From: Stegostoma tigrinum
Lineage: Eukaryota
Length of the DNA: 64,000 bases
Assembly: GCF_030684315.1 (NCBI RefSeq)
Contig: NC_081396.1
Location: forward strand, 5,518,001-5,582,000
Direction of reading: 5' to 3'
Below are positions 1-64,000 of the stretch, one piece after another. Within the stretch, counting starts at the first letter, position 1. Each line of letters begins with the position of its first letter. Under the pieces are notes generated by a model that had not been told where the DNA came from, did no database searches, and saw only the letters and a program-made list of their open reading frames with translations. Position numbers and translations under genes: made by a program.

Positions 1-438
1 TTGCCTGGTCTGGGGCGCAGCCCTTACAAAGAAAGGCTGAGGGACTTGGGTCTGTTCTCATTGGAGACAAGGAGGCTAAGAGGGGAATAAATAGAGACAT
101 TCAAGATTATCAGAGCATTAGATAGGGTGGACAGTGAGAGTATTTTTCCGAGGATGATGACTTCAGCTTGTACAAGGGGGCATAGCGACAAATTGAGGGG
201 TGATAGATTTAAGACAGATGTCAGAAGCAGGTTCTTTACTCAGAGAGTGGTAAGGGCGTGGAACACCCTGCCTGCCAATGTAGTTAACTCAGCCGCATTA
301 GGGGCATTTAAACAGTCTTGGATAATCATATGGATAATGATGGGATAATGTATGGGGAGGGGCTTAGATTAGTTCACAGATCGGTGCAACATCGAGGGCC
401 GAAGGGCCTGTCCTGCGCTGTATTGTTCTATGTTCTAT
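1..438 (+). mobile_element. CR1/HER1-type LINE, 3' end fragment
   Basis: Translates to the CR1 ORF2 C-terminus (KLRGDRFKTDVRSRFFTQRVVRAWNTLP). The 3' UTR ggccgaagggcctgt ends in a tgttctatgttctat tail. Homologous to 22227-23217 and 51850-52228. Confidence 0.9.
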
Positions 439-731
439 CAATGATTTCGTTGAATACAGCGACTGGTTTGAAGGGCCAGGTGGCTTCCTCCAGCTTCAAT
501 TCTGTGTTCTTGAGCACATATCTCTGACGCAACCGACTGGAGAACAAATAGGTTGTGAGCAGATTGGGTTTCTACGAGTAACCACTCAGAATAAACTAAT
601 CAACGATGATCTTGGATATGACTCAACATCAGCTGAAATAACTCAGCTTCAGCTCCGTCTGTGGAAACACGTTGCCAACTTTCAGCTGAAACAATTTAGC
701 TTTGTTCAAATCCACTATCTGTTCTCTAAAC

Positions 732-1242
732 ATGTCAGCTGTTACATTTTATGCATTAACCACAGCTGCAGTTCTCTTCACTGGTAAGTTCAATAACTCG
801 CAAAACGTTGACTTGTACATGATATTTACGTAGTGATCTCACCTGGAAAATGTTTTCTTATCTCGATGACATTATTGAACAAAACGGTACTTTCAGACTC
901 AGTTTGATTTTCGGTTTAATTTTCTGTAGATGTGAATTGTGCAGATTCGATCTCACAGGAACCAGCTACAGCAAAACAGCTTGAAGGACAGTCGGTGAAC
1001 ATTAATTTTATCTATTCGATCAAAACAGCTACTTCATCATATTCCTTACAATTGTACCGGCAAGACCTGGGTAAATCACCAACATTATTGCTCTACATCC
1101 TTCAATACGGAACAGTTTTCAGATCTGATGGCGTGGGAAAACGATTTACCACAGCTCTGGACACTTCAAAAAGTGAAGGGAGTTTCACCATTGGTGACCT
1201 ACGATTGTCTGACAACGCTGTGTATTATTGCGTGCTGAGAGA
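732..1242 (+). CDS. TCR alpha/delta-type V segment (leader exon 732-783, V exon 930-1242), open frame but non-canonical (Cys23>Phe, Trp41>Leu)
   Basis: ATG leader MSAVTFYALTTAAVLFT, GT donor at 784, AG acceptor at 928-929, phase 1. V reads DSISQEP...NINFIYS...LQLYRQ...DNAVYYCVLR and is followed by a 23-RSS. Confidence 0.9.
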
Positions 1243-1281
1243 CACGATAACAGGAACCAGAGGGAGCCTCGTGCAAAAACA
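1243..1281 (+). other. 23-bp spacer RSS (CACGATA-23-GCAAAAACA)
   Basis: Directly after the YYCVLR codons. The spacer is exactly 23 nt and the heptamer is divergent but keeps CAC. Confidence 0.85.
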
Positions 1282-4200
1282 TTGCTGTAATGGAATATGT
1301 TGAACAGGGTATGGTAGGAGGTAGGAATTGTGCGAACTGCAGAGAAGCCAAAACATTTCTAAACGTTTTCTTGAACTTCATTGAATTGAAATATATCCAA
1401 ATATTATCGACCAGGGAGTGATAAATGCAGTATCAGGAAAGGGTTTCCCTGTTCCAATCGAAACGAACACATTCTGAACATGATACATGCATGTGAATAC
1501 AGAATTTATGCCATGTTATTAATGAAAGTGTTAGGGCAGGACAGCCGATTTCCAGCCGATAATGGATGTTTAACTGCAACAGGACAGCACAGGCGATGGT
1601 ACAAAGCAAAACGTATGTTTTTTTTTATTCGCATGCAGGCTTATCCGTCGAATTTAGATTTCCAAAAGCAATTCTAATACCCGGTAGCATGTTTTTTTTT
1701 CAACTGGGCTTTTACATTAAAGGAGCAATCTGACCAAGTGTTCCAAAAACAAATCCCAGACTGCTCTGCCAGATTGTTACCATTAATGTCACTGATCATT
1801 TTGTTCTCATCATATACTGAAAATATACCCCTTTTCCCTTGTTACATTATGGAGTCTTAGTCTTTAATATGTGCACATTTAAAATTGGGAGAACTTCAAT
1901 CATGTCACAGTAAGTATTAGGGATTTCCTCAAGTAGTGGGCTGCTGTCCATAAACCTGGAATTTCACATCGAAAATTATTCATTCCATTTTTGTCCAAAA
2001 CAGTGATGCACAGAAATGGTTCGTGTCAGCGCAGCTGCAGAATTTGTACTGTCAATGAAAGTGAGTGTAAACTTTTCCACGAGTCTCAACTGGAACAGCA
2101 ACAAACTCAATCCTCTCATAGTCAATGCAACAATCAGAATCCACGTTTGCTGTGAACAATTTTAAATGCTGATGTTGTCGACTGTCTTCGGGATTTTCCC
2201 ACCTAGGAATGTACTGAAGCTTCAGTGTGTGACCCGCTGTTGCATGAAGGCCTCTTCATGCAGCAGCTGTGACCCAGAAACCTGCAGTTATTGTAAAAGG
2301 TTTTTTGCGCATTCTCATGAGTATAAGAGTCATTGCACAGTGAGAGACCGCAGAGTCAGATGACATTCGCTGCAAGGTGGCAACCTATACTACTTGTGCA
2401 GACTGTTTCTGAAAACGGGAGCTGAGCTAAAACACCTTCATTACAGCAGTAACACTCACATACCTTCTGACTGCGATCTTTGGCTTCATTCATCAAGTAA
2501 GGAAGCGACAAAAAGGAAGTGGAGGCAAGAACCCAAGCTTGCGCCAAAGTGGCTTGGATAGTTGTCCAATATGAAGGATCTGTTTCGCTAATTTATACCT
2601 ACAGTGATTAAATCCCCTTTTCAAAGTTTCAACCTCACTAATAATAAAAGTCACCCACACGAGGGAGAGAAAGGAAAGCCACGCGGCTTTTGCTCCCGGT
2701 TAAAAGTGAGATTTCTGTGCCCCCAAAAACCTGCAGAACATCGGAAAAGAAAAACCTGACAGGATTGCTTGCATTTGATTTGAAGTCACTTCCTGTAAAC
2801 ATGCAACAGGATAACCACAAGATGACGGTGATGACAGAGAAGAGGGTGCAGTCGTTTTATGAGAGAAAAAAGATAAAAACAAACAGGTTGTCATAAACTG
2901 AGAGGAGAGATAATTTGATCACACACTGAATGTAGAATGTAGAAACAACTCAATCTCTCTCTGAACTGATAAACAGCCTTTTCCTCGAAGTTATCTGACA
3001 GAAATATTGACTTCGAAATGACATGATGGACAACTTGATCTAAAATTGGCTGAACAAAGAGCTGTCCTTTTCAGAGTCTGACATATGTAGTCTCAGAGAA
3101 TGAAATATAGTTGTTGAACTGAGATTGAGAGATTCCTTTGTCTGTCCCAAGGACTCGTCGTTCTGAGTTTGCAGATTTGGGTGTTGTAAATGGCATAAAA
3201 GAGGGAAAGATTTTCTCTTGTCACTCTGAGCAAGCAGCATCCAAACGGAGAGGAGAAAATGCCAATGAACAGCTGAAACAGGTAATACAGCATGGATTAT
3301 ATGTTTGATTTAATAACTGCATTGTATTCTAAAAACTAATTCAACGTTGTTGGATTCGATTTCAGTCTGCGAACGCAAAGTTAAAACTGTATCATTGATG
3401 ACTGCACATGGAAAAGTGTTTAGATTTTCAAATGAGTCACCAGTGATGAGAGCTCCACATGTGAAAAATGCATATAAAGTAACAGACATGCTTGTAGGAG
3501 GTTAATGCGAATTTGGACAATGGAAACACAATTTGACGTTGTTAAAGTCGAGAACTGAGTTTAATTTCGAATACTATTCGTCGTATCTGCTGATCGGTGC
3601 GTTGTTGACATCCAACAGCTCGCTGCTTGATTTTTCTTCAGTGCCCAACATCGGAGAGGTAACAGTGAACGGAACAGGGACCAGTACAGAAATTAAACTG
3701 AATGTTTTCCCTTCAAAATTTTCAGTCTGGGAGCTGGATGAAGGAACAGAATGCAATAGCTCATATTGTGTTTGTAGCTTGACCGAAGATTTTCATTGAA
3801 ATATCTGTGCAGAAACCTCTCGATTCCCTTCAGTGAAGATAGTGCAGTGTGAAGGTGTACAATTCGATTATAACCCTTTAAACTCAGCGATGCAGTCAAT
3901 AAGTTAAGTGCACTCTATTATATGAATGAAGTTGCGAATGACTCACACATTCGAAAGGAATAGCAGTTCATGAACAGCAGATGTGAAGCTATAAACTGTG
4001 GGACCCGTTCTGAGACAACAAAATCACATGTTGATATTCATAATAATTAAATTGTTCATCAGAACACAAAATAGGTATGTGACGAGATTTCAATTGATGT
4101 TGTCTCCAATGGAAGCATTTGCTTCGAATGACAGAGTGAAAAGTCTCTACAAACAATTCCTACAAAGTGGAATGAATCTGTTTTCAAAACAGGCAGGTCC

Positions 4201-5113
4201 CAACAGAAAACATCATGGAACCTCAAAAGTGTTGAAGGTGTAACTTCGATCAGTGCAATTTTCTCTTTGCGATTATGGAAGATGAGGAATAATATTGGGG
4301 AATGCAAAAAACAAGACAGTAAGTTTCGAGTCCAGTGTTGTGTTCGGACGAAGGGTGTCTTGACTCGAAACTTTAACTCTCTTCGCACAAATGTTGCAAG
4401 ATCTGCTGAATTTGCCCGCAGCAATTTCTACTTTTCTTTGAGGTTTCCACTACGGGCATTTCTGGAAGAATTGATTTGATGGGGTTGAATCGGGTTTTCA
4501 TTCGAATAGATGACTTTTATGCGAAGGAACATTTACATCCTTACCTTTTGATTAATCCAAATTGTTTACACGTTCTCATGTCACCTGCCCTGAAGGACAA
4601 TTTCTCATTTAACCGCTCCAAGGAAAAAAAAGCCTGCTCGGTGTTTACTGGTGGGACACCGTTAGAACATTTCACTTCTGACTATACTGAAGCCAATTTC
4701 ACTACCAGCCAGAGAGGGACATCATCTCCTCTCGCTGTGATTGGGTACATTAATTGGATGTGCGTCAGTCTTTGAACACTCACTCGAGCTAAATAATGTT
4801 ACAGTGCAGTGGGAAGAATATTCCGTGTATCTGCTTGACCTGAGCATATTAGTTTCTTGGTTTTATTCCTGTATGTGTACAGACTCTGTAAATCAGTGAA
4901 GACTGTACTTGAGTTTGGAAACAGATCTCCTGATGTCAAGTTTGTAGGGCCTGTTTACGCATCTGAGGTCGGATATACATAGATTATTTGCGGTGGCTGC
5001 TCATTGTGAACTGACGTTTCCTTCTAAAAGTGTAACTCGTGTTAAATTCTGAAATGTGATGATAAAGACATGCAATAATATTTCCATGCTTCGGATGGAT
5101 AAAATGGATCAGC

Positions 5114-5127
5114 GCGCCATCTGGTGG
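5114..5127 (-). promoter_or_regulatory. CTCF-like motif CCACCAGATGGCGC
   Basis: Reverse complement of gcgccatctggtgg matches the CTCF core consensus CCASYAGRKGGCRS. Motif match only. Confidence 0.55.
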
Positions 5128-5156
5128 ACAAAGCGACTAAATATTTGCTTTACAAT

Positions 5157-6210
5157 ATAATGTGAGGCTGGATGAACACAGCAGGCCCAGCAGCATCTCA
5201 GGAGCACAAAAGCTGACGTTTCGGGCCTAGACCCTTCATCAGAGAGGGGGATGGGGTGAGGGTTCTGGAATAAATAGGGAGACAGGGGGAGGCGGACCGA
5301 AGATGGAGAGAAAAGAAGATAGGTGGAGAGGACAGTATAGGTGGGAGGTAGGGAGGGGATAGGTCAGTCCAGGGAAGATGGACAGGTCAAGGAGGTGGGA
5401 TGAGGTTAGTGGGTAGGAGATGGAGGTGCGGCTTGGGGTGGGAGGAAGGGATGGGTGAGAGGAAGAACAGGTTAGGGAGACAGAGACAGGTTGGACTGGT
5501 TTTGCGATGCAGTGGGTGGAGGGGAAGAGCTGGGCTGGTTGTGTGGTGCAGTGGGGGGAGGGGACGAACTGGGCTGGTTTTGGGATGCGGTGGGGGAAGG
5601 GGAGATTTTGAAGCTGGTGAAGTCCACATTGATACCATTGGGCTGCAGAGTTCCCAAGCGGAATATGAGTTGCTGTTCCTGCAACCTCCGGGTGTCATCA
5701 TTGTGGCACTGCAGGAGGCCCATGATGGATATGTCATCTAAAGAATGGGAGGGGGCGTGGAAATGGTTTGCGACTGGGAGGTGCAGTTGTTTATTGCGAA
5801 CCGAGCGGAGGTGTTCTGCAAAGCGGTCCCCAAGCCTCCGCTTGGTTTCCCCAATGTAGAGGAAGCCACGTCAGGTACAGTGGATGCAGTATACCACATT
5901 GGCAGATGTGCAGGTGAGCCACTGCTTAATGTGGAAAGTCATCTTGGGGCCTGGGATAGGGGTGAGGGAGGAGGTGCTGGGGCAAGTGTAGCATTACCTG
6001 CGGTTGCAGGGGAAGGTGCCGGGTGTGGTGGGGTTGGAGGGCAGTGTGGAGCGAACAAAGGAGTCACGGAGAGACTCACACACCACCCCACCAACCTCCG
6101 GATACAACGTATCATCCTCCGACACTTCCACCATCTACAATCCGACCCCACCACCCAAGACATTTTTCCATCCCCACCCTTGTCTGCTTTCCGGAGAGAC
6201 CACTCTCTCC
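5157..6210 (-). mobile_element. Penelope-like element 3' part (GIY-YIG end + pseudo-LTR), with an inverted 5' piece at 6075-6210
   Basis: Near-identical to the reverse complement of 45425-46340 and to 55060-55980. The segment 6075-6210 matches 45285-45420 in the opposite orientation. Confidence 0.85.
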
Positions 6211-6366
6211 ATGACAACACTGACAATGCAGCAAACTGAGAATCAGGGAAACTCCCTACCCTCTCAGGCAGTGAAGTCGGATCATGATTTGCTTTACACT
6301 TTAATATCAGAACGAGAAGGGCCAACGTTCTGGAATTTTTCTGGTCACCTGTAAACAAGAAACCAC

Positions 6367-6769
6367 ATGCGCCTTTTTGTCCTCACTGCAGATAATTGTC
6401 TTGTTGCTTGTTAAGCTTGTTTTCAAATAGTTATTGCATATTCTAGCCACTGCAATTATTGCTCATCATTTGAAACATTTTGCAAAAATTCATTCTCAAA
6501 AGATCACTGAACGATTCGGAGCAGTAAAACATGACTCTAGTCTGTCGATCCTCGACAACCGGCTCCACTCGAACCCTCTTCTCGTACATTCGGCATCACT
6601 GGGAAGCTCTGAAATATTTACTGAAGATGCATAGCACAGGGTGTGAACAGATGTCTTCACTTGGACAAGAAACTTTTTCTGTCTACTTGCCCGAAGCAAA
6701 CAAACCGGTTGCTTTCAATATCGCTACAGTTCTGTCCGAAAACACCATACGCCTGGCTGCCGTGAAGCC
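6367..6769 (+). pseudogene. Decayed TCR V pseudogene
   Basis: ORF 6531 reads MTLVC...LFSYIRHHWEALKYLLK...FSVYL...AVKP, a V framework pattern with Trp41 and Cys104 lost. It is followed by a degenerate CACAAAT-23-GAGAACACA (6770-6808), and there is a leader-like remnant near 6367. Confidence 0.6.
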
Positions 6770-6830
6770 CACAAATCTGCAGAGTTGTGCAAAACCTTGG
6801 AGAACACACGCCGAGAATTCCAGTCGGTCT

Positions 6831-6844
6831 CCACGAGAGGGCGC
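6831..6844 (+). promoter_or_regulatory. CTCF-like motif CCACGAGAGGGCGC
   Basis: Close match to the CTCF core, 22 bp downstream of the pseudo-V RSS nonamer. Confidence 0.5.
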
Positions 6845-9800
6845 GCTCATGCAATTATTCAGAAAGAAGCAATTATTCAGAAATTCAAAACAGATCATAC
6901 GAGAGAAACTCACGAGGTGTGGCACCACCTAAAAAGGAAGGAGCAAAGTTAACATGTTGAGTTTTCTGGCATGCCTTCGAAAACATTCGAGACTAAACTA
7001 TTATGTCCAGGCCCCTGCAATTTCGGCCCTCATTTCCTTCAAAGATGATGGGTGTATTTTCTCTGAACTCAGTACCTTGCTCGAGTTAAGTGTCAAGAGT
7101 CTGCCCAGATCTTAATCCTTCTTAAATTCGAAGACTTCTGCTGACAACAATTCCTCCTCTGTCACCACGGCCGAGACAGGAATCTCTTCTTTTGTAAAGA
7201 TAGATCCAAGGTGTATATTTTACAACTCAGTTATGCCTCTGCGTCCAAATGAAATTGCCCTTTGGTCTCAAAGATTAGCTGTCACTCTCCTTTATAATGT
7301 TACATAGTTGTACAGCATGGAAACTGATCCTTCGGGAAAACTCGTCCTCAGTAACCAAATATTCCAATCTGACTAAATCCCAATAAACATTGCTTTACAG
7401 TTTATTCGACGACAGGATGCCTGTAAATTTACTTTTGCAAGTGTTCCTCTTCGCTGCTTTAATTTATGTGTACATGTCCACATGAATATATGTATGCTTC
7501 AGTGCTTGTGTGTTCATCTCTGTGCGTAATAACATATACAATGACTGTAGGCTGAATGAGTCCAATTGACAAAACCTCTCTCCCGATTGCTTGTTCTTGC
7601 AATTAGAAGATAAAATGCGACAATCTGTTTTTGAATCGACATTTCTGCACAAAAGTAAGATTTTGAAATGCAGTATTGTTTGGCACTCTTCTTGGCTTCT
7701 CTTTCTGACGAGCTACGATTTGATTTTCGGTGATTCCTTTCCATACCCATTGACTCCTTTATTTGATGATGGCACCAGCAAGTAACAAAACTAAAGCAAG
7801 TATTTGATTATTTGTTAATTAGTCCTCTATCCACGTTGATGTACGACCTGCAAGGCGGTACTTCTTGGTTTCATTCAGCTGAATAAAGTGTGGCACCTTG
7901 TCAAACATCATCTGGAAATGCAAATATGTTACATCATCAGAGAAAGAATAACTTACGGCAAAATACAATGCTCAAAATTGCTGTGGAGCTGAGCGAGAGC
8001 AACTAGCCATATGACTGCTTTCTATTTGTTTGCTGATAGTTATCAGCTTTCATTCAAAACATGGAATATTTCCAGATGAATTTGCAATTGATTCAATATT
8101 TAACAGATACGTTACAATGTTTTCTATGACTTCCAGTAAAATGTGTTCTGAGGAAAGGTCTCTGGACCCGCATTATTAACCCTACTTTCTTTCTACAGGT
8201 GCTACCAGTAAAAGTCACAAGCTCTCAAGCTTACCTTCTCTGAGGGTTAAACTCAGGGTCTTCAGCTTCTGAATCTGATGCACTGCCTGCTGTGCCACCT
8301 CTATCGTAGTCACTCTGTCTGTGTGTGTGAGTTGATACTGCTGTCAGTTTGGATCGTGTTGTGTGCTGCTGCATTTCTTCTGACCGAATCCCGAATGATT
8401 TATTTCCATTACTTGTGCAGTGTCGTCTCTACCCTAGCGGAGAGTAATGTGTGAGGACTAAACAGTGTTAACTGACAGGCTGTTGTTGTAAATCCGTAAT
8501 CACAAGCAAGTTGCTCGGGACATTGTGGGAGAAACGAACATGTGTAGAATCTTAAAGAGAGACTGCACATCCAATCGTGCACAATAGAGACGTTATTCCA
8601 AGTTACAAATACAAAGATCTACAAACTGCCTGGTCAAAAGTTGCTGGGTGTACCAATAACGCACAAATCCAATGAACAATGAAAGAGGCAACAGCGTAAG
8701 AGTATTATTGGCAGACAATTAATCCAGAATCGAATCCTCAATGGCAGGTGCGGGAACTTTAATTCAGCGAAAAAAAAAAATCAGGAGCCCAGCATCCATT
8801 GAAGACCAAGAAACAATTGTGCATAAATAGAAAAAAAATTTGGTTCAATACCTGCTCCGGAATACACGTGACTCCAAAACCATTACGTTGCAGTTATGTC
8901 TTAACTGGGCTCTTGGATGGGCCAGAAACAACAATGAAACCCAAACACTCATGTCTGCCAGAATCATTAGTGGTTACTGCACCTCAACTTTGCATCCTTT
9001 AGGATTTGCGGAATGCATAGGCCAGTGCCAGTACAGGCAAGAATTGCGCTGATTCAAAAATGAAATGCCTTCAACATTCCTAAATTCACCGATTGGGTCA
9101 CGTTCTAAGAGAGCATGCGACTTGGAAAGGAATATCTGATCTGTTTAGATCAATAAGATGGAAGTTGCAATTTAACTTCGATTTATGACAGACTTTATTC
9201 ATTTCAATGTTTTCACAATTTCATCAGGAGCCCCAATGGATATTTCAACCCACTCTTTAACTCAGCCCTGAATTTACTCTGGTTCCCAACATAATTAAAA
9301 GGTTGATGCAGGAACTCGTAAAATGAAGCAAGTATCCACGTTCCTGTCAAATCAATTCTAACTGACTTAAGTTGAAACCTGAAAAATAAGATACGTTCAT
9401 AATTTGGGCATGGAATGTTGCTATGGAAAATAAGGAATACAACAACATGAAGTTGCCTGAGGTGGCAAAGAGGAAAACCAGAGACGTTTAGCACTTTTCC
9501 ATTTCTAGACCTCTCTCATTTTCTCCACTGGTCTGAGTTTGGAATCTTCTCAGGACTTTATCGGTCACTACAATATATCTTACAGTGGGAGCGTTGAGCA
9601 TTTTAAATCAGAATGAATAGGGGACAAATGGTCGAAATGCTGCGAATCCAGTCATATTCTTCCCATATACCTGGCGTATTAAATATTAATTTTATTTTGC
9701 AGAGCGGGGGTACATTATTAATTATGTTGATAGGTTAATTAATTTTAAAATAATGGAACTTTTATGCATCTGAGTATTGTGACGAATCCAATAAGCAGTG

Positions 9801-10264
9801 TCACTTTCCACACCACGCAAAAGTTCACCTTCTGTCATCTAATGGCCACAAGTCTATCAATGACGGAAGCAACCATTAACTCGACTGAACAAACAACAGC
9901 AGTGTAAATTATGGCATCACGGAGCGTGCATATTGGAGCAATGAGAAACTAGCTTGATGGGAAGCAAATTCCAGCACTTACCATGAGCAGTTCGACCACT
10001 GTCGTAGACACCAGACAGTAAATGTTGAGACTAGAAAGGCCAGGTTTTCTTCTGGAAAGGATAACAAACACTGTCACGTGAGCTGTCATACAAACATACA
10101 TCCGGATTTCGAGAAATCAGAGAAGAAAGAATCTGAGACTTACAAATTATGAGAATTGTTACCCAGGAATTTGAATCAATTTGATACATTTGAGACATGA
10201 ATTTGAATTAGAAATTATTGATTAACATCCTGACAGTTGTTTCTACGTGCGAAATGTTCATCTT

Positions 10265-10580
10265 AGGGGTCCATTGGCACAGTGGCAGGTGCTGTTGCTT
10301 TATATGACCAGGGACCCAACTTTGATTCCAGCCTTGGCTGACAGCCGGTATCGAGTTTGGACATTCTCATTGTGTATGTGTGGGTTTCTTCTGGGTGCTC
10401 CGTTTCGCTCCTACACATCAGACTAATTGGCCATGCTAAACTGTCTGATAGGCTCAAGAGATGATTAGGCGAGGTTAGTTAACAATGAAGGGTTTCAGGT
10501 TACAGGAATAGGGCTCGTGTTTCCACGGAGGGTAAAAAAGACACATTCAATGTCTCGAATGACCGCTATCTGCACTGCAG
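10265..10580 (+). mobile_element. tRNA-derived SINE (HE1/V-SINE-like), diverged
   Basis: A-box-like tggcacagtgg, B-box-like tttgattccag, core gtgtgggtttcttctgggtgctccg. Homologous to 31371-31692. Confidence 0.65.
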
Positions 10581-13404
10581 GTAATAAGAATACTAATTAA
10601 TACAATGACACACAACAGAGAGCAAAATTCATTGACATCTACATCAACGACTGGAAATAAAAGAGAGCAAGATATGACAGTAGTCACATTGACAAAATAT
10701 TACGGCAAAATACTCATGCTGAGAAATAAGGAAATAATCGAAATGAAAACGGAAAATTAAAAGAAAATGGATCATAACTTTTTAAGAATCCAAAGTTGCC
10801 TCATCTGACCAACTACTGCAAAACTATTTGCTATTAGAAAGATTGATATCCAAACCGCGAAATACTCAGAGAATCACAATTAAAATATTGAGTTGGAAGT
10901 TATGAATAGTTTCTGGAATCGTTGCTCTTGCACATCTGTGAGCAACTTAGTGCGAAATTGTACTCCCTCATTAAATCACATGCATTTTAAATTACAAAAT
11001 TTATGCGTTTTGGTGTTTGTCATGGATCATATAAATGCGTGCAATCTTTTCTGTATACAATGTTTCATTCAACCAATTTGCAAGGAGGGCCTTGAAATCA
11101 ATAAAAGGTAAAAAAAAACATTAACCAGGACAAACAGTTGATCGTTCTACCAAATAAGGCAAAAGGAAATTGCTTCCATTTAACAGATAGAAAACTGAAT
11201 GGAAAATAAATTCCACGATCCAGTCTAATATTGCAACGATCTTCAGGACAGAGATACTTCCACCAACAGAAGGAAGCATGCTGATACTGATAAAACTGGA
11301 AACATGAGGCACAATACTGAATTAGTTAATGTCTAAAGAAAGAGTGAAAAAGATAGAAAGAAGGTGAGAGGGAACAACAAAGAGAAAGAGTAAATGAGAA
11401 ATTTCTAGCCAGATTAATGTAGAAGAGAACCGTCACTGGTTCAAAAATACAAACATAATCTCACGACCATTCTGCAGCTCTCCGTGCAGATGGAAAAAGT
11501 GCATCACAATTTTCTCGTGAGAAAGACTGAGGAGATCACTTTCTCAGAAGAGAAATCAATTAAATGGCACATGTGTAAGACTAGACGAACAGATGTTTCA
11601 ATCGCAAACTAAAACAACGCTATTAACAACAACAACATAATGCTGGAAATATTCATCAAAATCTGCAACAGAGATGAAGGATTGATGAGACCTGCTTCCC
11701 CATTTGGCAAAAAATGCCTCATGATGAACAGTCAGTCTTTATTCTCCATAGAAGTATCTGCCTGCCTTTCAAGATGTTCCCCAACTGCACAAACAACTTC
11801 TTAGTGTACTGGCAATGTTCTGACGTTCTTATGGGAGCGTCTGAAGGAGCAGTAACGTGAATATTGTCAGAAGATTTGAAAATAGTCTTTTCGACTGTCA
11901 TCTCATTGCTCCGTTGGTGTTTACACACGAGTGTGCTTATTTCGTTTTGTTTTGCAGAGAATTAGGAACAAAAATTCGCTGCCTATCTTATTGATAAAAT
12001 TCTCTGGATGGATCTGAATCGAATTGCCAAGCTGAGATCATCTTATCTCTGGATTGTCAGAGATCGGACGCAATGATCCATATTTGCTAGAATGATCTGA
12101 TGCTCTGATTATCTATGCTTATCTGTGAAATGAGGACATCTGAAATGCAGATTCTATCTTCTCAAAATCCACTCAAAAAGTCTGTAATTCTGAGTTATCA
12201 ATGAGGAAATATGCTATCGGCGTTTTGAAGGGTAACAGTTTAACAAATACTCTATTGGTTCTTTTGCAATGTCACGTATTCCATTACGAGTTAACTGCTC
12301 ATCCAAAAGCTGCTGTTCATTGATTCAACATATTCTATTCAGGTCGTAGAGTTAAAAGCAAAGAGCCAAATTTTTAGAAACGGAGTAACTATTTTATTAA
12401 GTACCTTCCTTTCAGTGCTTTCACTAACATTCCCGGATGATAGAGTCGTGGTGGATAAAGGAACAAACAATGAAAGAATATTTTCGAGTGTGGTTTTCAA
12501 ATCATTGGCATATCAGAGCTTGAACAATGGCTTTCTGATTTGAGAGGGAAAGTTCCACACAGCGAGGCATTCTTAAACAGCTCCTTATAATAGGATCGAG
12601 CAAAAATGTAGATGAAGGCATTGTTACGGGAACTGAGTAATTGGAGCATGTTTATCTTCTCCAGAAGAATGTACTTTAGGTAACAGAAATACAGGCATGT
12701 GATGTAACTGCCAGAGAGATAGCAATGTAGACAAAACATTCGACATAAGTGACAGACAAGAGAAGGAAGCAGGGTAAGTGAATGAAGAGCAAGACAGTGG
12801 ATGAGAGGAGTATAGATAGGTTCATTAAGTGCGGAAAGATATGGAAGTTAGACCATCATGTGTGAATGCTTGAAATTAGCAGAAGTGACACGAAGAATAT
12901 TTTAAAAGTACATTATCTAAACGCTAACTATTGTAGATCTGTGACATGAAGAATGATGTCACAGCTAATGAAGCATGGTTTGTGAATAACGACATGCAGG
13001 AAATAATTAGGATGGTTAAGAGAACATTCTCATTTATTGCTAATAGAATTCACACGACCATAGATTCGCAATTTGTTACTTTTCACGAGGAAGCCATTCT
13101 GCAGTAGTAACAATTTCATGAAATTTCCGTACGTAACCTGTACATTTGTTCACTGTATAATAGATCAATGTCAACCTGAATTAAGCCAGCCTCCGGATCC
13201 TTCTCGGCTGTTGACCCCCAAAACCAGAGAATACTTTGGTTGAAAAAGCATTTATCAATTTATCTCACATTTCCTTCGTTTGCAAAACACTTTATACCTA
13301 TCGTGTGCAGCTCTCAAACTTGTTACAAGTAGGAACAGTTTCTCCACTTCTGTTGCGACCAAACATTTATACAAAAGTCGCGATTTTATGCTTCAGTTAT
13401 GCAG

Positions 13405-13405
<1 letters not shown>

Positions 13406-13485
<80 letters not shown>
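13406..13485. repeat. (TG)n microsatellite, ~40 units
   Basis: Direct inspection. Confidence 0.99.
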
Positions 13486-13486
<1 letters not shown>

Positions 13487-13619
13487 ACGCGCTGAGTGAG
13501 CACAGTTGGCGTTCTGTGTGCCGTACAATACATGTTATTTAGGAAGGATGTGAACGTATTGAAATCGGTTCTTGGAAATTCTACTGAATTAAGGCCTCAA
13601 ATGGAGGATCAACTTGAGA

Positions 13620-14010
13620 GGTCAGAATGGACACTTGAGGCTTGTCCATGAGAGGTTATCAGAGGAAACGTCCATTTGATTGAAACATACAAACTTTCAG
13701 GCGTTTTCATCCCATGTACATGGAAAGAATGTTCTCTCTTGTTGGTGAACCTTGAACTCAGAATCCCAGCTTGATGATGCAGAGTCGAACATTTAAGACA
13801 GAGATAAAGACCACTTTTTTTTTCAAACACAAGGCAGTGATATTTGGATATTTTAAGGCAGAGTGAGATACATTCCTGATCCTTTAAAACAAAAAGCACG
13901 AGTAGAATGTGGAGTAAATGCGAAACTGAAGAAGTCCGATTAGTGTTGCTTGTTTTGAATTGCTGAGCAGACTTGAGGAGCTGACTCGTGCTGTTAAGCT
14001 GTGACTTCAT
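13620..14010 (+). mobile_element. Decayed CR1-like LINE 3' fragment
   Basis: Remnants of the LIETYK-type ORF2 C-terminal coding sequence and a 3' UTR-like sequence. Confidence 0.45.
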
Positions 14011-14456
14011 AAGAGACGACAGGAAGAATCGAAGGTGTCTGTCTGGTCTCTTCCAGGGTATTGACAATTCGACTAGGCTATCTCACATTTTAACATGCCT
14101 TTCAGCGGCTGCACTGATACTGGCTGATTGAGTCTGAGGTGCCATCCCCCAATTGAGGGTTGAACCTGGTAACAAGTTCAGAGGAATATGAGTGATTTCT
14201 TGGCAGTTATGGAATCCCAGCACATCCCTCTGGGTGCATGGTGGATCGAAGGCTCCATTCGCAGAGGAGGTTCCAATCCCGCCCACTGTACGTCAGACTA
14301 AGGTAGGAGGGCATTTCACATCGCACCAAGGACAGTGCCCTTTACAAATTAACGCAATCATTCTGCTGTATTTCAGTCCAGCTCTGAGACCCTGTCCGAG
14401 AGCAGCTTTCATCTCCCAGTTCAAACAAGTCATGTATCGGACCAGACAATAGCAAA

Positions 14457-14918
14457 ATGGGACTCGTTCTTATCTTCACATTGTGTGCCTATTTACACCG
14501 TAAGTAGAAATCAGGCAACTTAACATTGCCGGCATTTTGTATAAAGCTCCCCGTGTCCATTAAAACAGCAGGCGTTGTATCTTGTCAAGGTCACTTCAAG
14601 CCCATTAATGTATCTCTCTTTAATTTCCAGGATCTTTCAGTCAGTCAGTGGTACAGACGCCGCCAGCAGTAACCACAAAAGAGTGTCAGTCTCTCAACAT
14701 CGACTGTGTTTTCTATGGTGGTTTCTACCGTCGTCCTTTAACTGAAGGGACTTTCTTCAAACAACGCCAGGCTGGATCAGAGCGGGAGCGGGTCTCGGCA
14801 GGGGGGAGGTTTAATGTGAGGATAAATAAAGAAGAAAAGACATTTTCGCTGGAAATTCAGGATGTGAAAGTTGAAGACACCGCCACCTATTATTGCAAAG
14901 CAGAGTACCTTTACGATG
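14457..14918 (+). CDS. NAR-TCR (IgNAR-like) V segment: leader exon 14457-14499, V exon 14631-14918
   Basis: Leader MGLVLIFTLCAYLH, GT at 14500, AG at 14629-14630, in frame. V reads QSVVQTPPAVTTKECQSLNIDC...TFFKQRQAGSERERVSAGGRF...FSLEIQDVKVEDTATYYCKA. It has the IgNAR-like shortened FR2/CDR2 region (ERVSAGGRF) and an extra FR1 Cys at 14684-14686. Confidence 0.9.
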
Positions 14919-14956
14919 CACAATGATGGGGCTCAGCTTCCCGTGACACAAAAAAG
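14919..14956 (+). other. 22/23-class RSS (CACAATG-22-ACAAAAAAG)
   Basis: Follows the NAR V. The best nonamer sits at a 22-nt spacer. Confidence 0.85.
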
Positions 14957-15271
14957 CCCTGTCTGTCCATTATCACAGAAACAGGGTAAAATCCCAACCC
15001 TATCTGCCCTGAACACCCCATACATTCACCTCTCAGTGCCACCTCCACAGTCCTGTTTATATTGGAACTGGAATGACACTGTTATTATCTTCAGTATTGT
15101 AAATGCTGAGTAGTCTGATGGTGATGTCTTTTGTGGGATCGTTGTCAGTGTATCAGTGTTGGAAACAACTGATCCCAGTCAGTAGTCACGGATACTGGAA
15201 GTAATCCATTTCTGAAACTGACAACTGGAGCCGCTGTTTAAACAAAGATTCCATACCTGAGTAATACCAGG

Positions 15272-15343
15272 AGATTTGGTGCTGACTGGAAACACTGTGT
15301 GAATTTTGGGACTTTCACAGTGAATCAGAGCTGATCAAGTAAC
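15272..15343 (+). other. D segment TGAATTTTGGGACTTT (15300-15315) flanked by two 12-RSS
   Basis: 5' side AGATTTGGT-12-CACTGTG (15272-15299). 3' side CACAGTG-12-TCAAGTAAC (15316-15343). Both heptamers are perfect, the nonamers are divergent. Confidence 0.85.
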
Positions 15344-15653
15344 ATGTGCAATTAAAATGCAGATTCTGTAGGCTTGTACCAAATCGTGTATTGGTAGAAA
15401 TCCGAGCCTTTGTTTAATTTTATTTACTTTTCGGATTTCTGTTACAGTTCTTTAACATTGTTCCCAATTTCAACAAAGAGGTCATTCCCCGTTCGTCTTC
15501 TTCAGTCATGTCATGAAGATTTTAGAGTTTCCTCAACAACAGCTTGAAATGCGATGTTATGTCAAATTTGGAATTGTGTATACTGATTCAAATCTCCTCG
15601 ATAACAAAGCCGAGTCAACTAGTGATCTTCACCCAGGACAATGGAGGGTCAGT

Positions 15654-15692
15654 AGTTTTTGCATTGGTGTGTCTGAGAATGGTGTCACTGTG
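15654..15692 (-). other. J-associated 23-RSS (AGTTTTTGC-23-CACTGTG)
   Basis: Exact 23-nt spacer, perfect heptamer, near-consensus nonamer. Confidence 0.92.
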
Positions 15693-15745
15693 TTGGAAGA
15701 GCGCCACTGCAGATGGGTCCGGGACAGAAGTGACTGTTACAGCTG
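15693..15745 (+). CDS. NAR-TCR J segment (WKSATADGSGTEVTVTA)
   Basis: The G-x-G-T-x-V-T-V motif has Asp at the usual Phe/Trp position. A phase-1 GTAAG donor follows at 15746. Confidence 0.9.
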
Positions 15746-17084
15746 GTAAGTGACTCCAAGCACCAATGTATTCAACACTCTCCAGGAAACTGGGTACTGT
15801 CACTGTATTCCTTTGATCTGTAGTTCTTAAACGCAATTTTATCAAGACAAAGTTTTCTAAGGAAGGCTTTAATTGCAATTTTAGATTTGAGCGCAGAATT
15901 AGCAGCATTAGTCAGGTCTGGGGGTGAAACTAGAGAAAAGACTGAATAGGTTGTGTGACTCGATCTTGGATATCCTTGGCCCAAAGGGGACATCAGATGA
16001 TTAAAACCGGCATCCCAGTCCCTCGCAGTCATTCAATTTGAATTGTTTTCAATGGCCTCGGGTTCTAAAACCTCTAACTCGGACTCACACTAGTTGAGTT
16101 GCACTTTCCTGTGAAAATAGCAGCGGAGTCAAAGTGTTCTCTCCTGTGCCAAGGATTTCTGTCTGATCTATCAATGGGAATGAGACACCGGGAAAGGCAA
16201 TTTTGCTCTGCAGTAATTGATATGAGATCTGGAGGGACACAAATTCTAGAGAATGATAAGTAGGCTTCAAAGGTAATGAATGTAATTCTGGCGGAATTTC
16301 ATTTTGGGGCAGTCAGTGATTGAATTTAGTTTTATTTTTCCCAACATTTCTTTCAATTGCTTTGATTTAAGCAATCACCATCTTTCTCCCCTCGTTTTGA
16401 ACAAAGTGTGCGACTGCAAACACACGACCCATAGTAAATATTAATTCTCGAGAGAATGGTGTGGACTTTTCTTCTGCTGGAATCTCAGATTTTGTTACAA
16501 AGTACAAACAGCAAAATTAGAAACTCGTACAACTACGCTTTTTTTTCGAACCAACTCTTTAATTGCTGTAAAGCATATGGGCAACACAATATCTAACTAT
16601 AATATAGATCCCTGCCCGTGTGTGATGAACTGGCTAGTTTTAGTGCAACAAGCCTTTGTCTTCTCTGAGTTTCGAATTCTGGGTCTCTGCTTAGTGATGG
16701 TCAGTTTCAAGATACTGCTGGATTTGTCGCTGCAAGTGTCCCTGATCTGCCTTTTTTATATGTTTCTTTTCCAGTCTTCCAGTGTGTTCGATTTCTTGCC
16801 TTTTTGAGCAAGATTGTCAGAACTCTAAGGTCATTTATCTGACAGTCATATAAACAGGAGACGTATTTATCCATTGTTTGCCTGAACAGACCAGTTATGC
16901 AATTGTGCAACTGCAGACGCGAAATAACCCTGAACATGAGTCATTTGCAAATACCTTGTGTTTTGTTTTAATTCTTCATTTCACAGCAAGCTGATCAGAT
17001 ATTCAGGTGAAAGGGTCAAGGTGGTTGCTTTTCAGTTTGATTTTACACATACATACATATGTATGAATTGAATGCGGACACGGA

Positions 17085-18022
17085 AAGTCTGGGTGGTAAG
17101 ATTGCAGGTGACACTAAAATTGGTAATGTAGTGGGCAAAGTGAAAGGTTACCTCAGAGCACAAACGGACGGTGATCACACGTTTTGATGGATCAAGGAAT
17201 GGCAGGTGGAGTTTAATACAGTTAAAAGAGACGTTCAGCAATTTATTACGGCAAATCACAGCAGGCAGCAGGCTTATGCACTTAATTGTAAAGTCGTGAG
17301 GAGTCCAGCTGAGCAAAGAAAACGTGGAGTGCCGTTCATGCTTCTTTGAAATCCAAGTCGGAAGTAGACAGTGCAGTGAAGAAGGCTTTTCATATGTTTG
17401 CCGTTTTTGGTCGATGCATTAAGTCTGGGAATTGAGAGGCCACATTGCAGCTGTACATGATGTTTAGGTCAGTTTTGGAATATTGCGCTCAGTTATGCTC
17501 TCACTCCTGGAAGAAAATGCTGTGACATGTAAAATGGTTCAGAATAGGCTTAAAAAGATGTTGCCAGGTTTGAGAGTTTGGAGAATAAGGAGAGGCTGAA
17601 TAGGCTGGAGCTAATTTCCATGGACCATCTGAGGGTGAAGGGCTATCGTACAGAACTTCACAAAATCAAAAGAAGCACGGATAGGGTAAATAGACAAGGT
17701 CTTATCCCCGTGGTAAGGGAGTCACAAACTCGAGGAAACGGTTTAAAAGTGACGGGGGAAAGATTTAGAAAGGACCTAAGTGGCATTTTTTTCACTCACA
17801 GGTTTAAGCATGTAGGGAATGAACTGGCAGAAGAAGTGGTGAAGCATGGTGCCATTACAACATTTAAAAGGCATCAGGACGGCTGTATTCACAGGTCAAA
17901 TTGAGAGGAATATGGGACAAATTCTTGCAAATAGTATCTCGTGAATTTAGGACACCTACTCGGAAAGGATGAGTTGGAACAAACAGACTGCTTCCATGAT
18001 GTACATCTCTATGATTCTATGA
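17085..18022 (+). mobile_element. Decayed CR1 LINE 3' part
   Basis: Degenerate RT and C-terminal motifs (GERFRKDLSGIFFTHR) and a tctatgattctatga tail. Confidence 0.8.
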
Positions 18023-18179
18023 CGTTGAAGATGAACTGGTCTGTGTCGAGTCACAGATATATACAGGGCTGCATTTGCTTGTATTGTTGATGTAACTTTA
18101 ATTAAAGTGAGTGCAGCACTTCAGGGATCTAATGAGTAATCCACGCGCTTTGCTAGATGTTTGAAAATGTAGGAGGTCA

Positions 18180-20355
18180 AAGTATTTGCAAAGAGCACGG
18201 AGCACAATGTGAAGAAAGATCAGCAGCCCTGATATTCCTCAATTTTTTGGTCCTATTTAAGGGGGGTATGGCCTCAGTTGTTCAGTTTTTTATACACTTT
18301 TGCACCATCAGCTTTGATTTGTTTTTGTACCACTGAATAAAGGGTTGAGCAGACTTAAAAATCATTTAGAAAGTTTAACAGTTTCCTCTCGAAATTCGGG
18401 CAGTACGAAGAGGCTCCATAGAAATCCTTGAACTTGGGCTGAAGGCCGAATGATATCAATGTGATGAGATTGCTTCTTCCATACGTCGCTCTGGAATAAA
18501 GCGCTGTACAATACATGTCAGCACTGACACAACAGACAGAAATATTCGGAGGAATGCATTTCTACACAAAAAGATCAGAATGTGGAGCTGCTTAAAATTG
18601 GGCCAAGTGTCTCCATGCGGTGATGGAAATCGTTTCAAAATAGAGAAGGGAAAGTGGAAGAAAATAGAAGGAAACGGGAATGAGGTATAAATGTGTCGGT
18701 TGCCATTCGGAATGGAGGAGGCATTTGCAGAGTACAAGAATAGGTGCAGACAATTGCACCCAATGGACTGTACCTGATCTGCAGATTCCAAAACTTGCAA
18801 ATCTGAGAAAACACTTTGCCAGAAAACATAGATGACAGTTGATCAATCCACCAAGGGACTTGAAATTGTCAGCCACCCAGAGAACCCAGCTCTTCGTGGT
18901 GGTGAAACCACAATGTAAATTGCAGTGGCTGAGCCCAAACGCGAATTGTGAGGCTTTGGGACAAATTCACAAGATGGAAAATAACAAATAAATATCATAA
19001 AGTGAGAGGTATAGATTTTGAAACGAAAATACTTCAAAAATGCTCAGGAACGTGAAATAAGCGAGATTGCCTCCATGATTTATTTAAAAAACGCAAAGGT
19101 AGACTGGACCCACAGTGTGGCCATACAAAATTCTCGCACCAGTGCATAAAATAGTATAAGTATCATGAGCGGTCACAATATAATGCATACAGTTTCGTTA
19201 CTTTTATAAAAAGGGACATTGAGGGCAAAATTCAAAGAACTTGTATAAATCCTTAGAACGTGCTTTGGCTCCAGCGAGAATATTTTTTTCAGGTTGGGGC
19301 CAAAGTGAAGACATGAAAGAGCATGCAGAATCCACAAGAATGATTTCACGACCCGGACAAGTCGGAGAGAGAGAGTTGAGTTGAAGAAGTTGGGATTATT
19401 TTTCTTCAAGAATGGAAGTTTGATTTAAAAATAAATGGGCTCAGCATAAAGAATAATGCTGCAAAGGAACGGCAGCTGAGCCCCTTTAAGCTTCTACTGA
19501 TACCTTTTGCCTTTCCGTACTAAAACTGCCTTCAAACACAGGATCTGTATCCCTTTATTTCCTTCCTATTCATGTATTTGTTCAGGTGCTTCTTCAATTC
19601 TGCTGTTATGACTGCTTAAACCATCTCCTCTGGCAGCGAAATCCAGGCATTCTCCACCCTTTGTGTGAAAAACTTGCCTCGCATATCTTCCTAAAGCTCT
19701 CAACCAACTGCCCACGCACACCCCTTCACCCCGGGGCCATCAACTTGTAACCCCTCGTAATTAATATTTTCACTCTGCGAAAAAAGCCACATACTTTCCA
19801 CTCTATCCATGCTATTCATCATCTTAAAAAATCGTCTGTGAATTCACACCATTTCTTTCTACGTGGCAATGAAAACAAACCCACCCAACCAAACTTTCTA
19901 CATAGCTGATATCCCCCATATGAGGCAACAACTTGGTCAACAGTTTGTATATCCGCTCCAAAGAGTTCACATCCTTACTACTTGATGGCCGTATTCAAAA
20001 TCATGAGGAGTCAGAACAGAGCAGATAAAGTGAAACTGTCGCCATTGATGGAAATGTCGGGAACCAAAATGTACTCAGGAACAGAACTGAAAATGGCGAC
20101 TTCAGAAAAAGTAGTTTCAAGGTGAATGATTTTGATCCCGCATGCATTTCCAGATCATAACAGTTTTGCATGGAAAGGCAAACTCGATCAAGGTGTTCAA
20201 GAGGAAATTGGATATTGCTTTGGAATGAAGACTGTTTAAGGCTGCTGGGAGAGAGTAGGAAATGGTAGTCAATGAATTCCTCATTCAGAAAGGCAGCATG
20301 AACATGCCAGGCTGAATAACCTTCTTCTGTGTTGTTACTGTTCTTTGACTCTATT
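18180..20355. mobile_element. Cluster of heavily decayed CR1-like fragments in both orientations
   Basis: Plus-strand RT remnants, a minus-strand 3' fragment at about 19470-19990 (ctttgtgtgaaaaacttgcc) and a plus-strand tail near 20340. Confidence 0.45.
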
Positions 20356-20957
20356 CCCTGATATTCTGAAGTAGCACCCATCCAGGTCAATTACTGCGGA
20401 TGAGTTTTATGACGATTTGTTGGAACTTAGTGTGGTAACACAGCAGAGGTTTTCATAGGTCCAACAATTCTGGAAGCTGGCCATCTTAGTGAGGAGGAGA
20501 AAAACCGATTGAAATATTTTCCCAGATGCACATTTCACCAGAAATACACAAAAAGGCTTTAATAAAATCGATGGAAGCAGACAGCACATCCGGTTATCAT
20601 ACTGTCTGTGGTGCAGGTGCAGGTACTTAGAAAAAGCAACAAGTTTGTTTTCCGATTCTGTGACTTGTGCCTGTTCCCATGGGGATCATTCCCTGTTGCA
20701 GTGCGTTTCCAATACCGGTTTGACTGTAAGTCTAGATTCTGAACTCTCCGAACCCATGCTGGCATTTCAGCCAAATCACTGCAACTCCATGTCAACAACA
20801 AGAAATTGCAACATTTCAATGTTATTTCGTTAATTATGACAAAGACAATTCCAACACCAAGTCAAATTAAGAAAAGTATCTTCATATCAGAAGTGTCTAC
20901 ATGATTGCCAAGTTTCTGCCATAATCAGTGCGAAAAATCTTTTATTTTATTCCACAG

Positions 20958-21267
20958 ATTCCCCATCCCTTGTGTCCCGCAGCCCAGCTGTACAAAGCTC
21001 TGTTACCGGAGACACTGTTACTTTCAGCTGTGAATATTCAGGATTCTGTCGTTACACAGTTTCCTGGTACACGCAGTCCCCAGGAGGGGGTCTGAAATAT
21101 TTGCTTCAGAGCGACACATCAGGAGGTCAGAATGAAGAAATTGCAGCGGGAGGCAGAATTTCTGCTGCTGTTGACTCCTCGACAAAAATCAGTCGATTAA
21201 AAATCTCCACAATACAACTGAGTGACTCTGCTGTGTATTACTGTGCACTGGGTCGGCACACAGCACA
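20958..21267 (+). CDS. Leaderless supporting TCR-delta V segment of NAR-TCR
   Basis: Acceptor ttttattccacAG at 20956-20957 is in phase with the J donor (G|AT = Asp). It reads DSPSLVSRSP...FSCEYSGFCRYTVSWYTQ...SDSAVYYCALG, with canonical Cys/Trp plus an extra CDR1 Cys at 21047-21049. No leader exon was found upstream. Confidence 0.88.
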
Positions 21268-21654
21268 CACAGTGATCGAGAACACGGTCAGAGCAGTACA
21301 AAAACAGAATGGGAATTGTACACAAAATGATACAGAGCATGGAGACAGCTGTAAAATCACATGAACATACTGGCGATTATGGCAGTTATTCAGAGCACAG
21401 CGAAAGCTGTACAAAACCCTGAACAGAATGGGAATCATAGAGAAAATTATGCAGAGCATGTACAAACACATAAATACGCTGGCGATTGGAACACAGTAAC
21501 ACAGAGCACGGAGACAGCTGTACAAAAACCTGACCAGAGTGGGAATTGCAGACAAAATTATACAGGACACGGACAGAGTTGTATAAAAACATGAACATGC
21601 CACAGACTACAACGCCGTAATAAAGAGCATTGATGAAAGAGCCATACAAAAGCC
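21268..21654 (+). repeat. Tandem array of ~7 23-RSS-derived units; first unit is the V's own RSS (CACAGTG-23-ACAAAAACA)
   Basis: Heptamer positions are 21268, 21323, 21381, 21442, 21492, 21553 and 21613, with related spacers and nonamers. The unit at 21492-21530 is CACAGTA-23-ACAAAAACC. Confidence 0.85.
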
Positions 21655-22226
21655 GTCACCGACTGAGGATTACAGATACTGCAATGCAAACAGCAGAGAC
21701 AACAGTACGGAAATAAAAATGCGTGCAGTGCTTTGCAGATGTGTGATGCGGGAAATTTGGGAACCAGATCTGCACAATGTCAATGGCACTAACTGTTTGG
21801 GAATCCAATATATACATCGAAAACGTGTTTTGTTTCAATGAATACATTTGGTATTTTGTGAAACTTGAATTCAATTATCCTTTACTGAAATTTTGAACAC
21901 TGTTATTGGAAAATTGGTCCACGAGACAGATGATTTGTTCTTGTATTTTACACAGGGGGGTGGAAGGAGAAAGCAGATACAATGAGCACATGGAAAATTT
22001 CGCCACGTAAACATATGGGCTAATCAAATGGAGCCCTGGAAAAGCAGAAATAATCATGGGGCTAATTGTATTTAAACTTCAGACATAAGGGATATTGACA
22101 ATGCGACAGATGCATGAATATTTGATTTTAAATTTTTATTTCAGTTTTCGTGTCTAAGAATAAACCTCAGTCGAATTGCAGTTGGACAAATACAATCAAA
22201 GAAGCTTTTTTACATAAAAGCATCTA

Positions 22227-23217
22227 GAACATAGAACATAGAACAGTAGAGCATAGAACAGGCCCTTCAGCCCACGATGTTGTGCCGACCATTGATCCTC
22301 ATGTATGCACCCTCAAATTTCTGTGACCATACGCATGTCCAGCAGTCTCTTAAATGACTCCAATGACCTTGCTTCCACAACTGCTGCTGGCAACGCATTC
22401 CATGCTCTCACAACTCTCTGCGTAAAGAACGTGCCTCTGACATCCCCTCTATACTTTCCTCCAACCAGCTGAAAACTATGACCCATCGTGTTAGCCATTT
22501 CTGCCCTGGGAAATAGTCTCTGGCTATCAACTCTATCTATGCCTCTCATTATCCTGTATACCTCAATTAGGTCCCCTCGCCTCCTCCTTTTCTCCAATGA
22601 AAAAAGTCCGAGCTCAGTCAACCTCTCTTTATATGATAAGCCCTCCAGTCCAGGCAGCATCCTGGTAAACCTCCTCTGAACCCTCTCCAAAGCATCCACA
22701 TCTTTCCTATAATAGGGCGCCCAGAACTGGATGCAGTATTCCAAGTGCGGTCTAACCAAAGTTTTATAGAGCTGCAACAAGATCTCACGACTCTTAAACT
22801 CAATCCCCCTGTTAATGAAAGCCAAAACACCATATGCTTTCTTAACAACCCTGTCCACTTGGGTGGCCATTTTAAGGGATCTATGTATCTGCACACCAAG
22901 ATCCCTCTGTTCCTCCACACTGCCAAGAATCCTATCCTTAATCCTGTACTCAGCTATCAAATTCGACCTTCCAAAATGCATCACCTCGCATTTATCCAGG
23001 TTGAACTCCATCTGCCACCTCTCAGCCCATCTCTGCATAGTGTCAATGTCCCGCTGCAGCCTACAACAGCCCTCTATACTGTCAACGACATCTCCAACCT
23101 TTGTGTCGTCTGCAAACTTGCTGACCCATCCTTCAATCCCCTCATCCAAGTCATTAATAAAAATTACAAACAGTAGAGGCCCAAGGACAGAGCCCTGTGG
23201 AACACCACTCACCACAA
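22227..23217 (-). mobile_element. Young 5'-truncated CR1 LINE
   Basis: Uninterrupted ORF with SGVPQGSVLGPLLF and KFADD RT motifs, a (tagaaca)n tail, and a candidate TSD catcta at 22221-22226 and 23218-23223. Confidence 0.95.
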
Positions 23218-26200
23218 CATCTACAAAGTGTTTCTCACTGCTCACATGGACGTCCAGTGAAAACAACAGATTCAATTGAGCTGAGCTTCAGTCGTCAATA
23301 ATTAATCATTTCTAATTGCCACTTTAATGCATCATGGAAGCAATATTGTTCCATCAAAGGTGTTGATGTTTCAACTTCGCCTCAGTTTCAATTTTCAAGT
23401 TGATTTTATTTTATCTAATTCTATGTCTGCAACTACTGTGGCTTGTTTCAGTTTTAATGCCACCGTGAGAACTTGCCCTACCACTCGGAATTTTCAGTTA
23501 GTTTCAGTTTGTGTATATTCTGCTGTGGTTTTACTGTTACTTACTGGGAAGAGCATCTACTGTGCCCTGGCAACTTAAATTTCCTACAACCAATTGCTTT
23601 ATTTGGCCGCATGTTCCCTGAGCCGCTGAGTTTTACATTATGTAAAATATATAGGTCAGGGTTAATCAGCTGTCAAATTGGAGAATGCCAGTCATGTATA
23701 CTCTACACTGGCCTGTCACCCCTCTCACAACAATAAACCCTTTCCACAAAGCACTTTTTTCTTCTGTTCCTTTGTCCCTCCTGCAATATTTCTGCTCCTG
23801 ATAGCTGCATCAAATCCAACAGTTCCATGCTCTAAATCTATCAATGAGCCCTATACACTAAATCAATCCTGTTAAAAAAATTTCCTTTTTCCTGCCATTA
23901 TCAACAAAATAAAACTTTACCCCAACACATCTTTGAACTCATTCATTATGTGAAATATTTCAATGAAGTCTTCTCTTCATTCCACCTGTTTCAGTGGAAC
24001 GTGGACCAGTTTGCATTCACTCTTCAGATCAGTCTGCATTCTTACTGATCTCTTTTTCTTTCAAGCAGAGAGGCCAGTCATAGTTTGGAAGATGCGAACG
24101 TTAGAAACATAAACACACCAGACATTCCACCTAAAACCCTACTCCCTACTCTGAAGCACAAACATGTTAATTTATTATACATTCGTGGGTGCGTGAATCA
24201 TTAGCTAGGCCTGCAGTTTCTATCGACCACAAATTGCTGTGGACTCGGAAGTCGGGGAACAACCTACTTCAGTCACAGCAGACGGCAAGAGTAAGAACAC
24301 CTACAATTCTGGTGAAAAGAGACTTCCAGAATTTTGGCTCACAGTAAGTGTGGGAATTGTTTCAGCGAGTCTAAGTTTTCATGATTTATTTGTAATAATT
24401 AGTTGCTACTTATACTGAGGAAATATTCGCAATCTCCTGCTCTTGTTCTCGGAACTAACGCCCCCACGAATAAATTACCGGTATCAACATGGATTAATTG
24501 TTCAAGAAATAAAGATATGAGGAATAAAGTTTATACGTGGTGCAGGTAGAATAGACTGAAAAGATGTATTCCCTTGCTTGAGACGTTAGTGAAACAGGTG
24601 CATTGTTTGAAAAGTTATCGATCAAACATTGAGAGGAAAGAACAGAATGTTTTTAAGCTGGGCCCAGTGTGTGTTCTGGAACTCGCTGGCTGAAATGACA
24701 GCAGAGACATCAGCCTTGAACCCGCTTAGCAAAGGGGCATACAACATAAATCTTTAAAACTCATGTTTATTTCAAAAGGAAATGGAATTAAGGCAATGCT
24801 GGGAAATTTAATTTCGTTTGATGGCTCTTTTCTCAGTCAGCGATGGTCAGAGTGGTTTATGTTTTGCTTTGAAATTGTCGATATTTTATAACTGCTCTAT
24901 ATGTCAAAACATTCCAACGCTCTCTGATACAGGGGTTTCATGTTATGCACATTGCTGCTGAGTGGAGCTGGAATGCATAAAGTGTTTCTTCTGTGCTGCA
25001 CTTGTCATTCAGATATTGTTGATAATGGCATTAGCTTCTGCTTGGTTTAGTGCCTTGACAAAATTTATGACTTCGATGGAAATCTGCAAGTGTTTCATTT
25101 GGCATCAACCATCATTGTATTAGCACGTGATCAATTATTAAATACCTCTACTTGGTCAGAGATTGCTGCACACTTCAGGAACAGGGAGCACTTGAACTAG
25201 GCTGTGCAGGATGACAGTCGACAAAGAACTCTTGGCTTCTTGTGAAGAGTAACAGTGATTACGACACACAAGACACTCTCTGAAACAAGTGACTATCTCA
25301 ATTGCTTCGTCACTCGCTCATCTTTTTGCTTATATTACTCTGCACATTCGTATTTCTTAGTGCTTGATCACAGTACACAGTAAACCAGACAAACAGTCTG
25401 GTTGTGTTGCACAAAGCAATGGCATTGTTCCTATTTCAAATGACTTGGCCTCGATTATTGTTCCACTCAACCCGACTTGTGATTATGTTACGCCAGGTCG
25501 TTTCTCTGTTTATATTGCAATATGCTATGCGGGTATGAATATTCGGTTTGATAAAGTGCCTTTGTATTTTTGATTAGAATCAATCTCAGCTGCTTCCAAA
25601 CTGTATGATGTACTATTCTGTGTTGCCCTGAGCATGTCTGCTTTACTGATGGGCTACGATAAACATGCCTTCTGATTATTTTTCATGATTAGCTCAGCGT
25701 AAAACAGTGGGCTCCATTATGTCTCTAATTGCACAACCCTGTGTTTTTGATTTGAGTAGGCACTTTGCGAATCTCCACAGTTCACCATGTTTGTTTTCAT
25801 GTTGCACTGTGCACTTCGTTAGTTTTTTGCTGCAAGTCGTCATCTACTGTTAATGCCACCTGCCAGCTTACAATTTTCAATGTTACATTTATCTTGTCGC
25901 CATTACATGTGCATTTGATGCTACAGATCTAAGCCATACATCATATATGAAGTCATGTAATAAAAACACTCTTTACACTGCATCGGGCATTTGTAAACTA
26001 TAATTCCATCTAATATTATTGTGCAGACTCAACCATTTGCTGCCCCTTCCTACACGTATTGTTTAGCAGAAACTCAAACAGATCTGCAGTTCCTCTTGGT
26101 ACAGAATTTGCTTTCATTATTCTCATTTCGTAGACCCAACTGCGTGTTGAATCATCATTTCAAAATGGATATGATTTTAATGTATTGAAATACTGACGTG

Positions 26201-27817
26201 ACGTTAATGCTGAAATATTAAAATAATTCCAAATAAACTAAAGTTACAAGGCAGTCAAAACGGAATGGACTCTAACCCATTACCAATATATACACGTGCC
26301 TTGCATAATCGTGAGCTTACTCCAATTTAGAGCATGGAAGAGATGGGAGTGGACTGATTTAGGTTCGTGATAAGATCGAATCTCTGTATCTAGAAAAAGA
26401 AGTTACACTTGCTATTGGTTTATGGTGAGAAGGAGACAGACAGCAGTTCAGCTACAAGTATAATAACATCATTCGCTTTACAACATTGAAAAAGAAGGGT
26501 ATAGAACCGTGATTGCAATCAAACGGCAGTTTGAAACTTCATTGTCCGTCTCACTGGGGATAAATGAGGGAAAACATGAATATTTGACAGAGCCAAGCTG
26601 CACAGTCTTGGGAAATACTTTCATTTATGAAAGGCATGGCATGGACAAGTTATTCTTCCCCTTTATGTCGTTTGCTACCCAATTCTCAAAGTTATTAGCA
26701 TTCCATGAAGGAATAGTTCTCAAATAAGTTACTCATTGTGGTATGAATCCCTGGAAGTGATTTATCTCCCCTTTCAGGACCTGCGTGTATTCTTCTGACA
26801 TCAACCAGCTGTCTGAACGTAAGGGACAGTAAACAATTACAAATAAATGTGTGTGCCTTACATAATCGTGAACTTTGTAATGATAAGCCATAGTCAATCA
26901 CTTACGCTTGTATTTCAATTTATTTTGATATGGTTATGAGCATTCTGTTTATTGTATGTCTGAAATATGGAACTTTGTGTGTGGCCCAGTAATGCCTTAT
27001 TTGGGACATTAGCTTCTACTCTAAAGTAGCAAACTGCCAATTTTTATTATTATTATCATTATGGGAAGTAATAGCATATCACAATGTAGCAGCCTGCAAT
27101 TTCTGCTGTGGTCTTATCACAGTGTAGGAAAGAGGTTATGAGAGTTCAATCACGATATTAGCTGCATGGTAAGATAAAAAATACTTCTATTACTTACACG
27201 AATATATAGCGTGACCATTGGAATGACGTATTAGTATTGTATAGTGAGATCCAGCTGAGTTTCTTTATTCTTAATGCAGGCTTTGGAATTAAGAATCGAA
27301 ACCTTTGAAAGAGGAAATTGAAGTTGACAGATGTTCACGTCTACTGTGCATGTGGTCTTGCCCCATTGAATTGTTCATTTTGAATCGTCATATTTTCAGT
27401 CGTTAATGGAACGGCAGTCTCCCATGGCAATGTGAAACTTATTTGGCAATCTCCAGTTTCCGCATGAGGAGAGAGGGTCGTGCCTACTGTAACACCAGTG
27501 CTGAAATTCTTACAGGAGTTTAACCAAGCATAGCTTTTACACGAAGACTCACAAATGCATAATATGAAACAGAAAACATTCTTGAGGCAGAAGATAAATT
27601 ATAAGTAGCGCCCGAAACAAAGAAGGCATGCCATTGAGAAAGTAATCTCAAAAGACTCAGACTCTAGCAGTTAAATGTATCAATGACACTGGGATTGATT
27701 TCAAAATCAAGAATGCAGAATAGAAAAGAATTAGAGGGACACTGAGATGTGAGAGGTATTTGGAGTAGGTCTGGGCTGGCATTGGCGAGATAACGATTGT
27801 GTTTTAAATGTCGAAAG

Positions 27818-27980
27818 NNNNNNNNNNNNNNNNNNNNNNNNNNNNNNNNNNNNNNNNNNNNNNNNNNNNNNNNNNNNNNNNNNNNNNNNNNNNNNNNNNN
27901 NNNNNNNNNNNNNNNNNNNNNNNNNNNNNNNNNNNNNNNNNNNNNNNNNNNNNNNNNNNNNNNNNNNNNNNNNNNNNNNN
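27818..27980. other. Assembly gap (163 N) followed by a CT-rich low-complexity tract to ~28150
   Basis: Run of n characters. Confidence 0.99.
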
Positions 27981-30900
27981 TCTCTCTTGTCCTCTTACTT
28001 TCTCTTTCTTTCTCTCCCTTTTTATTTCTTTCTTCTCGCTTACTTGCTTTCTCATTTTTGTTCTTTCTCTCTTTCTTTGTTTCTTGCTTCCTTCATTTAT
28101 TCCTTTTGTTCTTCTTCTCTTTCTTTCACTCTTTATTTCTTTTTTCTTTCTTGCTCAAACTCACACGTGCTCTCATTTTAAAAATCTCACTCACACGTGC
28201 AATCACTCTGTCAAAATCATCAGATTCATTATAAATGCTTTCATTCCCAGCATTTCTCATACACACATACACTCTGTCACACAATTTTTTTTCACACACT
28301 AGCATGCTTTCACTCACGCACTGACACTGTCAAATCTGAGTTTCGGACATACTCTTACTCACCGATATAATCACAGAAAACGACGGGAAAATGTTTCAAC
28401 CTATAGTTTTCATTCTCTGGAAGAACGATCGCAATATTCCCACTCTGATCTCCTCTTCATACGAAGCACTTTACAGGCTTCTGGGCATAATATTGTGCTG
28501 ATAGCCTTCAAATTATGAACCAACTCCCATTTCAATTGGTTTAACTTGCTACATTCTCCCATCTCTTCCCTTTCTTTTTGTTTCACTTGTTACGATCACT
28601 GTCGCTTTGTCCTGTCTCCCCTCCCCCGACTCTTGTGTGACTGTATTCCCTTTCCAGACTCGCAGTGAGACAAACCATTCTTCTACCATTCTCACATAGC
28701 AACCAATTAATCTAAAGTATGAACATCTTCTCTCTCAAGCATTCTTCACCCCCCGCAACTACAAGTCCCCAAACTATAGCATTAATGTTGACCCCTTCCA
28801 GACTTCACTTCAGCTCTGATGAGGTGCCATGGGTACTAAAGCTTTATGTAGTCCCTTCTGTGGCGATGGTTTCTGTCTCGCTGTAATCTCAAGCATGTGT
28901 TGTTTCCCTGTCGATTTCTACGTCGCTTTTCAAACGAGACGTTCAACTCATGGAACCTACTCTCCTCTTGAACATCTTAACTCATGCTTTATCGAGATAT
29001 TATCAAATTATTATTGATTTGGTGCTCGTTTTGTGCTCGATATTCACCACAATTCGTTTATCCAGGACAAGAACCACGTATCAAAGATTTCACTGATGTT
29101 GAAACTGCTATAAGGCTCATAACTATCAATGTCGCCACCACTGTGTATCACGAGAAAGTGTATAGCAAACAACATTGCAGACGACTCAGGCCGTAGTTGC
29201 TGTTGTTATTATTATCAATAATCATGATAATAATAATAATCATCATCATCATACTTTCAAATTGTTTTAGCATATGCTTCAGTTGTACCTGTCAACAGCT
29301 GACACTGTACCTTTATATTGATGCTATGAGGCAATCAATGTGGCAGAATCTCTCCATAACAGGATGAAATCCTGTGAGATGACCATTAGTAGAATAATAG
29401 ATTTCCTTCGCATTTCCAACTCTGGGTTGCTTGCAAAGTCCTCACTGCTCTGACTATGCAGATTTTTGCAGGCTCAGTTGGTCACCAAATTATGTATAAT
29501 AGTTCAAGAATTGGTCGAGAGAATGAGGGCAAATGGAATTACAGGATTTAGAACGTGATGAAGGAACTCTACTGAACACAAAACAAGAGGCTCGACAATT
29601 TCAATTGTTCCACCACAAAATCAAGGAATGTTCTCCAACCAATCCTCATCCATTAACATAAAATCCCAGAAAATGGTTTTGATACAGTTCAGTAGAGTCA
29701 CTGTAGCCAGAAGTACATCTGCTGTTTTCATAGTGCATGATTTACAGTTCAGCTTTTGACAAAAAAAGTCCACAAGTGTAACAAACGTGAAAGCAACAGT
29801 CAACAATACAGAGCAATAAGTGACGACGTAAATGAAAGCAGTGACTACTAGCTGGATGCCGTGGCACAAATCAAGGAACCGGAAACGTAAATGGCACACA
29901 CAACCATATTTATCCAATAAAGTCTTCTGCTGGCGTTTGCGAGTTCTTCTTCATTGGACCACATGGACTGCAGCAGTTTTAGAAGGCGCTACCACATCCA
30001 CGTGTGGTGTCAATATATGGTGGTCATGTTATCGACGGTAACATCACATGAATGAACCACATCAGAGCAGGTTTCAGAACAGTTTCATTGACTGGTGTCT
30101 CTAGGTTAGCATTATGACCTCAGCCCAATTGCCTCCTCCTGCTCTTTAACGGGAGAAGAGAATGATTCTTCTGATTTTTGTTCATCCATTCTGTTTACTT
30201 TAGACATAAACTGTGAGACACAATTTGCCTGCTCCTTTTTAAAATTCCAAGTGTGAATGCCTGTGGGATTGATTTGTATCAGACTTGAAAACTATGTCTT
30301 TATATGATTCCGATTACATAATTTTAACATTTCTGTGTAACAAGTGGCTGAAGTGACACCAGCCTGGGCGAATGCCTGCCTAAAAGAGGTGATGTATCAG
30401 AGAGAAATGTTATAATCTGGGGACGCGGACAGAAGCAAATCTGGCTCAGATGAATTTTCTAGACACAAGGTGCATCCAAGGAACCGGAATCCTGCAGGAA
30501 AAAAAATCTTGAAATCTCTCCAAATTAAAAATAATTCTAAATTATGAAAGATCAGAATCGGAAATAAATGATAACTTTTCATCTTTTCAATCAACGATCA
30601 TTTTATTGTTAATTGAAAAATAACAAGAAGCATTTTTGGTAAAATCACATTTGAAAATAGCCAGGAGTGGTGTTCCCTCGCCCTGTGCCATGACAACTTT
30701 TTCTACTATCTTCCAAAAACTATCAGCTGAAACCATATCGTTGAAATGCATTCTGCAATGTGATCTATTGTCAAATTGGATTTCCAAAACGTAGTACCAC
30801 TATTTGTCTCTAACAGAATCTGATGTATAATTTGGAATTTACGGCGAAGGATGAAGAATCTATTGATTTCTCGTAAAACGTTCATGGCTCTGCTCTATGT

Positions 30901-31370
30901 TGAAAGGAAAATATGCCTTTAAGTAAATTCAGATCATTCACAGGCAATCGTATTAGCATTAAATCTTTGAATGTTATCAAAATGTCATATAGTTGCCTGA
31001 TTTCACACAATAAGATCAGTAATTCGATCATCTCAGTTCGATTTATGAGTGAAACATGAATTATTAAATTAAAAACTGTGCAGGACAAACCTTTGGGCAA
31101 TCATTACCAAGTTACATTTACGTCAATGACATGCCAGGCAATTGCAATTGTCAGAAAGGGAGGAATTGACAGAGCTCCTTGACATTTAGTCACATTACCA
31201 CCAAAGGCTGAACTATCTCACATCAACTTCAAAATCAGATAGAGATGAGGAGCTACTTTGTTTGTCAAAGAGACCTGTGAGTCTTTGGTATAATCTCTCT
31301 CAATAATGTTGAAGCAAAAACATTGAATATTTAAAGGCACGCGATTCTTGACAAGAAATGAACTGAATGG

Positions 31371-31692
31371 GATGGCATAGGCGCACAGTTGTTAGCACGG
31401 CTGCATCACAGCACCAAGGACCCAGGTGCGATTCCAGGCTCATGCAGCTGTTTGTGCAGAGTTTCCACATTCTACCCCTGTATGTGTGGGTTTCACCTGG
31501 GTACTCCGGTTTATTCCCACAATCCAAAGGTGTTTAGGGTAATAGATTGACCATTCGAAATTGGGCTTGGCACTGTGGGGTGTTTAGGTTAGGTGGGTTA
31601 GACAAAGGGAATGGGTCTGAGTGGCATGCTCTTTGGAGGGTGGTGTGGACTTGTTGCTTTGAATTATCTGTTTCCACAATGCAGTTTCTATG
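31371..31692 (+). mobile_element. tRNA-derived SINE (HE1/V-SINE-like)
   Basis: Head gcacagttgttagcacggctgcatcacagcaccaaggacccaggtgcgattcc, conserved core, and a LINE-like 3' tail ending tttctatgatt. Confidence 0.7.
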
Positions 31693-34583
31693 ATTTCTCG
31701 TTGCTTCTTGAGTGAGGTGTGATATAATTAGGAATTGTGTAATCACGTCAGCCATGGAATTATGTATTTACTGAGCACGTTCATGGAGATTAAAGACATT
31801 TTTCCAACTGCTAATTCACACTTTGCCTCACTCGGGGCTACCATTGTCTAGGATTGCAAGTTTTCCATTTGTAGAAATAATGTGGCCAAGGCAGCAGATT
31901 TGAGATTGAGAAGTTAACAGCATGTGTCTCACGTTCTGTGCCTCCAATGTTTGGCAATGATCCAAATTCACAAGTCAAGCATAAAATGGAATATACCTCA
32001 CTTTCTTACGTGAGTGCAGCTCCAAAAACAGCTGAATAACAATGCCTTGATTGATATCTATTCATCATCTTCAATATTCACTCCCTTCATCAGTATTGCA
32101 CATTGGCAGCACTTTGTCCACTACATGGTATCCATTGCAGGGAAATTAAAGACACATTTAAAGTACCTTTAGAGCACCCTAATACCTGGAAGGTTATGAG
32201 TGGCAGATACATGGGACCATCACCACCTGCAAGGCCCGCTGAAAAGTTATGCTACTTGGAGGTATTTCACTTTAAGGTCACTGGATCGAAATCCTGGATG
32301 TTCGTTCCTAGCAGCACATCGGGTTCCTCTAAATGACATGAACTTTCAGAGTTTCATATTTCCCTTTCAAAGGCATATTTCCCTTTCAACGTATAGCAGA
32401 GCCATTAACGTTTTAATTAATGCATTACTTAACTGCCTGCATGACATTTTCTTTATCTTCAAATTTAAAGTAAAACTAAAAATAAGATCACCTCTCAGAG
32501 TACACAGAAGACATGAATTCCCAAGCCCAATTCAGACTTTCAAAAGTCACTTACCATCACCCTCCCAGAAGGACGAAATGATAAACAATAAATGCTAGTC
32601 GAGCCATCGACGTTCAAATTCTGTGAAAGAACCGAAAAATAACTGCAAACATTTCTGAGGAACACCAAAGCAGCAAGAACAGGATAGTGGAACGTTTGAA
32701 ATTTGTCGATGAGCTTTCCAATTTGCCAGTCAGTTAGATGACACTGCACCATTGCTTCCCTTTCTGTGGTGGAAAGAAAACCTACTCGTGGCAAAGGCGA
32801 TCCTTCTGACAGCAACTGAAATGGGACATTAAGGCAGGTTCTAAATGACAAAACGTGAGAAACAGTTTGTTGAAATAATTGAGGCCTGCAGAGATTGATA
32901 TTAATTACAGTGATTGAACAAACAGGTTCGGTTTATCCTATTCAACAACACAAGACATGCATTTCAGTGATAAGAATGCTTTCAAACGTTGCAAAATAAT
33001 AGGTGAATATGTCTCAAAGCAGCTTTGGATTAACATTTGACAATAAAAGCATTCAACAGGATAGAATTAGAGATAGTGCAGCTGCTTTGGCATCGCAGGT
33101 GCATCATAAAGTTGGTCTGTCCTCATAGCTTGCGCGATGAGTCAAACAGCAGGCCGTACATGGAGAAGAGTCATGGTCTGAGTCTCCTATTGGTTTTTAT
33201 GTAAAGATACGGCAAATTTAGAATCAGAATGAACTTTTTTGTTACATTCGGCCTAAAATAGGCATCAGAGAGTTTTCTGCATTCAGGGAGGCTCCAAAGT
33301 GGAAACCACAGAGGAGGCATGGATTTGCAAAAACTCCAAAGTGGGAGTCAGAAAGTAGGTCAACATTTACAGAGACTCCACAGTGTGTGTCACAGAGATT
33401 ACCTTCTGGAACAGATGCTTAGTCCTGGTGTGTTCAACTTCGGCAGGTTCCACACTGGGCATTTCAGCATGACACTCCGCTGTCCATTGTGAAGTGTTTG
33501 TAACGTCTACATTGCTTGGTGCTCAGAAGTGGGAAACGTCACGTAATTGAAGATATACAATTGAGAAGGGATTGGCATTCGGTGGAATTTACTCTCGGCT
33601 TAAGCAGTCTATACAGTGGAAATAGTTTGAGATTAAAGGATCAGCATTAGAACAACCCAGCATTAATTACATAATTATACATAAATATTCCAGTCAAGCT
33701 AATGGCTAGAATCTCTGGCATTCTGTATCTGAAATAGCAGTGGAGGATCAAAAGTTGACTGTTTTCACTGTATCTCTTTTCTCTGAAGAACAGAGAACCA
33801 CATGAGACTCCATTGAAATCTTACATATCATGACCTAGTGAATGGCGTGTATGAGGCGGAACCAAGAGAAATTGGCCATTAATATATCTTGCTCACGAAC
33901 AGAACGAGTCAAGTCACGAAGGTAAATAAATACATAAAAAGTAGTGGAAGAATTTTGAACTTCCCACCAAACAGAGTGGTCGGAGCACTTTGTATTTAGT
34001 CATTTCGGGAAGGTTTTGAAAACACAGGGAGGAGAACAGAATGAACCGACACAGCGTCTTGGATGAACAGATTTCAGGTGGAGGCGGGTGTTGGAGTACA
34101 TGCACATGTATTAATTAACTGCCTGCATGCCTTTTTCTTTATCTTCAAATTTAATGTAAAACTAACAATAAGATCACCTCTCAGAGTACACAGAAGGCAT
34201 AAATCTATGCGAGGAATTGACACTGAGGGAGAGTTGGAGGTGCATTTCCAGTGACTAACAACAAAACTACCACAGAAGCAAGAAAGACTGAATGCGACCA
34301 ACTACTGACAGACGTTGGGACACCTTTCCATGTTGGCAGTAAACACAAAAAGCAAAACACAAAAGCAGAAATGAGATGATACTAAACTGAAGCATTTCAT
34401 GCTCGAGGTAAACAGAGACGAAAGGGACTGGATTGAAGAAAGAGGAAACAAACAAGTAGATCAATAAGAATCTCCTGGACAGAGTCAGGAGTGTAAAAAA
34501 TACTTGACCCATTCGGTGTTGATCATTCATATCCTTTGTTTTGGATCCTGCTGTACGACTTGATGTAACACAATTCGGTTGCT

Positions 34584-34680
34584 CTGATGAAGGGTCCAGG
34601 CCAGAAACGTCAGCTTTTGTGCTCCTGAGATGCTGTTTGGCCTGCTGTGTTTATCCAGCTCCACACTTTGTTATCTCGGT
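34584..34680 (+). mobile_element. Short Penelope terminal fragment with hammerhead-like core
   Basis: Matches 46248-46340 (ctgatgaagggtccaggccagaaacgtcagc...). Confidence 0.75.
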
Positions 34681-35448
34681 TACCTTTTTACTGTATTGTT
34701 TTTTTGGAAATTCGTTGCTTCAATGAGTATAACGTGTTCCTTCCGTTTTGACGTTAATCAGTGTAAATCGTAACGGAAATATAACATACATCACAAAATC
34801 ATACACTGAAGCATTCGGCCCCTACTACGAATACTGTCCTCTTCAGAGTGTTTTGCCAATGTTCCCACTGTACTTGCTGTCTCTCCATATGTTGCATTTC
34901 CTGCCTGATTCAGCTGCTGTCCTGTTGTAGTTTTTTTATTACTACTTAACTAATAATGAGGCTTCACTCCATCTCCCATTCGACTGCTTATCTTCTTACT
35001 TTGTATCAAGGAGAGTGAGTGTCGAGCTCAAGCAGCACCTGGTTCTGTTAATACAGAGTATAACTGTCTCATTTATACCATTAACTGCAGAACAGGGTGT
35101 TTCCATGACATCTTCTGTTTATTTATTCATTTCCTTGTAAGCTCAGTTAAAACTTATGCTGCTCGAGGTAACAGGAATGCTGTCATACAGATACCTTAAT
35201 AATGACTTCTTCAAATGACCTTCAGTTTGCAGCTAACATCGGGAGTGATATACAGTTTGTTTGAAACTCTAGCTTATCAGTAACTAGGCTCCATGGGGAT
35301 ACAAAGGACATCTCTAATTCAGACTAAAACCTTGGTTTAGAGGCAATGTATCAAAAAATTCTTCTCTAACTCTAGCTAGGATAACAAGCACTTCGTGATA
35401 ACACAGTCTGAGTGAGACGTTATTGGGATAACATCCCATTGATTTCTA

Positions 35449-36117
35449 TGTTATCTATAAATTAATGCTCTTTATCTGCTTACACAGAGGTATGCAGACA
35501 TTGTCTTAAGCTTCCTGCCTGAATAGAATGAGGTATAAACTGTGTAAGTCTTTATCTTCCTGCTCAGAGGTATGTGGAAACTGTCTCAAATAAGATTTGG
35601 TGGGCAACGTTTGTAATGCTGTGAGACTTCTGAGATCCTGTAAGTATGTAACTTCCGTTTCTGCTAAAGGGTCCAGGGCACTGACTTTTGTTCAAACCAG
35701 ACACTTCAGTGGCTTGAACTTACATTCTGTCACTTCGGCAACTTGAAGCCGCCTCCTGCCGTTAGCAGCCTCTTCGCGAATGATCAATACTGTATCCTGC
35801 TCTCTTTATGTTTTTGATTTAGTAATTGTTTTGCATCATGTTATTGTCCGATGAGGTGATTGTTTCATGTAACATGCCATTGTGAGATGTAAAATTGCTC
35901 TATGTATTATGCACTAGATAAGGTATAAAAAGCAGGGACTGTCCGCTGCTCAGGGAGAAGCAGTTATGAGGCTCTGCACTCTGGGCCGGGTTGAGGACAA
36001 TGATCGTCCACAGCTTGTACTTGCTTTGTAATAAAGGATTTGTATTTTTTTTTCTAAACAGGTCAGTGTTTTGTCATTGCATCAAGTCCGTGAGGGTGTG
36101 TGAGAACGAACCTAACA
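35449..36117 (+). mobile_element. Probable solo LTR
   Basis: TGTTA...TAACA termini, three gaggtat sub-repeats in a U3-like part, a TATAAAA box near 35925 and AATAAA near 36030. The TSD is not clean. Confidence 0.55.
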
Positions 36118-36516
36118 CTACCTCCGACTTCTGCTAAGTTTGCTAAAATCCCACGTGCTAAACTATTTAAAATTCTTTTCCTAAGTCATCAGTTTCTTTA
36201 TGGTTGCCTTTTCTGTCTTGGCCTAAATTCCCATCTACCCTTGCAACGGAAAATTTTCCTTCCACAGTCCATTAGCCATTTGAAAGTTGTTGTTCAATCA
36301 GTTTCCAACAACTGTTCTGGCAATGCATTTCACATCATGAGAAAACAACATTTCAAAGAAAATCTCACTTCATCTTCTCATGAGTTTATATTTCGATGAA
36401 AGAAAATAGATTCAAATGGACTACCAACAAAGTTAATTGCCTCAAAACCAGAACAATTCTGGTTTTGTAAACAATGACTGATTAATTAATGCTGTTCAAT
36501 GTTATCATTGTTAGTG

Positions 36517-36826
36517 GTTCCAGTTCCCTGGTATCCTGGAGTCGGCCCCTACAAACCACGGCTACCAGGGACTTAGTAACTTTAAGTTATGAATATCCAG
36601 GGACCTGTCAATACACAGTTTACTGGTACAGTCAGTCCCGAGGACAGGCTCCAAAATATTTGCTTGGGAGACAGACTCCAGCAGAGCAGAATAAATAAAA
36701 TGCTGCTGGAAAAATAATTTCTGCTTCTATTGATCCTGCGGAAAACATCTGTTGGTTAATGATCTCTCAAAAGTAACCAATTGTCTCCGTTTTGTATTAT
36801 GGTGCATTGAGTTGGCCCTCAGCCGA
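36517..36826 (+). pseudogene. Pseudogenised supporting TCR-delta V (paralog of 20958-21267)
   Basis: Reads SSSLVSWSRPLQ...LSYEYPGTCQYTVYWYSQ...QNK*NAAGKIISASID...QK*...YYGAL. It has two stops, Cys23>Tyr, Cys104>Gly and the acceptor AG changed to TG, but the CDR1 Cys is kept. Confidence 0.85.
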
Positions 36827-37037
36827 CATAGTGATACAGAGCGTGGAGCAAGCTGCACCAAAACATGAACACGGTCGAGATCACAGGCACAGTGATACAG
36901 AGCATGGAAAGAGCTGTACATAAACCTGAATGTGATACAATTGAAGACAGAGTGATACAGGGCATAGAAACAGCTGTACAAATATCTGGACATAGTAGGT
37001 TTACAGATGCAGGGACATAGAGAACGGTACAAATGTT
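36827..37037 (+). repeat. Tandem array of 3-4 23-RSS-derived units
   Basis: CATAGTG-23-ACCAAAACA (36827), CACAGTG-23-ACATAAACC (36888), CAGAGTG-23-ACAAATATC (36948) and a truncated unit at 37008. Confidence 0.85.
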
Positions 37038-37077
37038 TTAGCAAAGATTTGCAGCTCGAATTGAGACTGGAGTTGTT

Positions 37078-37928
37078 GATTGGTTCACTGAGCTGACTGG
37101 TTTTCATGCAAATGTTTCATTCCCACTTCAAAGCGACACCCTCAGTGCTGTGTCGGCTCGGTTGAAGCATTGTGTTCTGGTCCATTCCGAACTTATGTGG
37201 TCCAGGCTGTCATGGTGAGTAATTCTGTTTCCATCTTTACTCTATAGTGCTATGTGGACATCTTCATCCACCATTGCCTGACAAATAAGCTACACCAAGA
37301 AGACACTGTATGCCCCAAAAAACTGGACACACTACCTGATATTAGAAACGTATAAGAATTGACCACAAGACTCCAGCATCTTGTTGGAATGACGATAGCA
37401 CACAAACCAGCAGCCGCACTTCGCCTCTCAAAAATGAAAGACTACATATGCACCATGACCAGGACAAATTTGATACGCAAAATACAAAATATGCAGTAAC
37501 TGCAAAAAGAAAATACGTTGGCCAGACCAGCAGGAAACAGGCGACTAGGATATATGAACATCAGCTCACAGCAAAATAGCACAACCAACTCTCCTTCCAT
37601 TCTATTCGCTCCAGCAAAGAAGGCCATCAGTTTAACAGGGCCATCATAACAGCTTTAGGACAAGCAAAACTAGGACAAGCAGGAGAACTCCTGGAAGCCT
37701 GATTTATAACCATTGGTACCATAAGCAAATATCTTCAAATCAACCCCTCCTACATCCCACTATGAAGCAAAACCAGGCTTAGAACTACCCACCATTGCAA
37801 TCCAGACCATATAAATTCACAATGGAACAGACCAACAGCGCTTCAACAGAGAATCGACAGCACTGAGGATGTCACATAGTAGGAGTACGAAATATTGCAT
37901 GAAAACCAGTCAGCCCATCTAACCAACA
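37078..37928 (+). mobile_element. Old Penelope-like remnant bounded by ~70-bp inverted terminal copies
   Basis: 37078-37152 is the approximate reverse complement of 37856-37928. The internal sequence resembles a decayed GIY-YIG C-terminus. Confidence 0.5.
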
Positions 37929-40610
37929 AACAACTCCAGAACTGCACAAAATCATATTTGAAACGATTTTCACAGCTGCACTCTGAGTGCAGTTTGGTGT
38001 AGGCGCGTGCAGGATGTTTTGTAGCCAGAATATGACAGCTACATGGGACTTATGGTATGGGAATGCAATGTCAGAGTAAACATCTTATTCACAGAAAGAA
38101 TTCTGGCTTTTCTGTAAACAACATCCTTTTGTAGCTTGCTGTTTCTTAACACACTGTTAATTGCAAATCAATCAGCAAAGGAAATGGTGTGTTGCATTTT
38201 ACACAAAAGATGGGCAGTATGAATAGATTCAACAATAACTTACGTATTCTAATTGGATAAGCACTGGGACAAGAAAGGTGCATTATACTATCGGGAAACA
38301 TCAAGGGTTCAGGGGCTAATTGTATTCTACCTTCACAGCGTAGTGTATGTATTATTAGTGCAATAACATCCTCTGTGTTATGTCGTTTCATGGTTTTAAT
38401 TTTCACCTTCCAATGATTTCTGAAGAAAGATAAATCCAAATAACCATTCCAATATTAGAGACATGTTTAATTTCCAAATAAAAACAGGCTTCCAAGAGTG
38501 ACTCAACTTGTTTCTATCGTTGCTCGCAGGAATATCTAACGAAAAGCACAAAATCATTCATATTGTACATCGATGTTCAGAGATGAATAATTATAAAAGA
38601 TCAGCCATTTTGGTTATGTTTTATTTGTCTTTCCCTTTATTTTGTCTATTTCCCCTATGAAGGGGCTCGTCTTTATACAATTTAAATCTATTTTAGTTTT
38701 CACAGTCAGTTTAATTTCATGACTAAATTACTTTGATCTGCTTTGTGGTTTGGGCCATCGTGGGAGCTTGGCCCAAAGTCTCTCAGTGGTCGGTTGATTT
38801 CAGTTTGTGTATGTTCCGCTATGACTTTACTGTTACTCATTGGGAATTGCCTCTTTGGCATGGCTGACCATATCAGTTCGTTTCATTCCATGGTATGATT
38901 TTCACCTGTGTTCTCTGGGTCAAAATTTTCACTGAATTGTAAATTAGATGCAAGCTTGAGAGCAGACATGCAATATTTGCCGAACCTAACAGTTGCATTT
39001 TTTGTGCATTATAACCAATTATTAACAATTAGAGACATTTACCCCTTTATATCTTTCTCCATCCTGTCGTTTCCCTGTTCCTCCCACTCTATGTATCAAT
39101 GGTGTTATTCTGTTGTATTGTCTCTTTGAATGAGTGCATTTGTCTCGATAATTTCTCTGTTCTTTTAATGAACTTCGATATTCGTCGCTCTATCTCGAGG
39201 AGTCAAGCACGAGAACGATTTTCTGAATTCATTTCACTTACCACATGCATCATTTACAATATTTCTGTTCCACCACCTGCTATTTCCATGTTTTCCACAG
39301 AAAAGAGATATAATCTCTTCAAATTCTTTGGAATGATATTAATTGCTGCTGGCCCCTTTTTCCAGCTGCAGAATATGTCGTCATTGATCATGGACAAATG
39401 TAAAAAGTACAAACACAGTGGACATTCCAACCTCGAGCTTGCACTGCCATTTCGTCTGATGGTGACTGATCTTCTCAAGGTTGATGAAATATTCTCGCAT
39501 GCCTGTATAAGTAAAGTTTCCATGAGAATTAAGAAACTCGATGTCATTGGGTTAGAAAAACACACAGTGTGATGTGCTCTGCATCCAAAAACATTTACTC
39601 TTTGCATAACAAGCACACAATAGCAGAAGCATTTACAATCCAGACCATGCATTGCAGAGCACAGAATATCAGAACGTGAGTGAGCTTCTCTTAGTGTAGG
39701 AACAGGTATTGATTATTACAGGAACAAACGCAAATTATTTGAATTATAGATCTTTCTCCTTCTTAGCTTGTGAGCAACTGGTCCTCATGACTAGTTTGCT
39801 TATGCTTGTCAACCTAATATATTAATAATTCCTGGTACAAAAGTATATTTTACTTGCTCTATCTCCTTTGTTATTGCATTTCCTTATTGGAGCTAATGTT
39901 TATGCTGGTGTTTGAAAGTTGGTGGATCCATATTGTTGTTGTATTCTCTAACTTATTACACATTTCAGTACGCCGTTTTCCTCTTACTGTTTCACCAGGC
40001 CGTGATTGTCATTGGACGAGTACATGCCTCCTTGATGAACAGACTGAGCACAAAATGAACATATGCACAAGATTTGATGAATGGTTATGGAATAGCAATG
40101 ATCACCGGATGAACTACTGTCGCAGTTTAGTTCATACTTTCTACCTTTCCGCGATAATTGCTCAAACTGTCCACTTATTTATTTTCATGAGAGTAAACGC
40201 TAAGTCAGCTAGTACTATGATCGCTATGTCATTGTTGATGCTTCACTTCGTTTCATCATTTCTGTCATTTTTCCATTATTACGAGACACCCTGTCTCTGT
40301 TTAAAATAAGCTAAACCATGTCTCTGCTTCTCTTAAACTAGGGCCTGTCTCATTTGTATTTTTTGCAGACTGTATCGACAGCACTGTTTCTCACATGCCA
40401 TTTACTGGTTTCGACAGTGTCGAGGATGGTTTGGAATCTTGAGGAATCTTAATAGTTGCTGAAATGTTTTACAGCTCCGCTAAGGTTTCATGACTTCTCT
40501 CCTTGAGTACCACACAAACGCTTTTATCTCGTTTGCTACTGTACTAGATTATGAGGCTTTTTGTTTTACTTTAACCGAGTCTGTCTCTGTCGATCCTTCT
40601 GATTTGGGTT

Positions 40611-40617
40611 CTCTCTC

Positions 40618-40697
<80 letters not shown>

Positions 40698-40710
40698 CCA
40701 CACACACACA
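40611..40710. repeat. (CT)n(CA)n microsatellite
   Basis: Direct inspection. Confidence 0.99.
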
Positions 40711-43700
40711 CCTCCGCCCGCCTCCACCCCCATTGCTCCATCTCTCAATTTTCTCTATCTCACCAAATTTTTCTTCCAGGTTCTGTAACGGCCTTTCTTC
40801 ACCTTTCTTTGTCTTCTCACTTCCATATCTCTATTTGTGATTTTTCTTTCTCCATTTACGATCTCTATGCCTCTATTTCACTTTCTGTTTTGCTCCCCTT
40901 TTATGCATATCAGTGTTTTGTATTACAATACTGTGACTGCGACTCCTCTGTTTATCTTTTCTGCATCTTCTATCTCCACGTCAAGTTAGCCTCTATTTCT
41001 CTTCCTCTCCACATCATGATGTTTCGCACATAGTTACTGCCTTCTTCACCACATTTTATTCTGGAGAGATGAAGCAGTCTGTCCAGCTCCTCGGTTTTAA
41101 TGCTGCAGTTCCAAACTATGCAACATTGTGATGTGCAACTGCAGCAAATAGTATTTTTTGCTTGCAAACAGAAAATACGAAACATGAATAATTTGACAAA
41201 TAAAAACATTTTCTTTTTAATCAGTGCCATGACTATGTAAGTTTTCTATAATTGAACGTTGAAATATCAATAGAAAACACTCGGGTTATACGAAGCAATC
41301 TCTCCAATAAAACGTCAAAATGTCGGCAGTTCTGGAACTATCCATCAATAAGAAACCGCTGTCTTCTGTTTCAGTGAACGGTTCATCATCTCTATATAAA
41401 TAAAAAAAACTAATTTCGATGGAAACTTATAGTTCACCTTTTACCCGAAGGGCTGAACCCCAATCGAAATCAGAAAGAACAACAGATTTATTTTTGAACA
41501 CAAAACTTTAACGCAAATACGGTTTATCTCAATGTGGTACTCTTTTCTCAAATACTAGTGTTAATTTCAGATGAGTACTGGAAGACTAAATGCAAAGTCT
41601 TACCTTCTGTCGTCTAAATGTAGATCATCAAGTCAAATTGTTAATCGGACTCGGATGGATTTCTGACCATTTAACAACCCCTGATACTCTGCAGTGAATA
41701 GGCAATTACGAGGATGGACATTCCGCTTCTAATATTACGAAGGTAATAGAGCATGTCTGCAAAATCTCTAGCATTGTTGAATGTAATGTGGTGTTTTAAG
41801 CATTGTCTGTCGGGGATTAGCCCTGGTGAACAAAGCAAACCTCAAGCGCCGGTACTATCCTCAGCTAGAAATGCTGATATTATCTGAGATTGGCTGGATG
41901 CAGTTGTGCTGCGAAATATGCTCAGTTTATGTACATGTTGATGTTGCAGAACCATTCTGGTCAAATAATCTCTGGACAGCGATTGCACGCAAAAGGACCC
42001 GCAAACAGACATTAGAGATCGAGAATGAAATGGGCAGTATGTAATACAGGTATTTACGGTTGGCAATATGACTAAATATTCATAGATACTACCAAAGATT
42101 ATTTTTTAAAATTTATTTTTGAGAGATGGATTCCAGCCCCATTCAGAGACAAATTGGACCTGAAGTCGTCAAACAAGGGAGAGTATATACCTTTTGGCCT
42201 GATTTGAAGTATCATGGACAGAGGGAGCTGCGCTGTGCATCAGTTGATCAAGGACACACTGAGCTATATACAACCTAAAACAATTTCCCAAAGAACATTT
42301 GAAAATAACGTGTTGAATTTACTTGGACAGACTGACCCATCACAGAATAAGAATTGGGGATACCAGGTCTCCTTTCCATCCTCAGTAATTTGCTGCCGTG
42401 TATCAAGCAGTTCCCAACTCATTCCTGTGTCGCTCTGGGTTTGTGAACACATTCAGTGATGATCTGGCTGAAATTAACTGAATTTGATTTATTATTGCAA
42501 TTGGTGACCTGAGCCTGGAAAACTGGGAGAACATGGGTGCTGTTGAAATCTTCATTTGTGAATCATCATTCAGAAACTCCATATTGCTAATACTAACATA
42601 GAACGTTCCAGTAATACGCGGATATAATTTATCGCCAATGATCACTGACGATTAACGACACGTGGATTTTGTTTTAGGTGTCACAGTCATTCTCTTACCA
42701 AATCTGTTGATTGTGTACAGGCAAAACGCTCTGATCAGGACAGGTCTGCAGACTGTGCGAAGAAGAGAGCTTGCTGCATCATAGGGACAAAAACTTCAAC
42801 AAGAATCAAATATCACTGAATGTGATCGAACGGATTCATGAAAGTCTGTTTCCTATCAAGGATAAGTAAAAGCAATGAAAATAAATTTGCGATTCTCCTC
42901 TCCTATTCCTGTTAGCTGTTGTTCAGGACAGATCAGCTAAGTACAAGCAGACTCAGCAGTTCTTAACTTCGTTTCTATCCATAAAAAAGGAACACAAAAC
43001 GGTGTAGAGCCAGATAAACACAGCTGACCAAGCAGCGTCATGGGAGCAGGATCGAGGTCCGAAAGATCAGCTTTCCTGCCGCTATGATGTTGTTTGGCCT
43101 GCTGTGTTCATCAAGCTCTACACCTACTTATATCAGATTTTCCAGCATCTGCAGTTCCTACTATCACTAACACAAAAAGGTGTTTCTTTTTTGATGAGAG
43201 GTTTCTCCCAGAGGCAGAATTGACTGCTCTGTTAGAAGAGATGATGGCTTTCAATCAAATAAGAAAGCTGCAGATGCTTCTATCTTTTGAACATTTCTTT
43301 GACTGTTTCAGTCCTTCATTGTCTCTGCCTTTCTACCTCGCCTCTGTTTAATTTCTGAGAAGAAAACTTACCACTAAGATATATATCCGCTCTGCACACG
43401 AAACCCATGGCAATGAGCAATACACAAATAAACCTGGAACTGAATGCAGATTTTGATAGTTTGTACCAATTTCACCAGTAGGTGAGACGAATGCCACTGT
43501 GGAGTTTACATTTGATTACAGGCTGAAAGTCAATCATTAAATGTTCTTTTATTTCTTTGAATCGGATGAAGCAAAAATAACCAAAGACCAGAGGTTTTGG
43601 ACACCAAAAATGAATGGATATGTAAGGAAAGGGAATATTCAGCAGAGATACAATTAAAGGTGCGGTGGTGATTTTTTTCAAGATTATCTGACAAAGCTTA

Positions 43701-43900
43701 AAGGAAAAAGAAAGAAAATATTATATAAGATTCACGAATGTCAACGGCTCTTTCAGTCGGAAATATGATGGAGACCATTTCTTCATGTCACATTCAATAG
43801 GCTATTTCACAATGTGTAAGAGATTTGTAAGAGAGAAAGAGACAGTGAGAGAGAGAGAAACAAAAGCAGAGGACAGAAAAAAGGCAAGATAAATGGAAAC

Positions 43901-46340
43901 CACCCCCAGGCCTACTACCCTCCCTCGACCTCTTCATCTCCAACTGCCGTCGACACCATCCCCAGGCCTCCTAACATCCCTCGACCTCTTCATCTCCAAC
44001 TGCCATCGAGATATTAACCGCCTCAACCTCTCCACCCCTCTCACCCACTCCAACCTCTCCCCTGCAGAACGGGCTGCCCTCCGCTCCAACCCCAACCTCA
44101 CCATCAAACCCGCAGACAAGGGTGGCGCAGTGGTAGTATGGTGCACTGACCTCTACATCGCCGAGGCCAAACGCCAACTCTCTGACACCTCCTCCTACCG
44201 CCCCCTTGGTCATAGCACCAAACCATCATCTCCAACACCATTCATAACCTCATCACCTCAGGGGACCTCCCACCCACAGTCTTCAACCTTATTATTCCCC
44301 AACCCCGTATGGCCCGTTTCTATCTCCTTCCCAAAACCCACAAAAGTGCCTGCCCTGGTCGACCCATTGTCTCAGTCTGTTCCTGCCCCACCGAACTCAT
44401 CTCCACCTATCTGGACTCCATTTTCTCCCCTTTGGTCCAGGAACTCGCTACCTACGTCCGTGACACCACCCACGCCCTCCACCTCCTCCAGAACTTCCAA
44501 TTCCCTAAGCCCCAACACCTCATTTTCACCATGGACGTCCAGTCCCTGTACATCTGCATTCTGCATGCAGATGGCCTCAAGGCCCTCCACTTCTTCCTGT
44601 CCCGCAGGCCCGACCAGTCCCCCTCCACCGACACCCTCATCCGCCTCGCTGAACTCGCCCTCACCCTCAAAAACTTCTCTTTTGATTCCTCCCACTTCCT
44701 GCAGACAAAGTGGGTGGCCATGGGCACCCGCATGGGACCCAGCTATTCCTGCATCTTTGTACATTACGTGGAACAGTCACTCCTCTGCATCTACACAGGC
44801 CTCAAACCCCACCTCTTCCTCCGTTACATCGACGACTGTATCAGCGCCGCCTCTTGCCCCCCAGAGGAGCTCGAACAGTTCATTCACTTCACAAACACCT
44901 ACCACCCTAATCTTAAGTTCATCTGGGCCATCTCCAACACATCCCTCACCTTCCTGGACCTCTCAGTCGCCATCTCAGGCAACCAGCTTGTAACTGATGT
45001 CCATTTCAAGCCCATCGACTCCCACAGCTACCTAGAATACACATTATCCCACCCACCCTCCTGCAAAAATTCCATCCCCTATTCCCAATTCCTCCGCCTC
45101 CACCGCATCTGCTCCCACAATGAGGCATTCCACTACCGCACATCACAGATGTCCAAGTTCTTCAAGGGCCGCATCTTTCCCCCAACAGTGGTCGAGAACG
45201 CCCTTGATTGTGCCTCCCACATTTTCAGCAACACATCCCTCACACCCCACTCCCGCCATAATAGCCAAAGAGGATCCCCCTTGTTCTCACACACCACACC
45301 ACCAACCTCCAGATACAACGCATCATCCTCCAACACTTCCGCCATCTACATTCCGACCCCACCACCCAAGACATTATTCCAACCCCACCCTTGTCTGCTT
45401 TCTGGAGAGACCACTTTCTATGTGACTCCCTTCTTCTCTCCACACTGCCCTCCAAACCCACCACACCCGGCACCTTCCCCTGCAACCGCAGGAAGTTCTA
45501 CACTTGCCCTCACACCGCCTCCCTCACCCCTATCCCAGGCCCCAAGATGACCTTCCATATTAAGCAGAGGTTCACCTGCACATCTGCCAACGTGGTATGC
45601 TGTATCCATTGTGCCCGGTGTGGCTTCCTCTACATTGGGGAAACCAAGCGGAGATTTGGGGACCGCTTTGCAGAACACCTCCGCTGGGTTTGCAATAAAC
45701 AACTGCACTTCCCAGTCGCGAACCATTTAAACTCCCCCTCCCATTCTTCAGATGACATGTCCATCATGAGTCTCCTGCAGTGCCACAATGATGCCACCCA
45801 AACGTTGCAGGATCAGCAACTCATATTCCGCGTGGGAACCCTGCAGCCCAATGGTATCAATGTGGACTTCACCAGCTACAAAATCTCCCCTTTCCCCACC
45901 GCATCCCAAAACCAGCCCAGTTCGTCCCCTCCCCCAACTGCATCACACAACCAGCCCAGCTCTTCCCCTCCCCTCACTGCATCCCGAAACCAGCCCAGCC
46001 TGTCCCTGCCTCCCTAACCTGTTCTTCTTCTCACCCATCCCTTTCTCCCACCCCAAGCCGCACCTCCATTTCCGACCTACTAACCTCATCCCACCTCCTT
46101 GACCTGTCCGTCTTCCCTGGGCTGACCTATCCACTCCCCACCTCCCCACCTATACTCTCCTCTCCACCTTTCTTCTTTTCTCTCCATCTTCAGTCCGCCT
46201 CCCCCTCTCTCCCTATTTATTCCAGAATCCTCACCCCATCCCCCTCTCTGATGAAGGGTCTAGGCCCGAAACGTCAGCTTTTGTGCTCCTGAGATGCTGC
46301 TGGGTCTGCTGTGTTCTTCCAGCTTCACACTTAATTATCT
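43901..46340 (+). mobile_element. Penelope-like retroelement (RT + GIY-YIG endonuclease), 5' truncated, frameshifted
   Basis: Motifs KPADKGG, FYLLPKTHK...GRPIVS, AMGTRMGPSY, LRYIDD and CIHCARCGFLYIGETKRR. Candidate TSD tggaaac at 43894-43900 and 46341-46347. Confidence 0.92.
46248..46275 (+). ncRNA. Minimal type I hammerhead ribozyme motif in the Penelope terminal repeat
   Basis: CTGATGA-A-GGGTCTAGGCCC (stem II)-GAAA-CGTC gives the conserved core, a palindromic ACGT stem III and a GUC cleavage triplet. An identical copy lies on the - strand at 5215-5242. Confidence 0.65.
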
Positions 46341-47692
46341 TGGAAACTGTGCCCACTTGTGATTTCAAAGGGCCCAAAAGCAACCTGTTCAATGACTATG
46401 AAATTGAAACAAGTCAAGTGTACAATATCCCATAATAATCCATTACTCGGGAGCCAGTCAGTTTCTCAGTTCAATCGCCACCATTGTGAATCTTAGTCTT
46501 GGCAGTGAGCTCTGGTCTAGAATTCACAGCCTGAATGATCTGCCTCCTGCCTATCTTCATTGTCATGAATAGAAAGGCCTGCAATGACCTGTTTCCAGTT
46601 GGAGATTGAATTTACTGATGCTTGTGATTTTACGTTTTCTAATCAGACGCCTTGCTTAACCAATCCCAGGATAGCTCGTGGTGCTTAAGTGACGTTTCAT
46701 TCACTTGAACTGTTCTTTGTGATGATCAAAGCAGGTGGATGGAACTGACTTGATGATTGATTAGAAATTATACCAAACTAGACCTACACAAGACTCTGGT
46801 TAGGGTCTTACTCCCACACACTCCCACCACACACCAGGCATTGATATCACGGTGTCAACTATTGCACACCACCCGTTGTTAGCCACTAGTTGTCCAAATT
46901 CGTCCCCAGTCATTCTCCCAGGTTGATAGCTATCTATGCCTTTGTCTGTCCAGCTGCTTTTCTCTTCCTCTGGGGTCTATTTCCACATATCATTTACTCT
47001 TTATCCACTTCAGCAGGCAAAAACATCTTTTTTTTTTTCTCCAAGCTACCATCAGTTTTGGGGAAAAGACAACCGACCAAACAAAGTTAAATTTGATTTT
47101 CCTCCACTGATGCTGCCAGACCGCTGAGCTTTTCCAGAAATATCTGTTTTGGTTTCTGGTACGGGGAAGGCAGACATACAAAGACGATGAAAACAGATAG
47201 GTAGACATTGAAAGGACTAATTTCCCACCCGACTTGCACATTATACATCACAAAGAAACGAAATGACAACCAATTAACCACAGCCTTTCGTCACCTCAGT
47301 GCAATGGAAGGAGTATTTAGAGTTGATTAATTTTTACAGTTATAGAGTTGACTGTTGTAATTTAATTAGATAAATATGCTAATTCGGCAGATAAACATGA
47401 AATTTTACCCCAACATTTCAAGTTGCAGCTGCATAACTAACCTAATTCTGAAGAAACGCCACAAAATGTGAGCACAAAATGTTCACTCTGTTTCTCTGAG
47501 AACAGATACTGTGTGGCCTGCTGGGTTTCCCCAGAAAATTCGGTTTTCTTTTGCAGATTTTCGAAATCCTTCGTTATTTGCTTTTAATTAATATGAAAAT
47601 CATTTGGAAAGATAAAAATTTTTTGATGGTTGCTCGGTTTATTTCTTGCTTCTTAAAATGTTGTCAGCACAAGAAACTCGCAAAAGCTCCCA

Positions 47693-47757
47693 TTCCCTGA
47701 CCAGGAATCGAACCTGGGTCACAAGCAGCTAATTTCAAACCATTACAACACCACATA
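47693..47757 (-). pseudogene. Decayed tRNA-Glu-like sequence
   Basis: ttccctgaccaggaatcgaacctggg is the reverse complement of a tRNA-Glu-like T-arm and acceptor end. The anticodon arm is degraded. Confidence 0.45.
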
Positions 47758-48009
47758 CATTATGGTTAACACCTGTGCCTTTTTCTCATGGCACTGTTCT
47801 TGAATTTTCATTTGTGATCATGGTCAGACATCGGTTTCTCCCAGTGATGGAATTCTTACAGCATGAAAAGAGACATTTCGGTCTATTGTATCATTGCTCA
47901 TCATAAAATACCATTTATTCGAATCCTCGTTTCCAGCACTTGCGTGCTCGAACGAATCAAGTCCTCATCTCAATGTAAAAATTGAAAGAGATGGAGATGC
48001 TATAAATCA

Positions 48010-51000
48010 GGAGCATTTCTGGTTGCTGCAGCAGCGCTTGTGAGAGCTTGGAGCAAGGGCCTGTCGGGAAGCCGGTGAGTCACTGTTTTTGAATCTATAA
48101 AAAGCTTACCTCATGAATAGGCGAAGGTACGCTGAGTAGTAGCCGAAACGGGACTGGTGAGTGAGTGAGGTAATATATTAGTGAGGTTGCATTACCCGAA
48201 ATACTACCCGTGTAGTGTCTCCCACCCATCCTCCTCCTCGAAACAAAAAAAAAGTTTCGGTGTGCCTGATTGGTAAGGTAACAAGTTTATTTTTTATTCT
48301 TTATTTTTTAAGTCCTGGGAATTTAGAATAATGGGAACGGAGGTCAGGGCAGTTGAATGTTCCTACTGCAGAATGTGGGAGGTAAGGGTCACCACTAGTG
48401 ACCCTGCTGACTGCATCTGCAGGAAGTGCACCCAACTCCAGCTCCTTGTATACCACGTTCGGGAACTGGAGCTGGAGCTGGATGAACGTCGGATCATTCG
48501 GGAGGCAGAGGGGGTTATTGAGAGGAGTTACAGGGAGGTAGTCACTCCTCAAGTACAGGAAAAAAGCAGATGGGTTACGGTCAGGGAACGGAAAGGGAAC
48601 TGGCAGGCAGTGCAGGGATGCCCTGTGGCCATTCCCCTCGACAATAAGTATACCGTTTTGGATACTGTTGGCGGGGGGGGGGGGCTTACCAGGAGAAAGC
48701 AGTGGGGCACAGGTCTCTGGCACAGAGTCCGTCCCTGCTGCTCAGAAGGGAAGGGGGAAGAGGAGCAGAGCATTAGTCATTGGGGACTCCATAGTTAGGG
48801 GTCAGATAGGAGGTTCTGTTGGGACGAGAGAGACTCACGGTTGGTGTGTTGCCTCCCAGGTGCCAGGGTGGGTGATGTCTCTGATCGTGTTCTTGGGATC
48901 CTTAAGGAGGAGGGGAAACAGCCCCAAGCCGTCGTCCATATTGGCACCAACGACATAGGTAGGAAGAGAGATGGGGATTGAAGGCAGAAATTCAGGGAGC
49001 TAGGATGGAAGCTGAGAGTTAGGACGAACAGAGTTGTTGTCTCTGGTTTGTTGCCCGTGCCACGTGCTAGTGAGGCAACGGATAGGGAGAGAGAGGAGTT
49101 GAACATGTGACTACAGGGATGGTGCAGGAGGGAGGATTTTGGATTCTTGGATAATTGGGGCTCTTTCTGGGGTAGGTGGGACCTCTACAAGCAAGATGGT
49201 CTTCACCTGAACCAGAGGGGGACCGATATCCTGGGGGGGAAATTTGCCAAGGCGATTCGGGTGGGTTTAAACTAATTCAGTCGGGGGATGGGCACAAAAA
49301 TTGTAGTTCGACTATAGAAAGGTTGAGAGTAGGGTGGTCCGAAATAAAGTTTCAGGGGAGCAAGATGGCACCGGCAAACAAGAAGTTGGTTTGAAGTGTA
49401 TCTACTTCAATGCCAGGAGCGTCCGGAATAAGGTGGGTGAACTTGCAGCATGGGTTAGTACCTGGGACTTCGATGTTGTGGCCGTTTCGGAAACATGGAT
49501 AGAGCAGGGACGGAAATGGTTGTTGCGGGTTCAGGGATTTAGATGTTTCAGAAGGAACAGAGAAGATATTAAAAGTGGCGGGGGTGTGGCATTGTTGGTC
49601 AAGGACAGTATTACAGTTGCAGAAAGGATGTTTGGGGACTCGTCAACTGAGGTAGTATGGGCTGATGTTAGAAACAGGAAAGGAGAGGCCACCCTGTTGG
49701 GAGTCTTCTATAGGCCTCCAAATAGTTCCAGAGATGTAGAGGAAAGGATAGCAAAGATGATTCTCGATAGGAGTGAGAGAGTCTGGGTAGTGGTCATGGA
49801 GGACTTCAACTTTCCAGATATTGACTAGGAACACTGTAGTTTGAGTACTATAGACGGGCCAGTTTTTGTCCAGTGTGTGCCGGAGGGCTTCCTGACACAG
49901 CATGCAGATAGGCCTACATGGGGCGAAGCCACGTCAGATTTGGTACTGGGTAATGAGCCTGGCCAGGTGTTAGAATTGGAAGCTGGTGAGCACTTTGGTG
50001 ATAGCGATCATAATTCTGTTACGTTTACTTTATTGATGGAAAGGGATAGGTGTATACCACTGGGCAAGAGTTATAACTGGGGGAAAGGCAATTCTGATGA
50101 GATGAGGCAAGATTTAGGGAGCATAGGATGGGGATGGAAACTGCAGGGGATGGGCACATTAGAAATGTGGAGCTTATTCAAGGAAAAGCTCCTGTGTGTC
50201 CTAGATAAGTATGTACCTGTCAGGCAGGGAGGAAACTGTAGATTGCGGGAGCCATGGTTTACGAAGGAGGTGGAATCTCTGCTCAGGAGGAAGAAGAAGG
50301 CTTATGTTTGGATGAGATGTGAAGGCTCAGTTAGGGCACTTGAGGGCTACGACGTAGCCAGGAAAGAACTAAAGAGAGAGCTCAGAAGAGCCAGGAGGAG
50401 ACATGAGAAGTTGTTGGCAGATAGGATCAGGGTAAACCCTAAGGCTTTCTATAGGTATTTAAGGAATAAAAGAATGACAAGTGTAAGATTAGGCCCAATC
50501 AAGGAGAGTAGTGGTAAGTTGTGTGTGGAGTCAGATGAGATAGGGGAAGCGCTAAATGAATATTTTTCAACAGTATTCACTCGAGAAAACAACAATGTTG
50601 TTGAGGAGAATACTGAGATGAAGGCTACTAGACGAGGTGGGATTGAGGTTCACAAGGAAGAGGTATTAAAATTCCTTCAGACGGTGAAGATAGATAAGTC
50701 CCCTGGGCCGAATGGGATTTCTCCTCGGATCCTCTGGGAAGCCAGGGAGGAGATTGCCAAGCCTTTGGTATTGATCTTTAACTCGTCATTGTCTACAGGA
50801 TTAGTGCCAGATGACTGGAGGATAGCAAATGTGGTTCCCCTGTTCAAGAAGGGGAGTAGAGACAACCCTGGTAATTATAGACCAGTGAGCCTTACCTCAG
50901 TTGTTGGTAAAGTGTTGGAAAAGGTTATAAGGGATAGGATTTATAATCATCTAGAAAAGAATAAATTGATTCGGGATAGTCAGCACGGTTTTGTGAAGGG

Positions 51001-52228
51001 TAGGTCGTGCCTCACAAACCTTATGGAGTTCTTTGAGAAGGTGACCAAACAGGTAGATGAGAGTAAACCAGTTGATGTGGTGTATATGGATTTCAGCAAG
51101 GCGTTCGATAAGGTTCCCCACAGGAGGCTGTTGTACAAAATGCGGAGGAATGGAATTGTGGAAGATATAGCAGTTTGGATCGGAAGTTGGCTTGCTGAAA
51201 GAAGACAGAGGGTGGTAGTTTATGGGAAATGTTCATTCTGGAGACCAGTCACTCGTGGTGTACCGCAAGGGTCGGTGTTGGGTCCACTGCTGTTTGTCAT
51301 TTTTATAAATGACCTTTATGAGGGCATAGAAGGAGGGGTTAGTAAAATTGCAGACAACACTAAGGTCGGTGGAGTTGTGGATAGTAACGAAGGATGCTGT
51401 AGGTTGCAGAGAGACATAGATAAGCTGCAGAGCTGGGCTGAGAGGTGGCAAATGGAGTTTATTGCAGACAAGTGTGAGTTGATGCACTTTGGTAGGAGTA
51501 ACCAGAAGGCAAAGCACGGGTCTAATGGTGAGATTCTTAGTCGATGAGCAGAGAGATCTCGGTGTCCATGAGCACAGATCCTTGAAAGTTGCCACCCAGG
51601 TTGACAGGCCTGTTAAGAAGGCATCAGTGTTTTAGCTTTTATTAATAGAGGGATCGAGTTCGGGGGCCAAGAGGTTATGGTGAAGCTGTACAAAACTCTG
51701 GTGCGGCCGCAGTTGGAGTATTGCATACAGTTCTGGTCACCACATTATAAGAAGGATGTGGAAGCTTTGGAAAGGGTGCAGAGAAAATTTACGAGGATGT
51801 TGCCTGGTACGGAGGGAAGGTCTTACGAGGAAATGTTGAGGGACTTGAGGCTGTTCTCATCAGACAGAAGAAGGTTGAGAGGTGTCTTCATTGAAACAAA
51901 TAAAATAACCAGAGGATTAGATAGGGTGAATAAGGAGAGCCTTTTTCCTGGGATGGTGACAGCGAGCATGAGGGAGCATAGCTTTAAATTGAGGGGTGAA
52001 AGATATAGGACAGATGTCAGAGGTAGTTTCTTTACTCAGAGAGTAGTAAGGGAATGGAACGCTTTTCCTGCAACGGTAGTAATTTCGCCAACTTTAGGTC
52101 CATTTAAGTCGTCATTGGACAAGCATATGGACGTACATGGAATAGTGTAGGTTAGGTAGGCTTGAGATCGGTATGACAGGTCGGCACAACATCGAGGGCC
52201 GAAGGGCCTGTACTGTGCTGTAATGTTC
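48010..52228 (+). mobile_element. Near full-length CR1 LINE: ORF1 (Zn-finger, coiled coil, SGNH esterase; ~48331-49270) and ORF2 (APE endonuclease + RT; ~49390-52150), disrupted
   Basis: ORF1 has CSYC...CICRKC, VIGDS, IGTND and DGLH. ORF2 has FNARS, SETW, FYRPP, SDHN, NYRPVSL, QHGF, DFSKAFD and GVPQGSVLGP. Several stops and frameshifts, and the catalytic FADD is changed to IADN. Confidence 0.95.
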
Positions 52229-55017
52229 CAAAACAGAAGTTGCTGGTAACGCTAAGCACGTCTGGCAATATCTGTGAAGAAAACTCAGAGTTAAAGTTTT
52301 GTGTCCAGTGTGTTCTGCGGAAGGGTCGATGGACCCGAATGTTAACTCTGACTTTTGTTCACACATTCTGTCCGATCTGCTGAGGGTTTCTCTCTGTTTT
52401 CTGTCTCCAATGCTGCAAAAACCGTCTGAATTTCTCCAGTGGTTTCATGTTTTGATTCACATTCCCATTTCCACGTGTTGAAGCAGCCTATGACCAAGTT
52501 GTCAAGATGGCAACTTGAGACTATTTTTAGCGAACACACGTTGGCCAAAAATGCCTGACAAGTACACACAACGGATGTTCACAGCTGGACTTGTGGCCTC
52601 CATATGCATATATCGGATAAGATGAGGTCCGCCATCGGAGAAACATTAGGAAACTTCGTCTGGTTTCTGTAAATGGGCAGTTCTGAATATATAATAGAGG
52701 CAATTTTTTGTATGGCCTAGTTTAGTCACACTCACAAGTTCCTTATTCAGTAACAAGTAGAAAGAAAAGTCTGATCCTATAGTATTCTGAGCTGGTTAGG
52801 TCATTGTAGAATTAGAAAGGCAAACAGCAAAGTCCTGTGAAAGGTTCGTTTGGACCCCTTGAGCAAAATGTTTGTGAGCAAAAAAAGAGTCCCAACGCAT
52901 TACTAGGAAACATAAAGTAACAAAAGATGTAAACACTACTTCGAAAATTTTAAAAAATGGCACAGGAGAGGGCAGGAGAACGTTGTAAATAGAGAGATCA
53001 CGACCTCAGATTTACATTTGACTTCTTAGATCCCGACATCAAAGGAAACGCGACAAGGGCAGGTTAAAAAATGGAGGAATAAGATGAGATTGTCCTCTAG
53101 TTGTTTCTGGGATCTACACAGGTTTCAGTTAATGGTTTAGTAAAGTTGTAAAGTGGTTGATTTCCACTCTTATCAGTGGCATTCGGATGCTTTTTTTAAC
53201 ATTAAATAGGATAATTAGTAAGGGGAAGTGTTTAGTTTGGCAACAGTAAATATTTAGTTCAAAATCAAACTTTAGTTTTGAATCCACTCGTAACATGGAA
53301 ATAAAAAGGGTCGTAAACCACAGTTCCATGTCAGAAGGACTGTTAATTCATCTCTCAGATTTAATGAAGAGAGGGATTGTTCTCAATTTGTCAACTACCT
53401 CACAATAACTTTACCTGGGAGTTGATTTTAAACACTTCGGAGTAATTGTTTAAAGAAATTAATATCCTTTCTAATCTGCCATACAGAAATGAGTATTTAA
53501 TTTGGAAGAGTTCCAAGATTTCCTTTTTTAAAAAAGGCAACAATTTAGGCAATTGGTAAATAATGCTGTGAAGCCTGAAAATGTTGCAGAAGGAGTAAAG
53601 CTGTCAGAAGCATCCCAGTAACATGATGGAGATGTCTGGATTTAGTAAACAATGAAATCACTATTACATGTAATTATTGCAACGCAAAGGTTATGAAATG
53701 TCATATGTTGCTGTAGAATTGAAAACGTATTTCTTTTTTTCAATCTGAGCTGTTATTACGACAGCAGCTGTGGCCCAGGAAAAAAACCAGATTCGTAATT
53801 GTCTCTGGTCTCTTCCATATTTGTGGTAATGCAGCTCAGAATATAGATCTATTAGGCTAAAGAACACGGGATTTAAGACGCCTCTTTGATATTTCTCCCG
53901 ACAGCAGTATTTCCACAAACAGAGACAGTAATATTCAGGGTGCTGGATTGAGAAAAAAGAATGTCCTGGTATTTTAACAGTACTTTCATCACCGCCTGAA
54001 TCCAAAACTCCTGAGACCGAAGATCGTACTTTCCCAGCAGATTCGGATTGAGCACCCATAATTACCAATATGCCTCCCTCCACAAAATTGCTCCGACATG
54101 CAGAAGTTTCCCAGGATTTTCTGTTTGGAAATTACAGTGACAATTGTTTGGTCAATTCGCTGCTGTCCTGGGGTTTTGACATTGATTTCTGAATGCAGTG
54201 GTTAGAACAGTTGTATTAAACATGAAATTTCCCAGTTTGGTACTACGTGGTTCCCTCTGCTTAAATTGTTCTGTGAAATTATAACCTACCCATAAATTCC
54301 CTGTCCTCCTATGGAGGCTCCCAAGAAAACTCCCCAAAAAAAAGCATAATTGGAATAAATAGTGGGTAACAGAGAGAAAAGTTGAGTTGAAGATATCTCA
54401 GAAGATGTGTCTGAGTGGGTGGGTTGGTGTAACAGGGAGAGAGAAAAAGCGAATGGTTTCAGATAGACTCCAGGAGAAAGATGTACTGTGATGAGCTGTC
54501 AAGATTGCTCTGCTTGTGTAAATGTTGTGCATGCGTAAATATATAATCATGTCACATCTGAGGAAGTATACATTTCCAAAGTACAAATCGATATTTCATG
54601 ACGAATGTGGGAACAGTACTGGTTTAAAGGAGAGTGGTCACAGTGTGGCATAAAACTTGGGTTACAAAGCGGACAGATAGTATCCTTAAATCATTGGATG
54701 ATGGGAATGAAGTTGAAATGCAATGCGTCACCTGTTCGTAGTTTTATAACAGGAAGGGCAACATTGAGCAGTAACCTGTGAACTGCAATCTGAGACGAGA
54801 ATTTGCACCTTGCAATTACTTGTGCCGACCACTAGAGTGTAGTATGAATCTTTTGTAAATATTGAAAGTGAAAGTCAGAGAAGGAATGACCTTCCAGAGG
54901 TCCAGACAGTTAAAAAAGAGTTGTCAGTGTGAGACACTTATTACGGAAACACACGCTGGGCCATATCGTCTTCTGTAACTTCAGTAAGAAGTTAGAAGTG
55001 AACAGAGCTTTGTTCTA

Positions 55018-56856
55018 GTGATAATGGGAACTGCAGGTGCTGGAGAATCCAAGATAATAAAATGTGAGGCTGGATGAACACAGCAGGCCCAGCAGCATCT
55101 CAGGAGCACAAAAGCTGTCGGTTCGGCCCTAGACCCTTCATCAGAGAGGGGGATGGGGAGAGGGTTCTGGAATAAATAGGGAGAGAGGGGGAGGCGGACC
55201 GAAGAAGGAGAGAAAAGACGAGAGGGGGAGAGGAGAGTAGAGGTGGGGAGGTAGGGAGGGGATAGGTCAGTCCAAGGAAGACGGACAGGTCAAGGAGGTG
55301 GGATGAGGTTAGTGGGTAGGAGATGGAGGTGCGGCTTGAGGTGGGAGGAAGGGACGGGTGAGAGGAAGAACAGTTTAGGGAGGCAGAGACAGGCTGGACT
55401 GGTTTTGGGATGCAGTCGGGGGAGGGGAAGAGCTGGGCTGGTTGTGTGGTGCAGTGGGGGAAGGGGACGAACTGGGCTGGTTTTGGGATGCGGTGGGGGA
55501 AGGGGAGATTTTGAAGCTGGTGAAGTCCACATTGATACTATTGGACTGCAGGGTTCCCAAGCGGAATATGAGTTGCTGATCCTGCAACCTTCGGGTGGCA
55601 TCATTGTGGCACTGCAGGAGGCCCATGATGGACATGTCATCTAAAGAATGGGAGGGGGAGTGGAAATGGTTCGCGAATGGGAGGTGCAGTTGTTTATTGC
55701 AAACCGAGCGGAGGTGTTCCAGCAAAGCGGTCTCCAAGCCTCCACTTAGATTCCCCAATGTAGAGGAAGCCACACCGGGTACAATGGATACAGTAGACCA
55801 CATTGGCAGATGTGCTGGTGAACCTCTGCTTAAATGGAAAGTCATCTTGGGGCCTGGGATGGGGTGAGGGAGGAGGTGTGGGGGCAAGTGTAGCATTTCC
55901 TGCGGTTGCAGGGGAAAGTGCCGGGTGTTGTGGGGTTGGAGGGCAGTGTGGAGCGAACAAGGGAGCCACGGAGAGAGTGGTCTCTCCGGAAAGCAGGCAA
56001 GGGTGGGGATGGAAAAATGTCTTGGGTGGTGGGGTCGGATTGTAGATGGCGGAAGTGTCGGAGGATGATACGTTGTATCCAGAGGCTTTTGGGGTGGTGT
56101 GTGAGAACGAGGGGGATTCTCTTTGAGCGGTTGTGGCGGGGGCGGGGTGTGAGGGATGTGTTGCAGGAAATGCGGGAGACGTGGTCAAGGGCGTTCTCGA
56201 CCACTGTGGGCGGAAGGTTGCGGTCCTTGAAGAACTTGGACATCTGGGATGTGCGGGAGTGGAATCTGTCATTGTGGGAGCAGATGCGGCAGAGGTGGAG
56301 AATTGGGAATAGGGGATGTAATTCTTGCAGGATAGTGGGTATGAGGAAGTGTATTCTAGGTAGCTGTGGGAGTCGGTGGGCTTGAAATGGACATCAATTA
56401 CAAGCTGGTTGCCTGAGATGGAGTCTGAGAGGTCCAGGAAGGTGAGGGATGTGTTGGTGATGACCCAGGTGAACTTGAGGTTGGGGTGGAAGGTGTTGGT
56501 GAAGTGGATAAACTGTTCGAGCTCCTCTGGGGAGCAAGATGCGGTGCTGATACAGTCATCAATGTAACAGAGGAAGAGGTGGGGTTTGGGGCCTGCGTAG
56601 GTGCGGAGGAGGGACTGTTCCATGTAACCGACAAAGAGGCAGGAATAGCTGGGGCCCATGCGGGTGCCCATGGCCACCCACTTTGTCTGTAGGAAGTGGG
56701 AAGAATCAAAAGAGAAGTTGTTGAGGGTGAGGACGAGTTCGGCTAGGCGGATGAGGGCGTCGGTGGACGGGGCCTGGTCGGGCCTGCGGGAAAGGAAGAA
56801 GCGGAGGGCCTTGAGGCCATCTGCACATGGAATATAGGTGTATAGGGACTGGCTGC
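55018..56856 (-). mobile_element. Penelope-like retroelement, 5' truncated
   Basis: RT (AMGTRMGPSY, YIDD) and GIY-YIG (YIGESK) motifs. A 10-bp TSD ctttgttcta lies at 55008-55017 and 56857-56866, and the empty site is seen in the paralog at ~58490. Confidence 0.92.
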
Positions 56857-56958
56857 CTTTGTTCTATATGTTCATACTTATAAATATAATGCTTTCATCC
56901 AATTTCTCAACTGATATCAGCCACCAATTATTTTGCTGACATTCCTTGCACTCTGACA

Positions 56959-57110
56959 ATGCTCAGTATTTGCAGATTTCTCTTGCTGTTCTCCACTCTG
57001 ATCTTCATAGACATGGCTGCAGACGTCATCGTGATGCAACTTCCTCCGTTGATGGTTGTTAGTGAATTGGGAATGGTGTCCATGAAATGCTCCATGACTG
57101 CGACTACATT
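56959..57110 (+). pseudogene. 3'-truncated V pseudogene (copy of the 58592 V)
   Basis: MLSICRFLLLFSTLIFIDMAADVIVMQLPPLMVVSELGMVSMKCSMTATT, after which homology stops in CDR1. No RSS. Confidence 0.85.
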
Positions 57111-58318
57111 TTCTTTTTTTAAAAAGGCAGCAATTTAGGTAATTGGTAAATAATACTGTAAAGCTGTCAGAAGCATCCCAGACACATGATGGATGTGTCA
57201 GGATTTGGTAAACAATGAGATCTCTGTTACATGTAATTATTGCAACGCGAAGGTTATGAAATGTCATATGCTGCTGCGGAATTGAAAAGTTATTGATTTT
57301 TTTTCCAAACTGAGCTGTTATTACAACAGCAGCTGGGGCCCATGTAAAAACCAGAATCGTGATTGTCTCTTGCCCTTTCCATATTAGTGGTAATGCAGCT
57401 CAGAATATAGATCTATTAGGCTATAGAACACGGGATTAAAAAAGTGTCTTTGCTATTTCTCCTGAGAGCAGTATTTCCACGTGCAAAGAGATAAATAGAC
57501 AGTGTGCTGGATTGAGAAAAAAAGAATGTCCTTGTATTTTAACAGCACTTTCATCACCACCTGAATCCAAAACGCCTCAGACTCAAGATAGTACTTTGCA
57601 AGCAGATTCGGATTAAGCACCCATAAATAGCAATATGCCTCGGTCCACAAGCTTGCTCCGACATGCAGAGATTTCCCAGAATTTTCTGTTCAGGAATTAG
57701 AGAGAGAAATGCCTGGTCAATTCGCCGCTGTCCTGGGGAATTAACATTGATTTCAGAGTGCAGTGGCTAGAACGTTTGTATGAAACATGATATTTCCCAG
57801 ATTGGTCCTACGTGGTTCCCTCTGCTTAAATTGTTCTTGGAAATTATAACCTACTCATAAATTTCCTGTCCACCTGTGGAGACCCCCAAGAAATCTCTCA
57901 GGACAACGTTTTAAATTCCAAAATAAGACGACAGCGAACTTTCCTGCAGCACGTCCATATCCAGGAAAGACAATTCAGATACTTCAAGTGTGGAAAGGTA
58001 TGCATTCAGTTTTCCAAAGCATTAACACTCCAGTTTTAAAAGTTCAAAGGATTTCATCCACAATTCACACATCCTAATGAGCTTTGCTGTTCTGTGTATG
58101 GGAAAACTCATTTCTTCGCCCCAACAGAGAATTTAGTGTGTTCAAGGCAAACTGTAGATGATTTGTTCTGTCATTATACCCAGGACAGTCGAGGGCGAAT
58201 GGATGTAATCACAAATTAAGGGTTTGCCTTTAAGACTAAACTGTGCCGAAAGTTTATTTATCACTCCTTCTGATTCTTCTTCTTCTTCTTCTTCTCCTCC
58301 GCTCTCTACTTGTATACA

Positions 58319-58332
58319 CCACTAGAGGGTAG
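58319..58332 (+). promoter_or_regulatory. CTCF-like motif CCACTAGAGGGTAG
   Basis: One mismatch to the core consensus, ~270 bp upstream of the V ATG. The paralogous copy at 54829 carries a further mismatch. Confidence 0.4.
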
Positions 58333-58591
58333 TGTGAATCTGCGGTAAACATTGAAAGTGAGAGCTGGAGAAGGAATGACCTTGCAGATAGTTAAAAACA
58401 GTTGTCAGTGTGAAACATTTATTACAGAAACACACACTGTGTCATATCTTCTTCTGTAACTTCAACAAGAAGTTAGAAGTGAACAGAGATTTGTTCTAGA
58501 TATTCATTCTTAACAATTGATTACTTACATCCAGTTTCTCAACTGATACCTGCCACCAATTGTTTTCGCTGACTTTCCTTGCACCCAGGTA

Positions 58592-58928
58592 ATGTTCCGA
58601 ATTTGCAGAGTTCTCTCGCTGATCTCCACTCTGATCTCCTTAGGCGTGACTGCAGCAGTCGACGTTATGCAACTTCCTCCGTGGATGGTTGTTAGTGAAT
58701 TGGGAATGGTGTCCATGAACTGCTCCATTGCTGTTACTACATTGACCACTGTGCATTGGTACAGAAAGCTCCCAAATCAGACACCTGAGTATCTAGTGAT
58801 GGCCAGAAGAGAAGCCGTCCAGCTTACAAGGATAACCGCTTCAATCAGTGGAGACTACAAAACCAGTACACTGACTGTGAGAGAGACCAGGGTTAATGAC
58901 ACTGCCACCTACATTTGTGCCAGTGAGA
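58592..58928 (+). CDS. TCR alpha/delta-type V segment, leader and V in one exon
   Basis: MFRICRVLSLISTLISLGVTAAVDVMQ...MNCSI...VHWYRK...DTATYICASE, with canonical Cys, Trp and Cys. Confidence 0.88.
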
Positions 58929-58967
58929 CACAGTGTCACCAACAGTTGAAGGGTCCACACAAAAACC
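58929..58967 (+). other. Perfect consensus 23-RSS (CACAGTG-23-ACAAAAACC)
   Basis: Direct inspection. Confidence 0.97.
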
Positions 58968-60173
58968 TGCAGAGTGGCAGTTCTGTTATGTTACTTTTGA
59001 CATAACACTGTTACTAATTAAGGTTTGTAAAAACCGTGTTTGCGGGGAATGAGGGTAAAATACAACAGAAAATATGGAGAATCAAAATTTAAAGATGGTC
59101 AGAAGTGATTAAAATTGGAGATGCCAAAGAGATGTAGGATCGGTATATTTGCAAATGAGCAGCATTTGAGGAAGAAACAGAAAGTGGAGAAATACACTAT
59201 TACTACTTTCAGAGAACAGAATGTGAAAAACTATTCAAAGAGAAATGCATGAAAGTGAAAACCTACGGATTATGATGCACAGAAATTAAAGCTCTGTTCA
59301 AATCATAAATAAATGAAACATGAATAAAATATGAAAGCCTTTCCTTAACATGGTTCATATTTCCATCATAGTTAAAGGATTTAATCGTCAAAATAACGAT
59401 TCCTGAAAACTCATCTCCTGATAATGTCTCACCCATAAGTAGTTATTCGTGGTGCACATTGCCTGGCGATTCCGCCAGAGAATGCTGTAATCACCCACAA
59501 TTAAACAGTCTATATCAGCTTCTTGTAGTCTCTTTGAGTCATCCTCACGACTTGCCTTGCCACTTCTTTTTCTGTCGTTTGTAAACTTGGCCATACTACG
59601 TTCGCTTCGGTCAGAACATGAATGTATTGTGCATGTGTGTCTGCCCTCTGAACGCAGCAGTCCAAGCAGCATCAGAAGAGCACGAAAGCTGAAGTTTCAT
59701 TTCTCGACCCTGATTCAAGAAATTTTCCGAATCTTTTCATGTCTCTGAACAAAAACATTTTCAGCTTCGACCATCTCTGCTGACATTCACCGTGATCTCT
59801 TTGCAAGCATGTCGCCAAGAGTTCTGTGTTTATTCTTTCTGGTAGCAGGTTTTCCAACTGGTAAGTTCGGACCTAGTGGATCTTTATGCTTCAGGTGTTT
59901 GCGCAGATTGAATTTAAACGAACAGCTCAATGAATGTAGAGTGAAGAATGCATCCTCCCCGTATTGAAATAATAATCTGGACCCAGACTTGGCCCGACAC
60001 CTAGCACAATGTGAGAGAAGTTAGGAACATCCAAGAGTGAGAAATAGTGGATCAGTTCTGCTGGGAATCCAAACAGGAAGGAGGATATTGAAATGATTTA
60101 ACGGAGAGACAAGTTTTAAAAACCATAGGACTGTGCGCAGATTTTCCTTCAAGTCGCAGGAGATGAAATGGGA

Positions 60174-60210
60174 AGTGACTTCATTAGAAGGCGTGGCCTG
60201 TATATTAAAA
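60174..60210 (+). promoter_or_regulatory. Putative V promoter: CRE-like decamer AGTGACTTCA, GC-box-like GGCGTGG, TATA-like TATATTAAAA
   Basis: Clustered 110-145 bp upstream of the ATG at 60320. CRE-like decamers are known in TCR V promoters. Confidence 0.5.
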
Positions 60211-60319
60211 ACTCTTTATTTAAGCTATCAAAGCCTTTTCCCTTTACAGCCGTTGAGTTGCATCAATTGCATCCACATTTAATTTCATTGCTATATTTAG
60301 CAGTCTATTGTTCTCAGTG

Positions 60320-60690
60320 ATGGGCCAATTGTGGGCGATAAGAATATGTGTTTTGTGCAGTTTACTGTTACTGCCGACTCTTACTGGACAGTTGCGAGGA
60401 GATTCCATCTCGCAGACAACAGCTAATATCAAAGTGAATGAGGGAGATGATGTCCAATTGTTCTGTAATTACACCACAACAGACAGTAATCCTTATTTGT
60501 TCTGGTACCGTCAGAACCCCAGCGGATCCATGGAGTATCTGCTACAGAGAAGCAAATATATTGGGGACACCCAAGGATTTCCAGGGGCCCGACTGTCCTC
60601 GGAGTTTGATCATGTGAATCGTACTATCCTGCTGATTGTAATTCAGACAGAACTGATAGACTCCGCAGTGTATTATTGTGCTCTGAAACC
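60320..60690 (+). CDS. TCR alpha/delta-type V segment, leader and V in one exon
   Basis: MGQLWAIRICVLCSLLLLPTLTGQLRGDSISQ...LFCNYTTTDSNPYLFWYRQ...DSAVYYCALKP, with all canonical residues. Confidence 0.92.
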
Positions 60691-60729
60691 CACTGCAACT
60701 CCGAACTGGGCAGACCCTGTACAAAAACT
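60691..60729 (+). other. 23-RSS (CACTGCA-23-ACAAAAACT)
   Basis: Exact 23-nt spacer directly after the V. Confidence 0.9.
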
Positions 60730-60789
60730 ATCAGAGCGACACTGAATGTGACAGTCGTCAGGCAAAAAATATATCAAGTTGCCGGGAAG

Positions 60790-61170
60790 GAATGGCAGGT
60801 TGGAAAGGGCAGAAAAGACAGGGAGAAATACAGACAGATGGAGAGAAAAAAAGAGAGACAAAGAGGCAGATGGGTGCAAAGAGAAAGAGGTAACCAGAGA
60901 GAGGGGGAGACAAAAAGAATGAGGGACAGGGGGAGAAACGGTATCCAAAAGGGGCTAAAGCAGAGGCAGCCAGTGGTAGACACAAACAAACAAAGAAAGA
61001 GAACAAGGGAGAGCGAGAAAAGGAGTGGCTGCCAGTGAGAAAAAGAAGGAATGAAAGGTAGATGGAAGGAGATGCAATGAGACAAAGAGGCAAAGACACA
61101 AAGAAAGAGAGAAAAGGGGACAGCAGAAGAGAGAAATAGGGAGTAAGACAGAGAGAAAAGGGAGAACGTC
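60790..61170. repeat. GA-rich purine low-complexity tract
   Basis: Direct inspection. Confidence 0.8.
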
Positions 61171-62210
61171 GATTGGAGACAAACAGAAGTTAAGTAAAGG
61201 CATGGAGTTAATATTCGACTTTGCATTGGGACTCAGCTCACTGGACGGTTTCTCATTCTCTTTCCCTCCTGTGAAGGACAGTCCCTGTTGCAGTGGGGTT
61301 TTGTTCAGTCTGGCTGTTTCAGGGAAGGAAGTGAACCTAATGAAACAACACTGCTGTTGAGATTCCAAGAATAGCCTCACATTCTCCCTCACACACACAC
61401 AGAGACAAACAAATGCCTCTGATTCATACCTCCTGGCATGTTCACGTGGCAAAAGAAACTATGCCTCCCGGGGCCTAGTTTAAAGCACCTCAAGCCTGGC
61501 ATCAAATCCGACTCTCTGCCCAGTGTCACCTCATTCAGGTATCTGTCAGCTCTCTCCACCTGCACGATACCGACCAGAGGTATGGAGAAAAGCAGGAGGG
61601 ATCTTCCTGCAGTTAGAGGTTGGAGGAAGGATGGAAGTATGAGAGAAAGCAAAAGCTGACTAGTTTCAGTGAGACTGCTACTGCCAGTCCCTACACTACT
61701 CCATCTTCGTAAACACCCACCACCACCATCACCCACACCACCACCATCACCAAACAACAGCAATACAGGTCGAAGTTGAATGAATTATTATTTTAACCTT
61801 GCCACTGCTGCAGCAATAAATATTATAAGTGCATATTAATTTGATGGTTAATTAATAGTGGAGAATCTACTTGGGATTTTCTTTGTGGTTTTTACGGAAA
61901 CTAGACAGTAATGTTCACCTATCTAGAGATAGAGGCATTGAGTGCGAAGTAAAAGAGTGACAAACCATGGCAAAAAAAGAAAACAGATAAGCTGGGAAAG
62001 AACTGCAAAGATGGGAGAGAGTCCTCAAGAAACGTTGATTGTTCAACAGCTGACCTCAGCTTGGAGACATCAGCCAGTCACAGCATGAAGAATCTCCTGT
62101 CAATTTCTGTGAAAATAAAGCCCGTCTCTGATATGAGTTCAGTCGCTGGTAAAATACCAGAAGCGTCAATACATTTTAGGAATGTGTTGTTTATGATTGA
62201 ACCAAATAAA

Positions 62211-62683
62211 ATGTACTCCCCGGCTTTTTTACTGATAACAACTATTGTGCTATTCAGTGAGACTTAATCAAAATTATCATCCTGTGTTTCACTGATTACA
62301 TTTGGTTGCATATCTTTGACACATTCGTCTTATTTATTGCAGAAGAAAAATGGTCAAGATTCTTCTTTGCAGGACCCGCCTGAATGATTCGTTTAGAATG
62401 GACAGACCGATGTATTTAATTGCTGTTAAACATACAGTGTACCAAGTTCCTTCTGATACATCCAGTGCTCCAGGAAAGCTCTGAAGTATTTACTGAGGAA
62501 AATCGACTAGGAACATGTTGATAAGTCTCCTCACTTCTCAGATCGGTATTCCACTAATTTGAATGAAGAAGAGAAAATGGTTCTTGCAAAAGTCAACTGC
62601 ACTCTTGGATCTGACTCTACCATTCATTACTGTGCATTCAGCTCCACATGGATTTAGAGGAGTAATCCGCCTTTACAAAAATC
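62211..62683 (+). pseudogene. TCR V pseudogene (leader 62211-62256, V exon ~62343-62644, RSS CACATGG-23-ACAAAAATC at 62645-62683)
   Basis: Leader MYSPAFLLITTIVLF with a GT donor. V reads QDSSLQDPPE*...FNCC*...F*YIQ...ALKYLLR...DSTIHYCAFS with multiple stops. Confidence 0.85.
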
Positions 62684-63502
62684 CACAGGATTCTCCCACC
62701 TCCGTTCCTTGAAGCAGGTGTGTGATGTATGTTGTTCATTGGTGCCATCATCAAAAACTGACAGAAGTAGGGTATTCATTCTCTCGTGTCTCCTCCACCA
62801 TATAATTTGACTGATCCTCCATCCTACTGCCATATTCCCAATTTCCCTTCTCAGCTTTTGATATTTTTAACATCCACAAATATGAATCTCGGTGTTGAAA
62901 TTACTCAATGACCTGGCCTCAACTGTGCAAAGACTAGATTGTCAAAATAATTTAATTCCGGGTTTTCGAATATGTCTCATTCTGAATGAAATATTCTCCC
63001 TCTGATTATTGTTCATAATCACTGTGCAGATATTTTCTGTGTCATCCCTCACAGCAACTAATCAGAGGTCAACCTTGTTCAAGAGCCAAAGCTGAATTTA
63101 TAAGTTTGTGTACCATGGAAGCCCTTGCACTGTTCTTCATTTTACTTCACACTGATCGAGAACAAAAGGGATTTGTGAATAATGCAGGAAGTTGGATGTG
63201 ATGCATTTCATCAATGGTATCATTGAATACAGCGGCAGGTTTGAAGTGTTAGGTGGTTTCCTCCAGCTCTAGTTCTGTGTTCTTGTGTACGTATCTCTGA
63301 CGTAACCGTCTGGAGAACAAATAGGTTGTGAGCAGGTTGGGTTTTTACGAGCGACCACTAGGAATAAATTAATCAGCAGTGATGTTAGATAAGACTCAAC
63401 ATCAGCTGAAATAACTCAGCTTCACTCTTTCTGTGGAAACACGCTTCAGCTCTCAGCTGAAACAATACAGTTTGGTTCAAATCCATTATCCATTCTAAAA
63501 AC

Positions 63503-64000
63503 ATGTCAGCTGTTACATTTTATACATTAACCACAGCTGCGGTTCTCTTCGCTGGTAAGTTCATTAAGTCGCAAAACATTGACTTGTACATGCCATTTAC
63601 GTAGTGAACTCACCTGCATAATGTTCACTTATCTTGATGACATTATCGAACAAAACGATAATTTCAGACTCAGATTGATTTTATGTTTAATTTTCTGTAG
63701 ATGTGAATTCGATCTCACAGCAGCCAGCTACAGCAAAACAGCTTGAAGGACTGTCGGTGAACATTAACTTTAGCTATTCGATGGAAACAGCTGTCTCATA
63801 TTCCTTACAATTGTACCGGCAAGACCTGAGTAAATCACCAACATTATTGCTCTACATCCTTCAATACGGAACCGTTCACAGATCTGACGGCGTGGGAAAT
63901 CGATTTTCTGCAGCTCTGGACACTTCGAAAAGTGAGGGGAATTTCACCATTGGTGACCTACGACTGTCTGACAGCGCTGTGTATTACTGCGTGTTGAGAG
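63503..64000 (+). CDS. TCR V segment, paralog of the 732 V (leader 63503-63554, V exon from 63701, cut by window end); also Cys23>Phe, Trp41>Leu
   Basis: Leader MSAVTFYTLTTAAVLFA with intact GT/AG. V reads NSISQQP...NINFSYS...LQLYRQ...DSAVYYCVLR in an open frame. Confidence 0.9.

What the first reader, a model, noticed from the sequence alone, without database searches (positions are those of the whole stretch)
21268..21654. Tandem array of recombination signal sequences behind the NAR-TCR supporting V
Seen in sequence: instead of one RSS, the V is followed by ~7 units of 50-61 bp. Each is heptamer-like + spacer + nonamer-like, and five keep an exact 23-nt spacer. The linkers alternate (cagaatgggaat-type and ctggcgatt-type), giving an AB dimer higher-order repeat. 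Unit 5 (21492-21530, CACAGTA-23-ACAAAAACC) has a perfect nonamer. Most other units lost the essential CAC but kept nonamer-like ends. Established: V segments normally carry a single RSS, RAG1 binds the nonamer, and cleavage needs CAC. Inference: the array could load RAG onto a V that has no promoter of its own, act as a decoy limiting NAR-TCR usage, or allow staged rearrangement. In the staged model a first join at unit 5 would be non-productive (stop at 21362-21364) but leaves the V-proximal RSS free for a second join. I do not know of a description of this structure.
Basis: partly seen in the sequence, partly recalled or inferred. Interest (0 to 1): 0.85.

Follow-up and report, generated by a model that had tools for sequence, protein, structure and literature searches.

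The report
Decaying tandem copies of a V-segment RSS
Behind a shark NAR-TCR "supporting" V gene segment, the recombination signal has been copied head-to-tail about seven times; the array is real and seems undescribed, but its pattern of decay looks like a neutral minisatellite, not a selected device.

Summary
The leaderless supporting V exon (20958-21267) of a complete NAR-TCR cassette is followed by seven homologous units of 50-63 nt (21268-21671). Each unit is heptamer-like, spacer, nonamer-like and linker. Self-similarity is 22 sd above shuffles. Short contigs (unitigs) built from reads of what is probably the source sample cover most of the array without a difference, and read depth shows it is low-copy. 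Only U1 (CACAGTG-23-ACAAAAACA) and U5 (CACAGTA-23-ACAAAAACC) keep the essential CAC in register.

A second, three-unit array follows an orphan pseudo-supporting V at 36827-37001, so the structure is inherited within this V family. Other V segments in the window have one RSS.

The functional readings are not supported. In downstream units the heptamer (0.70) and nonamer (0.75) match the consensus no better than the spacer (0.82) or linker (0.72). The B-type units share one derived dead heptamer. Two units have spacer indels. A U5-like survivor is expected under neutral decay.

Best reading: a degenerate tandem repeat born from duplication of the RSS plus its flank. U5 is a plausible occasional alternative RAG site whose joins would carry a stop codon.

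No RNA or thymus data and no other shark genomes could be reached. The scan's first readers noted similar arrays at two other places in this genome; I could not check them.

The parts
14457..14499 (+). NAR-TCR leader exon (ATG at 14457, GT donor at 14500)
   Evidence: Read directly. This is context for the finding.
14631..14918 (+). NAR-TCR V exon, with a Cys in the a-b loop (TKECQS) and FFKQ in place of WYRK. Its RSS follows: CACAATG at 14919, a 22-nt spacer, then ACAAAAAAG.
   Evidence: Pfam V-set E 5.7e-10. Defining features taken from PMC1845163.
15655..15745 (+). NAR-TCR J. Its RSS (nonamer, 23-nt spacer, CACTGTG) is at 15655-15692. The J coding part is at 15693-15745 (..ADGSGTEVTVTA) and ends in phase 1 before GTAAGT.
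   Evidence: Minus-strand RSS hit; sequence; translation.
20958..21267 (+). Leaderless supporting delta-type V exon. The acceptor AG is at 20956-7 in phase 1, matching the J donor. It has an extra Cys in CDR1 (CEYSGFCRY) and ends ..YYCALGRHTAH.
   Evidence: Pfam V-set E 1.4e-13.
21268..21317 (+). Unit 1, the V's own 23-RSS: CACAGTG-23-ACAAAAACA (21268-21306), followed by an A-type linker.
   Evidence: nhmmer E 5e-9.
21318..21378 (+). Unit 2 (B-type). Heptamer-equivalent CAAAATG, 23-nt spacer, nonamer-equivalent 5/9. It contains the in-frame stop at 21362-21364.
   Evidence: nhmmer E 1.6e-14.
21379..21435 (+). Unit 3 (A-type). GGCAGTT-23-ACAAAACCC; CAC lost.
   Evidence: nhmmer E 9e-14.
21436..21487 (+). 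Unit 4 (B-type). GAAAATT; spacer cut to 13 nt by a deletion; ACAAACACA.
   Evidence: nhmmer E 1.2e-7.
21488..21547 (+). Unit 5 (A-type). A near-consensus 23-RSS, CACAGTA-23-ACAAAAACC, at 21492-21530. It is the only downstream unit predicted to be cleavable by RAG.
   Evidence: nhmmer E 4.5e-15, the best hit.
21548..21608 (+). Unit 6 (B-type). CAAAATT-23-ATAAAAACA; CAC lost.
   Evidence: nhmmer E 1.5e-11.
21609..21671 (+). Unit 7 (diverged A-type). CGCCGTA; 26-nt spacer from a 3-nt insertion; ACAAAAGCC.
   Evidence: nhmmer E 6.5e-9.
36520..36826 (+). Orphan pseudo-supporting V. It has in-frame stops, Cys23 changed to Tyr and YYC changed to YYG, but keeps the CDR1 Cys. It is 69.7% identical in DNA to the V at 20958-21267. 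No NAR V lies upstream.
36823..37001 (+). Second array of three units: CATAGTG-23-ACCAAAACA (36827, dead), CACAGTG-23-ACATAAACC (36888, intact) and CAGAGTG-23-ACAAATATC (36948, dead).
   Evidence: nhmmer E 3e-14 to 3e-13.

Best explanation
The array is a degenerate, minisatellite-like tandem repeat. It arose when the V segment's 23-RSS and about 15-25 nt of downstream flank were duplicated head-to-tail. It was then amplified, largely as a two-unit (A+B, about 111-119 nt) block, probably by unequal crossing-over or replication slippage.

It arose in an ancestor of this supporting-V family and was inherited by paralogs with different unit numbers: seven here, three behind the pseudo-V at 36.8 kb. 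Since then it has drifted without selection for RAG recognition.

U1, next to the V, is the working RSS. U5 happens to have stayed near consensus, and being next to an actively rearranging V it may be cut by RAG now and then. Such joins would keep 224 nt of germline DNA, including U1 and a stop codon, and would be non-productive.

What is shown: the repeat structure, its inheritance, and the lack of differential conservation. What is inferred: the amplification mechanism, the neutrality, and any use of U5.
For: - Ten homologous units in two arrays, and nowhere else in the window.
- Self-similarity 22 sd above shuffles.
- Low copy and supported by reads.
- In downstream units, leave-one-out match to consensus is 0.70 for the heptamer, 0.82 for the spacer, 0.75 for the nonamer and 0.72 for the linker. 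The nonamer is no better than random column sets (P=0.74) and the heptamer is, if anything, worse.
- U2, U4 and U6 share the same derived heptamer replacement ([CG]A[CG]AAAAT[GT]). The block was therefore copied after CAC was lost.
- Spacer indels of -10 nt in U4 and +3 nt in U7.
- Only 1 of 6 downstream units keeps CAC, against 2-3.7 expected under simple neutral decay. At least one U5-like unit is expected with P 0.13-0.79 for per-site divergence of 0.15-0.25.
- The same kind of array sits behind a dead, orphan V.
- Units differ by 25-48%, about as much as the two V exons differ (30%).
Against: - U5 is the unit closest to all the others, including those of array 2. It has a perfect nonamer and CAC. 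That could reflect purifying selection, but the margins are within sampling error for units of about 55 sites.
- In array 2 it is again a downstream unit (36888) that keeps a perfect heptamer, while the V-proximal one is dead.
- Only two arrays and ten units were available. One array belongs to a pseudogene, and the units are not independent, so the conservation test has little power.
- No rearrangement data exist for this species here.
Confidence: 0.65

Rival explanations
1. A selected recombination device. The repeated nonamers would concentrate RAG1 on a promoterless V. Alternatively U5 would act as a decoy or as a first step in staged rearrangement: a join at U5, then rescue from U1.
For: - Two near-consensus 23-RSSs in the same orientation, 224 nt apart.
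- Nonamer-like ends scoring 7-9 of 9 in five of six downstream units.
- An array also behind a paralog, and unchecked notes of similar arrays elsewhere in this genome.
- Alternative RSSs near gene segments are used in mouse and human TCR loci (PMC6857471).
Against: - The nonamer and heptamer are no better conserved than the spacer or linker.
- CAC is lost in five of six downstream units, and one dead heptamer was itself amplified.
- Spacer length is broken in two units.
- A join at U5 carries a stop codon (21362-21364).
- A pseudogene keeps an equally good array.
- Inheritance alone explains the recurrence.
Confidence: 0.12
2. A repeated binding site for a factor other than RAG, for example a reiterated E-box that opens chromatin for the second rearrangement of a V with no promoter of its own. 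On this view the conserved part would be the spacer, not the RSS motifs.
For: The spacer is the best-conserved segment (0.82). The blocks ATACAGAGCA and AGCTGTACAAA are the most constant columns. CAGCTG is present in U2, U5 and unit 3 of array 2.
Against: - CAGCTG is intact in only 3 of 10 units.
- The excess conservation of the spacer is not significant.
- The spacer ends resemble those of ordinary RSSs (my own recollection of standard substrate sequences, not tested here).
- The array behind a dead V is equally preserved.
Confidence: 0.08
3. The array was built by germline RAG activity, through repeated reinsertion of signal ends or episomes or through aberrant joins, which cartilaginous fishes are known to have undergone. 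This is a rival account of origin only, against slippage or unequal crossing-over.
For: Germline-joined antigen-receptor genes in sharks show that RAG has acted in the germline (established knowledge; compare note s1-881506). The repeated object is itself an RSS.
Against: - All units are in direct orientation and each carries a co-duplicated linker.
- They form a two-unit higher-order repeat, and dead units were copied. This is the signature of homology-driven amplification.
- Reinsertion would leave head-to-head heptamers, and none was found.
Confidence: 0.08
4. An assembly artefact, or a copy of a common interspersed repeat that resembles an RSS by chance.
For: Tandem Repeats Finder does not report the array. 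An N gap and LINE fragments lie nearby.
Against: Read-derived contigs cover 21289-22116 with no differences. Depth is that of single- or low-copy DNA. The unit profile finds no other copies in 64 kb. The first unit is the V's own RSS.
Confidence: 0.02

Closest known systems
Canonical 23-RSS of TCR alpha/delta V segments
   Same: U1 and U5 have a CAC-led heptamer, a 23-nt spacer and an A-rich nonamer. U1 abuts the V coding end as in any V segment.
   Different: Here the signal is reiterated seven times in tandem with linkers, and most copies are dead. The other V segments in the same window have one RSS.
Alternative or cryptic RSSs next to TCR gene segments that cause germline DNA retention in coding joints (PMC6857471)
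   Same: U5 is a near-consensus extra RSS close to the canonical one. Using it would leave the canonical RSS and germline DNA in the joint.
   Different: The known cases are single fortuitous sites, demonstrated by repertoire sequencing. Here the extra site is a homologous copy inside a repeat array, and its use is not shown.
Minisatellites and higher-order tandem repeats
   Same: Units of 50-63 nt, a two-unit higher-order period, different unit numbers between paralogs, purine-rich strand asymmetry (A 41%, T 17%), and mutated units that were themselves amplified.
   Different: The seed sequence is a functional recombination signal at the edge of a gene segment. The units are old and diverged (55-75% identity), not homogenised.
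NAR-TcR doubly rearranging locus (Criscitiello et al. 2006, as summarised in PMC1845163 and PMC12227049)
   Same: A leader and NAR V, then D and J, spliced to a leaderless delta V with a CDR1 Cys that must itself rearrange.
   Different: No description of multiple RSSs behind the supporting V was found in the papers that could be read. The primary shark papers were not held.

Membership tests
NAR-TcR cassette (the context of the array) | N-terminal NAR-type V with its own leader, a Cys in the a-b loop, and no Trp in the WYRK motif | tested here: met
   Leader at 14457-14499. The V reads ..TKECQSLNIDC..GTFFKQRQ... Pfam V-set. Criteria from PMC1845163.
NAR-TcR cassette (the context of the array) | Associated delta V lacks a leader, is entered by splicing from the NAR J, and has a conserved Cys in CDR1 | tested here: met
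   The J ends in phase 1 at 15745 before GTAAGT. The acceptor AG is at 20956-7 and the exon starts in phase 1. CDR1 reads CEYSGFCRY.
Functional 23-RSS | Heptamer beginning CAC, directly at the coding border | tested here: met
   Met by U1 (21268) and by U5 (21492, where the 'coding' flank is array DNA). Not met by U2, U3, U4, U6 and U7. The CAC requirement is as stated in PMC12711392 (abstract).
Functional 23-RSS | Spacer of 23 +/- 1 nt and an A-rich nonamer close to ACAAAAACC | tested here: met
   U1 scores 23 nt and 8/9; U5 scores 23 nt and 9/9. U4 (13 nt) and U7 (26 nt) fail on spacer length.
Functional 23-RSS | Actually cleaved and joined by RAG in lymphocytes | not testable with these tools
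   No RNA or lymphoid DNA runs for this organism were found. Only contigs from one sample and sparse bisulfite reads could be laid.
Neutral tandem repeat (minisatellite-like) | Head-to-tail homologous units, significantly above chance | tested here: met
Neutral tandem repeat (minisatellite-like) | No excess conservation of the putatively functional motifs over the rest of the unit | tested here: met
   Heptamer 0.70, nonamer 0.75, spacer 0.82, linker 0.72. Power is low: ten non-independent units.
Neutral tandem repeat (minisatellite-like) | Unit-number variation between paralogs or individuals | tested here: inconclusive
   Seven against three units between the two paralogs. No length variant was seen within the one sample. 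Other individuals were not informative.

The most novel reading that the evidence does not exclude
The reiterated RSS is a selected trait of NAR-TCR supporting V segments. At least one downstream unit (U5 here, 36888 in the paralog) is kept competent. RAG therefore has two entry points on a V that has no promoter. This would give either a decoy that throttles NAR-TCR assembly or a two-step pathway: a non-productive join at U5, then rescue from U1 to a further D. That would be a new way of regulating V usage through the architecture of the signal itself.
Probability: 0.1. Interest if true: 0.8.

Novelty: new variant of a known kind. Interest (0 to 1): 0.4.

Why it matters
V segments are taught to carry one RSS. 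A V family that carries an inherited tandem array of RSS copies, two of them near consensus, is a natural experiment. It bears on how RAG chooses among adjacent signals and on how RSSs decay once they are released from selection.

If U5 is used, the NAR-TCR supporting V would be a built-in case of alternative-RSS cleavage with germline retention.

If the array is neutral, as the evidence here suggests, it is mainly an annotation caveat. Automated RSS finders will call extra "RSSs" behind these V segments. It is also a modest curiosity of shark TCR delta loci.

Tried and rejected
- Tandem Repeats Finder at minimum score 30 does not report the array because the units are too diverged. I relied on the repeat finder, MAFFT and nhmmer instead.
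- Fetching paralogs and orthologs failed.
- The sequencing-run search found only DNA runs from one sample plus bisulfite runs, and no RNA. Laying the reads confirmed the sequence but could not show rearrangement joints. The listed joints have 21-40 nt sides into the high-copy repeat at 22225 or within the V, and I disregard them.
- A metagenome scan with the V protein returned 54 V-like loci at 25-41% identity (one short fragment at 83%), from unknown vertebrate hosts. They are not members of this V family and some could be human, so I did not read, compare or analyse them.
- I tried to establish unit-by-unit orthology between the two arrays. All registers score alike (0.62-0.66), so I rejected it.
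- Homology of the 3' flanks of the two arrays, and an eighth unit, are not above shuffles, so I rejected both.
- Rfam gave no match in 20000-23000.
- An RIC-type RSS information score was not computed because no model was available. I used simple consensus matching instead.
- The primary papers on NAR-TcR genomics (PMC1458790, PMC7909615, PMC7039070) are not held. Prior description therefore cannot be excluded. Full-text searches for tandem, duplicated or multiple RSS found none.

Full report
**Context**

The window is part of a cartilaginous-fish TCR alpha/delta-type locus. It contains a complete NAR-TCR cassette.
- A leader exon at 14457-14499.
- A NAR-type V exon at 14631-14918. It has a Cys in the a-b loop and FFKQ in place of WYRK, and is followed by an RSS at 14919.
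- A J at 15693-15745. It is preceded by nonamer, 23-nt spacer and CACTGTG at 15655-15692, and ends in phase 1 before GTAAGT.
- About 5.2 kb downstream, a V exon that starts straight after an acceptor AG (20956-7) in phase 1. It has no leader and carries an extra Cys in CDR1 (CEYSGFCRY).

Both V exons match Pfam V-set.

**The observation**

The supporting V ends at 21267. It is followed by CACAGTG-23-ACAAAAACA at 21268-21306. After that the same kind of sequence recurs.
- The repeat finder reports direct-repeat families of 44-82 nt at 61-80% identity, with spacings of 50-61 and 111-124 nt.
- A MAFFT alignment resolves seven units of 50, 61, 57, 52, 60, 61 and 63 nt from 21268 to 21671.
- Each unit has a heptamer-equivalent, a spacer-equivalent (23, 23, 23, 13, 23, 23 and 26 nt), a nonamer-equivalent (5-9 of 9 matches) and a linker.
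- The linkers alternate between a cagaatgggaat type (U1, U3, U5) and a ctggcgatt type (U2, U4). U6 and U7 have diverged.
- U5 is CACAGTA-23-ACAAAAACC at 21492-21530.
- The V reading frame runs into TGA at 21362-21364.

**Is it more than chance, and is it real DNA?**
- Summed local self-alignment of the region scores 255, against 102 +/- 6.8 for 500 dinucleotide shuffles. None of 297 random window segments reaches it.
- An nhmmer profile of the units hits only these seven places (E 5e-15 to 1e-7) and three more at 36824-37001. Nothing else in 64 kb falls below E 0.09.
- Contigs built independently from reads of what is probably the source sample cover 21289-22116 and 21327-21587 without a difference.
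- Depth over the array is 5-45, as in flanking unique DNA. The element starting at 22225 reaches depths above 200,000.

So this is neither a mis-assembly nor a common interspersed repeat. Tandem Repeats Finder misses it because the units are only 55-75% alike.

**A second array**

At 36520-36826 lies a paralog of the supporting V, 69.7% identical in DNA.
- It is dead: in-frame stops, Cys23 changed to Tyr, and YYC changed to YYG. It still has the CDR1 Cys.
- It has no NAR V upstream.
- It is followed by three units. The V-proximal one is CATAGTG-23-ACCAAAACA (dead). The second is CACAGTG-23-ACATAAACC (intact). The third is CAGAGTG-23-ACAAATATC (dead).

The other V segments in the window (ends near 1241, 58928 and 60690) have one RSS. 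The array is therefore a trait of this V family and predates the split of the two paralogs. First-stage notes report similar arrays 202 kb downstream and 3.48 Mb upstream in the same genome. I could not read those places.

**Is there selection on the RAG motifs?**

- In the eight downstream units of both arrays, the leave-one-out match to the consensus is 0.70 for the heptamer columns, 0.82 for the spacer, 0.75 for the nonamer and 0.72 for the linker.
- The nonamer is no better than random sets of nine columns (P=0.74). The heptamer tends to be worse.
- U2, U4 and U6 share the same derived replacement of the heptamer (CACAAAATG, GAGAAAATT, GACAAAATT). The two-unit block was therefore copied after that heptamer had already lost its function.
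- U4 has lost 10 nt of spacer and U7 has gained 3 nt.
- Only one of six downstream units keeps CAC, while simple neutral decay from a canonical ancestor predicts two to nearly four.
- The chance that at least one of six units still looks like U5 (CAC, heptamer at least 6/7, nonamer 9/9) is 0.13-0.56 for per-site divergence of 0.15-0.25. It is 0.45-0.91 if 8/9 in the nonamer is accepted.
- An equally good array sits behind a pseudogene.

The test has limits. There are ten short, non-independent units and one array is on a dead gene, so weak selection on U5 alone cannot be excluded. U5 is in fact the unit nearest to all the others, but the margin is within sampling error.

**Origin**

All units are in direct orientation. 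Each carries its linker, they form a two-unit higher-order period, and the + strand is purine-rich (A 41%, T 17%). The two paralogs differ in unit number. This is how minisatellites behave under unequal crossing-over or slippage.

No head-to-head heptamer pairs, as signal-end reinsertion would leave, were found. Unit-by-unit orthology between the arrays cannot be established because all registers score alike. The apparent homology of the 3' flanks is not above shuffles.

**How it most likely works**

U1 is the V's working 23-RSS. The remaining units are relics.

U5 satisfies the sequence rules for a 23-RSS (CAC, 23 nt, perfect nonamer). It lies 224 nt from a signal that must be accessible when this V rearranges. 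Occasional cleavage there is plausible by analogy with alternative RSSs that leave germline DNA in mouse and human TCR coding joints (PMC6857471). Such a join would contain U1 and a stop codon and would be non-productive.

Rescue from U1 to a further D with a free 12-RSS is conceivable, but it offers no advantage over using U1 first. I put 0.65 on the neutral-relic reading and 0.12 on a selected RAG-related role. Smaller shares go to a non-RAG regulatory repeat, a germline-RAG origin and an artefact.

**Novelty and limits**

Full-text searches for tandem, duplicated, multiple or second RSSs, and for NAR-TCR with RSS, found no description of such arrays. However, the primary nurse-shark papers are not held.

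The protein database held one chimaera relative only.

A metagenome scan returned 54 V-like loci from unknown vertebrate hosts. All but one short fragment are distant. I left them unread because they are not family members and some might be human.

**Verdict**

The functional interpretation is unsupported and, as far as this window can tell, contradicted by the pattern of decay.

Noticed in passing
window 21229-21245 vs 21492-21508 (also 1208-1233 and 63967-63992, minus strand): The heptamer plus the first 10 nt of spacer of the units (CACAGT[AG]A[TC]ACAGAGCA) is close to the reverse complement of the V's own FR3 end, TGCTGTGTATTACTGTG (15/17; the repeat finder I1). The unit profile gives weak minus-strand hits at the YYC ends of three different V segments (E 0.8-5). 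It may be no more than the known cryptic heptamer in FR3 plus chance.
   Followed up: partly
window 58929-59008: An ordinary V with a leader has a perfect RSS (CACAGTG-23-ACAAAAACC). Two bases after it comes a second RSS-like string, CAGAGTG-23-ACATAACAC (12/16). The background is about 1e-4 per position, so this may be a decayed duplicate RSS behind a V of another family.
   Followed up: partly
window 36520-36826: An orphan supporting-V pseudogene (stops, Cys23 to Tyr, YYC to YYG) with no NAR V, leader or J upstream within 14 kb. Homology to cassette 1 is limited to the V exon.
   Followed up: yes
window 15293-15322: Between the NAR V and NAR J lies CACTGTG, 16 nt, then CACAGTG. This looks like a D segment flanked by heptamers. 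A further CACAGTC / CACTGTT pair lies near 15047-15085. The nonamers were not checked.
   Followed up: no
window 22225-23287: A very high-copy element starts at 22225 (depth above 200,000 in read contigs). It overlaps a minus-strand ORF of 324 aa that looks like a reverse transcriptase from its motif (..GVPQGSVLGPLLF), so it is probably a LINE fragment about 550 nt downstream of the array. It was not searched against Pfam.
   Followed up: no
window 20970-21371: Read-contig depth is 2-4 times that of the flanks. Variant contigs occur: 21258 A>G, 21260 A>T and 21285 C>T on one; 21291 G>C, 21316 T>A, 21319 T>C and 21322 A>G on another. A close paralog or a divergent haplotype shares the V and the first two units. 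None of the seven differences falls in the U1 heptamer or nonamer.
   Followed up: partly
window 62457-62682: A weak V-like stretch (tblastn E 0.006 to the supporting V) is followed by CACATGG-23-ACAAAAATC at 62645. It is probably another V remnant with its RSS.
   Followed up: no
window 13859-13897 and 29729-29767: Two isolated RSS-like strings that were not linked to any V. CAGAGTG-23-ACAAAAAGC (14/16) lies about 600 nt upstream of the NAR-TCR leader. CATAGTG-23-ACAAAAAAA scores 13/16.
   Followed up: no

What the first reader, a model, noticed from the sequence alone, without database searches (positions are those of the whole stretch)
36827..37037. Second RSS array after a diverged supporting-V paralog suggests a family trait
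Seen in sequence: the dead supporting V is followed by three units with exact 23-nt spacers at 60-61 bp period, one with a perfect heptamer (36888), plus a truncated fourth. The spacers (atacagagcatgga...agctgt) resemble those of the 21.3-kb array, while the linkers differ. The ordinary V segments whose 3' flank is visible (1243, 58929, 60691, 62645) have a single RSS. Inference: the RSS array is old and specific to NAR-supporting V genes, or it expanded independently twice.
Basis: partly seen in the sequence, partly recalled or inferred. Interest (0 to 1): 0.7.

Follow-up and report, generated by a model that had tools for sequence, protein, structure and literature searches.

The report
Repeated cut signals behind shark V-gene
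One family of shark T-cell-receptor gene pieces carries a row of two to eight copies of its DNA cut-and-join signal instead of the usual one; the row was inherited from a single origin that likely predates the shark-ray split, and the spare copies are likely passengers that decay like ordinary DNA, though they may help the gene-shuffling enzyme find these pieces.

Summary
Confirmed. A dead, orphan NAR-TCR supporting V-delta (36519-36826) is followed by three 23-RSS units at 61/60-bp period and a fourth with a 9-bp deletion. It is a family trait: in this zebra shark genome 12 of 13 supporting-V-family loci have two to eight units, against 0 of 83 ordinary V hits and 0 of 9 NAR V examined. Units group by position across paralogs and 3' flanks are shared, so the array arose once, with local re-expansions. 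Read-through in predicted proteins shows it in other sharks and a sawfish, not in three elephant-shark proteins. Only the first copy shows RSS-specific conservation (p=5e-5; distal pooled p=0.50); distal DNA diverges like flanking DNA. A post hoc heptamer excess outside one clade (p=0.003) keeps a RAG-docking role open. In all 7 intact supporting V's every usable spare RSS lies beyond an in-frame stop, so a CDR3-length switch is unlikely. No RNA was available. The scan has noted this trait before, at other loci of this genome and in other genomes. I found no description in print, but three key papers were unreadable.

The parts
36519..36826 (+). Dead, leaderless supporting V-delta exon with its coding end; orphan (no NAR V-D-J of its own in the 15 kb upstream)
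   Evidence: 48% identity to the intact supporting V at 20960, two TAA stops; cysteines and acceptor lost; no NAR V-D-J hit upstream
36827..36887 (+). Unit 1: 23-RSS 36827-36865 (heptamer third base C to T) plus 22-nt linker
   Evidence: score 9.9 on the ordinary-V RSS matrix, below all 54 training sites (15.3-28.3)
36888..36947 (+). Unit 2: 23-RSS 36888-36926 with perfect heptamer, plus 21-nt linker; in open frame with the V end
   Evidence: score 22.7
36948..37007 (+). Unit 3: 23-RSS 36948-36986 (heptamer third base C to G) plus 21-nt linker
37008..37037 (+). Unit 4, with an internal 9-bp deletion across the heptamer end and spacer start
   Evidence: pairwise alignment with the paralog at C55:5702080
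37032..37750 (+). Interspersed repeat abutting the array, shared with the paralog; not part of the array
   Evidence: 30 hits on other contigs to 37032-37100; very high contig depth at 37050-37127; 522 of 688 identical to the paralog's flank
21268..21713 (+). Sister array of 8 units behind the intact supporting V; alternating dimer structure; only units 1 and 5 are strong RSSs
20960..21267 (+). Intact leaderless supporting V-delta with CDR1 cysteine
   Evidence: Pfam V-set 2e-13
14457..15745 (+). NAR V cassette that belongs to the intact supporting V: leader 14457-14499, V to 14918 with 22-spacer RSS at 14919, D 15300-15315, J 15693-15745

Best explanation
The array is a tandem amplification of a 61-bp unit (23-RSS plus about 22 bp) that sits behind the NAR-TCR supporting V-delta family and was inherited through cassette duplications, likely from one origin before sharks and rays split, and its spare copies are likely unselected passengers while the first copy is the working signal. 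Shown: family restriction, pairing of units by position, 2-8 units with dimer re-expansions, RSS-specific conservation of the first copy only, flank-like divergence of the rest. Inferred: unit number changes by slippage or unequal exchange; re-expansion refreshes some arrays from good copies, which is why strong spare RSSs exist; a RAG cut at a spare RSS would give a non-productive join in intact genes because of an in-frame stop, leaving the first RSS for a second join to a downstream J-delta. The copy at 36827 sits behind a dead orphan V and can have no productive role now.
For: Family restriction: 11 of 13 family loci have arrays of 3-8 units, one has 2 units, one decayed relic has 1; 0 of 83 ordinary V hits and 0 of 9 NAR V have a tandem copy. 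One origin: units 2 and 3 of the finding have the same-rank units of the paralog at C55:5702080 as nearest neighbours, all three ranks pair in the tree, within-locus identity is 0.676 against 0.652 between clades, and 3' flanks align among four clades at 0.64-0.75 over 211-334 columns. First copies: heptamer 71 of 75, nonamer 90 of 96, against spacer 193 of 252 and linker 167 of 216 (column permutation p=5e-5). Distal copies (48 units): heptamer 230 of 318, nonamer 332 of 412, spacer 852 of 1067, linker 635 of 862 (p=0.50). The first three heptamer bases are intact in 19 of 47 distal units; control triplets average 0.455. Between paralogs the distal array diverges like intron and 3' flank, e.g. 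0.85-0.87 against 0.86-0.89 and 0.84-0.87 in the youngest trio. The most recently amplified clade has the most decayed spare heptamers. The strongest in-frame second units sit behind the four damaged V's. Three elephant-shark supporting-V proteins read past the first RSS with no linker or second unit (linker 9-10 of 22).
Against: Outside the youngest clade the distal heptamers are better kept than the rest of the unit: 124 of 141 against spacer 380 of 488 and linker 312 of 405, column permutation p=0.003; the nonamer shows no excess (149 of 190, p=0.54). The split is post hoc and the copies are not independent. Only 4 of 40 full distal units have a spacer gap against 22 of 40 with a linker gap; the linker figure counts an inherited 21/22-nt variant many times. 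The finding's distal array is 145 of 171 identical to its paralog's, above the 76-83% of the surrounding block but below the adjacent intron (197 of 225). Protein P0030 (91% identical to a Mustelus supporting V) reads through five units at exactly 61 bp, compatible with 35 of 35 heptamer and 43 of 45 nonamer bases; against the zebra shark consensus the excess is significant (p=0.007), against its own consensus it is not (p=0.19). The array has been kept in 12 of 13 loci and across sharks and a ray. Ten of the 11 arrays keep at least one spare RSS with an intact CAC and a score of 10 or more.
Confidence: 0.55

Rival explanations
1. RAG docking or ratchet. Spare RSSs raise the chance that a promoterless supporting V, 1.1 to 4.8 Mb from D-J-delta and in inverted orientation, is captured. 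A first, non-productive join at a spare RSS carries the whole cassette next to D-J; the first RSS then joins by deletion to a downstream J-delta, giving a short D-less CDR3. Uncuttable copies could also just hold RAG.
For: All 11 array-bearing V's are on the + strand while D, 11 J and C-delta are on the - strand at C55:947-961 kb, so joining needs inversion; in mouse Ig-kappa, diffusional joining depends on strong RSSs (PMC11153149, abstract). A change at heptamer base 3 blocks cutting but not paired-complex formation (PMC7337519, passages). Heptamer excess outside clade A; five good units in P0030. In 7 of 7 intact V's the usable spare RSSs lie beyond a stop, so the intermediate would be silent. 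The family's coding end runs 11-20 nt past the YYCAx motif against 2-8 nt in most ordinary V's, as would suit joining without a D; the platypus TCR-mu supporting V joins V to J directly (PMC3457774, passages).
Against: No pooled conservation of distal RSS columns and none of the nonamer. Ordinary V's at the same distance and orientation have one RSS. Elephant-shark supporting V's show no array. Only the first RSS can give a productive join and only once, so the array adds no second chance, at most a higher capture rate (inference). No junction data at all.
Confidence: 0.3
2. CDR3-length switch: joining at the second or third RSS keeps one or two units in the coding join and adds about 20 or 40 residues to the supporting V.
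For: The frame is open through unit 1 in 9 of 11 zebra shark arrays (first stop at 87 nt or later). Whale shark P0032 stays open to the third heptamer and sawshark P0025 to a second CAC heptamer.
Against: In 7 of 7 loci with an intact supporting-V frame no spare RSS with CAC and score of 10 or more is reachable before a stop; an open, strong second RSS occurs only at the 4 damaged loci (by clade 0 of 4 against 3 of 3). Thirteen of the 34 shark and chimaera proteins end at AQ or EQ right after the V, which fits a TGA formed by the first heptamer. A 61-bp period shifts the frame at each unit.
Confidence: 0.07
3. The units come from RAG activity in the germline (captured D segments with their 3' RSS, or repeated hybrid joints), not from slippage.
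For: Each unit is a short G-rich piece followed by a 23-RSS, the layout of the 3' half of a D-delta (sequence).
Against: The linker matches the one D-delta found no better than chance (8 of 18, p=0.72). By my reading no deletion or insertion in 12 arrays ends exactly at a heptamer border and there is no head-to-head heptamer; I did not count this by script.
Confidence: 0.05
4. The arrays expanded independently behind different supporting V's.
For: Local dimer re-expansions exist (units 2 and 4 at C55:5397181 are 90% identical; alternating units in clade A).
Against: Pairing by position across paralogs, within-locus identity about equal to between-clade identity, shared linker and shared 3' boundary.
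Confidence: 0.03

Closest known systems
NAR-TCR supporting TCR-delta V of cartilaginous fish (Criscitiello et al. 2006, not readable here; described in PMC1845163, PMC12227049, PMC5931798, passages)
   Same: Leaderless V-delta with a CDR1 cysteine downstream of a leader-NAR V-D-J cassette, in the TCR alpha/delta locus.
   Different: The passages read mention no RSS array. The finding's own V is dead and has no NAR V of its own.
Canonical V-segment 23-RSS (heptamer, 23-nt spacer, nonamer; PMC7337519, passages)
   Same: Each unit has this layout; unit 2 scores within the range of ordinary V RSSs of this genome.
   Different: Head-to-tail copies in one orientation behind one V, with no coding segment between them.
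Secondary rearrangement: serial J use in TCR-alpha (PMC5931798, passages) and VH replacement at an embedded heptamer (recalled, not read)
   Same: A signal left inside a first join could be used for a second join.
   Different: Here the leftover signal is the V's own first RSS and the first join would be non-productive by construction; use is not shown.
Mammalian TCR-mu supporting V (PMC3457774, passages)
   Same: Second V domain of a three-domain TCR chain with a structural role; D-less V-J join in platypus.
   Different: Independent origin according to that paper; no RSS array mentioned in the passages read.

Membership tests
NAR-TCR supporting V-delta | Sequence belongs to the supporting-V clade rather than to ordinary V's | tested here: met
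   48% aa to the intact supporting V; 80% DNA to C55:5702080 and 67-73% to other family loci; intron homologous to other supporting V's
NAR-TCR supporting V-delta | No leader exon; spliced from the NAR J | tested here: inconclusive
   No leader seen in 35500-36518 by eye; acceptor AG lost at the homologous place; no RNA
NAR-TCR supporting V-delta | CDR1 cysteine (PMC1845163) | tested here: met
   GTCQY in the finding's V; GFCRY in the V at 20960
NAR-TCR supporting V-delta | Own leader-NAR V-D-J directly upstream | tested here: not met
   No NAR V-D-J hit in the 15 kb upstream. It is a second, orphan family member behind the 14.5-21.7 kb cassette, so it is filed as a pseudogene of the family, not as a working cassette
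NAR-TCR supporting V-delta | Open frame with both canonical cysteines | tested here: not met
   Two TAA stops, LSYEY and YYGAL
23-RSS | CAC heptamer, 23-nt spacer, A-rich nonamer | tested here: met
   Unit 2 only (score 22.7); units 1 and 3 lack the third C
23-RSS | Cut by RAG with a 12-RSS partner | not testable with these tools
   No RNA holder listed; DNA contigs drop rare somatic joins
TCR D segment | 5' 12-RSS and likeness to D-delta | tested here: not met
   No inverted 12-RSS in the arrays; linker against D-delta p=0.72

The most novel reading that the evidence does not exclude
Elasmobranch NAR-TCR uses a signal ladder as a two-step ratchet: RAG first joins at a spare RSS, which inverts the promoterless NAR V-D-J-supporting V cassette across megabases to the D-J-delta centre in a silent, stop-containing join, and then joins the first RSS directly to a downstream J-delta, giving a short D-less support loop like that of platypus TCR-mu. 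This would be a programmed two-cut V(D)J route written into the V segment itself.
Probability: 0.25. Interest if true: 0.82.

Novelty: new variant of a known kind. Interest (0 to 1): 0.5.

Why it matters
V segments normally carry one RSS. A whole V family that has carried several, likely since before sharks and rays split, is a natural test of what RAG does with competing signals in one orientation and of how inverted, promoterless V's are captured over megabases. If the copies are used, NAR-TCR assembly has an extra step. If not, the array is still a diagnostic mark of supporting V's, dead ones included, and a warning for annotation: automatic gene models read through it and give false C-terminal tails.

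Tried and rejected
Tandem Repeats Finder at score 40 does not report either array; the units are too diverged. RNA evidence: no RNA holder listed. Laying four DNA runs of one sample showed no joint or loose end at a heptamer of either array; contigs drop rare joins, so this says nothing on use. An exact pattern for a D segment found only an unrelated site on C2; D and J were then found by reading C55:900-970 kb. A search with the P0030 tail returned only P0030. The metagenome scan gave 4 loci; the two read (L113, L115) look like bony-fish V's with one RSS, no shark array. A DNA search with the best-kept array hit only supporting-V loci, 5 of 5 candidates, so the unit does not look like a dispersed repeat; a genome-wide pattern search for two adjacent RSSs was not obtained. 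Pfam gave no family for 37346-37576 or for the first 58 residues of the dead V. Linker as D-delta: rejected. Linker as the usual flank of ordinary V RSSs: mean 5.2 of 22, best 12 of 22 among 53. Spacer-length constancy as proof of selection: not accepted; by my hand count there are about a dozen independent length changes each in spacers and in linkers. The RSS excess in P0030 did not survive use of its own consensus. Rows dropped: four spurious units at C55:5354411 (units 4-7, over-extension into a repeat) were removed; units with fewer than 33 aligned bases were left out of the distal counts and with fewer than 45 out of the tree; the 2-unit and 1-unit loci were not in the conservation counts.

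Full report
Observation. The window holds 11 matches to a 23-RSS at up to 3 mismatches against 1.01 expected; three are these units and two are in the 21.3-kb array. The fourth unit has an internal 9-bp deletion against its paralog. The linkers are homologous to those of the 21.3-kb array (56% against 27% shuffled), though less alike than the spacers (75%). The V is a pseudogene. A genome-wide repeat begins at about 37032.

Setting. The window is G000:C55:5518001-5582000. A protein labelled Stegostoma tigrinum is 100% identical to the V at 20960 and lies on a contig of the same length as C55, so this is the zebra shark. The window holds one complete NAR-TCR cassette: leader, NAR V with a 22-spacer RSS, D, J and a leaderless V with a CDR1 cysteine, matching the description in PMC1845163 (passages). 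The finding's V has no NAR V-D-J in the 15 kb before it. It and C55:5702080 are second, orphan supporting V's that were duplicated with a long block of flanking DNA. D, 11 J and a C exon that I take for C-delta from its position lie on the minus strand at C55:947-961 kb, with a larger J cluster below 917 kb. All 11 array-bearing V's are on the plus strand, so they must join by inversion (inference from the 12/23 layout).

Family trait. I read C55:5.32-5.82 Mb whole, 2.01-2.05 Mb, and 25 10-kb pieces around V's at 0.97-2.24 Mb; V's at 2.3-5.3 Mb, at 9.1 Mb and on other contigs were not read. Of 105 V-like hits, 13 belong to the supporting family (12 so labelled plus C55:1706534), 9 are NAR V and 83 are other V hits, 53 of them with a recognisable first 23-RSS. 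Eleven family loci have 3-8 units, C55:1706534 has two, and a decayed relic at C55:5457212 has one. None of the 92 others has a tandem copy: their best downstream self-match is at most 23 of 39, against 26-32 of 39 for the 11 arrays; one has an isolated RSS-like site 329 nt downstream.

Age and history. Units pair by rank across paralogs, and identity within a locus (0.676, 105 pairs) is close to that between clades (0.652, 928 pairs). The 3' flank aligns among four clades. So the array arose once and was copied with the cassettes; alternating units in clade A (four loci, including 21.3 kb) and at C55:5397181 show later dimer re-expansions. Support values in the unit tree are low at depth, so I use only the rank pairs. 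For other species I had proteins only. Gene models that read past the V show a second unit in whale shark (P0005, P0032), epaulette shark (P0027), a sawshark (P0025) and the sawfish Pristis (P0040; linker and second heptamer at 61 bp, p=0.0015). P0030, unnamed and 91% identical to a Mustelus V, reads through five units if its tryptophans are TGA read under code 4 (inferred). Three Callorhinchus proteins read on without a linker or second unit. Most other models stop too early to tell. An origin after the chimaera split and before the shark-ray split (roughly 250-300 million years, recalled) is therefore likely, on thin sampling.

Selection. First copies keep heptamer and nonamer (95% and 94%) well above spacer and linker (77% each), p=5e-5. 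The 48 distal units do not (72%, 81%, 80%, 74%; p=0.50). Distal arrays diverge between paralogs at the rate of the intron and the 3' flank. Against this, outside clade A the distal heptamers are kept at 124 of 141 (p=0.003) with no nonamer excess; the split was made after seeing the data, and the best-kept 7-column windows run from the heptamer into the first spacer bases. Spacer gaps are rarer than linker gaps per unit (4 against 22 of 40), but inherited variants are counted many times. P0030's RSS excess depends on the consensus used. In 7 of 7 loci with an intact supporting-V frame every spare RSS with CAC and a score of 10 or more lies beyond an in-frame stop (one has none); the 4 damaged loci, the finding among them, have a strong second RSS in open frame. 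Whale shark P0032 and sawshark P0025 are possible counter-examples, so this is a lead, not a rule.

Mechanism. The working signal is the first RSS (its conservation is shown, its use inferred). Spare copies with CAC and a nonamer would be RAG substrates by established RSS rules (PMC7337519, passages). A join there keeps the first RSS and a stop between V and D, so it is non-productive; the first RSS could then join a downstream 12-RSS J-delta by deletion (inference). That gives no extra chance of an in-frame join, only a possibly higher capture rate. I put 0.55 on passengers, 0.30 on docking, 0.07 on a CDR3 switch, 0.05 on a RAG-made origin and 0.03 on independent origins. No expression or junction data were available.

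Literature. Searches gave no title or abstract start on tandem RSSs behind a V ('tandem RSS' with RAG: 0 papers, 40 of 113 were listed). Passages read: PMC12227049, PMC3964593 (one supplement searched, no hit), PMC5931798, PMC1845163, PMC10322711, PMC7337519, PMC6795676, PMC3457774; abstract of PMC11153149. Criscitiello 2006, Ott 2021 and Deiss 2019, the papers most likely to show germline supporting-V flanks, and their supplements could not be read, so absence from print is not established. Earlier notes of this scan report the same trait at two other loci of this genome and in other genomes; they are unchecked and I do not count them as support.

Verdict. Real, family-specific and old; a new variant of a known kind. 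Function is unproven and the sequence evidence leans towards decay. Interest 0.5.

Noticed in passing
G000:C55:947204-961074 against 0.97-5.8 Mb: D, 11 J and the putative C-delta are on the minus strand while all array-bearing supporting V's and most V's read are on the plus strand, so most joins at this locus would be inversions.
   Followed up: partly
window 36810-36826 and 21251-21267; all family loci: The supporting family's coding end runs 11-20 nt past the YYCAx motif, against 2-8 nt in most ordinary V's.
   Followed up: partly
G000:C55:5740309, 5783928, 5637350, 5702080: Damaged cassettes: CDR1 cysteine lost at 5740309; first cysteine and seven residues lost at 5783928; two stops in the NAR V at 5637350 in front of an intact supporting V; conserved tryptophan lost in the orphan V at 5702080, whose acceptor is intact.
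   Followed up: partly
L044:7212-7560 (G000:C55:5457212): Decayed supporting-V relic with one degenerate RSS and no array; the one exception among 13.
   Followed up: partly
window about 35580-36120: A repeat of about 540 bp upstream of the dead V, with TATA- and AATAAA-like motifs; two reverse copies lie in the paralogous block. It may be a solo LTR (resemblance recalled).
   Followed up: no
window 37346-37576: Stop-free stretch with a KYVGQT motif that recalls the GIY-YIG endonuclease of Penelope-like elements (label recalled); Pfam gave no hit.
   Followed up: partly
G000:C55:5726336 (minus strand): Ordinary V with an isolated RSS-like site 329 nt past its RSS, not a tandem copy.
   Followed up: no
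P0030: Every consensus stop of the array is W in this protein, so the record was likely called with TGA as tryptophan; its CDR1 cysteine is also W.
   Followed up: partly
window 14919, 15272-15322, 15654-15692: The NAR V cassette uses a 22-nt V spacer, a D with a 12-RSS on its 5' side and a likely one on its 3' side, and a 23-RSS J, an IgH-like layout.
   Followed up: no
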